Source: an uncultured Streptococcus sp.
GTDB taxonomy: Bacteria > Bacillota > Bacilli > Lactobacillales > Streptococcaceae
Length of the DNA stretch: 64,000 bases
Assembly (NCBI RefSeq): GCF_963516515.1
Contig: NZ_CAUQCJ010000003.1
Coordinates: 1,722-65,721, forward strand
Reading direction: 5' to 3'
Shown here: piece by piece, positions 1 through 64,000 of the stretch
Layout of the letters: each line of letters opens with the position of its first letter
Numbering within the stretch: position 1 is the stretch's first letter
The notes under the pieces: model-generated
Seen by the model: the letters and a program-made list of their open reading frames with translations, nothing else
Database searches by the model: none
What the model was told of the DNA's origin: nothing
Program-made: the position numbers and the translations under genes

Positions 1-412
1 TTCTTACATTCAAGAAGTTGATTCTGTCTATGATATCGAGTGGGCTGATGGTGTAAAATACGGAGAAATCTTTATCCAGCCTGAGTACGAACACTCAAAA
101 TATTCATTTGAAATTTCGGACCAAGAAATGTTGCTTGAAAACTTTGATAAGTTTGAAAAAGAAGCTGGTCGTGCCTTGGAAGAAGGCTTGGTTCACCCTG
201 CCTATGACTATGTTCTCAAATGTTCACACACCTTTAACCTGCTTGACGCGCGTGGTGCCGTATCTGTAACAGAGCGTGCAGGCTATATCGCACGTATCCG
301 TAACTTGGCCCGTGTCGTAGCTAAAACATTTGTCGCAGAACGCAAACGCCTAGGCTACCCACTTTTAGATGAAGCAACACGAGCTAAACTCTTAGCAGAA
401 GACGCAGAATAA
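1..412 (+). CDS. glyQ: Glycine--tRNA ligase alpha subunit, 3' part (truncated by window start)
   Basis: C-terminal motifs [27 protein letters not shown]; lies upstream of glyS. Confidence 0.95.
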
Positions 413-435
413 AGAGAGTGACAAATTACGAAAAT

Positions 436-592
436 GGGCGAACAGAGTGAGCCCTGAGCCAGTTGCCGCAGTGATGAATGCATCCTTAGTAAAGCTAAGG
501 ATACTAGGCAAAATTGGAGACTTTTGGCTCCAATTTTAGCAATGAAACAACGAAGTTGGTTGCTTGCGTGCCCATCACATAAGGCAAACTGG
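436..592 (+). other. Highly structured intergenic element between glyQ and glyS
   Basis: Nested complementary segments: 459-467/583-592, 471-476/573-578, hairpins 482-502, 510-537, 538-564. Confidence 0.55.
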
Positions 593-623
593 AAAATAAA
601 AAGATACTTTTCGGAGAAAAAAC

Positions 624-2660
624 ATGACAAAAAACTTATTAGTAGAACTCGGTCTTGAAGAATTACCAGCCTATGTTGTCACACCAAGTGAAAAACAACT
701 AGGCGAAAAAATGGCAGCCTTCCTCAAGGAAAACCGCCTGTCTTTTGAAGCTATTCAAACCTTCTCAACACCACGTCGTTTGGCTGTTCGTGTGACTGGT
801 CTTGCAGACAAGCAGTCTGATTTGACAGAAGATTTCAAGGGTCCAGCAAAGAAAATTGCCTTGGATAGTGATGGAAACTTCACCAAAGCAGCTCAAGGAT
901 TTGTCCGTGGAAAAGGATTGACTGTTGAAGATATTGAATTCCGTGAAATCAAGGGTGAAGAATATGTCTATGTCACTAAGGAAGAAGTTGGACAAGTAGT
1001 TGAAGTTATTGTTCCTGGTGTTGTAGATGTCTTGAAGTCACTGACTTTCCCTGTCAGCATGCACTGGGCTGGAAATAGCTTTGAATACATTCGTCCTGTT
1101 CACACTTTGACTGTTCTTTTAGATGAAGAAGAGTTTGATTTGGATTTCCTTGATATTAAGGGAGGGCGTGTGAGCCGTGGTCATCGTTTCTTGGGACAAG
1201 AAACTAAGATTCAGTCAGCATTGAGCTATGAAGAAGACCTTCGTAAGCAGTATGTAATCGCAGATCCACGTGAACGTGAGCAAATGATCGTTGACCAAAT
1301 CAAGGCAATCGAAGCTGAGCATGGTGTACGCATCGAGATTGATGCTGACTTGCTTAATGAAGTCTTGAACTTGGTTGAATACCCAACTGCCTTTATGGGA
1401 AGTTTTGATTCCAAATACCTTGACGTTCCAGAAGAAGTCTTGGTGACTTCGATGAAGGAACACCAACGTTATTTTGTTGTCCGTGATCAAGATGGTAAAC
1501 TCTTGCCAAACTTCATTTCTGTTCGTAATGGAAACGCAGAGCATTTGGAAAATGTTATCAAAGGAAATGAAAAAGTCTTGGTAGCCCGCTTGGAAGACGG
1601 AGAATTCTTCTGGCGTGAAGACCAAAAATTGGTGATTTCAGATCTTGTTGAAAAATTAAAAAATGTGACTTTCCATGAGAAAATTGGTTCCCTTCGTGAA
1701 CACATGATTCGTACTGGTCAGATTGCTATTCTCTTGGCAGAAAAAGCAGGTTTATCAGCTGATGAAACAGCTGACCTTGCTCGTGCAGCAGCCATTTACA
1801 AGTTTGACTTGTTGACAGGTATGGTTGGTGAATTTGACGAGCTCCAAGGAATTATGGGTGAAAAATATGCCCTTCTTGCTGGGGAAACTCCAGCGGTGGC
1901 AGCTGCTATTCGTGAACACTACATGCCTACATCAGCTGAAGGAGAACTTCCAGAGAGCAAGGTCGGTGCAGTGCTTGCTATTGCAGACAAATTGGATACG
2001 ATTTTGAGTTTCTTCTCAGTAGGCTTGATTCCATCAGGTTCTAATGACCCGTATGCCCTTCGTCGCGCGACGCAAGGTGTGGTTCGTATCTTGGATGCCT
2101 TTGGTTGGCACATTGCTATGGATGAGTTGATTGATAGCCTTTATGCTTTGAAATTTGACAGCTTAACTTATGAAAATAAGACAGAGGTTATGGACTTTAT
2201 CAAGGCTCGTGTTGATAAGATGATGGGCTCTACTCCAAAAGATATTAAGGAAGCAGTACTTGCAAGTTCGAACTTTGTTGTGGCAGATATGTTGGAAGCA
2301 GCAAGTGCTCTCGTAGAAGCAAGCAAGGAAGAAGATTTCAAACCATCTGTTGAATCACTTTCTCGTGCCTTTAACTTGGCTGAGAAGGCAGAAGGAGTAG
2401 CTACAGTTGATTCAGCTCTCTTTGAGAATGAAGAAGAGAAAGCCTTGGCAGAAGCAGTAGAATCACTCGTTTTGTCAGGGACTGCCAGTCAGCAATTGAA
2501 ACAGCTCTTTGCTCTTAGCCCAGTCATTGATGCATTCTTTGAGAATACCATGGTTATGGCTGAAGACGAGGCAGTCCGTCAAAATCGTTTGGCAATCTTG
2601 TCTCATTTAACTCAAAAAGCAGCTAAACTTGCACGTTTTAACCAAATCAATACCAAATAA
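624..2660 (+). CDS. glyS: Glycine--tRNA ligase beta subunit
   Basis: 678 aa; [11 protein letters not shown] start, TPRRLAV, DPYALRR motifs. Confidence 0.97.
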
Positions 2661-2702
2661 AATCTGTTAAACGGATTAAATCTTATCATAAAGGAGAGAA
2701 AC

Positions 2703-2960
2703 ATGGATCCTAAAAAAATTGATCGTATTAACGAGCTTGCCAAAAAGAAAAAAACAGAAGGCTTGACCCCAGAAGAAAAAGTAGAACAAGCCAAACTACG
2801 TGAGGAGTACATTGAAGGGTACCGTCGCTCTGTTCGTCACCATATTGAGGGAATCAAAATTGTGGACGAAGAAGGAAACGATGTGACACCAGAAAAACTA
2901 CGCCAAGCCCAACGTGAAAAAGGGTTACATGGCCGTAGTCTCGATGATCCAAATTCATAA
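2703..2960 (+). CDS. DUF896/UPF0291 family protein
   Basis: [32 protein letters not shown] signature; AAGGAG RBS. Confidence 0.85.
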
Positions 2961-3001
2961 TAAGTATTCTTTCTTTTAACAAAGATAGATAAATAATAAC
3001 C

Positions 3002-3036
3002 AAAAGACTAGCAGTTTTTGTCTGCTAGTCTTTTTT
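3002..3036. terminator. Bidirectional intrinsic terminator
   Basis: AAAAGACTAGCAG...CTGCTAGTCTTTT between convergent genes. Confidence 0.85.
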
Positions 3037-3074
3037 CGCTAAAAAAGGAACCAATATGGTTCCCAAAACTATTA

Positions 3075-4319
3075 TTAGTTACTTGCGCCAGATGTAGCGT
3101 CTGCACCACCACCGTGGCCTCCAGCCTCACCTGCATCAGAAGCTCCAGATGTAGCATCTGCATCACCGTGACCATGTCCGCCAGCAGGAGCTGCAGCATT
3201 TCCACCAACTAGACGTTGACCAGTTGTATTGAGGTACCAATCAAGCCATGGTTGGAAGTTGAAGACTATTTCATTGATACCAGCGTATGATCCATCAGGA
3301 TAGTACATAGCTTGATAGTTGTGAGTATTGATAACCCCTGCAGGAGATCCAGGAACGATTGTACGAACATATTCTTGATCACCATTACGCAGTACACCGA
3401 CAACCCATTCAACATTTTTCATACGTCCACCGGGAAGTGAGTTATGGACAGTTGAGAGACGGTTACCAGATTGAGATGGTACACGTTTAGCAAACATGGT
3501 GTTTGGATCTTGGTGAACATTATTGTAGTATAAGAATTGGTTGTTATCATCTGCATAGGTCAACTCAAATGGCATTGCTTTCAAGAACATATCGATTTGG
3601 TTAACAGTTAAGATACCATGGTCTAGTTTGACATAGGTATCACCTGAAACCGCACCAGTAATTTCAGCAACTTTTTCAACCCATTCTGGATCATCGGGAT
3701 CAACTTCTGTGATTGTGGTAGCAATTGGTCTGCCACAATCCAAATCTTCTGGTTCAATTGGTTTTGGTTTTTTCAATTTTGAAACAACTCCTACATATTT
3801 TACAAAATTATCCAAGCAAGTTTCGAGGAATTTAACTGTTCCGTCATTTGTAATATTCCCATCAACATCAAAGGCTTCCTTAGCTTTACCAAGAAGGAAT
3901 TCGTTTCCAGGAAGTGTATAGGCATTGACACCTGGAGCGTCAAGAATCTTACGAAGGTGAACTTGGGCACGAGAAGTACCTTGGTCGTAGTAAGAAGCTC
4001 CCACAATCATGACTGGTTTGTTTTCAAATGGATGAACTTCGTATGAAAGCCATTCAAGAACAGATTTAAGAGAAGCTGAGATTGTGTGGTTGTGCTCAGG
4101 AGTAGCGATAATGACACCATCAGCACGTGTAATTCTGTTATACAAGAGACGCAATTGGAAGCTTTCATCCCATTTCTCGTCTTGGTTAAACATTGGAACT
4201 TCGTCAATTTCAAGAACTTCTAATTCAAATTTGAGTTTGAAGTGACGACGGATGAATTCCAAGAGTTTACGGTTATATGATTGATCGTAGTTTGATCCTA
4301 CAAGTCCAACAAATTTCAT
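3075..4319 (-). CDS. NAD(P)H-dependent FMN reductase-fold protein with PAS-like domain and C-terminal tail carrying two DATSGAS motifs
   Basis: N-terminal GLVGS...ATPEHNHTISASLK flavodoxin-like fold; PAS-like segment LKAMPFELTYADDNNQFLYYN; Gly/His/Ala-rich tail with DATSGAS at 3138-3158 and 3081-3101. Confidence 0.85.
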   Translation of the reverse strand: MKFVGLVGSNYDQSYNRKLLEFIRRHFKLKFELEVLEIDEVPMFNQDEKWDESFQLRLLYNRITRADGVIIATPEHNHTISASLKSVLEWLSYEVHPFENKPVMIVGASYYDQGTSRAQVHLRKILDAPGVNAYTLPGNEFLLGKAKEAFDVDGNITNDGTVKFLETCLDNFVKYVGVVSKLKKPKPIEPEDLDCGRPIATTITEVDPDDPEWVEKVAEITGAVSGDTYVKLDHGILTVNQIDMFLKAMPFELTYADDNNQFLYYNNVHQDPNTMFAKRVPSQSGNRLSTVHNSLPGGRMKNVEWVVGVLRNGDQEYVRTIVPGSPAGVINTHNYQAMYYPDGSYAGINEIVFNFQPWLDWYLNTTGQRLVGGNAAAPAGGHGHGDADATSGASDAGEAGGHGGGADATSGASN

Positions 4320-4337
4320 TCTTTTTGGTCTCCTATC

Positions 4338-4943
4338 TTACAAATTTTCCCAGTCAAAGTCTTCAGCATCTTTGCGAAGTAGTTCTTGTGCGTTACGCAA
4401 TTTTTCCGTGATTTTTACAAAGATACGGAAGTCGTCAAAAGTAGCATCCAGTTTTTTGATAACATCAAGATCTACTAGGTCTCCACTTGGGTTAAAGGCT
4501 TGAAGAGAGTGTGAAAGCAAGAATTCATCTGGAAGGACACTTGCTTTAATTTCTGGTGCGTTTAAGATTTGACGAAGTTGTAATTGGGCGCGTGATGAAC
4601 CAAGTGTACCGTAAGAAGCACCTGTAATCATGATTGGTTTGTTCAAAAGTGGGTAAATACCATATGACAACCAAGCAAGAGCGCTCATCAAAACAGCTGG
4701 GATAGAGTGGTCATACTCAGGAGTACCGATAATAACACCATCTGCCTCTTCAATTTTAGCAGCGATTTCTAGAATTTCAGCAGGTACTTGCTTGTCAGCT
4801 GGTTTATTGAAGACAGGAATGTCTTTAATTTCAACAAGTTCAATTTCAGCTTTTTCAGCAAAGTGTTTTTGCATGTATTGAAGCAATTGACGGTTTGTAG
4901 AACGTTTTGAATTTGTTCCAACAATAGCAATAAGTTTTAACAT
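4338..4943 (-). CDS. NAD(P)H-dependent FMN reductase
   Basis: IAIVGTN...GTPEYDHSIPAVL...GASYGTLGSSRAQ; paralog of the adjacent gene's N-terminal domain. Confidence 0.88.
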   Translation of the reverse strand: MLKLIAIVGTNSKRSTNRQLLQYMQKHFAEKAEIELVEIKDIPVFNKPADKQVPAEILEIAAKIEEADGVIIGTPEYDHSIPAVLMSALAWLSYGIYPLLNKPIMITGASYGTLGSSRAQLQLRQILNAPEIKASVLPDEFLLSHSLQAFNPSGDLVDLDVIKKLDATFDDFRIFVKITEKLRNAQELLRKDAEDFDWENL

Positions 4944-5002
4944 GAGATTTCCTTTCTCTTTTTACATAATACGATTTTAAAACTCCATTGAAACATCTGT
5001 TT

Positions 5003-5926
5003 CTATAGAGTAGGAATTCCTGAAGAACAGCTTAGGTGACCTTCCTTATCGATGAGGATAGCTTCGATGCCCTCTAAACTTTCGACTTGCCAAAGGATAG
5101 AAGCAGGTCTTTCTCCAAAGAGTCGAGTTGTCCAGATTTCACCATCAACTGATTTATCAGAGATGATTGTTAGACTAGCTAGTTCCGTTTCAACAGGATA
5201 TCCTGTTTGGCTGTCAAAAATATGATGGTAATCTTTTCCATCGACAGTCAGGTGACGTTCATAAATGCCTGAAGTCACGACAGATTGATTGACAACAGGG
5301 ATGGTCATTAAGTGATTTCCCCTAGGATTGGCTGGGTCTTGAATCCCGATTTGCCAAGGCTGATTCCCTCTTGCCTGATTTTTTCCAATGGTCAGGATAT
5401 TCCCTCCCAGATTGATTAAGGCAGAAGTCACTCCCTCTTCTCTAAGAAATTGGGCAACTTTATCCGCACTATAACCCTTGGCTAAACAACCAAGATCGAT
5501 CTTCATTCCTTTCTGTTTCAAGAACACAGTGGAAGTAGAAGAATCTAACTCGATATACTGAGGATTGATTAAAGGTAGCACAGATTCAATTTCTTGAGGT
5601 TGTGCAACTTTGGCATCTGAAAAACCGATACGCCAGGTTTGAATCAAGGGACCAATGCTGATGTTGAGATGACTAGAGGGCGCTAGGCTATGCTCTAAAC
5701 CAAGTGAAATCAGCTCAAACAGATCCGGATGAACCTTGACGGGGGCTATTCCAGCTTGATGATTGATTTCCATCAACTCAGATTCTTGGCTATTGGCATT
5801 GAAGCGGTATTCGAGATCTCTGAGTAAATCAAAGGATTTCTGGAGCAAGATATCTGCTCGCTCATCCACTAATGAAATAGTGATAGTGGTTCCCATTAGG
5901 CGTTCAGAATGTGAACTAAGAGGCAA
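5003..5926 (-). CDS. apbE: FAD:protein FMN transferase (ApbE family), no signal peptide
   Basis: LMGT start, IDLGCLAKGY, NLGGN, VTSGIYER, HHIFD..TGYP motifs; TTG start with AAGGAG RBS. Confidence 0.92.
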   Translation of the reverse strand: MPLSSHSERLMGTTITISLVDERADILLQKSFDLLRDLEYRFNANSQESELMEINHQAGIAPVKVHPDLFELISLGLEHSLAPSSHLNISIGPLIQTWRIGFSDAKVAQPQEIESVLPLINPQYIELDSSTSTVFLKQKGMKIDLGCLAKGYSADKVAQFLREEGVTSALINLGGNILTIGKNQARGNQPWQIGIQDPANPRGNHLMTIPVVNQSVVTSGIYERHLTVDGKDYHHIFDSQTGYPVETELASLTIISDKSVDGEIWTTRLFGERPASILWQVESLEGIEAILIDKEGHLSCSSGIPTL

Positions 5927-6027
5927 GCTACCAACTCCTTTCTCTTATGAAAAGAAGGTTGAAATATAGTAAATTTATGAAAAATGAACCCCTTACATTT
6001 TCTTTCCATGATACTAGCATACCATAA

Positions 6028-6041
6028 AGTCAGCGTTTTCA
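6028..6041 (-). promoter_or_regulatory. Putative CcpA cre site in the apbE operon promoter
   Basis: Minus strand TGAAAACGCTGACT resembles the cre consensus. Confidence 0.5.
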
Positions 6042-6166
6042 CAAATAAAATTTGTAAAGATGTCAAGAAATATGCTCACGGAATGAAGAAAAATTGCAAG
6101 AATCCGTGTTAAGATACAGATTGTTTACAATTTTTTACAAAAAAATCGGGAAAATTAGTTAAACTC

Positions 6167-6195
6167 TTGTAAACGCTAACAGTAAATGTTATACT
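6167..6195 (+). promoter_or_regulatory. nox promoter (TTGTAA-N17-TATACT, extended -10) overlapped by a cre site (6168-6181)
   Basis: TTGTAA 6167-6172, TGTTATACT ending 6195; TGTAAACGCTAACA matches cre. Confidence 0.7.
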
Positions 6196-6233
6196 AGAAG
6201 GGTAAATTTAAAATTGAAGGTAGGAATTTTTCT

Positions 6234-7613
6234 ATGAGTAAAATCGTTGTAGTTGGTGCTAACCACGCTGGTACAGCATGTATTAATACTATGTTGGATA
6301 ATTTTGGTAATGAGAACGAAATCGTTGTATTTGACCAAAACTCTAACATCTCTTTCCTAGGTTGCGGAATGGCCCTTTGGATTGGTGAACAAATTGACGG
6401 TGCTGAAGGCTTGTTCTATTCTGATAAAGAAAAATTGGAAGCTAAAGGTGCTAAAGTTTACATGAACTCACCAGTTCTTTCAATCGACTATGATAACAAA
6501 GTAGTTACAGCAGAAGTTGAAGGGAAAGAGCACAAAGAATCATACGAGAAATTGATTTTCGCTACAGGTTCTACACCAATCTTGCCACCAATCGAAGGTG
6601 TTGAAATTGTTAAAGGAAACCGCGAATTTAAAGCAACTCTTGAAAATGTACAATTCGTGAAATTGTACCAAAACGCTGAAGAAGTTATCAATAAACTTGC
6701 TGATAAGAGCCAACACCTCGACCGTATCGCCGTTGTTGGTGGTGGTTACATCGGTGTTGAACTTGCTGAAGCCTTTGAACGTCTTGGAAAAGAAGTTGTC
6801 CTTGTTGATATCGTTGATACTGTTTTGAACGGTTACTATGACAAAGACTTCACACAAATGATGGCGAAGAACTTGGAAGACCACAACATCCGTTTGGCTC
6901 TTGGTCAAACTGTTAAAGCAATCGAAGGTGACGGTAAAGTTGAACGCTTGATTACTGATAAAGAAACTTTCGATGTGGATATGGTTATCCTTGCGGTTGG
7001 TTTCCGTCCAAACACAGCCCTTGCTGATGGAAAGATTGAACTCTTCCGCAACGGTGCCTTCCTTGTAGATAAGAAACAAGAAACTTCACTTCCTGGTGTA
7101 TTTGCCGTTGGTGACTGTGCGACTGTTTATGACAATGCACGTAAAGACACAAGCTACATAGCTCTTGCTTCAAATGCTGTTCGTACTGGTATCGTTGGTG
7201 CCTACAATGCTTGTGGCCATGAATTGGAAGGAATCGGTGTGCAAGGATCAAATGGTATCTCAATTTACGGACTTCACATGGTTTCAACTGGTTTGACTCT
7301 TGAAAAGGCAAAAGCTGCTGGTTACAATGCAAGTGAAACAGGCTTTAACGATTTACAAAAACCAGAATTCATGAAACATGACAACCATGAAGTAGCGATT
7401 AAGATTGTCTTTGACAAAGGTAGCCGTGAAATTCTTGGTGCCCAAATGGTTTCACATGATATTGCAATCAGCATGGGAATCCATATGTTCTCACTTGCTA
7501 TCCAAGAACATGTAACAATTGATAAATTGGCTTTGACAGATCTATTCTTCTTGCCACACTTCAACAAGCCATACAACTACATCACAATGGCTGCCCTTAC
7601 AGCTGAAAAATAA
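6234..7613 (+). CDS. nox: H2O-forming NADH oxidase
   Basis: 459 aa; GANHAG FAD motif, SFLGCG redox cysteine, GGGYIG NADH motif. Confidence 0.96.
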
Positions 7614-7763
7614 AAATGATGAACTATCTGGCTTTAAGTTAAGGTCAGATAGTTTTTAGATAATCTGTCCCCACACAATTAGGATTTTTTTATCTTGTGA
7701 TTCATTCTAATCTAACTTAAAATGAAATAGTAGCTACCAATACAAATGATGAGGATACAACAA

Positions 7764-8639
7764 ATGACTGAAAATAGATATGAATTAAATAAAAACTTGG
7801 CACAGATGCTTAAGGGCGGAGTTATCATGGACGTTCAAAATCCTGAACAAGCTCGTATTGCAGAAGCTGCTGGTGCGGCCGCTGTGATGGCCTTGGAGCG
7901 GATTCCAGCAGATATTCGTGCAGCTGGTGGAGTTTCCCGCATGAGCGATCCAAAGATGATTAAGGAAATCCAAGAAGCGGTTAGCATTCCAGTAATGGCT
8001 AAGGTCAGAATTGGGCATTTCGTTGAAGCTCAGATTTTAGAGGCTATTGAAATTGACTATATAGACGAGAGTGAAGTTCTATCTCCTGCTGATGACCGTT
8101 TCCATGTGGACAAGAAAGAATTCCAAGTTCCTTTTGTCTGTGGGGCTAAGGACTTGGGTGAAGCCTTGCGTCGTATCGCTGAGGGAGCTTCCATGATTCG
8201 TACAAAAGGAGAACCAGGTACAGGAGATATCGTCCAAGCCGTTCGTCATATGCGCATGATGAATCAGGAAATTCGCCGTATTCAAAACCTACGTGAGGAC
8301 GAGCTCTATGTTGCTGCCAAGGACTTGCAAGTCCCTGTAGAATTGGTTCAATATGTCCATGAACATGGGAAATTGCCAGTTGTAAACTTCGCAGCTGGAG
8401 GCGTTGCAACGCCAGCAGATGCTGCGTTGATGATGCAATTAGGGGCAGAAGGTGTATTTGTCGGTTCAGGTATTTTTAAGTCAGGAGATCCTGTTAAACG
8501 AGCGAGTGCTATTGTTAAGGCTGTGACTAACTTCCGTAATCCTCAAGTCTTAGCTCAAATCTCTGAAGATTTAGGAGAAGCCATGGTTGGTATCAATGAA
8601 AATGAAATCCAAATTCTCATGGCTGAGCGAGGAAAATAG
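7764..8639 (+). CDS. pdxS: Pyridoxal 5'-phosphate synthase lyase subunit
   Basis: [27 protein letters not shown]; start placed at MTENRY after GAGGA. Confidence 0.96.
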
Positions 8640-9221
8640 ATGAAAATCGGAATATTGGCCTTGCAAGGTGCCTTTGCAGAACATGCAAAAGTGCTAGATC
8701 TATTAGATGTCGAGAGTGTTGAAATCAGAAATTTAGAGGATTTTCAGCAAAATCAGAGTGACTTGTCGGGTTTGATATTACCTGGAGGTGAGTCTACAAC
8801 CATGGGCAAGCTCTTACGAGACCAGAACATGTTGATTCCCATCCGAGAAGCCATTCTATCTGGTTTACCAGTGTTTGGGACCTGTGCTGGCTTGATTTTG
8901 CTGGCTAAGGAAATTGCTTCCCAGGAAGAGAGTCATCTAGGAACTATGGATATGGTGGTCGAGCGCAATGCTTATGGACGCCAGCTTGGAAGTTTTTATA
9001 CCGAAGCAGAATGTAAGGGAGTTGGTAAGATTCCAATGACTTTTATTCGCGGTCCGATTATCAGTAGTGTTGGAGAAGATGTAGAAATTCTAGCAACAGT
9101 TGATAATCAAATCGTTGCAGCCCAAGAAAAAAATATGTTGGTAACTTCTTTTCATCCAGAATTGACTGATGATGTGCGCTTGCACCAGTACTTTATCAAT
9201 ATGTGTAAAGAAAAAAGTTGA
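8640..9221 (+). CDS. pdxT: Pyridoxal 5'-phosphate synthase glutaminase subunit
   Basis: [31 protein letters not shown]. Confidence 0.96.
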
Positions 9222-9241
9222 GATTAAATTTCTCAACTTTT

Positions 9242-9889
9242 TTACATGTAATAAACAATGGCGATGTATTGGAGGGCAGATGCGGCTAGGATAAAGAGAT
9301 GCCAAATCATGTGGAAATAAGGTTTTTTCTTGGCGTAAAATCCAGCTCCAACTGTATAACAAAGTCCGCCAGTTACCATGAGACTCCAGAAAATTGGTGT
9401 CGTTTGACTGATAATGGCAGGAATGATAGCTAGAACCAACCAGCCCATAATCAGGTAAAGAGCAAGGCTAAATTTCTCATTGACCTTTTTAGCAAAGATT
9501 TTATAGAGGATGCCAAAGATGGTCGTTCCCCACTGGATGGCAATAATCAGATAGCCAAACCAGTTATTCATCAAAGTCAAGACGACGGGCGTATAAGATC
9601 CCGCGATAGCGACATAAATCATAGAATGGTCGATGATTCTCAAGACATATTTGTGGGTCGAACCATAGGCCATAGAGTGGTAAATGGTTGACGAGAGGAA
9701 CATGAGAAATAGACTGATGACGAAAATGGAAACACCGATAGATGATAAAAAGCCGTGCGCCTCATAACTATAGGTGGATGAAATAGGCAGTAAGATGAGC
9801 ATGATGACTGCACCTACGGCATGAGTCACGCTATTAGCAATCTCCTCTCCAAAACTGAGTTGTTTACTGAGTTTAAGACTAGTATTCAT
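9242..9889 (-). CDS. Hemolysin III/PAQR family membrane protein
   Basis: EEIANSVTH, STIYH, DHSMIY, HMIWHLF motifs; multiple TM segments. Confidence 0.9.
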   Translation of the reverse strand: MNTSLKLSKQLSFGEEIANSVTHAVGAVIMLILLPISSTYSYEAHGFLSSIGVSIFVISLFLMFLSSTIYHSMAYGSTHKYVLRIIDHSMIYVAIAGSYTPVVLTLMNNWFGYLIIAIQWGTTIFGILYKIFAKKVNEKFSLALYLIMGWLVLAIIPAIISQTTPIFWSLMVTGGLCYTVGAGFYAKKKPYFHMIWHLFILAASALQYIAIVYYM

Positions 9890-10338
9890 TAGATTTTCTC
9901 CTCTTCAGTATGATGGATTAAGGCTAGAGTTTGATGATAGAGTTTAACGGTTTGGCAGCTGGTTTGGATAATGGGGTTAGCTGGGTCAATTCCTTGGTTC
10001 ATGTAGTCCACAAAAGCATCGTAGAGTTGGTCTGAACTGGCTTGAGTTTGGAGAGTATTCAGTGTCTGAGCTATTTCTTGAATAGAAAATACCGACTTGA
10101 GGGTTGTGATAGCAATCAAACGGGCAATCTGTTGGCGTTGGTATTTTTTCTTGTCAGGCTTTGTCAGATAACCATGTTTGACATAGTTATTGACCATGGA
10201 TGCTGTTAGGCTCTTGTCTTTATCAGGAGAAATAGGGGCGCAGACCTGATTGACATAGAGTAAAACCTGGTCCAGATAGAGGTCAATGTTTGGAATTTCT
10301 GCCCATTTAGGGTAGGAAAAGGTAGTTTTCATTTTCAA
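9889..10338 (-). CDS. DUF1836 family protein
   Basis: IPNIDLYLDQV and LTASMVNNYVKHG signature; coupled to the PAQR gene. Confidence 0.85.
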   Translation of the reverse strand: MKMKTTFSYPKWAEIPNIDLYLDQVLLYVNQVCAPISPDKDKSLTASMVNNYVKHGYLTKPDKKKYQRQQIARLIAITTLKSVFSIQEIAQTLNTLQTQASSDQLYDAFVDYMNQGIDPANPIIQTSCQTVKLYHQTLALIHHTEEEKI

Positions 10339-10466
10339 CTCCTTTTTATCTAGTTTTAATAACTAGATTATAAAATAACAAAAACAGAAAGTCAAGTTTT
10401 AACTGCTTGTGGAAAGACTTAAATTATGCTATGATGGGAGAAACTAGTCAGAAATGAGGAGAAAAG

Positions 10467-10961
10467 ATGGAGATTCGTTTAGCTTTTCCAAATGAAGTAG
10501 ATGCCATTATGCAGGTGATGGAGGATGCTAAAAAATGTTTAGCGGATGCTGGTAGTGACCAGTGGCAAAATGGCTATCCAAATGCTGATATTATTATTGA
10601 TGATATTATCTCAGGTCAAGCCTACGTAGCCTTGGAAGAGGGAGAACTACTAGCTTATGCTGCTGTGACCAAGAGTCCAGAGGCAGCCTATGAAGCCATT
10701 TATGAAGGAAAATGGCAAGCTGGGGAGTCAGAGTACCTAGTCTTTCACCGTATTGCTGTGGCAGCAGATGTCCAGGGACAAGGAGTTGCTCAAACCTTTT
10801 TAGAGGGCTTGATTGAAGGATTTGATTATCTAGATTTTCGCTCAGATACGCATGCTGAAAACAAGGTTATGCAACATATTTTTGAAAAACTTGGTTTTAA
10901 ACGGGTTGGAAAGGTACCGGTTGATGGGGAACGCTTGGCCTATCAAAAATTGAAGAAATAA
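10467..10961 (+). CDS. GNAT family N-acetyltransferase
   Basis: HRIAV...QGQGVA motif A; DTHAENKVMQHIFEKLGF. Confidence 0.88.
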   Translation: MEIRLAFPNEVDAIMQVMEDAKKCLADAGSDQWQNGYPNADIIIDDIISGQAYVALEEGELLAYAAVTKSPEAAYEAIYEGKWQAGESEYLVFHRIAVAADVQGQGVAQTFLEGLIEGFDYLDFRSDTHAENKVMQHIFEKLGFKRVGKVPVDGERLAYQKLKK

Positions 10962-11470
10962 TGCAAAAGAAGTACGCAAAAATGCTCTATTCTTCGCCAA
11001 TTGGCTCCCTTTCTCTCGTAGCTGATGACCATTATTTGTATGGCATTTGGGTTCAGGAGCAGAAGCATTTTGAGAGGGGACTAGGAGATGAAACGATAGA
11101 AGCAGTTGTTAGTCATCCCATTTTAGAACCAGTTATTGCTTGCTTAGATGCTTACTTTAAAGGCAAGTCTCGGGATTTATCCGACTTGCCCTTGGCTCCA
11201 ATCGGAACGAATTTTGAAAAGCGAGTTTGGTCCTATTTACAGGGAATTCCTTATGGTCAGACAGTGACCTATGGACAAATAGCCCAAGATCTGCAAGTTG
11301 CTTCTGCTCAAGCAATTGGTGGAGCAGTGGGGCGCAATCCTTGGTCTATCCTAGTACCTTGTCATCGTGTGCTAGGAGCAGGCAAGCGTCTGACAGGTTA
11401 TGCTGCAGGAGTGGAAAAGAAAGCTTGGCTATTGGAGCATGAAGGCGCAGATTTTAAAGATATAAAATAG
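10961..11470 (+). CDS. ogt: Methylated-DNA--protein-cysteine S-methyltransferase
   Basis: IPYGQTVTYGQIA and VPCHRV active-site motif. Confidence 0.93.
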   Translation: MQKKYAKMLYSSPIGSLSLVADDHYLYGIWVQEQKHFERGLGDETIEAVVSHPILEPVIACLDAYFKGKSRDLSDLPLAPIGTNFEKRVWSYLQGIPYGQTVTYGQIAQDLQVASAQAIGGAVGRNPWSILVPCHRVLGAGKRLTGYAAGVEKKAWLLEHEGADFKDIK

Positions 11471-11473
11471 AAA

Positions 11474-11839
11474 GTGAAAGACATGTTAGAATTTATCGAA
11501 TACCCAAAATGTTCAACTTGTAAAAAAGCAAAACAAGAATTAAACCAACTCGGTGTGGACTACAAAGCTGTTCATATCGTCGAAGAAACACCTAGCCAAG
11601 AAGTCATTTTAAACTGGCTAGAAACCTCAGGTTTTGAGTTGAAGCAATTTTTCAACACCAGTGGGATCAAATACCGTGAATTAGGGTTGAAAGATAAGGT
11701 AGGAAGTCTGTCAAATCAAGAAGCAGCCGAGTTGCTAGCAAGCGACGGTATGTTGTTAAAACGGCCAATTTTAGTAGAAAATGGAACTGTTAAGCAAATC
11801 GGTTATCGAAAAGCTTATGAAGAATTGGGATTGAAATAG
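11474..11839 (+). CDS. ArsC/Spx/MgsR family protein
   Basis: CSTC motif, FNTSG, LLKRPI; true start may be a few codons downstream. Confidence 0.88.
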   Translation: MKDMLEFIEYPKCSTCKKAKQELNQLGVDYKAVHIVEETPSQEVILNWLETSGFELKQFFNTSGIKYRELGLKDKVGSLSNQEAAELLASDGMLLKRPILVENGTVKQIGYRKAYEELGLK

Positions 11840-11854
11840 TTTTTACCTATCTCT

Positions 11855-11875
11855 TTGATAGATAAAATATATAAC
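11855..11875 (+). promoter_or_regulatory. Putative LysR-type (CmbR/CysR-like) operator upstream of the amino acid ABC genes
   Basis: TTGATAGATAAAATATATAAC (TGATA-N9-TATAA), preceded by ATAG-N7-CTAT; resembles recalled streptococcal sulfur-amino-acid LysR boxes. Confidence 0.4.
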
Positions 11876-11996
11876 CTCCCTGTTTCAAAGTATGATAAAC
11901 TAGTAGGTAGACAAAGTCTGTATCTGACCGTAGCAAATAATTTCATTGACGGCAGAAGTATGGTAGAATGAATCATTATCAGGAGAGGATGTTTTT

Positions 11997-12797
11997 ATGA
12001 ATGTTACAACGATTTTAGCATCAGATTGGTACCAAAACTTGATGCAATTGATTCCGGATGGCAAGCTGTTTAGCTTGCGTTCGGTCTTTGATGGAATCCC
12101 GAGAATTGTCCAACAACTTCCAACAACGATTATGTTGACCATTGGTGGTGCCCTTTTTGGCTTGGTTTTGGCGCTTCTTTTTGCCATTGTGAAGATCAAT
12201 CGTGTTAAGATTTTATATCCCTTGCAGGCCTTCTTTGTTAGTTTCCTCAAAGGAACACCTATTTTGGTGCAACTCATGTTGACCTACTACGGGATTCCTT
12301 TGGCTTTGAAAGCCCTCAATCAGCAATGGGGTACTGGTCTCAATATCAATGCCATTCCAGCTGCTGCTTTTGCGATTGTCGCCTTTGCCTTCAATGAAGC
12401 AGCTTATGCGAGTGAAACCATTCGTGCAGCCATTCTCTCAGTTAATCCTGGGGAGATTGAGGCGGCACGCAGTCTGGGGATGACCCGAGCACAAGTTTAT
12501 CGTCGAGTGATTATTCCCAATGCGGCCGTTGTGGCAACTCCAACCTTGATCAATTCCCTAATCGGCTTAACCAAAGGAACTTCCCTAGCCTTTAGTGCGG
12601 GTGTTGTGGAAGTCTTTGCCCAAGCTCAGATTTTGGGTGGAGCCGATTATCGCTATTTTGAACGTTTCATCTCCGTTGCCCTTGTTTATTGGGTAGTCAA
12701 TATCGGAATTGAAAGCCTCGGTCGTTTCATCGAGAGAAAAATGGCTATTTCTGCACCCGATACAGTGCAAACAGATGTGAAAGGAGACCTTCGTTAA
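11997..12797 (+). CDS. Polar amino acid ABC transporter permease (TcyB-like)
   Basis: KGTPILVQL, AAYASETIR, GEIEAARSLGM (EAA motif). Confidence 0.9.
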   Translation: MNVTTILASDWYQNLMQLIPDGKLFSLRSVFDGIPRIVQQLPTTIMLTIGGALFGLVLALLFAIVKINRVKILYPLQAFFVSFLKGTPILVQLMLTYYGIPLALKALNQQWGTGLNINAIPAAAFAIVAFAFNEAAYASETIRAAILSVNPGEIEAARSLGMTRAQVYRRVIIPNAAVVATPTLINSLIGLTKGTSLAFSAGVVEVFAQAQILGGADYRYFERFISVALVYWVVNIGIESLGRFIERKMAISAPDTVQTDVKGDLR

Positions 12798-13540
12798 TGA
12801 TTAAGATTTCGAATTTAAGCAAATCCTTTTCAGGACAGACTGTCTTGGATAATCTGAACTTGGATATTCAAAAAGGGGAAGTTGTAGCCTTGATTGGTTC
12901 TTCAGGAGCTGGAAAATCAACTTTCCTTCGCAGTCTCAATTATCTTGAAACGCCTGACAGTGGCTCTATTCAGATTGATGATTTCTCAGTTGATTTTTCT
13001 AAAATTACTCAAGAAGAAATCCTTGCCCTACGTCGTAAGCTGTCTATGGTTTTCCAACAGTTTAATTTGTTTGAACGCCGAACAGCACTTGATAATGTGA
13101 AAGAAGGCTTGCTTGTTGTCAAGAAATTATCTGACCAAGAAGCGACTAAGATTGCCAAGGAAGAGTTGGCTAAGGTTGGGCTTTCTGACCGTGAAAACCA
13201 TTACCCTCGCCATTTATCAGGTGGACAAAAGCAACGGGTTGCCTTAGCGCGTGCTCTCGCTATGAAACCAGATGTCTTGCTCTTAGACGAACCAACTTCA
13301 GCCCTTGACCCAGAATTGGTCGGAGAAGTAGAAAAGTCTATTGCAGATGCTGCTAAGTCAGGTCAAACTATGATTTTGGTCAGTCATGACATGTCCTTTG
13401 TAGCCCAAGTGGCTGATAAGATTCTTTTCTTAGATAAGGGGAAAATCATCGAGTCTGGAACACCAGATGAGATTATCCACCATCCTAAAGAAGAGCGGAC
13501 AAAAGAATTCTTCGCTAGTTACAAACGGACTTATATTTGA
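12797..13540 (+). CDS. Polar amino acid ABC transporter ATP-binding protein (TcyC-like)
   Basis: Walker A GSSGAGKST, LSGGQKQR, DEPTSALD. Confidence 0.93.
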   Translation: MIKISNLSKSFSGQTVLDNLNLDIQKGEVVALIGSSGAGKSTFLRSLNYLETPDSGSIQIDDFSVDFSKITQEEILALRRKLSMVFQQFNLFERRTALDNVKEGLLVVKKLSDQEATKIAKEELAKVGLSDRENHYPRHLSGGQKQRVALARALAMKPDVLLLDEPTSALDPELVGEVEKSIADAAKSGQTMILVSHDMSFVAQVADKILFLDKGKIIESGTPDEIIHHPKEERTKEFFASYKRTYI

Positions 13541-13605
13541 TATAATAGATAAAGAAAAACTCAGTTAGCTGGACTAGCTGAGTTTACTCTTTAAAAAAGA
13601 TAGAA

Positions 13606-13842
13606 ATGAGAGAAATCATGCTACTGCAACTATTTTCTTTATATTTCGAGAGTTTGATCTTGACCACCATCCTCGTCCTGATTTTTTTAGGGATTTGGAT
13701 TGGACTGAGAGCCATGTCGGGAGTTGATAAGACAGCCAAGGCTCGCCAAGCCCATCTCTATGATATGATTATGATTGGGGTCTTGGTTGTTCCAGTATTA
13801 TCCTTTGCGGTTATGAGTTTAATTCTTGTTTTCAAGGCATAA
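13606..13842 (+). CDS. Small membrane protein (DUF4059-like)
   Basis: Two hydrophobic segments; lies upstream of trxB. Confidence 0.65.
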   Translation: MREIMLLQLFSLYFESLILTTILVLIFLGIWIGLRAMSGVDKTAKARQAHLYDMIMIGVLVVPVLSFAVMSLILVFKA

Positions 13843-13907
13843 TCCTTGCTTGATTGATAAGAAAGAGTTAGAATAAAGATAGTTACAACAAGAAAGAAGG
13901 AATCTAT

Positions 13908-14819
13908 ATGTACGATACTATTATTATCGGTGCTGGACCTGCAGGTATGACTGCAGCCTTGTATGCTGCTCGAAGCAATTTGAAAGTAGCCTTGATTGAA
14001 GGTGGTCTGCCAGGCGGTCAGATGAATAATACATCGGATATTGAAAATTATCCAGGATACGCTAATATTAGTGGGCCAGAATTGGCAGAAAAAATGTTTG
14101 AACCTCTTGAAAATCTTGGTGTTGAGCACATTTATGGTTATGTTGAAAATGTAGAAGACCATGGTGATTTTAAGAAAGTGATGACTGATGACCAAACATA
14201 TGAAACACGTACCGTTATCGTAGCAACTGGTTCTAAACACCGTCCTTTGGGAGTACCTGGAGAAGAAGAACTGAACAGTCGTGGTGTTTCTTACTGTGCC
14301 GTGTGTGATGGTGCTTTCTTCCGTGACCAAGATTTGTTGGTAGTTGGTGGTGGAGATTCGGCTGTTGAAGAAGCCCTCTTCTTGACTCGCTTTGCTAAGA
14401 CTGTTACCATTGTTCACCGTCGTGACCAACTTCGTGCCCAAAAGGTTTTACAAGACCGCGCCTTTGCGAATGAGAAAATCAGCTTTATCTGGGATTCTGT
14501 AGTGAAGGAAATCAAGGGTGAAAACCGAGTAGAATCTGTCGTTTTTGAAAATGTGAAAACAGGTCAAGTGACAGAGCAAGCCTTCGGTGGTGTCTTTATC
14601 TATGTTGGTTTGGACCCTGTTAGCGATTTTGTTAAAGAATTGAATATTCAAGACAAGGCTGGATGGATTGTGACAGATAATCACATGAAGACTGCAGTTG
14701 ATGGTATCTTTGCAGTTGGAGATGTTCGTTTGAAAGATCTTCGCCAAGTGACAACAGCAGTTGGAGATGGAGCTATCGCTGGTCAAGAAGCCTATAAATT
14801 TATCACAGAACATAGTTAA
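13908..14819 (+). CDS. trxB: Thioredoxin-disulfide reductase
   Basis: GAGPAG, CAVCDG active site, GGGDSA. Confidence 0.97.
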   Translation: MYDTIIIGAGPAGMTAALYAARSNLKVALIEGGLPGGQMNNTSDIENYPGYANISGPELAEKMFEPLENLGVEHIYGYVENVEDHGDFKKVMTDDQTYETRTVIVATGSKHRPLGVPGEEELNSRGVSYCAVCDGAFFRDQDLLVVGGGDSAVEEALFLTRFAKTVTIVHRRDQLRAQKVLQDRAFANEKISFIWDSVVKEIKGENRVESVVFENVKTGQVTEQAFGGVFIYVGLDPVSDFVKELNIQDKAGWIVTDNHMKTAVDGIFAVGDVRLKDLRQVTTAVGDGAIAGQEAYKFITEHS

Positions 14820-14824
14820 TCATA

Positions 14825-14858
14825 AAAAAGTTTCCAATCAGATGACTGGAAACTTTTT
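14825..14858. terminator. Bidirectional terminator between trxB and rlmB
   Basis: AAAAAGTTTCCA...TGGAAACTTTTT. Confidence 0.8.
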
Positions 14859-15586
14859 TATAGTCTATTTCGGAAAACTTCGTACATGAGAATGGCTGCA
14901 GCAACACTGGCATTGAGACTTTGAACATGTCCATTCATGGGAATGGTAATCATTTCATCAACCTGTTTTTTGATGTTGCTAGAGATACCTTTTCCTTCAT
15001 TTCCAATGATGAGGGCGATTTTCCCTTTTGTATTCCACTTGTGGCAAGGAGTACCGTTCATATCCGTTCCAAAGGTCCAGAAGCCTTCATCCTTGAGTTT
15101 GTCTAAGGTTTGACTGAGGTTGGTTACTCGGGCAATGGGAACGTGTTCAATAGCACCTGTGGCCGTTTTGGCAACGACAGGAGTTACTCCGACAGCACGG
15201 TGCTTGGGAATGATGACACCTGAAACATTGGTCGCATCAGCGGTTCTTAAGATGGAGCCTAAGTTGTGAGGATCAGTTAACCCGTCCAGAATCAATAGAA
15301 GTGAATTTTCTTCTTGGCGTGTTTTTGCTAGGATGTGATCCAACTCGCTATAGGCAAATTCAGATACTCGTAGAACAAAACCTTGGTGGACAGCACCTTC
15401 AGTCATCTCAGAGAGAGATTTTTTTGAAGTCCAAGAAATGGACACCTTCTTTTCTGTAGCCAGCTCCTTGACTTTCTCAACATTCTTACCCCGGAGATCT
15501 TCTTGGAGGTAGAGTTTGTTTCCTGTGTTTGCAAGGAGGGCTTCGGTAACGGCGTGGACGCCATAGACAATATCATTTGTTTTCAT
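14858..15586 (-). CDS. rlmB: 23S rRNA (Gm2251) 2'-O-methyltransferase, TrmH/SpoU family
   Basis: DPHNLGSILRTA, IGNEGKG, SLNASVAA; start placed at MKTNDIVYG. Confidence 0.9.
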   Translation of the reverse strand: MKTNDIVYGVHAVTEALLANTGNKLYLQEDLRGKNVEKVKELATEKKVSISWTSKKSLSEMTEGAVHQGFVLRVSEFAYSELDHILAKTRQEENSLLLILDGLTDPHNLGSILRTADATNVSGVIIPKHRAVGVTPVVAKTATGAIEHVPIARVTNLSQTLDKLKDEGFWTFGTDMNGTPCHKWNTKGKIALIIGNEGKGISSNIKKQVDEMITIPMNGHVQSLNASVAAAILMYEVFRNRL

Positions 15587-15630
15587 GCCTCTATTATAAC
15601 ACAAAACCCCGTCTTGCAACGGGATTTTCT

Positions 15631-16242
15631 TTATTCTAGAATTAGTAAACCATCTTTAACTTCAAATGGGTCTTTTTCATTGATACGATCGTAAAACATG
15701 ATTCCGTTAATGTGGTCAATTTCATGCTGAACAACGATGGAGTTGTAGCCTTTGAGTTTGATACGGTGCTTTTCTCCATCCTTGTCAAAGTAGTCAACAG
15801 TAACGCGGGCATGGCGAACAACATAGCCAGGCACGTTGCGGTCAACAGAAAGGCACCCTTCTCCTTCGCCAAGAGCAGCGTCTTGAACAGAGTGAGAGAC
15901 GATTTTTGGATTGTACATAATAGCTTGCAAGTCGTAAGCTTCCTCTGGAGTTTCGCCTTCTTCGACAATATTAGGCACCAAAACAGCGATAATGCGTTTT
16001 GAGATATCCAACTGAGGAGCAGCAAGTCCAACCCCACCGCGGAGCCCCATCTTTTCAGCCATGACAGGATCTTGGGAATGTTTGAGGAATTGCATCATCT
16101 TTTCGCCAAGGATGATTTCTTGGTCAGATAGGGGGAAAGTGACTTCCTCAGCAACCGCGCGTAGAGTAGGATTCCCCTCGCGAATAATATCGTTCATATC
16201 AATTAAGTGAGCAGCTTTTGTAATACGTTCTATAGCAGACAT
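15631..16242 (-). CDS. def: Peptide deformylase
   Basis: [19 protein letters not shown]; start placed at MSAIER. Confidence 0.96.
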
Positions 16243-16343
16243 TTTCTCTCCTTTCATTACCTCTACATGATAACACAAAATGACAAGGATTGAAAGTATT
16301 ACAGCCTTTAGGATTTATAGAAAATAGATAGGATGTTCAATTC

Positions 16344-16495
16344 ATACTCAATGAAAATCAAAGAGCAAACTAGGAAGCTAGCCGCAGGTTGCTCAAAAAA
16401 ACTGTTTTGAGGTTGCAGATAGAACTGACGAAGTCAGTAACATATATACGGTAAGGCGACGCTGACGTGGTTTGAATTTGATTTTCGAAGAGTAT
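16344..16495 (+). repeat. BOX element (boxA-boxB-boxC type)
   Basis: ATACTCAATGAAAATCAAAGAGCAAACTAGG...TTTTCGAAGAGTAT; similar copies elsewhere in the window. Confidence 0.92.
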
Positions 16496-16563
16496 CAATT
16501 GTGAAAGAATTACTTATCTATGATATAATAAAAAGAAAAGGCTTGCATAAGAAAGTAGGGAGA

Positions 16564-17889
16564 ATGAAGATGAAAAGAAGACAAGATAGAAATCAGGGTG
16601 GTTTAGCTTTTCGTTTTATGAAGGGCTTGGTAAACTTTTTTAGGAGTTATCGCAGGTGGAGCAATAAAGGATTTGTGGCGGTACTCTTGCTAGCAGTTGC
16701 TTTATCAATGGGCTTGGTCTTGTTGTTTGAAAGTTTCCAAGGCATGCCTCTGACCAGTCAAAAACGAGATACTATTTCTCAAGAAGGGACTAAGCAGAAG
16801 TCTCAGGAGCAGGAAGAGGAAAAATCTGCCAGAATTATGGCCAACGGGGATTTGCTCTACCACGATGGACTTTTCTTTTCAGCTAAAAAAGAAGACGGTA
16901 CCTATGACTTTCATGAGAATTTTGAGTATGTGACGCCTTGGCTCAAGCAAGCAGATTTAGCTATTGGTGATTTTGAAGGAACCATCAATAAGGATCATTA
17001 TTTAGCGGGTTATCCTCTCTTTAATGCTCCTGCTGAAGTTATGGATGCCATTAAGGATGCGGGTTATCATGTGCTGGATTTAGCTCATAATCATATTTTG
17101 GATTCGCAAATTGAGGGAGTTATTTCAACGGCCGATATTATTGAGAAAGCCGGAATCACTCCAATCGGAGTTTATACGCATGAACCACGTGATCAGGCTC
17201 CGCTGGTCATTAAGGAAGTGAATGGGATCAAGGTTGCTCTTTTGGCCTATTCTTATGGATTCAATGGAATTGAGCAGTATATTTCTCAGGAAGACTATAA
17301 TCGTTATCTTTCAGATTTAAACGAAGATAAGATGAAGGCTGAAATTGAACGGGCAGAGAAGGAAGCAGATATCACCATTATCATGCCTCAGATGGGTGTT
17401 GAGTATCGATTGGAACCAACTGAAGAACAAAAAGCTCTTTATCACAAGATGATCGATTGGGGAGCGGATATTATCTTTGGAGGGCATCCTCACGTTGTTG
17501 AACCATCTGAAACGGTTGAAAAAGATGGAGAAAAGAAACTCATTATCTATTCAATGGGGAACTTCATTTCCAATCAACGGATTGAATCTATGGGAGATGA
17601 AGAAAATGCTAAGTGGACTGAACGTGGCGTTCTCATGGATGTAACCATTAAGAAGAAGGATGGAAAAACAACTATCGAAACAGCTAAAGCTCATCCTACT
17701 TGGGTCAATCGAACACCAAAGGGAACCTTTTCACCAGAAGGCTATCCTTTATATCATTATCAAACCTATATCTTGGAAGATTTTATCGAGGGTGGCAGTC
17801 ATCGTGATCAATTAGATGAAGCGACTAAGGAACGAATTGATACAGCCTATAAAGAAATGAACGAACATGTGGGATTGAAGTGGGATTAG
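16564..17889 (+). CDS. CapA family metallophosphoesterase-like membrane-anchored protein
   Basis: GDLLYH, LAHNHILD, GGHPHV, YSMGNFIS; N-terminal TM helix; exact start uncertain. Confidence 0.85.
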   Translation: MKMKRRQDRNQGGLAFRFMKGLVNFFRSYRRWSNKGFVAVLLLAVALSMGLVLLFESFQGMPLTSQKRDTISQEGTKQKSQEQEEEKSARIMANGDLLYHDGLFFSAKKEDGTYDFHENFEYVTPWLKQADLAIGDFEGTINKDHYLAGYPLFNAPAEVMDAIKDAGYHVLDLAHNHILDSQIEGVISTADIIEKAGITPIGVYTHEPRDQAPLVIKEVNGIKVALLAYSYGFNGIEQYISQEDYNRYLSDLNEDKMKAEIERAEKEADITIIMPQMGVEYRLEPTEEQKALYHKMIDWGADIIFGGHPHVVEPSETVEKDGEKKLIIYSMGNFISNQRIESMGDEENAKWTERGVLMDVTIKKKDGKTTIETAKAHPTWVNRTPKGTFSPEGYPLYHYQTYILEDFIEGGSHRDQLDEATKERIDTAYKEMNEHVGLKWD

Positions 17890-17910
17890 TTTGAATCCAG
17901 AGGAAAGTAA

Positions 17911-18738
17911 ATGACGATTAAAGTAATTGCGACAGATATGGATGGAACCTTGCTGGATACTAGAGGCCAGCTGGATCTCCCACGATTGGAAAAGATTTTA
18001 GATCAGTTGGATAAAAGGGGCATTCGTTTTGTCATCGCGACGGGCAATGAAATTCACCGCATGAGGCAACTACTGGAGCACTTGGTGAATCGAGTGGTTC
18101 TGGTTGTTGCCAACGGTGCTCGTATATTTGAAAACAATGAACTGATTCAGGCTCAGACTTGGGATGATGCCATTGTCGATAAGGCTTTGGCTCATTTCAA
18201 GAATCGAGCGTGTCAGGACCAGTTTGTTGTAACGGGGATGAAGGGTGGTTTCGTCAAGGAAGGTACGATTTTTACAGACCTTGAAAGTTTTATGACTCCA
18301 GAAATGATTGAAAAATTCTACCAACGGATGCAGTTTGTGGATGAATTAACCTCTGACCTCTTTGGTGGTGTGCTCAAGATGAGTATGGTTGTTGGTGAGG
18401 AACGTTTGAGTTCGGTTTTGGAAGAAATCAATGACCTCTTTGATGGCCGTGTTCGTGCTGTATCGAGTGGCTATGGTTGCATTGATATCCTCCAAGCTGG
18501 AATTCATAAAGCATGGGGCTTGGAAGAATTACTCAAGCGCTGGGACTTGAACCCCCAACAAATCATGGCTTTTGGTGACAGTGAAAATGATGTTGAAATG
18601 CTTGAAATGGCTGGGATTGCCTATGCGATGGAAAATGCTGATGATAAAGCCAAAGCTGTGGCGACTGCTCTAGCGCCAGCCAACAGCCAAGGAGGAGTTT
18701 ACCAAGTCTTGGAAAACTGGTTAGAAAAAGGAGAATGA
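17911..18738 (+). CDS. Cof-type HAD-IIB hydrolase
   Basis: ATDMDGTLL, FGDSENDVEML. Confidence 0.92.
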   Translation: MTIKVIATDMDGTLLDTRGQLDLPRLEKILDQLDKRGIRFVIATGNEIHRMRQLLEHLVNRVVLVVANGARIFENNELIQAQTWDDAIVDKALAHFKNRACQDQFVVTGMKGGFVKEGTIFTDLESFMTPEMIEKFYQRMQFVDELTSDLFGGVLKMSMVVGEERLSSVLEEINDLFDGRVRAVSSGYGCIDILQAGIHKAWGLEELLKRWDLNPQQIMAFGDSENDVEMLEMAGIAYAMENADDKAKAVATALAPANSQGGVYQVLENWLEKGE

Positions 18739-18739
18739 A

Positions 18740-19375
18740 GTGGCAGTACAGTTATTAGAAAATTGGTTACTAAAGGAACAAGAAAAAATCCAAACCAAGT
18801 ATCGTCATCTAAATCAGGTTTCAGTTGTAGAGCCAGATATTCTCTTTATTGGGGATTCCATTGTCGAATATTATCCTCTGCAGGAGTTGTTTGGTACTTC
18901 AAAGACGATTGTCAATCGAGGTATTAGAGGTTATCAGACAGGGCTGTTACTAGAAAATCTAGATGCGCATCTGTACGGTGGGGCGGTAGATAAAATTGTC
19001 CTTTTGATTGGGACAAATGATATCGGAAAAGATGTGCCTGTGAATGAGGCTCTCAATAACCTCGAAGCTATCATACAATCCATTGCTCGCGATTATCCAT
19101 TGACTGAGATTAAATTGCTTTCTATTTTGCCAGTCAATGAGGGAGAAGAGTACAAGCAGACAGTCTATATCCGCACGAATGAAAAAATTCAGAAATGGAA
19201 TCAAGCCTATCAAGAGCTTGCTTCTGCCTATATGCAGGTAGAATTTGTGCCAGTTTTTGATAGTTTGACAGACCAGGCAGGTCAACTCAAAAAAGATTAT
19301 ACAACTGATGGGTTGCACCTTAGTGTTGCTGGTTATCAGGTTTTGACAAAATCTTTGAAAGACTATCTTTTGTAG
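18740..19375 (+). CDS. SGNH/GDSL hydrolase
   Basis: FIGDSI, NRGIRG, IGTND, DGLH. Confidence 0.9.
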   Translation: MAVQLLENWLLKEQEKIQTKYRHLNQVSVVEPDILFIGDSIVEYYPLQELFGTSKTIVNRGIRGYQTGLLLENLDAHLYGGAVDKIVLLIGTNDIGKDVPVNEALNNLEAIIQSIARDYPLTEIKLLSILPVNEGEEYKQTVYIRTNEKIQKWNQAYQELASAYMQVEFVPVFDSLTDQAGQLKKDYTTDGLHLSVAGYQVLTKSLKDYLL

Positions 19376-19436
19376 TTAATTGCTTTCCTTTTTGCATTTT
19401 TGTGTTAGATAAGGTATAATGGTTTTATTGTCTTTT

Positions 19437-19784
19437 GGGGTCGTTACGGATTCGACAGGCATTATGAGGCATATTTTGCGACTCGTGTGGCGACGTAAAC
19501 GCTCAGTTAAATATAACTGCAAAAAATAACACTTCTTACGCTCTAGCTGCCTAAAAACCAGCAGGCGTGACCCGATTTGGATTGCTCGTGTTCAATGACA
19601 GGTCTTATTATTAGCGAGATACGATCAAGTCTTGTCTAGCGGCTTGATAAGAGATTGATAGACTCGCGGTTTCTAGGCTTGAGTTATGTGTCGAGGGACT
19701 GTTAAACGAATACATAACCTATGGTTGTAGACAAATATGTTAGCAGATGTTTGGACGTGGGTTCGACTCCCACCGGCTCCATTG
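19437..19784 (+). ncRNA. ssrA: tmRNA; tag reading frame AKNNTSYALAA at 19519-19554
   Basis: 5' GGGGTCGTTACGGATTCGACAGG; 3' GTGGGTTCGACTCCCACCGGCTCCA T-arm/acceptor; tag ends YALAA-stop; 3' end approximate. Confidence 0.96.
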
Positions 19785-19943
19785 ATAATTTACATTGTTT
19801 TGTAAATCTTTCTAAAACGTTGTTTTTACAACGTTTTTTATTTTATTCTTTGGTATTCTTTTGCAAAAAAAGAATACAACATTTTGTTGTATCCTAAATA
19901 TTAAATCAAGTCCTGAATTTTCTTAAGTTTTTATCATATTTTC

Positions 19944-20102
19944 TGTTATAATTAAGGTGCCTTAAGAAAAATAATGAAAAAACTAAATGTTTTTCATATA
20001 GTTTTCATTTTTTGTGTTATAATTAAGGTGCCTTAAGAAAAATATTAAGGTGCCTTAAGAAAAATAATGAAAAAACTAAATGTTTTTCATATAGTTTTCA
20101 TT
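19944..20102 (+). promoter_or_regulatory. Duplicated mntH promoter/operator: two TGTTATAAT extended -10 boxes and three TTAAGGTGCCTTAA inverted repeats
   Basis: Inverted repeats at 19952-19965, 20023-20036, 20045-20058; 59-bp exact direct repeat 19951-20009 = 20044-20102. Confidence 0.75.
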
Positions 20103-20182
20103 GTTTTAATAGTTTAAAGTCAATCTTATTTTTCTCTAATAGAAAATAATGAAAAAGTAGGTTTAGAAAGAGGTAAGTATCT

Positions 20183-21517
20183 ATGTCTTCTCATAAAAAA
20201 GTGTCACTCTCTGAGATTAATCAATCTATCGATACTCCAAATAACAATCATTTCTGGCAAAATTTAAATGCCTTTTTAGGTCCGGGTGCTCTTGTCGCAG
20301 TTGGTTATATGGATCCAGGAAACTGGATTACCAGTGTAGTCGGTGGTGCTTCCTATAAGTATAGTCTCTTGTTTGTTATCTTGATTTCATCTCTCATTGC
20401 CATGCAACTTCAGCAGATGGCAGGAAAGCTTGGTATTGTAACCCAGATGGACCTGGCTCAAGCAACGGCTCATCATTCACCTAAATGGCTTCGTTATAGT
20501 CTATGGGTGATTTTAGAATTAGCCTTGATGGCGACAGATCTGGCAGAAGTTCTAGGTTCAGCGATTGCTCTCAATCTTCTCTTTAAGATTCCGATTATGA
20601 TAGCAATTCTCTTGACCGTGTTGGATGTTTTTCTCTTATTGCTTCTGATGAAATTTGGCTTTAAGAAGATTGAAGCTATTGTGACAACACTGATTTTAAC
20701 CATTCTAGCAATTTTTACCTATCTGGTAGCTTTGTCACATCCAAGCTTCCAAGGAATCGTTGAGGGTTATCTACCGAATGCAACCTTATTTGAAAGTCCC
20801 TTGCCAGGGCATGAAAGTCAATTAACCTTGGCACTAGGGATCGTGGGAGCAACGGTTATGCCCCATAACCTCTATTTGCATTCTTCCTTGTCACAAACTC
20901 GGAAAATCAATCACAAGGACAAGAATGATGTTCGAAAAGCCGTGCGCTTTATGACCTGGGATTCAAATCTCCAATTATCCTTGGCCTTTGTGGTTAACTC
21001 CCTTCTATTAATTCTCGGGGCGGCTCTCTTTTTCGGCCATGCATCTGAGATTTCTGCCTTCTCTCAAATGTATAATGCCTTGCAGGATTCTACTATTGCA
21101 GGAGCTATAGCTAGCTCGACCTTATCAACCTTGTTTGCCTTGGCTTTATTAGCCAGTGGTCAAAATTCGACAATTACGGGTACCTTGACTGGACAAATCG
21201 TTATGGAAGGTTTCTTGCATATGAGATTACCTCAATGGTTCATTCGTTTGGCAACTCGTCTCTTTGCCTTGTTGCCTGTCATGATTGTAGCGGTTCTGTT
21301 TGGTCATCAGGAAAAAACATTAGATCAGTTATTGGTTTATTCACAAGTCTTTCTTTCGATTGCTCTTCCATTTTCAATCTTCCCACTGATTTATCTAACT
21401 TCTAAGAAATCACTGATGGGAGAATTTACCAATGCCAAATGGAATACCATCCTTGGCTATATCGTTTCCATTATCTTAACAATTCTCAATGTGAAATTGT
21501 TATTTGATATTTTCTAA
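20183..21517 (+). CDS. mntH: Nramp family divalent metal (Mn2+) transporter
   Basis: GYMDPGNW and GATVMPHNLYLHS motifs; GQNSTITGT. Confidence 0.95.
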   Translation: MSSHKKVSLSEINQSIDTPNNNHFWQNLNAFLGPGALVAVGYMDPGNWITSVVGGASYKYSLLFVILISSLIAMQLQQMAGKLGIVTQMDLAQATAHHSPKWLRYSLWVILELALMATDLAEVLGSAIALNLLFKIPIMIAILLTVLDVFLLLLLMKFGFKKIEAIVTTLILTILAIFTYLVALSHPSFQGIVEGYLPNATLFESPLPGHESQLTLALGIVGATVMPHNLYLHSSLSQTRKINHKDKNDVRKAVRFMTWDSNLQLSLAFVVNSLLLILGAALFFGHASEISAFSQMYNALQDSTIAGAIASSTLSTLFALALLASGQNSTITGTLTGQIVMEGFLHMRLPQWFIRLATRLFALLPVMIVAVLFGHQEKTLDQLLVYSQVFLSIALPFSIFPLIYLTSKKSLMGEFTNAKWNTILGYIVSIILTILNVKLLFDIF

Positions 21518-21551
21518 GAAATTCACCCGAGTTATAAAACAAGCATATAAG

Positions 21552-21587
21552 AAAAAAGATACCCAAGATTTCTTGGGTATCTTTTTT
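21552..21587. terminator. Bidirectional terminator between mntH and tRNA-Ser
   Basis: AAAAAAGATACCCAAGA...TCTTGGGTATCTTTTTT. Confidence 0.9.
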
Positions 21588-21595
21588 AAAATAAA

Positions 21596-21683
21596 CGGAA
21601 GACATGGGATTCGAACCCACGCACGCTGTTACACGCCTACCGCGTTTCCAACACGGCCTCTTAAGCCTCTTGAGTAATCTTCC
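21596..21683 (-). tRNA. tRNA-Ser (anticodon GGA)
   Basis: Minus strand GGAAGAT...TCTTCCG cloverleaf, anticodon arm CCGTG-TTGGAAA-CGCGG, long variable arm, GTTCGAATC. Confidence 0.95.
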
Positions 21684-21749
21684 AATACTTACTCAAATAG
21701 TCTACCATAAAGGCCCTTATCTTGCAATAAAAATTCTAGAAATAAGGAA

Positions 21750-21832
21750 AATGATAGATTTTGAAAGAAAATGATAAAAAATGCTTGACTTTTAAATAAA
21801 GTGTGATAGAATGAATAGTGTAAACGATAACA
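21750..21832 (+). promoter_or_regulatory. fru operon promoter with FruR-like 10-bp repeats and a cre site (21819-21832)
   Basis: TGATAGATTT/TGAAAGAAAA/TGATAAAAAA phased repeats; TTGACT-N16-TAGAAT; TGTAAACGATAACA. Confidence 0.7.
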
Positions 21833-21844
21833 GGAGGTGATTCG

Positions 21845-22585
21845 GTGTTAAAAACAGAGCGGAAGCAACTGATTTTAGAGGAGTTAAATCAACATCATGT
21901 AGTTTCTCTAGAAAAATTAGTTAGTTTGCTAGAGACCTCAGAATCAACGGTTCGAAGAGATTTGGATGAGTTGGAAGCGGAAAACAAGCTTCGTCGCGTG
22001 CATGGTGGAGCAGAATTGCCCCATTCCTTGCAGGAAGAAGAAACCATTCAAGAAAAATCTGTCAAAAACCTTCAAGAGAAGAAGTTGCTGGCTCAGAAAG
22101 CAGCCTCTCTCATCAAGGAACAAGATGTCATCTTTATCGATGCTGGAACAACAACTGCTTTTTTGATTCATGAATTGGTCAATAAGAATGTTACAGTCGT
22201 GACCAACTCGATTCACCATGCCGCACAGTTGGTTGAAAAGCAGATTCCAACTGTCATGGTTGGAGGAAGTGTCAAGATGGCAACAGATGCTAGCATCGGG
22301 GGCGTTGCTCTTAACCAGATTAACCAATTGCACTTTGATCGTGCCTTTATCGGGATGAATGGTGTGGACGATGGCTATTATACAACTCCTGATATGGAAG
22401 AGGGTGCTGTGAAGCGCGCTATTTTAGAGAATGCCAAACAGACCTATGTCTTGGTGGATTCGTCAAAAATTGGACAAACTTGCTTTGCCAAGGTAGCACC
22501 ACTCAAACGAGCTATTGTTATCACAAGTCAAGGGCATGAGCTCTTGCAGGCTATTAAGGAGAAAACGGAGGTAATAGAAGTATGA
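21845..22585 (+). CDS. fruR: DeoR-family fructose operon repressor
   Basis: SESTVRRDL HTH, IFIDAGTT; first gene of the fru operon; GTG start. Confidence 0.92.
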   Translation: MLKTERKQLILEELNQHHVVSLEKLVSLLETSESTVRRDLDELEAENKLRRVHGGAELPHSLQEEETIQEKSVKNLQEKKLLAQKAASLIKEQDVIFIDAGTTTAFLIHELVNKNVTVVTNSIHHAAQLVEKQIPTVMVGGSVKMATDASIGGVALNQINQLHFDRAFIGMNGVDDGYYTTPDMEEGAVKRAILENAKQTYVLVDSSKIGQTCFAKVAPLKRAIVITSQGHELLQAIKEKTEVIEV

Positions 22586-23493
22586 TTTATACAGTCACAC
22601 TCAATCCATCCATTGACTATATCGTTCGTTTGGACCAAGTCCAAGTCGGTAGTGTCAATCGTATGGATAGTGATGATAAGTTTGCTGGTGGGAAAGGAAT
22701 CAATGTCAGTCGTGTCTTGAAACGCTTGGATATTCCAAATACAGCGACTGGATTTATCGGAGGTTTTACTGGTAAATTTATCACAGATACTTTGGCAGAA
22801 GAGGAAATCGAAACGCGTTTTGTCCAAGTAGCAGAAGATACTCGTATCAATGTTAAAATCAAAGCAGACCAAGAAACAGAAATCAACGGAAGGGGTCCAA
22901 CTGTTGAACCAGCTCAGTTAGAAGAATTGAAAGCTATTCTTTCAAGTTTAACAGCAGAAGATACAGTTGTATTTGCAGGTTCAAGTGCTAAAAACCTAGG
23001 TAATATCATCTACAAGGATTTGATTGCCTTGACGCGCCAGACTGGTGCGCAAGTGGTTTGCGACTTTGAAGGACAGACCTTGATTGATAGTTTGGATTAT
23101 CAACCACTTCTAGTCAAACCAAACAATCATGAATTAGGAGCGATTTTTGGTGTTAAACTTGAAAGTTTGGATCAAATCGAGAAATATGCTCGAGAATTGC
23201 TGTCTAAAGGTGCCCAAAACGTCATTATCTCTATGGCTGGTGAAGGTGCCCTTCTTGTCACATCTGAGGGAGCATACTTTGCTAAACCAATCAAAGGGAC
23301 AGTGAAAAATTCAGTTGGGGCTGGTGATTCTATGGTCGCTGGATTTACAGGTGAATTTGTCAAATCAAAAGACGCAGTAGAAGCCTTCAAATGGGGAGTA
23401 GCTTGCGGAACAGCAACGACCTTCTCGGATGACTTGGCAACAGCGGAATTTATTAAAGAAACATATGAAAAAGTTGAGGTAGAAAAAAGATGA
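22582..23493 (+). CDS. fruK: 1-phosphofructokinase
   Basis: TVTLNPSID, GGKGINVS, NSVGAGDS PfkB motifs. Confidence 0.95.
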   Translation: MIYTVTLNPSIDYIVRLDQVQVGSVNRMDSDDKFAGGKGINVSRVLKRLDIPNTATGFIGGFTGKFITDTLAEEEIETRFVQVAEDTRINVKIKADQETEINGRGPTVEPAQLEELKAILSSLTAEDTVVFAGSSAKNLGNIIYKDLIALTRQTGAQVVCDFEGQTLIDSLDYQPLLVKPNNHELGAIFGVKLESLDQIEKYARELLSKGAQNVIISMAGEGALLVTSEGAYFAKPIKGTVKNSVGAGDSMVAGFTGEFVKSKDAVEAFKWGVACGTATTFSDDLATAEFIKETYEKVEVEKR

Positions 23494-25442
23494 AAATTCA
23501 AGACCTATTGAGAAAAGATGTCATGTTGCTAGATTTGCAGGCAACTGAAAAAACTGCTGTCATCGAAGAGATGATTAAAAGCTTGGTAGATCACGGTTAT
23601 GTGACGGATTTTGAAACCTTTAAAGAAGGTATTTTGGCGCGTGAAGCTCTGACTTCTACAGGTTTGGGTGACGGAATCGCAATGCCTCACAGCAAAAACG
23701 CTGCTGTCAAAGAAGCGACTGTTCTCTTTGCTAAGTCAAATAAGGGTGTTGATTATGAGAGCTTGGATGGACAAGCAACTGACCTCTTCTTCATGATTGC
23801 GGCTCCAGAAGGTGCCAATGATACTCACTTGGCAGCCTTGGCAGAATTGTCTCAATACTTGATGAAAGACGACTTTGCTGATAAACTTCGTCAAGTAACA
23901 TCAGCTGACCAAGTCATTGAACTTTTTGACAAAGCTTCCGAAAAAACTGAAGAGCCTGTTCAAGCACCTGCTAATAACTCTGGTGACTTTATCGTGGCTG
24001 TTACAGCTTGTACGACAGGTATTGCCCACACTTACATGGCCCAAGAAGCCCTTCAAAAAGTGGCTGCTGAAATGGGGGTTGGTATCAAGGTCGAAACCAA
24101 CGGAGCTAGCGGTGTTGGAAACCAACTAACTGCTGAAGACATTCGTAAGGCTAAAGCTGTTATCATCGCAGCAGATAAGGCTGTAGAAATGGATCGTTTT
24201 GATGGCAAACCATTGATCAATCGTCCAGTTGCAGACGGTATCCGTAAGACAGAAGAGTTGATCAACTTAGCTCTTTCAGGAGATGCTGAAGTCTACCGTG
24301 CCGCTAATGGTGCAAAAGCTGCAACAGCCTCTAACGAAAAACAAAGCCTTGGTGGTGCCTTCTACAAACACTTGATGAGTGGTGTGTCACAAATGTTGCC
24401 ATTTGTTATCGGTGGTGGTATCATGATTGCCCTTGCCTTCTTGATTGATGGTGCTTTGGGAGTTCCAAATGAAAATCTTGGAAATCTTGGTTCCTATCAT
24501 GAACTAGCTTCGATGTTCATGAAAATTGGGGGAGCTGCCTTTGGTTTGATGCTCCCAGTCTTTGCAGGTTATGTTGCCTACTCTATCGCTGAAAAACCAG
24601 GTTTGGTAGCAGGTTTCGTGGCTGGTGCTATTGCCAAAGAAGGTTTTGCCTTTGGTAAAATTCCTTATGCCGCAGGTGGTGAAGCAACTTCAACTCTTGC
24701 AGGTGTCTCATCTGGTTTCCTAGGTGCCCTTGTTGGTGGATTTATCGCAGGTGCTTTGGTTCTTGCTATCAAGAAATACGTTAAAGTTCCTCGTTCACTT
24801 GAAGGTGCAAAATCAATCCTTCTCTTGCCACTTCTTGGAACAATCTTGACTGGATTTGTCATGCTAGCTGTGAATATCCCAATGGCAGCAATTAATACTG
24901 CTATGAATGACTTCCTTGGTGGTCTTGGAGGCGGTTCAGCTGTCCTTCTCGGTATCGTTCTTGGTGGAATGATGGCTGTTGACATGGGTGGACCAGTTAA
25001 CAAAGCGGCTTATGTATTTGGTACAGGTACGCTTGCAGCGACTGTTTCTTCAGGTGGTTCTGTAGCCATGGCAGCAGTTATGGCTGGAGGAATGGTGCCA
25101 CCACTTGCAATCTTTGTCGCAACTCTTCTTTTCAAAAATAAATTCACTAAGGAAGAACGCAACTCTGGTTTGACAAACATCATCATGGGCTTGTCATTTA
25201 TCACTGAGGGAGCAATTCCATTTGGTGCCGCTGACCCCGCTCGTGCGATTCCAAGCTTTATCCTTGGTTCGGCAGTAGCAGGTGGACTCGTTGGTCTTGC
25301 TGGAATCAAACTCATGGCTCCACACGGAGGAATCTTTGTAATCGCCCTTACTTCAAATGCCCTTCTTTACCTTGCCTCTGTCTTGGTAGGAGCAATCGTA
25401 AGTGGTGTAGTCTATGGTTACCTACGCAAACCCCAAGCATAA
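23490..25442 (+). CDS. fruA: PTS fructose-specific EIIABC
   Basis: IIA GIAMPH, IIB ACTTGIAHTYMA, IIC DMGGPVNK. Confidence 0.95.
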   Translation: MKIQDLLRKDVMLLDLQATEKTAVIEEMIKSLVDHGYVTDFETFKEGILAREALTSTGLGDGIAMPHSKNAAVKEATVLFAKSNKGVDYESLDGQATDLFFMIAAPEGANDTHLAALAELSQYLMKDDFADKLRQVTSADQVIELFDKASEKTEEPVQAPANNSGDFIVAVTACTTGIAHTYMAQEALQKVAAEMGVGIKVETNGASGVGNQLTAEDIRKAKAVIIAADKAVEMDRFDGKPLINRPVADGIRKTEELINLALSGDAEVYRAANGAKAATASNEKQSLGGAFYKHLMSGVSQMLPFVIGGGIMIALAFLIDGALGVPNENLGNLGSYHELASMFMKIGGAAFGLMLPVFAGYVAYSIAEKPGLVAGFVAGAIAKEGFAFGKIPYAAGGEATSTLAGVSSGFLGALVGGFIAGALVLAIKKYVKVPRSLEGAKSILLLPLLGTILTGFVMLAVNIPMAAINTAMNDFLGGLGGGSAVLLGIVLGGMMAVDMGGPVNKAAYVFGTGTLAATVSSGGSVAMAAVMAGGMVPPLAIFVATLLFKNKFTKEERNSGLTNIIMGLSFITEGAIPFGAADPARAIPSFILGSAVAGGLVGLAGIKLMAPHGGIFVIALTSNALLYLASVLVGAIVSGVVYGYLRKPQA

Positions 25443-25530
25443 AAATTAGATATAATATGAAAAGATTGTACCGATTGGTGCAGTCTTTTTCTCTTTCCGA
25501 AATGCCTGTGAAATATGGTATAATAGAAGA

Positions 25531-27834
25531 ATGGCAAACAAGAATACAAGTAAAACAAGACGGAGACCGTCTAAAGCAGAACTCGAAAGAAAAGAAGCGA
25601 TTCAACGAATGTTGATTTCGTTGGGAATCGCGATTTTATTGATTTTCGCAGCCTTCAAATTAGGGGCTGCGGGTATAACTCTTTACAATTTAATTCGCTT
25701 GCTGGTGGGTAGCCTAGCTTATCTGGCAATATTTGCCCTATTGCTCTATCTCTTCTTTTTCAAGTGGATACGAAAACAGGAAGGACTCTTATCTGGATTT
25801 TTCACCATATTTGCAGGCTTGCTCCTGATTTTTGAAGCCTACTTGGTTTGGAAATATGGTTTGGACAAGTCGATTTTAAAAGGAACCATGGCTCAGGTTG
25901 TGACTGATTTGACTGGTTTTCGAACGACCAGTTTTGCTGGAGGAGGCTTGATTGGAGTTGCTCTTTATATGCCAACCGCCTTTCTTTTTTCAAATATCGG
26001 TACTTACTTTATTGGAGTTATCTTCATTTTAGTGGGGGTTCTCCTCGTCAGCTCTTGGTCTGTTTATGATGTTGCTGAATTCTTCAGTAGAGGCTTTGCT
26101 AAATGGCGAGAAGGGCATGAGCGTCGAAAAGAGGAACGCTTTGTCAAACAAGAAGAAAAAGCTCGCCAAAAGGCTGAGGAAGAGGCTAGATTAGAACAAG
26201 AAGAAGCTGAAAAAGCCTTACTCGATTTGCCTCCTGTTGATATGGAAACGGGTGAAATTCTGACTGATGATGTTGTGCTTGACGTTCCTCCTGTTCCAGA
26301 AGAAGAGTGGGTGGAACCAGAAATCATCCTACCTCAAGCTGAACTTGAATTCCCTGAAGAGGAAGATGGCTCTGACGATGAAGATGTTCAGGTCGATTTT
26401 TCAGCCAGGGAGGCTCTTGAATACAAACTTCCAAGCTTACAACTCTTTGCCCCAGATAAACCCAAAGATCAGTCTAAAGAGAAGAAAATCGTTCGGGAAA
26501 ATATCAAAATCCTAGAAGAAACCTTTGCTAGCTTTGGTATCAAGGTGACGGTGGAACGGGCTGAAATTGGGCCATCAGTGACCAAGTATGAAGTCAAACC
26601 AGCAGTTGGAGTACGGGTTAACCGCATTTCTAATTTAGCAGATGACTTAGCACTGGCACTGGCCGCTAAGGATGTTCGGATTGAAGCACCAATTCCTGGG
26701 AAATCCCTAGTCGGAATCGAAGTGCCTAACTCTGAGATTGCGACTGTGTCCTTCCGCGAACTCTGGGAACAATCTCAAACCAAGCCTGAAAATCTCTTAG
26801 AAATTCCTCTAGGAAAGGCAGTTAATGGCACCGCAAGAGCTTTTGACCTTTCTAAAATGCCCCACTTGCTCGTCGCAGGTTCAACGGGATCAGGGAAGTC
26901 AGTAGCTGTTAATGGCATTATTGCTAGCATTCTCATGAAGGCAAGACCAGACCAAGTCAAATTTATGATGGTCGATCCCAAGATGGTTGAGTTGTCTGTA
27001 TACAATGATATTCCCCATCTCTTGATTCCAGTTGTGACCAATCCACGTAAGGCCAGCAAGGCTCTGCAAAAGGTTGTGGATGAAATGGAAAACCGTTATG
27101 AACTCTTTGCCAAGGTGGGAGTTCGGAATATTGCAGGTTTTAATGCCAAGGTAGAAGAGTTTAATGCACAGTCTGAGTACAAGCAAGTTCCACTGCCACT
27201 CATTGTTGTGATTGTGGATGAGTTGGCTGACCTCATGATGGTGGCCAGCAAGGAGGTAGAAGATGCTATTATCCGACTTGGACAGAAGGCGCGGGCTGCA
27301 GGTATCCACATGATTCTTGCAACTCAACGTCCATCTGTTGATGTCATCTCTGGTTTGATTAAGGCTAATGTCCCATCTCGTGTCGCTTTCGCAGTTTCAT
27401 CAGGAACAGATTCTCGTACGATTTTGGATGAAAATGGAGCAGAAAAACTGCTTGGTCGAGGAGATATGCTCTTTAAGCCGATTGATGAAAATCATCCAGT
27501 TCGTTTGCAAGGCTCCTTTATCTCGGATGATGATGTCGAACGCATCGTAAACTTCATCAAGGCTCAGGCTGATGCGGACTACGATGAGAGTTTTGATCCA
27601 GGTGAGGTTTCTGAAAATGAAGGAGAATTTTCAGATGGAGATGCTGGTGGAGATCCGCTTTTTGAAGAAGCCAAGGCTTTGGTGATCGAAACCCAGAAAG
27701 CCAGTGCATCCATGATTCAGCGTCGTTTATCAGTCGGTTTTAACCGTGCGACCCGCCTCATGGAAGAACTGGAGATGGCAGGTGTCATCGGTCCAGCTGA
27801 AGGTACCAAACCTCGAAAAGTATTACAACAATAA
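25531..27834 (+). CDS. ftsK: DNA translocase FtsK/SpoIIIE
   Basis: N-terminal TMs, AGSTGSGKS Walker A, ATQRPS, gamma domain SASMIQRR. Confidence 0.96.
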
Positions 27835-27878
27835 AAAAACAGCTTCTTTCCAAGTTTGGAGGGAAGCTATTTTACTGG

Positions 27879-28313
27879 CTATTGATTACTTTTGTTTTCT
27901 GAAGTTGGGGTATTGGACTGTTTTTCATTTTTAGCGGCAGGTTTACTTGGAGTAGGAGCAGTGGTAGAAGAATCCTGAGTTGCTGTTTTCTGCTCTTCTT
28001 TTTTATCTTCCTTGACGCTAGATTTTGGCGTTTCTTCTTGCTGTGTTTTTTCTTGACTAGTATTATTTTCCTTATTAGGACTGGTGTTTTCCTTAGGGGA
28101 TTCCTTTTGAATTTCTTTGACAATGGTTGTCGTCTGGCTTGTCGTAGGTTCTTTTTTAGTATTTTTATTATTATCCAAGGCGTTCATGATAGTGATACTT
28201 GCGGTAATTAAGCCAAGGATACTACCGATAGTAGCAACGGTTTTTTGAAAGACCGTAAAGCCTTTTTTGATGTGTTCTGTTTTTGGTTTTGAAGTTCTAC
28301 GATAATTAGACAT
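27879..28313 (-). CDS. Hypothetical single-TM protein with low-complexity extracellular tail
   Basis: One TM helix then K/E/T/S/Q-rich region; AAAGGAG RBS and TATAAT promoter. Confidence 0.75.
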   Translation of the reverse strand: MSNYRRTSKPKTEHIKKGFTVFQKTVATIGSILGLITASITIMNALDNNKNTKKEPTTSQTTTIVKEIQKESPKENTSPNKENNTSQEKTQQEETPKSSVKEDKKEEQKTATQDSSTTAPTPSKPAAKNEKQSNTPTSENKSNQ

Positions 28314-28338
28314 ACATTCTCTCCTTTAATTAAAACTT

Positions 28339-28370
28339 ATTATACCGCATTTCTTTAAAAAAATCTTAAA
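28339..28370 (-). promoter_or_regulatory. Putative CiaR-type box and -10 promoter
   Basis: Minus strand TTTAAG-N5-TTTAAA, 9 nt upstream of TATAAT. Confidence 0.5.
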
Positions 28371-28451
28371 AAAAGAGAAATTGCCCTTTCTTGTCGCAAG
28401 CTCCGTTTCATGATACAATAGAAGGAGTGATTTTAGAAAGCGTGAGAAAAC

Positions 28452-29594
28452 ATGATTTACTTTGATAATTCAGCGACGACCAAGCCCTATCCTGAAGTAC
28501 TTGAAACCTATATGCAGGTGGCTTCAAAAATTTTAGGAAATCCATCTAGTCTCCATCGTTTGGGAGATCAGGCAACACGAATTTTAGATGCTTCTCGTCA
28601 GCAAATTGCAGATTTGATTGGCAAGAAAAGTGATGAAATCTTCTTTACTTCTGGTGGAACAGAAGGGGATAACTGGGTTATCAAGGGTGTGTCCTTTGAA
28701 AAAGCTCAGTTTGGCAAGCACATCATCGTATCAGCCATTGAACATCCAGCAATTAAGGAATCAGCCCTCTGGTTAAAATCTCAAGGTTTTGAAGTGGATT
28801 TTGCTCCAGTAGATGAGCAAGGATTTGTGGATGTTGAGGCGTTAGCAGATTTGATAAGACCTGATACGATCCTAATTTCTATCATGGCAGTAAACAATGA
28901 AATTGGCTCTATCCAACCTATTGAGGCTATTTCAGAACTCTTGGCAGACAAACCGACAATTTCCTTCCAAGTTGATGCGGTTCAGGCGCTTGCCAAGATT
29001 CCAACTGAAAAGTATCTAACTGATAGAGTGGATTTTGCGACCTTCTCGAGTCATAAGTTTCATGGTGTCCGTGGTGTTGGTTTTGTCTATATCAAGTCTG
29101 GTAAGAGGATTACGCCTCTTTTAACAGGTGGTGGGCAGGAGCGTGATTATCGTTCGACAACTGAAAATGTGGCAGGAATAGCAGCAACAGCCAAGGCCCT
29201 CCGTTTGTCTATGGAAAAGCTAGATTTCTTTACTAGTAAGACTGGACAGATGAAGGCAGTGATTCGTCATGCCCTTCTGGACTATCCAGATATTTTTGTC
29301 TTTTCAGATGAGGAAGACTTTGCCCCTCATATCCTGACTTTTGGAATCAAGGGTGTTCGTGGTGAAGTCATTGTTCACGCCTTTGAAGACTATGATATTT
29401 TTATTTCTACGACCTCTGCTTGTTCATCCAAGGCAGGGAAACCTGCAGGCACCTTGATAGCCATGGGAGTGGACAAAGATAAGGCCCAGTCAGCTGTGCG
29501 TTTAAGCCTAGACCTTGAAAATGATATGAGTCAGGTCGAGCAGTTTTTGACCAAGCTAAAATTAATTTATAATCAAACTAGAAAAGTAAGATAG
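28452..29594 (+). CDS. Cysteine desulfurase (IscS/NifZ-like) paired with ThiI
   Basis: [18 protein letters not shown] lysine, TSACSS. Confidence 0.92.
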
Positions 29595-29602
29595 GAGCAT
29601 TT

Positions 29603-30817
29603 ATGCAGTATTCAGAAATTATGATTCGCTACGGAGAATTGTCAACCAAACACAAAAATCGTATGCGCTTCATCAATAAACTTCGTAATAATATTTCAGA
29701 CGTTTTGTCTATCTATCCCCAAGTTAAGGTAACCGCAGATCGCGATCGTGCCCACGCTTACCTCAATGGAGCTGATTACACAGCAGTAGCAGAATCCCTC
29801 AAGCAAGTCTTTGGAATTCAAAACTTTTCTCCCGTTTATAAAGTCGAAAAGTCTGTGGAAGTTCTTAAATCTGCTGTCCAAGAGATTATGAAAGAAACTT
29901 ACAAGGAAGGGATGACCTTTAAAATCACTGGTAAGCGTAGCGACCACACCTTTGAACTTGATAGTCGTGAACTCAATCAAACTCTTGGTAGTGCTGTTTT
30001 CAAGGCTATTCCAAACGTGAAAGCTCAGATGAAAAATCCAGATATTAATCTTCAGGTTGAGATTCGTGAGGAGGCTGCCTATATTTCCTATGAAACCTTC
30101 CGTGGAGCAAGAGGATTACCTGTGGGAAGTTCTGGTAAAGGTATGCTCATGTTGTCAGGAGGAATTGATTCACCTGTGGCAGGTTATCTAGCTCTTAAAC
30201 GTGGGGTAGATATTGAGGCCGTTCACTTTGCTAGCCCACCTTACACTAGTCCAGGTGCTCTCAAGAAAGCTCAGGATTTAACTCGTAAATTAACCAAGTT
30301 TGGTGGAAATATCCAGTTTATCGAAGTACCTTTCACAGAGATTCAAGAGGAAATCAAGGCTAAAGCGCCAGAAGCCTACCTCATGACCTTGACTCGTCGA
30401 TTTATGATGCGGATTACCGACCGTATTCGTGAGGTGAGAAACGGTTTAGTTATCATCAATGGGGAAAGTCTTGGTCAAGTAGCCAGTCAGACCTTGGAAA
30501 GTATGCAAACTATCAACGATGTGACCAGCACTCCAGTCATTCGTCCTGTGGTTACTATGGACAAATTGGAAATCATTGACATTGCCCAGGCAATCGATAC
30601 CTTTGACATTTCTATCCAGCCTTTTGAAGACTGCTGTACCATTTTTGCACCTGACCGTCCTAAGACCAATCCTAAGATTAAGAATGCAGAGCAGTATGAA
30701 AAACGGATGGATGTTAAGGGCTTAGTTGAGCGAGCAGTGGCAGGGATTATGATTACTGAGATCACACCTCAGGTTGAAAAAGATGAAGTGGATGACTTAA
30801 TTGATAATCTGCTCTAA
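29603..30817 (+). CDS. thiI: tRNA 4-thiouridine(8) synthase
   Basis: THUMP domain, SGGIDS PP-loop, [15 protein letters not shown]. Confidence 0.95.
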
Positions 30818-30952
30818 TCAGAAAATCCAAAAGAATTTAGAAAATTAAATGAAAAAGTTAGTTTTTAATCCAAAAATGGAAGCAAAACTGACTTTTTTTC
30901 TATTTTTATGATATAATGAGATAAAATTTTGAATATAGAGAGTTTTCTGACA

Positions 30953-31777
30953 ATGAATCAATCCTACTTTTATCTAAAAATGAAAGAACACAAACTTAAG
31001 GTTCCTTATACAGGTAAGGAGCGCCGTGTGCGTGTTCTTCTTCCTAAAGATTATGAGAATGACACGGATCGTTCCTATCCTGTTGTTTACTTTCATGATG
31101 GGCAAAATGTTTTTTATAGTAAGGAGTCCTTCATTGGCCATTCATGGAAGATTATCCCAGCCATCAAGCGTAATCCTGATATCAGTCGCATGATTGTCGT
31201 AGCCATTGATAATGATGGTATGGGGCGGATGAATGAGTATGCAGCTTGGAAGTTCCAAGAATCTCCTATCCCAGGGCAGCAATTTGGTGGTAAGGGTGTA
31301 GAGTATGCCGAGTTTGTTATGGAGGTGGTCAAGCCTTTTATCGATGAGACCTACCGTACAAAAGCTGATTGCCAGCATACAGCCATGATTGGTTCCTCAC
31401 TAGGAGGGAATATTACCCAGTTTATCGGTTTGGAATACCAAGATCAAATTGGCTGTCTAGGTGTCTTTTCATCTGCCAACTGGCTGCACCAAGAAGCCTT
31501 TAACCGCTATATCGAGCGACAAAATTTATCACCTGACCAGCGTATCTTTATCTATGTGGGAACGGAAGAAGCGGATGATACAGACAAGACCTTGATGGCT
31601 GGCAATATCAAACAAGCCTATATCGATTCGTCGCTTCGCTATTACCATGATTTGATAGCAGGGGGAGTTCATCTGGATAATCTTGTCTTGAAAGTTCAGT
31701 CTGGTGCCATCCATAGTGAAATCCCTTGGTCGGAGAATTTACCAGACTGTCTGAGATTTTTTGCAGAGAAATGGTAA
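30953..31777 (+). CDS. Alpha/beta hydrolase (putative esterase)
   Basis: YFHDGQN, GSSLGG nucleophile elbow, C-terminal HSE; start uncertain. Confidence 0.85.
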   Translation: MNQSYFYLKMKEHKLKVPYTGKERRVRVLLPKDYENDTDRSYPVVYFHDGQNVFYSKESFIGHSWKIIPAIKRNPDISRMIVVAIDNDGMGRMNEYAAWKFQESPIPGQQFGGKGVEYAEFVMEVVKPFIDETYRTKADCQHTAMIGSSLGGNITQFIGLEYQDQIGCLGVFSSANWLHQEAFNRYIERQNLSPDQRIFIYVGTEEADDTDKTLMAGNIKQAYIDSSLRYYHDLIAGGVHLDNLVLKVQSGAIHSEIPWSENLPDCLRFFAEKW

Positions 31778-31797
31778 GTTAGGAAAGGAGAAAGCTA

Positions 31798-32538
31798 ATG
31801 CATATCGAAAACCTTAGCCACTGGAGTGGTCACCTCAACCGTGAAATGTACCTCAACCGTTATGGACATGCTGGGATTCCAGTTGTGGTTTTTGCTTCAT
31901 CAGGTGGTAGTCACAATGAATACTATGATTTTGGCATGATTGATGCCTGTGCTTCCTTTATAGAAGAAGGTCGTGTTCAGTTCTTTACCCTATCCAGTGT
32001 GGATAGTGAGAGCTGGTTGGCCACTTGGAAAAATGGTCACGACCAAGCAGAGATGCATCGTGCCTATGAACGCTATGTGATTGAGGAGGCCATTCCTTTT
32101 ATTAAGCATAAGACAGGTTGGTTTGATGGTATGATGACGACAGGTTGCTCCATGGGAGCCTATCATGCACTCAATTTCTTCCTCCAGCATCCAGATGTTT
32201 TTACCAAGGTGATAGCTCTTAGTGGTGTTTACGACGCACGTTTCTTTGTTGGCGATTACTACAATGATGATGCTATTTACCAAAACTCGCCAGTAGATTA
32301 TATCTGGAATCAGAACGATGGCTGGTTTATTGACCGTTACCGTCAGGCAGAGATTGTGCTGTGTACGGGTCTTGGTGCCTGGGAACAAGATGGTCTACCA
32401 TCTTTCTACAAGCTTAAAGAAGCCTTTGACCAGAAACAAATTCCAGCCTGGTTTGCTGAATGGGGACACGATGTCGCCCACGACTGGGAATGGTGGCGCA
32501 AACAAATGCCTTATTTCCTTGGAAATCTCTATTTATAA
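31798..32538 (+). CDS. Esterase family protein
   Basis: YGHAG, GCSMGA elbow, HDWEWW. Confidence 0.85.
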   Translation: MHIENLSHWSGHLNREMYLNRYGHAGIPVVVFASSGGSHNEYYDFGMIDACASFIEEGRVQFFTLSSVDSESWLATWKNGHDQAEMHRAYERYVIEEAIPFIKHKTGWFDGMMTTGCSMGAYHALNFFLQHPDVFTKVIALSGVYDARFFVGDYYNDDAIYQNSPVDYIWNQNDGWFIDRYRQAEIVLCTGLGAWEQDGLPSFYKLKEAFDQKQIPAWFAEWGHDVAHDWEWWRKQMPYFLGNLYL

Positions 32539-32550
32539 AAGGAGTTACCT

Positions 32551-33717
32551 ATGAATTACCTTGTTATTTCTCCCTACTATCCACAAAACTTTCAACAGTT
32601 TACAATTGAACTAGCTAATAAAGGCATAACCGTCTTGGGAATTGGTCAGGAACCATACGAGCAATTGGATGAGCCTTTACGCAATAGCCTAACCGAATAT
32701 TTCCGTGTGGACAATCTTGAAAATATAGATGAAGTCAAACGAGCAGTTGCTTTTCTATTTTATAAACATGGTCCAATTGATCGCATCGAGTCTCATAATG
32801 AATACTGGCTTGAGTTAGATGCAAGTCTTCGTGAGCAATTCAATGTTTTTGGTGCCAAACCAGAGGATCTCAAAAAGACGAAATTTAAGTCTGAAATGAA
32901 GAAACTCTTCAAAAAAGCAGGCGTACCCGTGGTACCTGGAGCTGTTATCAAGACGGAAGCAGATGTGGATCAAGCTGTGAATGAAATCGGCCTTCCAATG
33001 ATTGCCAAACCTGACAATGGAGTGGGAGCGGCCGCGACCTTTAAGCTTGGAACAGAAGACGATATCAATCACTTCAAGCAAGAATGGGACCATTCGACCG
33101 TTTATTTCTTTGAAAAATTTGTCACTTCCAGCGAAATTTGCACCTTTGATGGTCTAGTGGATAAGGATGGAAAGATTGTCTTCTCAACGACCTTTGATTA
33201 CGCCTATACACCGCTGGATCTCATGATTTACAAGATGGACAATTCTTATTACGTTCTTAAGGATATGGATCCTAAATTACGTAAATATGGTGAGGCAATT
33301 GTCAAGGAATTTGGTATGAAAGAACGGTTCTTCCATATTGAGTTCTTCCGTGAAGGGGACGACTACATTGCCATTGAGTACAATAACCGTCCTGCAGGTG
33401 GTTTTACCATTGATGTTTATAACTTTGCTCATTCCTTGGACCTCTACCGAGGCTATGCGGCAATTGTCGCAGGAGAAGAGTTCCCAGCGTCAGAGTTTGA
33501 ATCTCAGTATTGTTTGGCTACATCACGTCGTGCAAATGCTCACTATGTCTATTCTGAGGAGGACTTGCTTGCCAAATATAGTCAGCAGTTCAAGGTTAAA
33601 AAAATCATGCCAGCGGCCTTCGCAGAACTTCAAGGAGATTACCTTTATATGCTGACAACTCCTAGTCGACAAGAAATGGAGCAGATGATTAAGGACTTTG
33701 GTCAGCGTCAGGCTTAA
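32551..33717 (+). CDS. ATP-grasp domain protein
   Basis: KSEMK, IAKPDNGVGA, FEKFV, HIEFF, IEYNNRPAG. Confidence 0.85.
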   Translation: MNYLVISPYYPQNFQQFTIELANKGITVLGIGQEPYEQLDEPLRNSLTEYFRVDNLENIDEVKRAVAFLFYKHGPIDRIESHNEYWLELDASLREQFNVFGAKPEDLKKTKFKSEMKKLFKKAGVPVVPGAVIKTEADVDQAVNEIGLPMIAKPDNGVGAAATFKLGTEDDINHFKQEWDHSTVYFFEKFVTSSEICTFDGLVDKDGKIVFSTTFDYAYTPLDLMIYKMDNSYYVLKDMDPKLRKYGEAIVKEFGMKERFFHIEFFREGDDYIAIEYNNRPAGGFTIDVYNFAHSLDLYRGYAAIVAGEEFPASEFESQYCLATSRRANAHYVYSEEDLLAKYSQQFKVKKIMPAAFAELQGDYLYMLTTPSRQEMEQMIKDFGQRQA

Positions 33718-33876
33718 GAGACTATCGGATTAAGGAAATTCACTCCCTTAATCCTTTTGTTTTTTATAAGAAATAAAACCGCTTTCTTATATAATCTTTC
33801 GGAAAAGTAGTTGCTAAAAGATATAAAAATTGATAGAATAAGGATTGTCTAAAAAATTTTAAGGAGAATCTATCAA

Positions 33877-34746
33877 ATGGATTTCACATGGGCAATTAAA
33901 TATGCCACTGAATTTTTGGGAACTGCTATTTTGATCATTCTTGGAAATGGTGCAGTTGCCAACGTTGAACTTAAAGGTACGAAAGGTCACCAAAGTGGCT
34001 GGATCGTTATCGCTGTTGGTTATGGTATGGGGGTTATGATCCCAGCATTAATGTTTGGTAACGTATCTGGAAACCACATCAACCCAGCCTTCACTCTTGG
34101 ACTTGCAATCAGCGGTCTTTTCCCTTGGGCACAAGTTGCGCCTTATATCATCGCACAAGTTTTGGGTGCTATCTTTGGTCAAGCCTTGGTTGTGGCAACA
34201 CACCGCCCATACTACTTGAAAACTGAAAATCCAAACAATATTTTGGGTACTTTCTCAACAATTTCAAGTTTGGATAATGGTACAAAAGAATCACATTTTG
34301 CAGCAACTGTTAATGGTTTTGTAAATGAGTTTGTTGGATCATTTGTTCTTTTCTTCGCAGCCCTTGGAATGACTAAAAACTTCTTTGGTTCTGAAGTGCT
34401 TCAATACATGAAACAAATGGCTAGTCAAGCAGGTCAAAATGTTGACTTTTCTGATTTAGCAATCAAAGCCCAAGTAGCACCACATACTGCTTCAGGACTT
34501 TCAGTAGCTCACTTGGCACTTGGTTTCCTTGTTATGGCTTTGGTAACATCACTTGGTGGACCTACAGGACCTGCCTTGAACCCAGCCCGTGACTTGGGAC
34601 CACGTCTCCTTCATGCTTTCCTTCCAAAATCAGTTCTTGGTGAGCACAAAGGCGATTCAAAATGGTGGTATTCTTGGGTACCAGTAGTTGCACCGATCGC
34701 AGCAGCAATTGCGGCAGTAGCTATTTTCAAATTCCTTTACCTATAA
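33877..34746 (+). CDS. MIP family aquaglyceroporin (Gla-like)
   Basis: Two NPA boxes (HINPA, LNPARD). Confidence 0.92.
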   Translation: MDFTWAIKYATEFLGTAILIILGNGAVANVELKGTKGHQSGWIVIAVGYGMGVMIPALMFGNVSGNHINPAFTLGLAISGLFPWAQVAPYIIAQVLGAIFGQALVVATHRPYYLKTENPNNILGTFSTISSLDNGTKESHFAATVNGFVNEFVGSFVLFFAALGMTKNFFGSEVLQYMKQMASQAGQNVDFSDLAIKAQVAPHTASGLSVAHLALGFLVMALVTSLGGPTGPALNPARDLGPRLLHAFLPKSVLGEHKGDSKWWYSWVPVVAPIAAAIAAVAIFKFLYL

Positions 34747-34753
34747 GAAATTG

Positions 34754-34778
34754 AAACCGAGGAAATCCTCGGTTTTTT
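34754..34778 (+). terminator. Intrinsic terminator
   Basis: AAACCGAGG-AAAT-CCTCGGTTTTTT. Confidence 0.85.
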
Positions 34779-34869
34779 AGATGAAATTTTACGAAAAAAA
34801 GGTAAATCTGAGCATAATTTCTTGTAAAAAATTCTAAAATCCTTTAAAATAAAAGAGTTGGAGGAATTT

Positions 34870-35595
34870 ATGAATGTAAATCAGATTGTACGGATTATTC
34901 CTACTTTAAAAGTTAATAATAGAAAATTAAATGAAACATTTTATATTGAAACCCTTGGAATGAAGGCCTTGTTAGAGGAATCAGCCTTCCTATCACTAGG
35001 GGACCAAACAGGTCTTGAGAAGCTGGTTTTGGAAGAGGCACCAAGTATGCGTACTCGTAAGGTAGAAGGAAGAAAAAAACTAGCTAGATTGATTATCAAG
35101 GTGGAAAATCCCTTAGAAATCGAGGCCTTATTAGCTAAAACAGATTCGATTTATCAATTATATAAAGGTCAAAATGGCTACGCTTTTGAAATTTTTTCAC
35201 CAGAAAATGATTTGATTTTGATTCATGCGGAAGATGATAGAGCAAGTCTAGTAGAAGTAGGAGAAAATCCTGAATTTCAAACAGATTTGGCATCAATTTC
35301 TTTAAGTAAATTTGAGATTTCCATGGAATTACACCTCCCAACGGATGTAGATAGTTTCTTGGAACTATCTGAAATTGGGGCTTCACTTGATTTTATCCCA
35401 GCACAGGGGCAGGATTTGACTGTGGACAATACGGTTACTTGGGACTTATCTATGCTCAAGTTCTTGGTCAATGAACTAGATATAGCAAGTCTTCGCAAGA
35501 AGTTTGAGTCTACCGAATATTTTATTCCTAAGTCTGAAAAATTCTTCCTTGGAAAAGATAGAAATAATGTTGAATTGTGGTTTGAAGAAGTATGA
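34870..35595 (+). CDS. cppA: CppA family protein (annotated as C3-degrading protein in pneumococci)
   Basis: Recalled CppA N-terminus IIPTLKVNNR...TLGMKALLEE; C-terminal TVTWDL. Confidence 0.8.
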   Translation: MNVNQIVRIIPTLKVNNRKLNETFYIETLGMKALLEESAFLSLGDQTGLEKLVLEEAPSMRTRKVEGRKKLARLIIKVENPLEIEALLAKTDSIYQLYKGQNGYAFEIFSPENDLILIHAEDDRASLVEVGENPEFQTDLASISLSKFEISMELHLPTDVDSFLELSEIGASLDFIPAQGQDLTVDNTVTWDLSMLKFLVNELDIASLRKKFESTEYFIPKSEKFFLGKDRNNVELWFEEV

Positions 35596-36527
35596 AGTGG
35601 ACCAAGATTATTAAAAAAATAGAAGAACAAATCGAGGCAGGGATTTATCCCGGAGCCTCTTTTGCGTATTTTAAGGACCATCAATGGACGGAGTTCTATT
35701 TAGGCCAGAGTGACCCAGAGCATGGCTTGCAGACCGAGGCAGGACTGGTTTATGACCTAGCTAGTGTCAGCAAGGTTGTTGGGGTTGGTACCGTTTTTAC
35801 CTTCTTGTGGGAAAAAGGTCAATTAGATATTGACAGACCGGTAACCGATTTTTTAGCTGAGAGTGATTATCCAGACATCACTATTCGTCAGCTCTTAACT
35901 CACGCAACAGATCTTGATCCGTTTATTCCTAATCGTGATCTTTTAACAGCCTCAGAATTAAAGGAAGCTATGTTTCATCTCAAGAGACGAAGTCATCCAG
36001 CCTTTCTTTATTCGGATGTTCATTTTTTACTGTTAGGTTTTATCTTGGAAAGAATCTTTAATCAAGACTTGGATGTAATTTTACAAGAACAAGTCTGGAA
36101 TTCCTGGGGAATGAAGGATACCCAGTTTGGTCCTGTTGAGCGTGCTGTTCCAACAATTAGAGGTGTAGATGCAGGCATGGTACATGATCCCAAGGCTCGC
36201 CTCTTGGGCAGACATGCAGGTAGTGCTGGTTTGTTTTCGACTGTAAAGGATTTACAAATCTTTTTAGAACACTATTTAGCAGATGATTTTGCAAGAGATT
36301 TGAGTCAAAATTTTTCTCCTTTGGATGACAAGGAACGTTCTTTGGCATGGAATTTGGAAGGAGATTGGCTAGACCATACGGGCTATACAGGTACCTTTAT
36401 CATGTGGAATCGTCAGAAGCAAGAAGCGGCTATTTTCCTATCAAATCGTACCTATGAAAAGGATGAGAGGGTCCAGTGGATTTTAGACCGCAATCAAGTG
36501 ATGAACTTGATTCGCAAAGAAGAGTAA
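35592..36527 (+). CDS. Serine hydrolase, beta-lactamase/AmpC-like family
   Basis: ASVSK (SxxK), LLTH, YSD, HTGYTG. Confidence 0.85.
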   Translation: MKWTKIIKKIEEQIEAGIYPGASFAYFKDHQWTEFYLGQSDPEHGLQTEAGLVYDLASVSKVVGVGTVFTFLWEKGQLDIDRPVTDFLAESDYPDITIRQLLTHATDLDPFIPNRDLLTASELKEAMFHLKRRSHPAFLYSDVHFLLLGFILERIFNQDLDVILQEQVWNSWGMKDTQFGPVERAVPTIRGVDAGMVHDPKARLLGRHAGSAGLFSTVKDLQIFLEHYLADDFARDLSQNFSPLDDKERSLAWNLEGDWLDHTGYTGTFIMWNRQKQEAAIFLSNRTYEKDERVQWILDRNQVMNLIRKEE

Positions 36528-36535
36528 GGAGAGAC

Positions 36536-37432
36536 ATGTCAAACGTTTTAAAAGGGACTCTATTAACAGTTGTGGCTGGGATTGCTTGGGGCCTGTCAGG
36601 AACGAGTGGCCAATACCTGATGGCGCACGGAATTTCTGCTCTGGTTTTGACCAACTTGCGTCTTTTAATCGCTGGTGGAATTCTCATGCTATTGGCTTAC
36701 GCTACTGCAAAGGATAAAATGCTGGCCTTTTTAAAGGATAGGAAGAGTTTGCTGTCTCTTCTCATTTTTGCTCTAATTGGCCTCTTCCTCAATCAATTTG
36801 CCTATCTAACTGCTATTCAGGAGACCAATGCAGGAACCGCGACAGTGCTTCAGTATGTTTGTCCTGTTGGGATTTTGATTTATAGCTGTATCAAGGATAA
36901 GGTGGCACCGACACTGGGAGAGATTATTTCCATCATATTAGCCATTGGAGGGACCTTCCTAATCGCCACTCATGGGCAGTTGGACCAGTTATCTATGACA
37001 CCTGCAGGCCTGTTCTGGGGTCTCTTTTCTGCCTTGACTTATGCGCTTTATATCATTTTGCCCATAGCCCTGATTAAGAAGTGGGGGAGCAGTTTGGTCA
37101 TTGGTGTGGGAATGGTCATAGCAGGTTTAGTCGCCCTTCCTTTTACAGGGGTTCTAGAGGCTACTATTCCAACTAGTCTTGATTTTCTCCTTGCATTTGC
37201 GGGCATTATCCTTATTGGGACTGTCTTTGCCTATACAGCTTTCCTTAAAGGAGCCAGTCTGATAGGACCGGTCAAGTCAAGCTTGTTGGCTTCAATTGAG
37301 CCAATTTCGGCGGTTTTCTTTGCCTTCCTAATCATGAATGAACAATTTTATCCCATTGATTTTCTTGGCATGGCAATGATATTGTTTGCTGTAACACTGA
37401 TTTCTTTGAAAGATTTACTCTTAGAAAAATAA
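36536..37432 (+). CDS. EamA/DMT family transporter
   Basis: About 10 TMs, AWGLSG, IEPISA; start placed at MSNVLKG after AAGGAG. Confidence 0.88.
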   Translation: MSNVLKGTLLTVVAGIAWGLSGTSGQYLMAHGISALVLTNLRLLIAGGILMLLAYATAKDKMLAFLKDRKSLLSLLIFALIGLFLNQFAYLTAIQETNAGTATVLQYVCPVGILIYSCIKDKVAPTLGEIISIILAIGGTFLIATHGQLDQLSMTPAGLFWGLFSALTYALYIILPIALIKKWGSSLVIGVGMVIAGLVALPFTGVLEATIPTSLDFLLAFAGIILIGTVFAYTAFLKGASLIGPVKSSLLASIEPISAVFFAFLIMNEQFYPIDFLGMAMILFAVTLISLKDLLLEK

Positions 37433-37475
37433 AAAGACTCTTTGTCCGTGACAGAGAGTTTTTGCGTAGTATTTT

Positions 37476-37580
37476 ATACTCAATGAAAATCAAAGAGCAA
37501 ACTAGGAAACTAGCCGCAGGTTGTACTTGAGTACGGCAAGGCGACGTTGACGCGGTTTGAATTTGATTTTCGAAGAGTAT
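37476..37580 (+). repeat. BOX element (short, boxA-boxC)
   Basis: ATACTCAATGAAAATC...TTTTCGAAGAGTAT; abuts the stop codon of the GntR gene. Confidence 0.9.
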
Positions 37581-38287
37581 TAATTGTTTTCAAGATAAAA
37601 TTCAAAACGTTCGCCTACATACTGACTTTTTACGTATTCAAATGCAGTACCATCTTCTAGGTAAGAAACCTGAGTTAAACCAAGAATAGCATGCCCTTTT
37701 TCAACTTCCAAATAGTGGGCGATTTTTTCCTTAGCAAGACGAGCATAGATGGTCTGCTGTGATTTACCAATACGGTAGCCATGTTTTTGCAATGTTTGGA
37801 AGAAATGACTGGTGATTTCTTCTTTTTTAAAGTCCTTAATGAATTTTTCAGGAATAGAAGCAACTTCATAAACCAGAGGAACTTGGTCGGCATAGCGGAC
37901 CCGTTCCATTCGGATAATATTTTCCGTTGGAGAAATGCCTAACTTGGCAACTTCCTGCTCATTGGGAATGGTTTTTCTGTAGGAAATGAGCTGGCTAGAG
38001 GGTACTTTACCTTGGGACTTAACAATTTCAGTAAAACTGGTTGTCCCTCGCATCTTTTCTTGTACTCGAGTACTGGAAACAAAGGTGCCGCTTCCTACAC
38101 GGCGCTCTAAAACGCCTTCTTCGACTAATAGAGATATAGCTTGGCGGAGGGTCATGCGGCTGACCGCAAACTGCTCTGCTAAATCTCTTTCACTGGGAAG
38201 CCTCTCACCAATAGCCCAACGGTGTTCGTCAATATCCTTTTTAATCTGATCATGGATTTTCATATAAGCGGGTAGCATATTTTTCAC
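37580..38287 (-). CDS. GntR family (HutC/UTRA) regulator, NagR-like
   Basis: LPSERDLA...VSRMTLRQA...GSGTFV HTH plus UTRA domain. Confidence 0.9.
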   Translation of the reverse strand: MKNMLPAYMKIHDQIKKDIDEHRWAIGERLPSERDLAEQFAVSRMTLRQAISLLVEEGVLERRVGSGTFVSSTRVQEKMRGTTSFTEIVKSQGKVPSSQLISYRKTIPNEQEVAKLGISPTENIIRMERVRYADQVPLVYEVASIPEKFIKDFKKEEITSHFFQTLQKHGYRIGKSQQTIYARLAKEKIAHYLEVEKGHAILGLTQVSYLEDGTAFEYVKSQYVGERFEFYLENN

Positions 38288-38351
38288 TTCATTTCTATCT
38301 TTTCTCTATTGTACCCTAATAAACTAGAAAAAGTCAATCTTCGCCTTGTTT

Positions 38352-38464
38352 ATACTCTTCGAAAATCTCTTCAAACCACGTCAGCTCTATCTGCAACCTC
38401 AAAACAGTGTTTTGAGCAACCTGCGGCTAGCTTCCTAGTTTGCTCTTTGATTTTCATTGAGTAT
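38352..38464 (-). repeat. BOX element in the divergent gntR/guaA intergenic region
   Basis: Reverse complement of BOX; near identical to the copy at 41700-41812. Confidence 0.92.
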
Positions 38465-38533
38465 TAGTTGGTAATTCGCCCTTATTTGTGATAGAATATT
38501 GGAAAAAGATATTTCTTTTGAGAAAGGAAAAAG

Positions 38534-40096
38534 ATGAGCAACATATCAACTGATTTGCAAGATGTAGAAAAAATCATCGTGCTGGACTATGGTAGCCAAT
38601 ATAACCAGCTGATTTCACGCCGTATCCGTGAGATTGGCGTTTTTTCAGAACTAAAGAGCCATAAAATTTCAGCTGCTGAAGTTCGTGAAATCAATCCTGT
38701 AGGAATTATCCTATCAGGTGGTCCAAACTCTGTATACGAAGATGGTTCATTTGATATTGACCCAGAAATCTTCGAACTCGGAATTCCTATTTTGGGAATT
38801 TGTTATGGTATGCAGTTATTGACCCATAAACTTGGAGGAAAAGTTGTCCCTGCAGGTGATGCTGGAAATCGTGAATACGGTCAATCAACCCTAACTCACA
38901 CACCATCAGCGCTTTTTGAATCAACACCTGATGAACAGACTGTTTTGATGAGCCATGGTGATGCGGTTACTGAAATTCCTGCTGACTTTGTTCGTACTGG
39001 AACATCAGCTGACTGCCCTTATGCAGCCATTGAAAACCCAGATAAACACATTTACGGTATCCAATTCCACCCAGAAGTTCGTCATTCTGTATACGGAAAT
39101 GATATCCTTCGTAACTTTGCCCTTAACATCTGTAAGGCTAAAGGCGACTGGACAATGGATAACTTCATCGACATGCAGATCCAAAAAATCCGTGAGACCG
39201 TCGGTGATAAACGTGTCCTTCTTGGTCTATCAGGTGGTGTTGACTCTTCAGTTGTTGGAGTTCTTCTCCAAAAAGCGATTGGCGATCAATTGATCTGTAT
39301 CTTCGTGGATCACGGTCTTCTTCGTAAAGGAGAAGCGGACCAAGTTATGGACATGCTTGGTGGTAAGTTTGGTTTGAATATCGTCAAAGCAGACGCTGCT
39401 AAACGTTTCCTTGACAAACTTGCTGGCGTTTCTGACCCTGAACAAAAACGTAAAATCATCGGTAACGAGTTTGTCTATGTCTTTGATGACGAAGCAAGCA
39501 AGCTCAAAGATGTGAAATTCCTTGCTCAAGGAACTCTATATACAGATGTTATCGAGTCTGGTACGGATACAGCTCAAACTATCAAGTCACACCACAACGT
39601 GGGTGGTCTTCCAGAAGACATGCAGTTTGAACTGATTGAACCACTCAACACTCTTTATAAAGACGAAGTTCGTGCCCTTGGTACAGAGCTTGGTATGCCA
39701 GACCATATCGTATGGCGCCAACCATTCCCAGGACCAGGACTTGCTATCCGTGTTATGGGTGAAATCACTGAAGAAAAACTAGAAACAGTTCGTGAATCAG
39801 ACGCTATCCTCCGTGAAGAAATTGCCAAAGCTGGCCTTGACCGCGATATTTGGCAATACTTCACTGTTAACACAGGCGTTCGTTCAGTTGGGGTTATGGG
39901 TGACGGTCGTACGTATGACTACACAATTGCAATCCGTGCTATTACCTCTATCGATGGTATGACAGCTGACTTTGCCAAAATTCCTTGGGATGTCCTTCAA
40001 AAAATCTCAGTACGTATCGTAAACGAAGTGGATCATGTTAACCGTATCGTCTACGATATCACAAGTAAACCACCTGCAACCGTTGAGTGGGAATAA
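38534..40096 (+). CDS. guaA: GMP synthase (glutamine-hydrolyzing)
   Basis: [30 protein letters not shown]-terminus. Confidence 0.98.
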
Positions 40097-40194
40097 TAGA
40101 TAAGAGTAACTTAGGCTAAGAATCCTTGATGTAACAGCATTTTAATAACTGTAAAAAGTTAAAATGATATAAATTGCTTTAACTTGTCTCCAAA

Positions 40195-40221
40195 GAAGCT
40201 CTTAAATTTGAGCTTCTTTTT
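40195..40221 (+). terminator. Intrinsic terminator after guaA
   Basis: AGAAGCTC...GAGCTTCTTTTT. Confidence 0.75.
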
Positions 40222-40413
40222 CTATTTTATGGGTAAGAATTATAAGTTTTTTGGATAATCATTAAAAACTTTACCTGAAAGAGATTAAAGTTAATAGACT
40301 TGTTCGATGACTATTTGAAGCAAGATATCGAGCAAGTTTAATGGTAATTTGTGTTGACAATTCATAAATCAAATAACCGTCCATTAAGTTAAAAAAGGTG
40401 TTAGGAAAAAATA

Positions 40414-41124
40414 ATGAAAGTGCATTTTATACTACATGAGAGTTTTGAAGTCCCAGGTGCTTATCTAACTTGGGCACAATCAAGAGGTCATGATATTGGA
40501 ATAACTAAAGTTTATAAGGGAGAAGCTTTACCTAAAACAATTTCTGGCATTGATTTTCTTATCATTATGGGAGGTCCTCAATCTCCTGATGAAGATAAAG
40601 AACATTTCCCTTATTATCATCCAAAAGAAGAAATTAGACTCATTAGCCAAGCAATAGAAGAAGATAAGTATATTGTAGGTGTATGTTTGGGGGCGCAACT
40701 ACTGTCTGTAGCTTATGGGGGACAATATGAGCATAGTCCTGAAAGAGAAATAGGTGTATTCCCTATTAGGATGACTAGTCAAGGACTAGCAGATAAACAC
40801 CTCAAACATTTTGGTAGAGAGCTTTTAGTTGGTCACTGGCATGGTGATATGCCGGGATTGACAGACGAAGCAGTAATCCTTGCTACCAGTCAAGGTTGTC
40901 CACGACAGATTGTTCGATTTAGTCCTAAACATTATGCTTTCCAAGTACATTTAGAGTTTGATGAAAAAGCGATTGATTTATTAATTGATGCTGATGGTGA
41001 AGAACAATTGAAAGAACAGAATAAAAGATTACCTTTTGTTCAATCACCTGAAGAATTGCGTGGTAACGATTATTCTGAAATGAATGAAAAATTGCATAAT
41101 TTTTTAGATTCGCTTACCAGTTAG
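40414..41124 (+). CDS. Stand-alone class I glutamine amidotransferase
   Basis: MGGPQSP, GVCLGAQL (Cys nucleophile), WHGD, FQVHLE (His-Glu); AT-rich coding. Confidence 0.9.
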   Translation: MKVHFILHESFEVPGAYLTWAQSRGHDIGITKVYKGEALPKTISGIDFLIIMGGPQSPDEDKEHFPYYHPKEEIRLISQAIEEDKYIVGVCLGAQLLSVAYGGQYEHSPEREIGVFPIRMTSQGLADKHLKHFGRELLVGHWHGDMPGLTDEAVILATSQGCPRQIVRFSPKHYAFQVHLEFDEKAIDLLIDADGEEQLKEQNKRLPFVQSPEELRGNDYSEMNEKLHNFLDSLTS

Positions 41125-41253
41125 AATTGGAGAAAATCGAGATATTTTAGTTTGTGATTTTATGAAATATCAAAATCAAGAAAAGGTGAGTGAACTGTAT
41201 AAAAAAATAAACACTCTTAGCTACAGGGTATCTGTGTTAAATTTCTAATTTGT

Positions 41254-41580
41254 AATGATTGACCACAGTACGATTTTCCACAAATAGCTAGCCTTGTTTT
41301 ACTGGACAAGCTGACTATATTTCTAAAAAACTAAATATGATTACTCAAGTTGGGAATATTTTGTTATTTGATGTCCTTTCTTTGAATAGAATACTGAGCT
41401 TGGAAAAGGAGAATTAAAGCTGTGGAAATGGATGCGGTAGCTCAACACCACGTTGATGCTTATGCAATCATGATCCTTTTTGATAGTCTAGTCAATTCAG
41501 GTAAAGATTGAACTGCAGGAGAACGTTAAAATACCCTCACGGATATGATGAAGGTTGGTTTGGAAACCTTGATTGTAGAA
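41254..41580 (+). pseudogene. deoD: Decayed 3' half of purine nucleoside phosphorylase deoD
   Basis: Hand translation gives ND*PQYDFPQIASLVLLDK / KKLNMITQVGNIL / KAVEMDAVAQHHVDAYAIMILFDSLVN / TAGER*NTLTDMMKVGLETLIVE, matching the recalled streptococcal DeoD C-terminal half with stops and frameshifts. Confidence 0.85.
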
Positions 41581-41646
41581 AAAAGGAAAAATAAGGTTAG
41601 GAAAATTTATTTTGAGGAGAAATTTTATAGATTTTTAAACAATAAG

Positions 41647-41690
41647 ACGCATAGTATCAAGCTTTTTCAAGACTTGATACTATGCTCTTT
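41647..41690 (+). terminator. Terminator-like hairpin (SPRITE-like streptococcal repeat)
   Basis: GCATAGTATCAAG...CTTGATACTATGC followed by a T-rich tract; family assignment from memory. Confidence 0.55.
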
Positions 41691-41699
41691 TCTTATTTT

Positions 41700-41812
41700 A
41701 TACTCAATGAAAATTAAAGAGCAAACTAGGAAGCTAGCCGTAGGTTGCTCAAAACACTGTTTTGAGGTTGCAGATAGAGCTGACGTGGTTTGAAGAGATT
41801 TTCGAAGAGTAT
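41700..41812 (+). repeat. BOX element
   Basis: ATACTCAATGAAAATTAAAGAGC...TTTTCGAAGAGTAT. Confidence 0.92.
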
Positions 41813-42295
41813 TAAAGACTTTTTGCCCAACCTCCACATAAACCACCCGTTAGACGAGTTTTTAAGATTTGATATCAAGTGTGAAATGAAGTTGTTGCTC
41901 AGCAAATGGAAAATAGCAATAACTTTCACCCTACAATAATTGTGAAGTGGACTTTGTCTATCTCTGAGTCTAGAAATTGAAATTTGTAATAAAAATGTTA
42001 TATTTCACAAAGAACTCCCAATATTTCATGGGGGGGGTAAATATGCGTATAAAGAGAAAAAATACTCAATAAAATAAATAGTTATTATTTTTGTGTATTT
42101 AATTTTGTGATGAATTTATTATTAGTGGTTATTCTTACTTTTGGTATGAAAGGAAACCGTGGATATCTATTGATTTTTATTTAGAAAGTATTAAAATAGT
42201 AAGATAGGCGGTAATATACACATTTGCTTAATGTTTAGTATATGTTTATTATTGTTTGATAAAAGAACTTGAAAAAATAATGAGGGAGAATAGAA

Positions 42296-45200
42296 GTGAA
42301 ATTCGAAAAACGTCAAAAGTTTGCCATTAGAAAATTCAGTGTCGGTGTGGCATCTGTTTTGATTGGGCAATTTTTTATTGGTGCTGTAGCCAATGCGCCA
42401 GTCGTACGCGCCAGTGAAGTGATTGGTGTCCATGCGGAAAAGCAAAAGGACCCAGATGCTGAAGTAGCTCAACCCAAGGTAGAAGCAACTACTGTAGACA
42501 CTGATAAAAATCAAGTTGTTCCTAGGCCTGAGTCAGATCCATCGGCAGAAAAACCAGTTGTAACTCAACCGTCAGTTGAAGCAAGCATTTCAAATTCAGA
42601 AAAAGCAGTTTCTACAGAAAAGGATCCAAAAGCCCAGCCAGACATGCTACCAAAAGAAGTGGCAAAGACTGTTCATAAAGAAGCCGACAGAAAACCACTA
42701 GTAGAGGCTCCTTTGACGAAACTGGAGGAAAAGGAAGAAGTTACAAATCCTGACAAGGACCAGTTGGGAACAACAATCACAGAGGCAGAGGTAGTAACGA
42801 AGGAAGCTGAAAAATACCTGAGCGGTTTAACAGACTCCAATCAAAAAGTTGCCATCGAAGAAGCCTTGCATCGCTCCAACCAACTTCTAACAGAGGCCAG
42901 AACTTCCCTCAAGTCAATAGCTGCTTCAAATGCAGCCTTTGAAACAGCTCGGACCAATCTAGCAGAAGCTATCGAGGCAGTCTGGAATCAACTCAAGAAA
43001 ATGGGGCATTCAGGCAACCTTAGTTATATGTTGGATGCAGGGACGACGAGTCAACCAGCTGTTCTAATCCCAACTGGGTCAACGACGATTTACTCCTACG
43101 GAGCAACAACTGCACCTAAAGTCGAGTTTGATATTTCTACCGATCTTGCACCATATAGAGGCGATTGGGGAAGTTCCAATTATAATCAATATTATAGTGT
43201 AAAAGAAAATTTAAATTTAAATGAAGATGCTCAAAAATTAGGTTTAAATATTATAGATAAATGGACTACGAATCCTTCAGGAAATGGAGATTACATTCTC
43301 GCCCTATCTGGAAATGTTCCAACTACGGTAGAGCCTGGGACTTACAATGTCGGCTTCACATATAACAACCAAGCCTATACGACAACAGTTACAGTCAAAC
43401 CTGCTGAAGGTGTTCCATATATGAACTATCCGTATATGACTTTGGAGCGGTATTTTGGAGCAGAAACAGGTCGTAATATTCCTGACTACAAATTTAAAAA
43501 AGATGGCTCTACAGTAGAATTGAAGTATAAGGTGGGCTTGACGAATATAGAGCCCAATGAAGTTGAACTAACCCCCGATGCGAAACGGTTAGGATTTGTA
43601 TTTAATGACGGTGGTAAAGATAATCGGTATCTGACCAAGACTGTCACCTTGGATAATACGCTTCAAAGTGGAACCTATACAATCGGAGTTCAGTCAAAAG
43701 CAGATCCCTATACTAGAATTACGGCTGAACTAACGATAGAAGAACCGCCGTTGTATAAAGTAGTAGAGGATTATTCTTCTTTCTTTTATTATTATGATTC
43801 TAATTCTCCTGGTTACAAGCAATTTAAAGCTGGAAACAATCGAATGGGAGACTCTGTTTCATATAATGAAGCTTCTTCCACAGCTTACATGACGTCTACT
43901 CCTTTTGGTTATTACTTACATGATAGAAGTCCTAAAACGATAGCGGATGCGACTCCAGATAGTCCTCAGTATACGTCTAACCTATGGTTGTCATTACCAG
44001 GGAGTAAAAATGAATATAATCTAGTAGGAAATAATGCTCCCGTTACCATTACTAAGTTCGAACAGACAGGAGGTAGTCCTGGGGTTACAGTAGAGTTTAT
44101 AATGGATAAAGCTCCTACCGCTGATAATGTTTTTGTTAATAGTAGCGCTTGGCCAAGTGATGTTTTGACGGGAAATAAACAAGTTAGTTCTTCTGCTAGT
44201 GCTGAGTATGCTGACTCATCAAGGGATAATGTATCTCCCTATCGTATTAATTTTAAGACATTACCAGAAAAAGCAGGGACGTATTTTGTAGAATTTAATG
44301 TTACGGATAATATTGGACGGGTGACAAAGCATCATTTGAATTTAGTGACTAGAGAGGTTTCTCAAACGACACCAAATGTGAGTTCGGGCGAAAATGGTAA
44401 CTATACTTTAACCAATGCTGATGTTATGTTTGATGCGGACAAGCTGTATCGAGTAACGAATCCAATACCAGTAGCTGTTCCTATCTCGGATAAGGAACAG
44501 AATCTAGGAAACTTGGTATTGAATAAAGCGAATGCGACTTTAACGATTGATAGTAAACCGGATGGGGTTGAGATTACAAAAGACACTGAGAATCCTACTA
44601 GATTTAAGATTATCAAACAAAATGGTAAGACCTTAGCTGCAGGTGTCTATACGATTACATCTACAGCAAAGGATGGACACTTTGGAGCCAATGTCCCAGC
44701 TCGTACCTATAAGTTCGAGGTAATGGATGGGTTAAATCCTATTTCCAATCAAAGCTGGCAAGAAGGACAAACTATCCCAACTATTCCTGTTTCGATGACA
44801 AATGGTAGTAAGATTACGAATCTATCAGTCGAATCTGATGGAGGACATCTCTACCTAAGTCCTAATGCTGATAATACAGGTCTAACAGGTTATGCTTTAA
44901 AACATACAGATGCACCACAAACAGCGATTGTAACCGCTACTTATATCAATAATGAAGGTCAAAGTCGTCAGATTAAGACAAGCTTTACTTATACGGTTAC
45001 CCCTCCACCAGTTTCTGATTTAACTTTATCTGTAACGAATGATAAGCAAACAGTTTCAGAAGGAACTAAATTTGCAGATATGCTTGTAACAGCAACTGAA
45101 GGGGCTACAGTTACAGTAGGAACACTGCCAGATGGTGTTATGTATGATAGCAATAGCAAAACATTATCAGGCACTGGATTATATGAAGGACATTATGTGA

Positions 45201-48200
45201 TTCCAGTTACTGCTACTAAAGATAATAAGTCGATTACAAAATTAGTCGATCTTACAGTTACACCAGGTAACTTTAATGTTCCAACAGCTAATTACACGTT
45301 TACAGCAGGTGAATCAATACCACCGATTACTCTTAAAATTCCTAAAAATGCGACAGTAAGTTACACAGGGGGCAGTTTACCAAATGGTCTAAATTGGTCT
45401 GCGGATAATAAAACTATAACAGGAACACCGACTCAAGTAGGGACCTTCCAAACATATGCTTATGTATACAGAACTGACAAATCGGGAAATAACCAATATG
45501 CCTATGCGTATGTAAATATTACAGTAAACAGTGTTCCTCTAAACTTTTCTATTCCTGATAATACAAAAACAGTAAAAGCTTTAGATGAACTTCCTCCTAT
45601 TCAGTTACAAGCTGATGGAGCTTTGTTAACAATCACTTCTGGAGAACTTCCTCCAGGGGTAAACTATGATGCTGCGACGAAAACTGTTTCAGGAACGCCT
45701 ACAAAAGTCGGAACGTATACAGCAACATTCACAGCGACAAGTCCGACAATTAGTGGGAATTCAACCGCAAGTGCAACCTTAACGATTAATGTAACATCAC
45801 GTGATTTAACTGTAACGGTTGATAATAAGGAACAAGAGAAGACTGTTCTAACTGCTATAGACAATGTAGTTTTAACTCCTTCAGATGCTAAAGCTAGATT
45901 AGAGGTTGATACAAGTCAACTTCCACCGGGAGTTACCTATGATTCAGCTACAAGGACTATTTCTGGCACACCATCTAAAGTGGGAGAATATTTAATTCCA
46001 TATAAAGCTACTTTCCCAGAAATGGCAGAATCTCCAGTTGATGGAGGGCATATTAAAATTAATGTTCGCCCACTTCCGGTAAGTATTAATGTTACAGAAA
46101 AAGAACAAACGATTCGTCTGGGTGAAACGATTAAAAATATGGTGGTTTCTCACAGTGAACATTCAGATTTAGGTGCTCGTTATTTAAGTGTGGATTTACC
46201 GGAAACAGACTTAGATTCTTATCTTGAATCAACTGCAGGTTTAAATTATAATGCTGCAACGCATACAATTAGTGGAACTCCAACCAAGCCTGGTGTTTAT
46301 AAAGTTCGTTTAAAAGCAACATTGGATTCTGAAACATTAGGTAGAGGTAGTGCGGAAGAGATTATCACTGTAAAGGTAGTAGATGATCCAATATCATTAG
46401 ACATTAAAAATGATCGTCAAATGATTGCCTTAGGAAAAACAAGCCTTCGTCCAATTACGTTCACAGTTCCAGATGGAGTTACACTTACTGTTGATACAAC
46501 AAAACTTCCAAATGGTGTAACATATGATGAATCTGCTAAAACCATCTCTGGAACACCGACAGTAGCTGGAGCATTTGATATTCCAGTAACGGTGACAAAT
46601 GCAGGTAAAACTAAATCAATTACCAAAGACATCACTATAGATGTTATAGACTTAACGCCGGCTACACCAACTGTAACTGTGGCAGAAAACAATGATGGAA
46701 CGCATACAATTACGATTTCACAACCAGGTGGACAACCAGTATCAACCGTTATTAAGAATGGTAAAGATGGTGAGACTCCAAAAGTGAAAGTAGACCGTGA
46801 TGAGACTAAAAAAGAAACGACATTAACGTTCTATAGTGACAAGAATGCCAATAATCAGTTTGATGAAGGAACAGATACAGTTCTAGGAACATCTGTGATT
46901 AAAGATGGTCAAGACGGAGTCGATGGAGCTAAAGGTGACAAAGGTGAAACTGGAGCAACCGGACCGAAAGGTGACAAAGGTGAAACTGGAGCAGCTGGAC
47001 CGAAAGGCGATAAAGGTGAAACTGGAGTAGCCGGCCGCGACGGAAAAGACGGCTTTACACCAGAAGTAAGTGTAGTGACAAATCCAGATGGAAGTCATAC
47101 AATTTCAATTACTCAACCAGATGGTAAAGAACCAATTGCAACAACGGTTAAAAATGGAGAAAACGGAAAAGATGGACGTTCTCCAAGAATTGAATTAAAA
47201 CCAATTTATCCTGCACAACCTCGAAGCACTAGAAGAGCAAGAAGTGTGGATGAAGACCGTGCAACTACTCAACCAGCAACGAAGCCAATTGGCGTTCATA
47301 TTACAGTTTATTACGATAATGATAATAGTTTGACCTATACTGCTGGAGATACTTTGATTAGTGAGGAAGATATCTATAACGGAGTAGATGGTCGTGACGG
47401 TCGTGATGGTATTGATGGTAAATCAGCGATAATTGAAACAAAAGAAAACTCTGATGGAAGCCATACAATTATTATTACCAACCCAGATGGATCAAAACGT
47501 GAGATTGTAGTGAAAAATGGCCAAGACGGTAAATCTCCTACAATTGAAACGAAAGAGAATGTAGATGGAAGTCATACAATTATCATCACAAATCCAGATG
47601 GAACAAAACAAGAAATCGTTGTGAAGAATGGTAAGGACGGTAAAGATGGTAAAGATGGTAAAGATGGACGTGATGGTAAGGATGGAACATGTAATTGTGC
47701 TGTGAATCCAACCCCTGTACAACCAGGAAATACTGGAACAACACCACCAGAACAACCGAAACCAGAATCAGGAAGAATTACACCACCATCAGACAAGCTG
47801 GTTAAACCGGAATCGAAACCGGTTCCGAAACCAGAAACAAATAAACCAAACACTCCGGGTTCAGGTACTCCAAAGACCGGAACACCAGACACTCCAGGAG
47901 CAGGTACTTCAAATACAGGAACGCCAGAAACCGGCAAACCAAACACTTCAGGGGAAGGTACTCCAAATACAGGGAAGCCAGAAACAGGCATCCCAAGTAC
48001 AAATAATCAAACTGTACTTGATTCACATACTTCTGACACTGTAGAGATTCCAAACGCAGTTCCAGTAACATCTGAAACAAATACTCAAATCCCAGATTAT
48101 GTAACTTCTGGAATGACGAATCATACAAGAGTGGCCTTACCGAATACTGGAAGCCAAACAGATGTCATTTCAATTCTTTTAGGAAGTGGAATTTTGCTTA

Positions 48201-48232
48201 CACTTTATGTAGCCAAAAGAAAAGAAGACTAG
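42296..48232 (+). CDS. Large sortase-anchored surface protein: YSIRK-type signal, six putative Ig (He_PIG-like) repeats, collagen-like and collagen-flanking repeats, P/T/G-rich stalk, LPNTG anchor
   Basis: KFAIRKFSVGVASVLIG; repeated LPxGVxYDxxTxTISGTP; (GDKGETGAxGPK)n; LPNTG at 48137-48151, then TM and KRKED. Confidence 0.9.
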   Translation: MKFEKRQKFAIRKFSVGVASVLIGQFFIGAVANAPVVRASEVIGVHAEKQKDPDAEVAQPKVEATTVDTDKNQVVPRPESDPSAEKPVVTQPSVEASISNSEKAVSTEKDPKAQPDMLPKEVAKTVHKEADRKPLVEAPLTKLEEKEEVTNPDKDQLGTTITEAEVVTKEAEKYLSGLTDSNQKVAIEEALHRSNQLLTEARTSLKSIAASNAAFETARTNLAEAIEAVWNQLKKMGHSGNLSYMLDAGTTSQPAVLIPTGSTTIYSYGATTAPKVEFDISTDLAPYRGDWGSSNYNQYYSVKENLNLNEDAQKLGLNIIDKWTTNPSGNGDYILALSGNVPTTVEPGTYNVGFTYNNQAYTTTVTVKPAEGVPYMNYPYMTLERYFGAETGRNIPDYKFKKDGSTVELKYKVGLTNIEPNEVELTPDAKRLGFVFNDGGKDNRYLTKTVTLDNTLQSGTYTIGVQSKADPYTRITAELTIEEPPLYKVVEDYSSFFYYYDSNSPGYKQFKAGNNRMGDSVSYNEASSTAYMTSTPFGYYLHDRSPKTIADATPDSPQYTSNLWLSLPGSKNEYNLVGNNAPVTITKFEQTGGSPGVTVEFIMDKAPTADNVFVNSSAWPSDVLTGNKQVSSSASAEYADSSRDNVSPYRINFKTLPEKAGTYFVEFNVTDNIGRVTKHHLNLVTREVSQTTPNVSSGENGNYTLTNADVMFDADKLYRVTNPIPVAVPISDKEQNLGNLVLNKANATLTIDSKPDGVEITKDTENPTRFKIIKQNGKTLAAGVYTITSTAKDGHFGANVPARTYKFEVMDGLNPISNQSWQEGQTIPTIPVSMTNGSKITNLSVESDGGHLYLSPNADNTGLTGYALKHTDAPQTAIVTATYINNEGQSRQIKTSFTYTVTPPPVSDLTLSVTNDKQTVSEGTKFADMLVTATEGATVTVGTLPDGVMYDSNSKTLSGTGLYEGHYVIPVTATKDNKSITKLVDLTVTPGNFNVPTANYTFTAGESIPPITLKIPKNATVSYTGGSLPNGLNWSADNKTITGTPTQVGTFQTYAYVYRTDKSGNNQYAYAYVNITVNSVPLNFSIPDNTKTVKALDELPPIQLQADGALLTITSGELPPGVNYDAATKTVSGTPTKVGTYTATFTATSPTISGNSTASATLTINVTSRDLTVTVDNKEQEKTVLTAIDNVVLTPSDAKARLEVDTSQLPPGVTYDSATRTISGTPSKVGEYLIPYKATFPEMAESPVDGGHIKINVRPLPVSINVTEKEQTIRLGETIKNMVVSHSEHSDLGARYLSVDLPETDLDSYLESTAGLNYNAATHTISGTPTKPGVYKVRLKATLDSETLGRGSAEEIITVKVVDDPISLDIKNDRQMIALGKTSLRPITFTVPDGVTLTVDTTKLPNGVTYDESAKTISGTPTVAGAFDIPVTVTNAGKTKSITKDITIDVIDLTPATPTVTVAENNDGTHTITISQPGGQPVSTVIKNGKDGETPKVKVDRDETKKETTLTFYSDKNANNQFDEGTDTVLGTSVIKDGQDGVDGAKGDKGETGATGPKGDKGETGAAGPKGDKGETGVAGRDGKDGFTPEVSVVTNPDGSHTISITQPDGKEPIATTVKNGENGKDGRSPRIELKPIYPAQPRSTRRARSVDEDRATTQPATKPIGVHITVYYDNDNSLTYTAGDTLISEEDIYNGVDGRDGRDGIDGKSAIIETKENSDGSHTIIITNPDGSKREIVVKNGQDGKSPTIETKENVDGSHTIIITNPDGTKQEIVVKNGKDGKDGKDGKDGRDGKDGTCNCAVNPTPVQPGNTGTTPPEQPKPESGRITPPSDKLVKPESKPVPKPETNKPNTPGSGTPKTGTPDTPGAGTSNTGTPETGKPNTSGEGTPNTGKPETGIPSTNNQTVLDSHTSDTVEIPNAVPVTSETNTQIPDYVTSGMTNHTRVALPNTGSQTDVISILLGSGILLTLYVAKRKED
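46931..47038 (+). repeat. Three tandem 36-bp units encoding collagen-like KGDKGETGxxGP
   Basis: Units start at 46931, 46967, 47003. Confidence 0.85.
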
Positions 48233-48452
48233 AAGATAAATTTTTCGCTCTTAGTTTATCAAAAGTGGGAATAGAGTATAGAAGGTGCAAATCCCTCAGA
48301 TTCTTACTTGCTTTTAATGATTTAAGATAGTTAATTATGGTTACCAGACTGTAGGTGTTCCATAATAAGAATATTGCTATGAGAGCTAACCCTCCGATAT
48401 GCTAGATGAAAGTAGTGTATCGGAGGATATTTTTAGCTTCTCCTTGCTATAC

Positions 48453-48492
48453 GCCTAGCTGCCTTGTTTGCTCTTTGATTTTTATTGAGTAT
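48453..48492 (-). repeat. Truncated BOX (boxA only) remnant
   Basis: GCCTAGCTGCCTTGTTTGCTCTTTGATTTTTATTGAGTAT aligns to the end of the BOX at 38352-38464. Confidence 0.75.
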
Positions 48493-48675
48493 AAATTTTT
48501 CACGAGATGATGATGTGAGAAGTTTGCTATAAGTAAAAGCTTTTAGAACTCTGTTATCTAAAGTCTAAAAGATTAGAATTGTCAAAACAATCTGTCTAGG
48601 CTTGATTTTATCCCTTATTTACTATAAAATGAGAAGGAAAAACGTCAAACTTTTATATTGCAAATAGGAGAAAAC

Positions 48676-49962
48676 ATGACAAAAACATTAAAACGTCCTG
48701 AGGTTTTATCACCTGCAGGGACTTTAGAGAAGCTAAAAGTAGCTGTTCAGTATGGAGCAGATGCTGTCTTTATCGGTGGTCAGGCCTATGGTCTTCGTAG
48801 CCGTGCAGGTAACTTTACCTTTGAACAGATGGAAGAAGGAGTCCAGTTTGCGGCCAAGTATGGTGCTAAGGTTTATGTGGCTGCCAACATGGTTATGCAC
48901 GAAGGAAATGAAGCTGGTGCTGGTGAGTGGTTCCGTAAACTACGTGATATCGGCATTGCTGCAGTTATCGTGTCTGACCCAGCCTTGATTATGATTGCAG
49001 CGACTGAAGCGCCTGGTCTTGAAATCCACCTTTCCACTCAAGCAAGTGCCACTAACTATGAAACCCTTGAGTTCTGGAAAGAACTGGGCTTGACTCGTGT
49101 CGTTTTGGCGCGTGAGGTTTCAATGGAAGAATTGGCAGAAATCCGCAAACGTACAGATGTTGAGATTGAAGCCTTTGTCCATGGAGCTATGTGTATTTCA
49201 TACTCTGGTCGTTGTACTCTTTCAAACCACATGAGTATGCGTGATGCCAACCGTGGTGGTTGCTCTCAATCTTGCCGTTGGAAATACGACCTTTATGATA
49301 TGCCATTTGGTCAAGAACGCAAGAGCTTGAAAGGTGAAATTCCAGAAGAATTTTCGATGTCAGCCGTTGACATGTCTATGATTGACCATATCCCAGATAT
49401 GATTGAAAATGGTGTGGACAGTCTAAAAATCGAAGGACGTATGAAGTCTATTCACTATGTATCAACAGTAACCAACTGCTATAAGGCAGCTGTGGATGCT
49501 TATCTTGAAAGTCCTGAAAAGTTTGAAGCGATCAAACAAGACTTGGTGGACGAGATGTGGAAGGTTGCCCAACGTGAATTGGCTACAGGATTTTACTATG
49601 GTACACCATCTGAAAATGAACAGTTGTTTGGTGCTCGCCGTAAAATCCCTGAATACAAGTTTGTCGCTGAAGTGGTTTCTTATGATGGTGCGACACAAAC
49701 AGCAACCATTCGTCAACGGAATGTGATTAACGAAGGGGACCAAGTTGAGTTTTATGGCCCAGGTTTCCGTCACTTTGAAACGTATATCGAAGATTTACAT
49801 GATGCCAAAGGCAATAAAATCGACCGTGCTCCAAATCCAATGGAACTCTTGACAATCAAAGTCCCACAACCTGTTCAAGCAGGAGATATGGTTAGAGCTC
49901 TTAAAGAAGGACTCATCAATCTTTATAAGGAAGATGGCACCAGCGTCACAGTTCGTGCTTAA
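48676..49962 (+). CDS. U32 family peptidase-like protein (TrhP-like tRNA hydroxylation)
   Basis: PEVLSPAG, HGAMCISYSGRC, RGGCSQSCR, SLKIEGR; start placed at MTKTLK. Confidence 0.9.
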   Translation: MTKTLKRPEVLSPAGTLEKLKVAVQYGADAVFIGGQAYGLRSRAGNFTFEQMEEGVQFAAKYGAKVYVAANMVMHEGNEAGAGEWFRKLRDIGIAAVIVSDPALIMIAATEAPGLEIHLSTQASATNYETLEFWKELGLTRVVLAREVSMEELAEIRKRTDVEIEAFVHGAMCISYSGRCTLSNHMSMRDANRGGCSQSCRWKYDLYDMPFGQERKSLKGEIPEEFSMSAVDMSMIDHIPDMIENGVDSLKIEGRMKSIHYVSTVTNCYKAAVDAYLESPEKFEAIKQDLVDEMWKVAQRELATGFYYGTPSENEQLFGARRKIPEYKFVAEVVSYDGATQTATIRQRNVINEGDQVEFYGPGFRHFETYIEDLHDAKGNKIDRAPNPMELLTIKVPQPVQAGDMVRALKEGLINLYKEDGTSVTVRA

Positions 49963-50275
49963 TAAGCAAGCAGGATATGAAAGATTTCTAGTTGTTTCCC
50001 CTTTAATCTTGCTCACTAAAAGAAAAGAAGTTAAAGAAAATATATCAATTTCGTCCGAGATTTCATCTCGGATTTTTTCAATATTTTTCAGAAAGACCTA
50101 GATAATGGTCGGATTTATTACAAGTTTTTTCCAATTTTTTCTATATAATAAGCTCAAAAATAGTAAAATTGTAAATAATTTCCATTAAACGCTTTCAATG
50201 TTGGTAAAAAGTTGACAAATCCAATTTTTAGGACTAAACTAAGTAAGTAAATTTTAATTAAAAGGAGAATTCATC

Positions 50276-50476
50276 ATGAATTTAACATTTTTCGGTCTAT
50301 GTCTTGCCTGTATGGGTGTATCTCTTGGTGAAGGGTTATTGATGAATGGTTTGTTGAAATCAGTAGCTCGCCAACCAGATATTATCGCTGAGTTTCGTAG
50401 CTTGATGTTTTTAGGGGTTGCCTTTATTGAAGGAACTTTCTTCGTAACTCTTGTCTTCTCATTTATTATTAAATAA
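50276..50476 (+). CDS. atpE: F0F1 ATP synthase subunit c
   Basis: 66 aa, ARQP loop, proton-carrying E52. Confidence 0.96.
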
Positions 50477-50508
50477 CGAAATATAAATTGGAGAAGGGAG
50501 AATGTTAG

Positions 50509-51222
50509 ATGGAAGAAAGTATCAATCCAACCATCAATATTGGTCCTGTTACCTTTGATTTAACTTTGACAGCCTTGACTTTGCTGTCTGTGTTTCTGAT
50601 TTTTGCATTTATCTATTGGGCAAGTCGTAATATGGCCTTGAAACCCAAAGGTAAACAAAATGTACTAGAGTATCTCTATGATTTTGTAATTGGATTTACA
50701 GAACCTAACCTTGGTTCCCACTACATGAAAGATTACTCACTCTTTTACTTATGCTTATTTCTTTTTATGGTCATCGCCAATAATCTTGGTTTGATGGCTA
50801 AACTTCAAACAACAGATGGAACAAACCTTTGGACATCGCCAACTGCAAATCTTTCATTTGACCTTGTCTTGTCTTTCTGTATTATTGTGATGGCGCACAT
50901 TGAGGGGATTCGTCGTCGTGGGATTAAACAATACCTAAAAGGTTTTGTAACTCCTGCATTTATGACACCGATGAATCTACTTGAAGAAGTCACGAATTTC
51001 CTTTCTCTTGCTTTGCGGATTTTTGGGAATATCTTTGCAGGTGAAGTAATGACAAGCTTGCTTCTTGTACTTTCACATCAGGCTATTTTTTGGTATCCAA
51101 TCGCATTTGGGACAAACTTAGTTTGGACTGCATTTTCCGTGTTCATTTCTTGTGTACAGGCCTATGTCTTTACACTATTATCCTCTATGTACCTAGGAAA
51201 TAAAATTAATGATGAAGAGTAG
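50509..51222 (+). CDS. atpB: F0F1 ATP synthase subunit a
   Basis: [25 protein letters not shown]. Confidence 0.96.
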
Positions 51223-51235
51223 AAAGGAGTAACTG

Positions 51236-51729
51236 ATGCACGTAACAGTAGGTGAATTAATTGGTAATTTTATTTTAATCGCTGGCTCTTTTATCCTTTT
51301 GCTAGTCTTGATTAAAAAATTTGCATGGTCTAATATTACAAGCATTTTCGAAGAAAGAGCTGAAAAAATTGCTTCAGATATTGACAGAGCTGAAGAAGCA
51401 CGTCAAAAAGCAGAAGTATTGGCTCAAAAACGCGAAGATGAATTGGCTGGTAGCCGTAAAGAAGCTAAGACAATCATTGAGAATGCGAAAGAAACAGCTG
51501 AGAAAAGTAAGGCTAGTATTTTAGCAGATGCTAAACTAGAAGCAGGACGCTTAAAAGAAAAAGCAAACCAAGAAATTGCTCAAAACAAAGCTGAAGCTTT
51601 ACAAAGCGTTAAGGGTGAGGTTGCAGATTTGACAATCAGCTTGGCTGGTAAAATCATCTCACAAAACCTTGACGGTCATGCCCATAAAGAACTCATTGAT
51701 CAGTATATCGATCAGCTAGGAGAAGCTTA

Positions 51730-51730
<1 letters not shown>
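51236..51730 (+). CDS. atpF: F0F1 ATP synthase subunit b
   Basis: N-terminal TM plus coiled coil; operon position. Confidence 0.95.
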
Positions 51731-53786
<2,056 letters not shown>

Positions 53787-53801
53787 GAATAGAGGTGTCA
53801 G

Positions 53802-54680
53802 ATGGCAGTATCTCTAAATGATATTAAAACAAAAATCGCCTCAACAAAGAATACGAGTCAAATCACAAATGCCATGCAAATGGTATCAGCTGCTAAGCTA
53901 GGTCGCTCTGAAGAAGCTGCTCGTAACTTCCAAGTTTACGCTCAAAAAGTTCGTAAGCTCTTGACGGATATTCTTCATGGTAATGGAGCTGGTGGTTCAA
54001 CCAATCCGATGTTGATTAGCCGTCCCGTGAAGAAGACAGGCTATATCGTCATCACTTCAGATCGCGGTTTGGTTGGAGGGTATAATTCCTCTATTCTTAA
54101 AGCTGTTATGGAGTTGAAGGAAGAATACCATCCAGACGGTACAGGTTTTGAAATGATCTGTATCGGTGGAATGGGAGCTGATTTCTTTAAAGCTCGTGGT
54201 ATTCAACCACTTTATGAACTACGTGGCTTGGCGGATCAGCCTAGCTTTGATGAAGTTCGTAAGATCATTTCAAAAACTGTTGAAATGTACCAAAATGAAC
54301 TTTTTGATGAGCTCTATGTTTGCTACAACCACCATGTCAATACGCTAACCAGTCAAATGCGTGTGGAGCAAATGCTTCCAATTGTTGACTTGGATCCAAA
54401 TGAAGCGGATGATAGTTACAGCTTGACCTTTGAATTGGAAACTAGCCGAGAAGAAATTTTGGAGCAGTTGTTGCCTCAGTTTGCAGAAAGTATGATTTAC
54501 GGTGCTATTATCGATGCTAAGACAGCTGAAAATGCTGCTGGTATGACAGCCATGCAAACAGCGACAGATAATGCTAAGAAAGTCATCAATGATTTGACAA
54601 TTCAGTATAACCGTGCCAGACAGGCGGCGATTACACAAGAAATTACAGAAATCGTAGCAGGAGCTAGTGCCTTAGAATAG
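53802..54680 (+). CDS. atpG: F0F1 ATP synthase subunit gamma
   Basis: [26 protein letters not shown]. Confidence 0.98.
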
Positions 54681-54756
54681 GCTCTAGTCCAGCTCGTATG
54701 AAAATGAACTTAGGACCTAGTTGAGCTAGGAACCGACAGTATCTTATATAGAATAG

Positions 54757-56172
<1,416 letters not shown>

Positions 56173-56182
56173 GAGGTGATCT

Positions 56183-56602
56183 ATGGCTCAGTTAACTGTC
56201 CAGATCGTGACACCAGATGGTCTCGTCTATGATCACCATGCCAGCTATGTATCAGTTCGAACTCTGGATGGTGAGATGGGGATCTTGCCACGACATGAAA
56301 ATATGATTGCGGTTTTAGCAGTTGATGAAGTAAAGGTAAAACGTATTGATGATGAAGATCACGTGAACTGGATTGCAGTAAACGGAGGCGTTATTGAAAT
56401 TGCCAATAATACCATCACAATCGTTGCTGATTCTGCAGAACGTGCTCGTGATATCGATGTTAGCCGTGCAGAACGTGCTAAGCTTCGTGCGGAGCGCGAA
56501 ATCGAAGAAGCCCACGAAAAACACTTGATTGACCAAGAGCGTCGTGCTAAGATTGCTTTGCAACGTGCTATTAATCGTATTAATGTCGGAAAAAGACTAT
56601 AA
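56183..56602 (+). CDS. atpC: F0F1 ATP synthase subunit epsilon
   Basis: [15 protein letters not shown]. Confidence 0.97.
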
Positions 56603-56603
56603 G

Positions 56604-56638
56604 AAAAAATGAACTTGAGTTACCAAGTTCATTTTTTT
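56604..56638. terminator. Bidirectional terminator after the atp operon
   Basis: AAAAAATGAACTTG...CAAGTTCATTTTTT. Confidence 0.88.
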
Positions 56639-56646
56639 ATGTTTTC

Positions 56647-57660
56647 TTAAGGAGCAAAACTGATGCAGACTGCTTCTGGTACATGGAAGTCGTTAGAAAG
56701 TTCTGCTAGACGACCAGTTTCAGGATTGCGTTTAAAGACGGTTGCATTGTCAGAGTCTTGATGGACAGCAATGACAAATTCTTGGTCTGGTGTCAAATCA
56801 AAATCACGTGGAGTCTGACCATGAGTCGGAACGATTTCTAACAACTCTAAGCTACCGTCCGCAAGGATTGTATATACTGCGATAGAATCATGGCCACGGT
56901 TAGAAGCGTAGAGGTACTTCCCATCTTTAGAGAGACGAATAGCAGCAGTACCATTAAAGCCTTCATAACCGTCTGGTAGAGTTGAAATGACCTGCATGCG
57001 TTCAAATTCGCCAACACCATCGTAGATTAAAACTTCGATAGTGCTATTGAGTTCACAAATGAGATAAGCGATTTTATAGTGGTTATGGAAAACGATATGA
57101 CGAGAACCAGCTCCAGGAATACTATTGTAGGTATAGAGCTTAGATAATTTCCCTTCTTGATCAAGGTCATAAGTGATGACTTGGTCAGTTCCCAAGTCGC
57201 AGGTCACTAGATAGTGGTCAGGTGTTAAGTCTGTAAAGTGAACATGGGGTGAAGCTTGATTCTCATGTGGACCTTGGCCACTGTGTTGATCCACATCACT
57301 AAGTAGAAGACTACCATCTCCCTGACGTTTATAAACAAGAACCTGTCCCTTGTGGTAGTTGGCTGCGTAAACCAAATCACGCTTTTCATCAACAGAAACA
57401 TAACAGTGGGGAGCTCCTTCTTCAACGACATGATTTAATAAGGTTCCGTCAGTTTGATAGGCTGCAATGCCCCCCTTGTCATCCTGACTACCAACGGTGT
57501 ATAGATGTTGCTTCTGGTCAAAAGCAAGATAGGTTGGACTTGGTTCAGGAGCAAAAAGTTCTAAATTAGCAAGCTGCCCAGTTTCTGTATCAAAGTCTGC
57601 CTTGTAAATCCCTTGGGAAGTACGACGTGTATAAGTTCCAAAATAAACAGTTTCTTTCAT
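56647..57660 (-). CDS. pgl: Lactonase family (6-phosphogluconolactonase, beta-propeller)
   Basis: YFGTYT, ANY, PHVH, GAGSRH, ASNRGHDS, PRDF. Confidence 0.85.
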   Translation of the reverse strand: MKETVYFGTYTRRTSQGIYKADFDTETGQLANLELFAPEPSPTYLAFDQKQHLYTVGSQDDKGGIAAYQTDGTLLNHVVEEGAPHCYVSVDEKRDLVYAANYHKGQVLVYKRQGDGSLLLSDVDQHSGQGPHENQASPHVHFTDLTPDHYLVTCDLGTDQVITYDLDQEGKLSKLYTYNSIPGAGSRHIVFHNHYKIAYLICELNSTIEVLIYDGVGEFERMQVISTLPDGYEGFNGTAAIRLSKDGKYLYASNRGHDSIAVYTILADGSLELLEIVPTHGQTPRDFDLTPDQEFVIAVHQDSDNATVFKRNPETGRLAELSNDFHVPEAVCISFAP

Positions 57661-57820
57661 GACTATACCTCTTTATAAAGATAAGACTATTATATCACAA
57701 AAACTGTAGTTGGAGGAACTCTATAACACATAGATGTGTATAATAAAATATCAAATTTAGCTTGATTTCCTTTTGAAAAGTGCTATAATAATCCTATACA
57801 AATTGCAAAGGAGTTTTTTT

Positions 57821-59803
57821 ATGAAAAAACGTGTTTTCTTAGCAGCTGGAGTTGCTGTACTCTCAGCAGCTGTTCTAGCAGCTTGTTCATCTGGTAATGG
57901 GAATAAAGAAGCAACTAAACCAGTTACTTATGCCTATGTATTTTCATCAGATCCTGCGAGTCTGGATTATACAGTTGCTGGGCAAAAGTCTACAAAACAG
58001 ATTACTGGTAATGTCATTGATGGACTACTGGAAAATGATCAATACGGGAATCTAGTACCATCAGTTGCAGAAGATTGGACGGTTTCCAAAGATGGTTTGA
58101 CCTATACCTATAAAATTCGTAAGGGTATCAAGTGGTATACCAATGAAGGCGAAGAATATGGGGAAGTTAAGGCTCAGGATTTTGTGACTGGTCTAAAACA
58201 CGCAGCTGACAAGAAATCAGAAGGACTTTATCTTGTACAGGATTCTATTAAAGGATTAGATGACTATGTAAATGGGAAAACAACGGATTTTTCTACTGTT
58301 GGTGTAAAAGCAACAGACGATTATACTGTAGTCTATACTTTAAACCATCCAGAATCTTTCTGGAATTCGAAGACAACAATGGGAGTTCTTGCTCCTGTTA
58401 GCGAAGACTTTTTAGCTTCTAAAGGAGATGACTTTGGTAAGGCGACTGATGTAACAAGCATTCTATACAATGGGGCTTATCTTCTCACAGGTCTTACATC
58501 TAAATCTTCTATTGAAATGACCAAAAACCAAAACTATTGGGATAAACAAAATGTCTTTATTGATGATATTAAGTTGTCTTACTTTGATGGTCAGGATGCA
58601 GACTCTCTTGGACGTGGTTTTGATGAAGGAAATTATCCTGCAGCACCTCTCTTTAAAAACTCTGCTAACTATGAACGGCTAAAAGAAAAATACAAAGATA
58701 ACATTATTTATAGTCAACAACAAGGAACTACTTTCTATATTTCGACTAATATTGACCGTGTTGCCTACAATCACACCTCTAAAACAAGTGATGCAGAAAA
58801 AACATCTACTAAGAAGGCCTTGCTGAACAAAGATTTCCGTCAATCCTTGGCTTTTGCTACAGATCGTAAAGCAGGAATCTCTCAAGTATTTGGGGACGAA
58901 GTAGCACCGCGTAAATTACGTACAAGTTTAACACCTCCAACATTTGTACAAGTAGGAGAGCAGTCATTTGGGCAAGTAGCTAAGGCAGAATTGGATAAAT
59001 TAGATGGTGTATGGAAAGATGTCAGTCTTGATGATGCCCAGGATTCACTTCATAATGTAGATAAGGCTAAAGCTAAATTGGAAGCTGCCAAGAAAACTCT
59101 TCAAGCTGATGGAGTACAGTTCCCTATTCATTTAGATATTCCAGTATCTTCTACTCGTCCACAGTTTGTGCGTCAATATCAATCTTATAAACAATCTATC
59201 GAGGAAGCTCTTGGATCAGATAATGTTATAGTTGATATTCAACAAGTTTCTGATGATGAATTGGCAAGTATGACGGTTCTAGCTACTTCTAATACCAATA
59301 CTGACTGGGATATTAATGCAAATAGTGGATGGGGGCCTGATTACGCAGATCCATCAACTTATCTAGATATATTTGATCCAACATCTGGACCAAATCTTCT
59401 TGGTTCCCTAGGTGTAGTACCAGGTAAAGACAGTTCAGCAATCAAAGCGGTTGGGTTAGATAAGTTTAAAGAGTTAATCACGGATGCTAATAGTGAGAAA
59501 ACAGATCTTGAAAAACGATATTCTAAATATGCCAAAGCTCAAGCTTGGTTAACAGACAGTGCCTTGGTTATTCCTGCACAGTCAGACGGTGCCCAAATGC
59601 TCGTAACGAAGAAAGTTCTAGGTACTGGTGCAGATGGCTGGGTAGGTGATAAGACTGGTGAACTTAGCTATAAATACCTTAAAATCCAAGATAAGATTGT
59701 CACTACTAAAGAAATGGATGAGTTCCGCAAGAAATTTGCTGAAGAAAAAGCCAAATCAAACGCAGATTATCAGAAGAACTTAGAACGTCATATTCAAGAC
59801 TAA
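57821..59803 (+). CDS. Oligopeptide ABC substrate-binding lipoprotein (AmiA/AliA/AliB family), stand-alone
   Basis: Lipobox LAAC; DGLLENDQYGNLVPSVAEDW, WGPDYADPSTYLDIF; start placed at MKKRVFL. Confidence 0.92.
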   Translation: MKKRVFLAAGVAVLSAAVLAACSSGNGNKEATKPVTYAYVFSSDPASLDYTVAGQKSTKQITGNVIDGLLENDQYGNLVPSVAEDWTVSKDGLTYTYKIRKGIKWYTNEGEEYGEVKAQDFVTGLKHAADKKSEGLYLVQDSIKGLDDYVNGKTTDFSTVGVKATDDYTVVYTLNHPESFWNSKTTMGVLAPVSEDFLASKGDDFGKATDVTSILYNGAYLLTGLTSKSSIEMTKNQNYWDKQNVFIDDIKLSYFDGQDADSLGRGFDEGNYPAAPLFKNSANYERLKEKYKDNIIYSQQQGTTFYISTNIDRVAYNHTSKTSDAEKTSTKKALLNKDFRQSLAFATDRKAGISQVFGDEVAPRKLRTSLTPPTFVQVGEQSFGQVAKAELDKLDGVWKDVSLDDAQDSLHNVDKAKAKLEAAKKTLQADGVQFPIHLDIPVSSTRPQFVRQYQSYKQSIEEALGSDNVIVDIQQVSDDELASMTVLATSNTNTDWDINANSGWGPDYADPSTYLDIFDPTSGPNLLGSLGVVPGKDSSAIKAVGLDKFKELITDANSEKTDLEKRYSKYAKAQAWLTDSALVIPAQSDGAQMLVTKKVLGTGADGWVGDKTGELSYKYLKIQDKIVTTKEMDEFRKKFAEEKAKSNADYQKNLERHIQD

Positions 59804-59920
59804 TCGAATCTCCTCTTTTGAGGGGATTTTTTATGTCTCTGTCTCCATGTAAGCACTTTAAAAAAGAGTTATTTTGATTTAAAAATGGTATAATGGGAGA
59901 ACAATAGAAAGGAAGTATTT

Positions 59921-61087
59921 ATGGAACAAAAAGAGAAACATTTTAGCCTATCTTGGTTTTTCAAGTGGTTTTTGGATAACAAGGCAATTACGGTATTTTT
60001 GGTCACCTTATTATTGGGACTGAATCTTTTTATTTTAAGTAAGATTAGTTTTCTATTTTCACCTGTTTTAGACTTTTTAGCAGTTGTGATGTTACCAGTC
60101 ATTCTGTCTGGCCTGCTATATTATTTATTAAATCCTATTGTTGATTGGATGGAAAAACACAAAGTTAATCGTGTCATCGCAATCAGTATTGTCTTTGTGA
60201 TTATCGCCATCTTTATCATTTGGGGATTGGCAGTCGCTATTCCAAATCTGCAGCGTCAGGTCTTAACATTTGCAAGAAATGTCCCAATCTACCTTGAAGA
60301 TGCAGACAGAGTTATTAATGATTTGGTAACCAAGCGTTTGCCAGATGATTTCAGACCTCAATTAGAGCAAGTTTTAACAAACTTCTCTAGTCAGGCTACA
60401 GTTTGGGCAAGTAAGGTTTCATCTCAGGCAGTCAACTGGGTGAGTGCCTTTATTAGCGGGGCTTCTCAAGTAATTGTTGCCTTGATTATCGTTCCTTTCA
60501 TGCTCTTTTATCTCTTGCGTGATGGGAAAGGCTTGCGTAACTATTTGACTCAATTCATGCCGATGAAATTGAAGGAGCCTGTAGGACAGGTTCTGTCAGA
60601 TGTGAATCAACAGTTGTCCAACTATGTTCGAGGGCAAGTAACAGTGGCTATTATTGTAGCAGTAATGTTTATCATCTTTTTCAAGATTATCGGTCTACGC
60701 TATGCGGTTACGCTGGGTGTTACTGCTGGTATTTTAAATCTGGTTCCTTATCTTGGTAGCTTTCTAGCCATGCTTCCTGCTCTAGTATTGGGCTTGATTG
60801 CTGGGCCAGTCATGCTTTTGAAAGTAGTGATTGTCTTTATCGTAGAACAAACTATTGAAGGCCGTTTTGTCTCTCCATTGATTTTGGGAAGTCAATTAAA
60901 CATCCATCCCATTAATGTTCTCTTTGTTTTGTTAACTTCAGGATCCATGTTTGGTATTTGGGGAGTCTTACTCGGTATTCCAGTTTATGCCTCTGCTAAG
61001 GTTGTCATTTCAGCGATTTTTGAATGGTATAAGGTAGTTAGTGGCCTATATGAACTAGAGGGAGAGGAAGTCAAGAGTGAACAATAG
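59921..61087 (+). CDS. AI-2E family transporter
   Basis: YLLNPIV, YVRGQ, NLVPYLG, EGRFVSPLILG, IHP. Confidence 0.9.
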   Translation: MEQKEKHFSLSWFFKWFLDNKAITVFLVTLLLGLNLFILSKISFLFSPVLDFLAVVMLPVILSGLLYYLLNPIVDWMEKHKVNRVIAISIVFVIIAIFIIWGLAVAIPNLQRQVLTFARNVPIYLEDADRVINDLVTKRLPDDFRPQLEQVLTNFSSQATVWASKVSSQAVNWVSAFISGASQVIVALIIVPFMLFYLLRDGKGLRNYLTQFMPMKLKEPVGQVLSDVNQQLSNYVRGQVTVAIIVAVMFIIFFKIIGLRYAVTLGVTAGILNLVPYLGSFLAMLPALVLGLIAGPVMLLKVVIVFIVEQTIEGRFVSPLILGSQLNIHPINVLFVLLTSGSMFGIWGVLLGIPVYASAKVVISAIFEWYKVVSGLYELEGEEVKSEQ

Positions 61088-62306
61088 TCAACAGATGTTA
61101 CAGGCTTTGGAAGAGCAAGATTTAATCAAGGCTGAGCGTTATTTCGTCAAAGCTTTAGAAAATGATTCAAGTGACCTTCTGTATGAGTTAGCTACTTATC
61201 TTGAAGGGATTGGTTTTTATCCTCAGGCCAAGGAAATTTATCTGAAAATTGTAGAGGATTTTCCAGAGGTTCATCTTAATCTAGCAGCCATTGCTAGCGA
61301 GGATGGTCAAATCGAAGAAGCTTTTGCTTACCTAGAGGAAATCCAAGCTGACAGTGACTGGTATGTTTCTGCTTTGGCTCTGAAAGCAGACCTTTACCAG
61401 ATGGAAGGTTTGACAGATGTGGCGCGTGAAAAACTGCTGGAGGCTTTGACCTACTCAGAAGATCCTCTCTTGATATTGGGATTAGCAGAGTTGGATAGTG
61501 AGTTGGAAAATTACCAAGAGGCTATTCAAGGCTATGCCCAGTTAGATAATCGTACTATTTATGAGCAAACAGGCATTTCTACCTATCAACGAATTGGCTT
61601 TGCCTATGCCCAGTTGGGTAAATTTGAAACGGCCACAGAGTTTTTAGAAAAAGCCCTAGAGTTAGAATACGATGACCTAACGGCTTTTGAGTTGGCCAGT
61701 CTTTACTTTGATCAAGAAGAATACCAAAAAGCTGTCCTCTACTTTAAGCAGATAGATACCATTTCTCCTGACTTTGAAGGCTATGAGTATGGCTATAGTC
61801 AGGCTTTGCATAAGGAGCATCAAGTTCAAGAAGCCCTGCGTATCGCTCAGCAAGGTTTGGAGAAAAATCCCTTTGAAACTCGCCTTTTGCTGGCTGCTTC
61901 ACAATTCTCCTATGAACTTCATGATGCTAGTGGTGCAGAAGATTATCTCCTTACTGCAAAAGAAGACGCTGAGGATACAGAAGAAATCTTGCTTCGTTTG
62001 GCTACTATTTATCTGGAGCAGGAGCGTTATGAGGATATTCTAGACTTGCAAAGCGAGGAGCCAGAAAATCTCTTGACCAAGTGGATGATTGCTCGCTCTT
62101 ATCAAGAAATGGACGATTTGGATACCGCCTATGAGCATTACCAAGAGTTGGCAGGAGATTTGAAGGACAATCCAGAATTTCTGGAACACTATATCTATCT
62201 CTTGCATGAATTGGGCTACTTTGAGGAAGCAAAAGTCAATGCCCAAGCTTACTTAAAACTGGTTCCAGATGATGTACAAATGCAAGAATTGTATGAAAGA
62301 CTTTAG
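61077..62306 (+). CDS. Tetratricopeptide repeat protein
   Basis: Acidic helical TPR-like repeats; GTG start overlapping the upstream gene. Confidence 0.85.
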   Translation: MNNSQQMLQALEEQDLIKAERYFVKALENDSSDLLYELATYLEGIGFYPQAKEIYLKIVEDFPEVHLNLAAIASEDGQIEEAFAYLEEIQADSDWYVSALALKADLYQMEGLTDVAREKLLEALTYSEDPLLILGLAELDSELENYQEAIQGYAQLDNRTIYEQTGISTYQRIGFAYAQLGKFETATEFLEKALELEYDDLTAFELASLYFDQEEYQKAVLYFKQIDTISPDFEGYEYGYSQALHKEHQVQEALRIAQQGLEKNPFETRLLLAASQFSYELHDASGAEDYLLTAKEDAEDTEEILLRLATIYLEQERYEDILDLQSEEPENLLTKWMIARSYQEMDDLDTAYEHYQELAGDLKDNPEFLEHYIYLLHELGYFEEAKVNAQAYLKLVPDDVQMQELYERL

Positions 62307-62452
62307 GAATAAAATGATTTAAAGCTATATCTTATCAATTTTGAAAGATATAGTTTTTATTTTTGTTAACAATGTAATTTTTTTTATAAAAATAGTTGTA
62401 ATTTAGTTTATGTATGCTATAATAGGGACAATTATTTTAAGGAGGTGTCAGT

Positions 62453-63094
62453 ATGTCTTATTTATTTGAGATATTACCGAGTTTATTGAGCGGTGCAAGC
62501 ATGACTTTACAGGTTTTTGCACTGGTCTTGATTTTTTCTATTCCCTTGGGCGTTTTGATTGCCTTTGCCTTGCAAGTCCATTGGAAGCCCCTCCATCATC
62601 TGATTAACATTTATATTTGGATTATGCGGGGGACACCCTTGCTCTTGCAATTGATCTTTATCTATTATGTGCTACCAAGCATTGGGATCCGTTTGGATCG
62701 CCTTCCTGCGGCCATTATTGCCTTTGTTCTCAATTATGCTGCTTACTTTGCTGAAATCTTCCGTGGCGGGATTGATACCATCCCTAAAGGTCAATATGAG
62801 GCTGCTAAGGTCTTGAAGTTTAGTCCTTTTGACACAGTGCGCTATATTATCTTGCCTCAGGTGACCAAGATTGTTCTCCCTAGTGTATTTAATGAGGTTA
62901 TGAGTTTGGTCAAGGATACGTCTCTAGTCTACGCTCTAGGAATTTCAGACCTTATCTTAGCAAGCCGAACAGCTGCCAACCGTGATGCCAGCCTTGTTCC
63001 CATGTTCTTGGCAGGAGCCATTTACTTGATTTTGATTGGGATTGTGACAATCATTTCCAAAAAAGTTGAGAAGAAGTACAGTTATTATAGATAG
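62453..63094 (+). CDS. Amino acid ABC transporter permease
   Basis: RGTPLLLQL, AAYFAEIFR, GQYEAA. Confidence 0.92.
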   Translation: MSYLFEILPSLLSGASMTLQVFALVLIFSIPLGVLIAFALQVHWKPLHHLINIYIWIMRGTPLLLQLIFIYYVLPSIGIRLDRLPAAIIAFVLNYAAYFAEIFRGGIDTIPKGQYEAAKVLKFSPFDTVRYIILPQVTKIVLPSVFNEVMSLVKDTSLVYALGISDLILASRTAANRDASLVPMFLAGAIYLILIGIVTIISKKVEKKYSYYR

Positions 63095-63103
63095 GAGGTT
63101 GAC

Positions 63104-63733
63104 ATGTTAGAATTACGAAATATCAATAAGAAATTCGGAGACAAACGAATCCTGTCTGATTTCAGTCTAAGTATTCCTGAAAAGCAAATCCTAGCTATCG
63201 TTGGGCCTTCTGGTGGAGGTAAGACGACTCTCTTACGCATGCTTGCAGGTCTTGAAACCATTGATTCAGGTCAAATCTTTTATAATGGAGAACCCTTAGA
63301 ATTGGATGAATTGGAGAAGCGAAATCTACTGGGATTTGTATTCCAAGATTTTCAACTTTTTCCTCATTTGTCAGTTTTAGACAATTTGACCTTATCGCCT
63401 GTGAAAACAATGGGAATGAAGCAGGAAGAGGCAGAGAAGAAGGCGCGTGGACTCTTGGAACAGTTAGGATTAGCAGGGCACGCAGATGCTTATCCATTCT
63501 CACTATCAGGTGGGCAAAAACAGCGAGTGGCTTTGGCACGTGCTATGATGATTGATCCAGAAATCATTGGTTACGATGAACCAACTTCTGCACTGGATCC
63601 AGAATTACGCTTGGAAGTGGAAAAACTAATCTTGCAAAATAGAGAACTAGGCATGACCCAGATTGTGGTTACCCATGATTTACAGTTTGCGGAAAATATT
63701 GCAGATGTATTATTAAAAGTAGAACCTAAATAG
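63104..63733 (+). CDS. Amino acid ABC transporter ATP-binding protein
   Basis: GPSGGGKTT, LSGGQKQR, DEPTSALD. Confidence 0.93.
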   Translation: MLELRNINKKFGDKRILSDFSLSIPEKQILAIVGPSGGGKTTLLRMLAGLETIDSGQIFYNGEPLELDELEKRNLLGFVFQDFQLFPHLSVLDNLTLSPVKTMGMKQEEAEKKARGLLEQLGLAGHADAYPFSLSGGQKQRVALARAMMIDPEIIGYDEPTSALDPELRLEVEKLILQNRELGMTQIVVTHDLQFAENIADVLLKVEPK

Positions 63734-63745
63734 GAGGAAAAAGTG

Positions 63746-64000
63746 ATGAAAAAATTGATGCTTATATTAGTCAGTCTAATGACTGCTTTGTTCTTAGTAG
63801 CTTGTGGGAAAAATGTTAGTGAAACTAGTGGAGATAATTGGTCTAAGTACAAGTCTAACAAGTCTATTACTATTGGATTTGATAGTACTTTTGTTCCAAT
63901 GGGATTTGCTCAGAAAGATGGTTCCTATGCAGGATTTGATATTGATTTAGCTACAGCTGTTTTTGAAAAATATGGAATTACGGTAAATTGGCAACCGATT
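63746..64000 (+). CDS. Amino acid ABC substrate-binding lipoprotein, 5' part (truncated by window end; not in ORF track)
   Basis: Hand translation MKKLMLILVSLMTALFLVACGKN...IGFDSTFVPMGF...GFDIDLA; lipobox LVAC; AGGAGG RBS. Confidence 0.9.
   Translation, partial: MKKLMLILVSLMTALFLVACGKNVSETSGDNWSKYKSNKSITIGFDSTFVPMGFAQKDGSYAGFDIDLATAVFEKYGITVNWQPI

Follow-up and report, generated by a model that had tools for sequence, protein, structure and literature searches.

The three-gene operon analysed here, located on the minus strand of a 64,000-nucleotide stretch of streptococcal DNA (the window), encodes an FAD:protein FMN transferase (ApbE) without a leader, a small FMN reductase subunit (A) and a large subunit (B) in which an FMN_red domain is followed by a PAS module and a tail with two DATSGAS motifs. 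With a probability of approximately 50%, we propose that this tail is flavinylated inside the cell and that A and B form a heterodimer that uses the tail FMN as a tethered substrate. Each of the ingredients has already been described in other bacteria, and the operon represents neither a new kind of system nor a new class of chemistry. As far as the sequences suggest, what is probably new is the recognition of the Lactobacillus johnsonii PAS protein (LjPAS) as a likely flavoprotein and the presence of Glu in place of the triad Asp across the leaderless ApbE clade.

Organization and transcription of the operon

The features of the locus are as follows.

5003..5926, minus strand: apbE, FAD:protein FMN transferase without leader; 307 aa, TTG start, PF02424 (E 5e-77)
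4338..4943, minus strand: small FMN_red subunit A; 201 aa, without motif
3075..4319, minus strand: large subunit B with FMN_red domain, PAS module and motif tail; 414 aa
3768..4319, minus strand: FMN_red domain of B; residues 1-184, profile match 1-147 (E 9e-34)
3204..3761, minus strand: PAS module of B; residues 187-372, PAS_10 core 242-355
3078..3203, minus strand: Gly/Ala/His tail of B; residues 373-414, predicted disordered (pLDDT < 50)
3138..3158, minus strand: first DATSGAS copy, with Ser394 (codon 3138-3140) as predicted acceptor
3081..3101, minus strand: second DATSGAS copy, with the penultimate residue Ser413 (codon 3081-3083) as predicted acceptor
3002..3034, minus strand: intrinsic terminator-like hairpin of 13 bp that closes the operon and faces a convergent DUF896 gene
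6028..6041, minus strand: candidate CcpA (cre-like) site lying upstream of apbE and differing from the consensus at 1 position
6234..7613, plus strand: nox, H2O-forming NADH oxidase (NF046103), divergent neighbour

The first-pass annotation of this DNA had named the three minus-strand genes and both DATSGAS copies, all of which were found at the positions given above, and its division of the last gene into an FMN reductase, a PAS-like domain and a flexible tail was confirmed as well. The two DATSGAS copies differ at four synonymous codons, and A and B, encoded by adjacent paralogous FMN_red genes, are 41% identical. Stranded RNA reads of a close relative covered positions 3113-6019 without gaps at a depth of 40-84 and on the strand opposite to nox, showing that the operon is one minus-strand transcribed block in this relative; the evidence comes from run X24 only, as X21 contributed 14 reads and the RNA contigs X2 and X6 show neither strand nor level. 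No Rex box was detected near the operon at up to 3 mismatches to the consensus. The divergent position of nox had been taken as a hint of a role in redox balance, but this arrangement was present in 11 of 20 closer relatives and in none of 75 mostly more distant loci. Being local to close relatives, it is weak evidence of function, and nox lies outside the conserved part of the system.

Conservation of the operon and of the tail motifs

The expectation that the genes occur in related streptococci was borne out by a match in 60 of the 64 sampled Streptococcus genomes (E <= 1e-30). The operon is thus near-universal in the sampled streptococci, and it is widespread in Lactobacillales, in which 75 loci were surveyed. 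The small subunit gene was adjacent to B in all 75 loci and apbE was located within approximately 4.5 kb of B in 59, none of these 59 encoding a hydrophobic leader, so that tail motifs and a neighbouring signal-less apbE co-occur as the first reading had suggested checking. For the 16 loci without a nearby apbE, 15 genomes were searched and every one carried a leaderless ApbE elsewhere. A full leaderless ApbE is also present in the four Streptococcus genomes without a B match, which speaks against leaderless apbE depending strictly on B and indicates that apbE is not tied to B as its sole client.

Only two strict ApbE motifs were found in the genome (2433 open frames of at least 100 aa), both in the tail of B, and shuffling this tail 100000 times produced two motifs in 2 cases. 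At least one strict motif was present in 119 of the 120 nearest database homologues. Across the 75 loci, 61 tails carried the strict motif and 14 did not, while the relaxed motif Dxx[ST][GSA]A[ST] was absent from a single tail (74/75) and from all 75 small subunits; the motifs are therefore conserved in orthologs. All 207 relaxed motifs lie C-terminal to the PAS domain (shuffled tails gave 1.9), and Ser is the acceptor residue in 197 of them. The D, A and S/T positions are fixed and the spacers between motifs vary freely from 9 to 69 aa. Since the number of relaxed motifs per tail ranges from 0 to 7, with 2-4 in most, the earlier description of the tail as doubly FMN-ylated does not hold as a fixed property. 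A seven-residue motif has been reported to be sufficient for flavinylation, best at a terminus, with Thr favoured over Ser as acceptor by ApbE (PMC12052999).

The leaderless transferase

An in-frame stop precedes the TTG start codon of apbE by six codons, so that no leader can be encoded, and an upstream leader for ApbE was therefore ruled out. As claimed before, neither ApbE nor the two reductases possess a lipobox Cys or a signal-like N-terminal hydrophobic stretch, judged by hydropathy only. The enzyme, whose best PDB match is 7ESA (E 1e-76), is the only ApbE found by BLAST in the genome and is encoded beside the motif-bearing gene. It retains the catalytic residues Ser219, Arg224 and His235, all three invariant in the 59 operon ApbEs. 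In contrast, Glu263, likewise invariant in 59 of 59, stands where the ApbE triad has Asp (FmnB Asp301, Vc Asp285), a residue present in FmnB and in eight of eight lipoprotein ApbEs. The same Glu was found in 16 of 16 ApbEs encoded beside Crd-like FMN_bind proteins and beside Lactococcus tailed FMN_red genes. The exchange is a conservative one.

Relationship to known flavin-dependent systems

The operon shares its motif and its transferase family with the extracytosolic ApbE clients NqrC, RnfG and PplA/FmnB, but differs from them by the lack of a signal or lipobox, of an FMN_bind domain and of a membrane partner, and by the Glu replacing the triad Asp. Closer parallels exist inside the cell. 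According to the available text of Huang, Meheust, Barquera and Light (2024; PMC11334425), tailed FMN_red (PF03358) proteins are flavinylated in a Ser-dependent manner, including L. lactis WP_021723379.1 and L. taiwanensis WP_205872264.1. These proteins have in common with B the PF03358 domain, an unstructured motif-bearing C-terminus, with one to two motifs per extension there and two DATSGAS here, and an apbE neighbour within five genes. Their description in the same available text is based on homodimer models and mentions neither a PAS domain nor a second subunit, whereas the present operon encodes both. The genus Lactococcus harbours two types, a PAS-less single-gene type (L139-L146, L155-L157) that forms a separate clade (SH-aLRT 100, quick IQ-TREE) and the A/B-PAS type (L150-L153); B as encoded on the L. 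lactis plasmid, WP_011915228.1, has a different accession from the tested WP_021723379.1. The Methods of Huang et al. name L. monocytogenes ApbE in lysate and the Results the cognate ApbE. Given this mismatch and Glu263, the activity of the leaderless Glu-type ApbE clade is not clearly established.

The CrdAB protein of Vibrio ruber is a cytoplasmic, ApbE-dependent FMN_red heterodimer with NADH:cinnamate reductase activity, in which a covalent FMN on the Ser of DALSGAS carries electrons from the FMN_red dimer (Bertsova et al., bioRxiv 10.1101/2023.03.04.531086). Both systems comprise a small FMN_red protein, a large subunit starting with FMN_red and an adjacent apbE. In a quick IQ-TREE tree, A grouped with the small (SH-aLRT 98) and the N-domain of B with the large subunits (SH-aLRT 92) of Crd-like pairs from Firmicutes. 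The B N-domain is 52-60% identical to Firmicute Crd-like proteins of approximately 810 aa. However, the covalent site of Crd is situated in a folded FMN_bind domain instead of a disordered tail, and its acceptor is reduced by a FAD_binding_2 domain, while B has neither FMN_bind (PF04205) nor FAD_binding_2 (PF00890). A search of the 89%-complete assembly with one Crd-like query for a Crd-like acceptor enzyme matched FMN_red domains only.

The third relative is the L. johnsonii reductase FRedA/B (NfrAB), an obligate heterodimer that uses NADH only, contains two non-covalent FMN, reduces added FMN (Km 20 uM) and produces H2O2 (Valladares 2015; PMC4500961). It shares with A/B two adjacent FMN_red genes, 45% identity and a PAS_10 partner, which is encoded by a separate gene in L. 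johnsonii and fused to the reductase in B; the fused form was named in the same paper for Lp2732 and EF1227. The matches of the L. johnsonii-type pair to B and to A, at 45% each, are reciprocal, and the pair sits on long branches in the quick IQ-TREE tree. The first-pass annotation knew of no characterisation of the mechanism in related streptococci. As a class, the mechanism is not uncharacterised in view of these three lines of work, but no functional study of the streptococcal operon itself was found in the literature.

Proposed mechanism and alternative explanations

The proposal of cytoplasmic tail flavinylation and of a heteromeric reductase made by the first-pass annotation is well supported by conservation and by the work on relatives, while the shuttle role is what we infer. 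By analogy with these relatives, flavinylation of the B tail is very likely, and we are marginally more confident still that A and B form a heterodimer. The leaderless ApbE would attach FMN to Ser394 and Ser413 inside the cell, and the FMN_red domains of A and B would pair as an NADH-oxidising heterodimer with the tail FMNs as its built-in, tethered substrate, for which we see slightly better than even odds. A tail FMN would swing into the reductase, be reduced and then be re-oxidised outside, by default by O2, yielding superoxide/H2O2 and regenerating NAD+, and the PAS module may serve the tail as scaffold or gate. That O2 is the principal acceptor in vivo is suggested tentatively; O2 switches off the Crd dimer, a point against its being the intended acceptor. 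The genome carries Nox, SpxB and lumazine synthase, so that there is no obvious shortage of either an oxidase or free flavin, and flavin scarcity as a reason for tethering is unsupported in the presence of lumazine synthase.

Alternatively, the tail FMNs may fill both FMN pockets of the dimer as prosthetic groups and prevent flavin loss. This is the reading of Huang et al. in the available text, where the L. lactis model places the sites near the FMN pockets (PMC11334425), and it would fit the two pockets and two motifs found here as well as the under-loading of purified FRedA/B (0.58 FMN per dimer, Kd 2 uM; PMC4500961). We nevertheless regard it as unlikely: motif numbers up to 7 do not match two pockets, the predicted structure places a folded 190-aa PAS module between reductase and tail, in the split genes of the L. 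johnsonii group the tail goes with the PAS module and not with the reductase, and both FRedA/B and Crd show activity with FMN bound non-covalently. Even less probable is that the motifs are not flavinylated at all, carrying another modification or meeting a Glu-type ApbE that is a FAD hydrolase only. The exchange of the triad Asp would be compatible with this, but the motif conservation and linkage to apbE, together with the Glu shared by the 16 ApbEs mentioned above, make it highly improbable.

PAS folds are sensor folds. The PAS module with its flavinylated tail may therefore sense redox state or O2 and throttle assembly or activity of the reductase, limiting H2O2 without bulk flux. The redox regulation of the Crd dimer and the common occurrence of free PAS-tail proteins that lack a reductase domain are in line with such a brake, as is the report that LjPAS slowed the formation of active FRedA/B in vitro and changed with aeration (PMC4500961). 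However, LjPAS was likely flavin-free in these assays, since it was produced in E. coli and the paper has no hits for ApbE or covalent flavin; it had no effect in the two-hybrid assay, and several flavins per tail exceed the need of a sensor, leaving this explanation rather improbable. A dedicated donor that passes electrons to a specific partner or to a PAS-held ligand (metal, haem or small molecule), as the CrdB FMN does to its FAD domain, appears a little less probable again. PAS module and tail replace FMN_bind together with FAD_binding_2 of the Crd-like paralogues, the module is conserved like the reductase (mean column identity 0.70-0.74) with His292 invariant and His333 and Met275 near-invariant, and PAS_10 also occurs with FMN_bind domains (L182). 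Against this, no acceptor gene was seen with the three genes in two annotated plasmid cassettes, the PAS structure nearest to the module, 2QKP, has no assigned function, and FRedA/B does not reduce quinones (PMC4500961).

LjPAS and implications for lactic acid bacteria

In streptococci and enterococci, the PAS_10 module and its tail are fused to an NADH reductase; in the L. johnsonii group they form a free protein. This protein, of 28.0 kDa in L. johnsonii and presumably T285_08005, is 37% identical to residues 191-413 of B, and apbE follows three genes after the reductase pair there. Because the free protein keeps a tail with three strict motifs, LjPAS, published as a regulator, has probably gone unrecognised as a flavoprotein and been assayed without its flavins. 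The in vitro effect of LjPAS on FRedA/B, a slowing and not an acceleration, counts against the tethered-substrate reading. It is conceivable, though doubtful, that PAS_10 with a disordered multi-FMN tail constitutes a portable cytoplasmic electron carrier of lactic acid bacteria, free or fused, and that ApbE-loaded LjPAS is the physiological flavin substrate (or the switch) of NfrAB, with the module setting the H2O2 output of lactobacilli and helping oral streptococci to recycle NAD+.

Should the tail carry flavin, a widespread flavoprotein of the cytoplasm, bearing several covalent FMNs on its disordered arm, would have been overlooked behind generic annotations. The connection with LjPAS bears on how the main H2O2-forming reductase of lactobacilli of the L. 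johnsonii group is fed or controlled.

Operon structure and transcription

The three-gene minus-strand operon proposed by the first-pass annotation is present, with the following features:

5003-5926, minus strand: apbE, ApbE family, 307 aa, TTG start (ORF call and Pfam)
4338-4943, minus strand: A, FMN_red, 201 aa (ORF call and Pfam)
3075-4319, minus strand: B, 414 aa, FMN_red at residues 1-147 and PAS_10 at 242-355 (ORF call and Pfam)
3138-3158, minus strand: DATSGAS copy 1 (sequence)
3081-3101, minus strand: DATSGAS copy 2 (sequence)
3002-3034: terminator-like hairpin (sequence)

Each gene is preceded by an AAGGA/AGGAG-like ribosome site. An in-frame stop six codons ahead of the apbE start codon leaves no room for a leader, so the upstream leader that had been raised as an objection to a cytosolic ApbE is excluded. 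By hydropathy-type inspection, the N-termini of ApbE, A and B carry neither a lipobox Cys nor a signal-like hydrophobic run, as had been suggested for all three. One run of stranded RNA reads from a relative (X24, mostly 90-99% alike) gave even coverage of 3113-6019, at a depth of 40-84, on the opposite strand to nox; nox itself was approximately 10-fold deeper, and a gap lay at 6020-6190. This is consistent with, but no proof of, a single apbE-A-B transcript.

A cre-like site, scored against a CcpA consensus, lies upstream of apbE at 6028-6041, and a second one is found at 6168-6181, also in the apbE-nox intergenic region; three positions in the window come within one mismatch of the consensus, and these are two of them. 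Such sites occurred in 18 of 74 upstream regions, mostly of close relatives, versus 1.7% of shuffles. SPD1300-01, SPD_1301/1302 and SMU.1088-1090 are probably orthologues of the operon genes, which fits their annotation. In S. mutans, a ccpA mutation altered SMU.1088-1090 among other genes (PMC3610829), and pneumococcal transcriptome tables list SPD1300-01 apbE/azr and SPD_1301/1302 (PMC11559097, PMC5327383, PMC8546594).

Tail motifs and their conservation

Both DATSGAS copies, located exactly where the first-pass annotation had placed them, are spelled with different synonymous codons. They are the only matches to the strict flavinylation motif Dxx[ST]GA[ST] among 2433 open frames in the genome (from composition, about 2.4 would be expected overall), and both adjoin the only ApbE found there; two motifs arose by chance in the tail (residues 373-414) in 2 of 100000 shuffles. 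The predicted AlphaFold model of B (70-sequence alignment, mean pLDDT 84) is folded over residues 1-372 with a pLDDT below 50 for 373-414, which together with the Pfam domains bears out the suggested reductase, PAS-like domain and flexible tail. Foldseek matched the N-domain to 1RTT/ChrR; for the PAS module, in which His292 is invariant and His333 97% conserved, the match was 2QKP, whose function is unknown. The source genome also encodes a second PAS_10 protein (G000:C26:20592-21974, ~460-aa frame) with a C-terminal PAS and no motif.

The operon is well conserved. At least one strict motif was present in 119 of the best 120 of 1355 database homologues of B. Of 100 regions fetched from genome searches, hand-chosen for spread over genera with most close streptococci skipped, 75 held a B-type gene; since these loci are kin, the counts are not independent. 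A adjoined B in all 75, and apbE lay within ~4.5 kb in 59. The strict motif was found in 61 tails and a relaxed form, our own widening to Dxx[ST][GSA]A[ST], in 74 (0-7 copies), so that the motifs are indeed kept in orthologues. All 207 relaxed motifs were C-terminal to the PAS domain (1.9 in shuffled tails), the acceptor was Ser in 197, the last motif stood 1-5 residues from the C-terminus, and none occurred in the A proteins. The divergent nox, seen here and in 11 of 20 closer relatives, did not occur in the flanks of the 75 wider loci, and this part of the earlier proposal therefore holds only locally.

Several homologues vary the tail: L149:1464-3680 and L097:4347-5951 either duplicate the PAS-tail unit, with 7 relaxed motifs, or carry a long tail with 6 strict motifs, L089:4293-5669 repeats D-x-x-A-S-A-S in place of the motif, and in P0041, P0044, P0046, P0059 and P0062, two of them labelled S. 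pneumoniae, the second motif is DATAGAS, which may still be an acceptor. The cassette was found on 108 plasmid records, chiefly of Enterococcus and Lactococcus, for example beside a Crp/Fnr regulator and nrdEF (L111, NC_009435.1, L. lactis) or, together with an HTH regulator, between copies of IS1216 (L112, NZ_CP011282.1, E. faecium).

The leaderless ApbE

Cytosolic ApbEs have been described (PMC12052999). A hydrophobic leader was seen in none of the 59 operon ApbEs, as anticipated for a signal-less apbE accompanying the tail motifs, and in 8/8 lipoprotein-type ApbEs picked by eye as positive control. Sixteen loci lack a neighbouring apbE; the genomes of 15 were searched, and each had a leaderless ApbE elsewhere. 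Ser219, Arg224 and His235 (FmnB Ser257, Arg262 and His273) are invariant in the operon ApbEs, while the triad Asp position is Glu263 in 59/59; Glu was also found in 16/16 related leaderless ApbEs and Asp in 8/8 lipoprotein ApbEs. Among five streptococci without a B match, a full leaderless ApbE persists in four and a fragment in one, which argues against strict coupling to B. One of these four (L276-L279) has a Crd-like client, none was seen in the 1.5-kb flanks of the other three, and other cytoplasmic ApbE substrates may exist.

Related systems

Bertsova et al. (bioRxiv 2023.03.04.531086) showed that the Vibrio ruber NADH:cinnamate reductase CrdAB is an FMN_red heterodimer that is switched off by O2 and in which ApbE-attached FMN relays electrons to an FAD domain. 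Crd-like proteins of ~810 aa (FMN_red, FMN_bind, FAD_binding_2) are 52-60% identical to the B N-domain and are likewise accompanied by a small FMN_red neighbour. A quick tree of 75 FMN_red domains placed A with their small (SH-aLRT 98) and B with their large subunits (SH-aLRT 92), and the single-gene tailed Lactococcus proteins in a clade of their own (SH-aLRT 100). Huang et al. 2024 described FMN_red proteins linked to apbE whose unstructured C-terminal extension bears one to two motifs, and demonstrated Ser-dependent flavinylation for two Lactococcus proteins, with L. monocytogenes ApbE according to the Methods; homodimers were modelled, and the portions cited here neither mention a PAS domain nor assign a function (PMC11334425).

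The L. johnsonii reductase FRedA/B is an obligate heterodimer; it has two FMN sites, oxidizes NADH, reduces FMN/FAD and yields H2O2; the PAS protein LjPAS slows its complex formation, and the PAS_10 fusions Lp2732 and EF1227 were noted (Valladares et al. 2015, PMC4500961). In five genomes, all from the same Lactobacillus genus (L162-L166), the system is split into a tail-less FMN_red pair, a leaderless apbE three genes downstream, behind MupG-family and tyrosine-phosphatase-family genes (layout read in three genomes), and a free PAS protein ~100 kb away. This protein aligns to B 191-413 (37% identity) and has three strict motifs in 4/5 genomes; in the fifth, the tail seems to be frameshifted. 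Its sequence matches that of a 28.0-kDa L. johnsonii ATCC 33200 protein (244 aa) at 100% identity. Given its species, its size, its domain and its homology to the fusion, it is probably LjPAS. Of 56 related loci (L199-L254), 54 had one or more strict motifs, and in 35 the number was three; 2 were unreadable by script. Other PAS_10 arrangements include a second, shorter PAS_10-like Lactobacillus protein ~10 kb from the first with one terminal DAESGAS (L167-L171), two FMN_bind domains with PAS_10 and a tail motif (L182:1156-2496, L183:1156-2538), tandem modules without motif tail (L178, L179), and a module preceded by a lipoprotein-like leader and carrying one DATSGAT (L177:429-1298), possibly an exported form.

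Proposed mechanism

By analogy with the tested relatives, FMN is very probably bound covalently to the tail Ser residues (probability roughly 0.88), the flavinylation taking place in the cytoplasm; seven residues suffice as a tag and terminal tags work best (PMC12052999). On the same grounds, A and B in all likelihood form a heterodimer oxidizing NADH. We infer, and favour, that the tail FMNs would serve as tethered substrate, reduced at the dimer and re-oxidized elsewhere, by default by O2, because FRedA/B turns over added FMN (Km 20 uM, PMC4500961) and the covalent FMN of Crd is the immediate acceptor of a dimer of the same kind. As the intended acceptor, O2 is argued against by the shut-off of the Crd dimer in air and by Nox and SpxB, both present in the source genome.

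The tail flavins could instead be a tethered cofactor, but the motif number varies from 0 to 7 and in the split arrangement it is the PAS module that retains the tail, so a carrier fits better than a fixed prosthetic group. Alternatively, PAS module and tail might act as a redox brake, or the tail might donate electrons to a PAS-bound ligand or partner, for which the conservation of His292 and His333 speaks.

The first-pass annotation knew of no characterization of the mechanism in related streptococci. In the open-access literature, streptococcal material consisted of table entries and no functional study of the operon was found; however, flavinylation of tailed FMN_red proteins and the FRedA/B and CrdAB heterodimers are published. 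A paper joining ApbE to LjPAS was not found in the same literature, ApbE and covalent flavin are not mentioned in the cited portions of Valladares et al. 2015 (PMC4500961), and signal-less genes were left out of the survey of Meheust 2021 (PMC8238504). The system is assembled from described parts, as a PAS-fused, heterodimeric variant of the tailed FMN_red class, and would be a plain member if the Lactococcus proteins of Huang et al. share this type. What it adds to knowledge is the LjPAS-type protein with its motifs and the leaderless ApbE of the Glu type.
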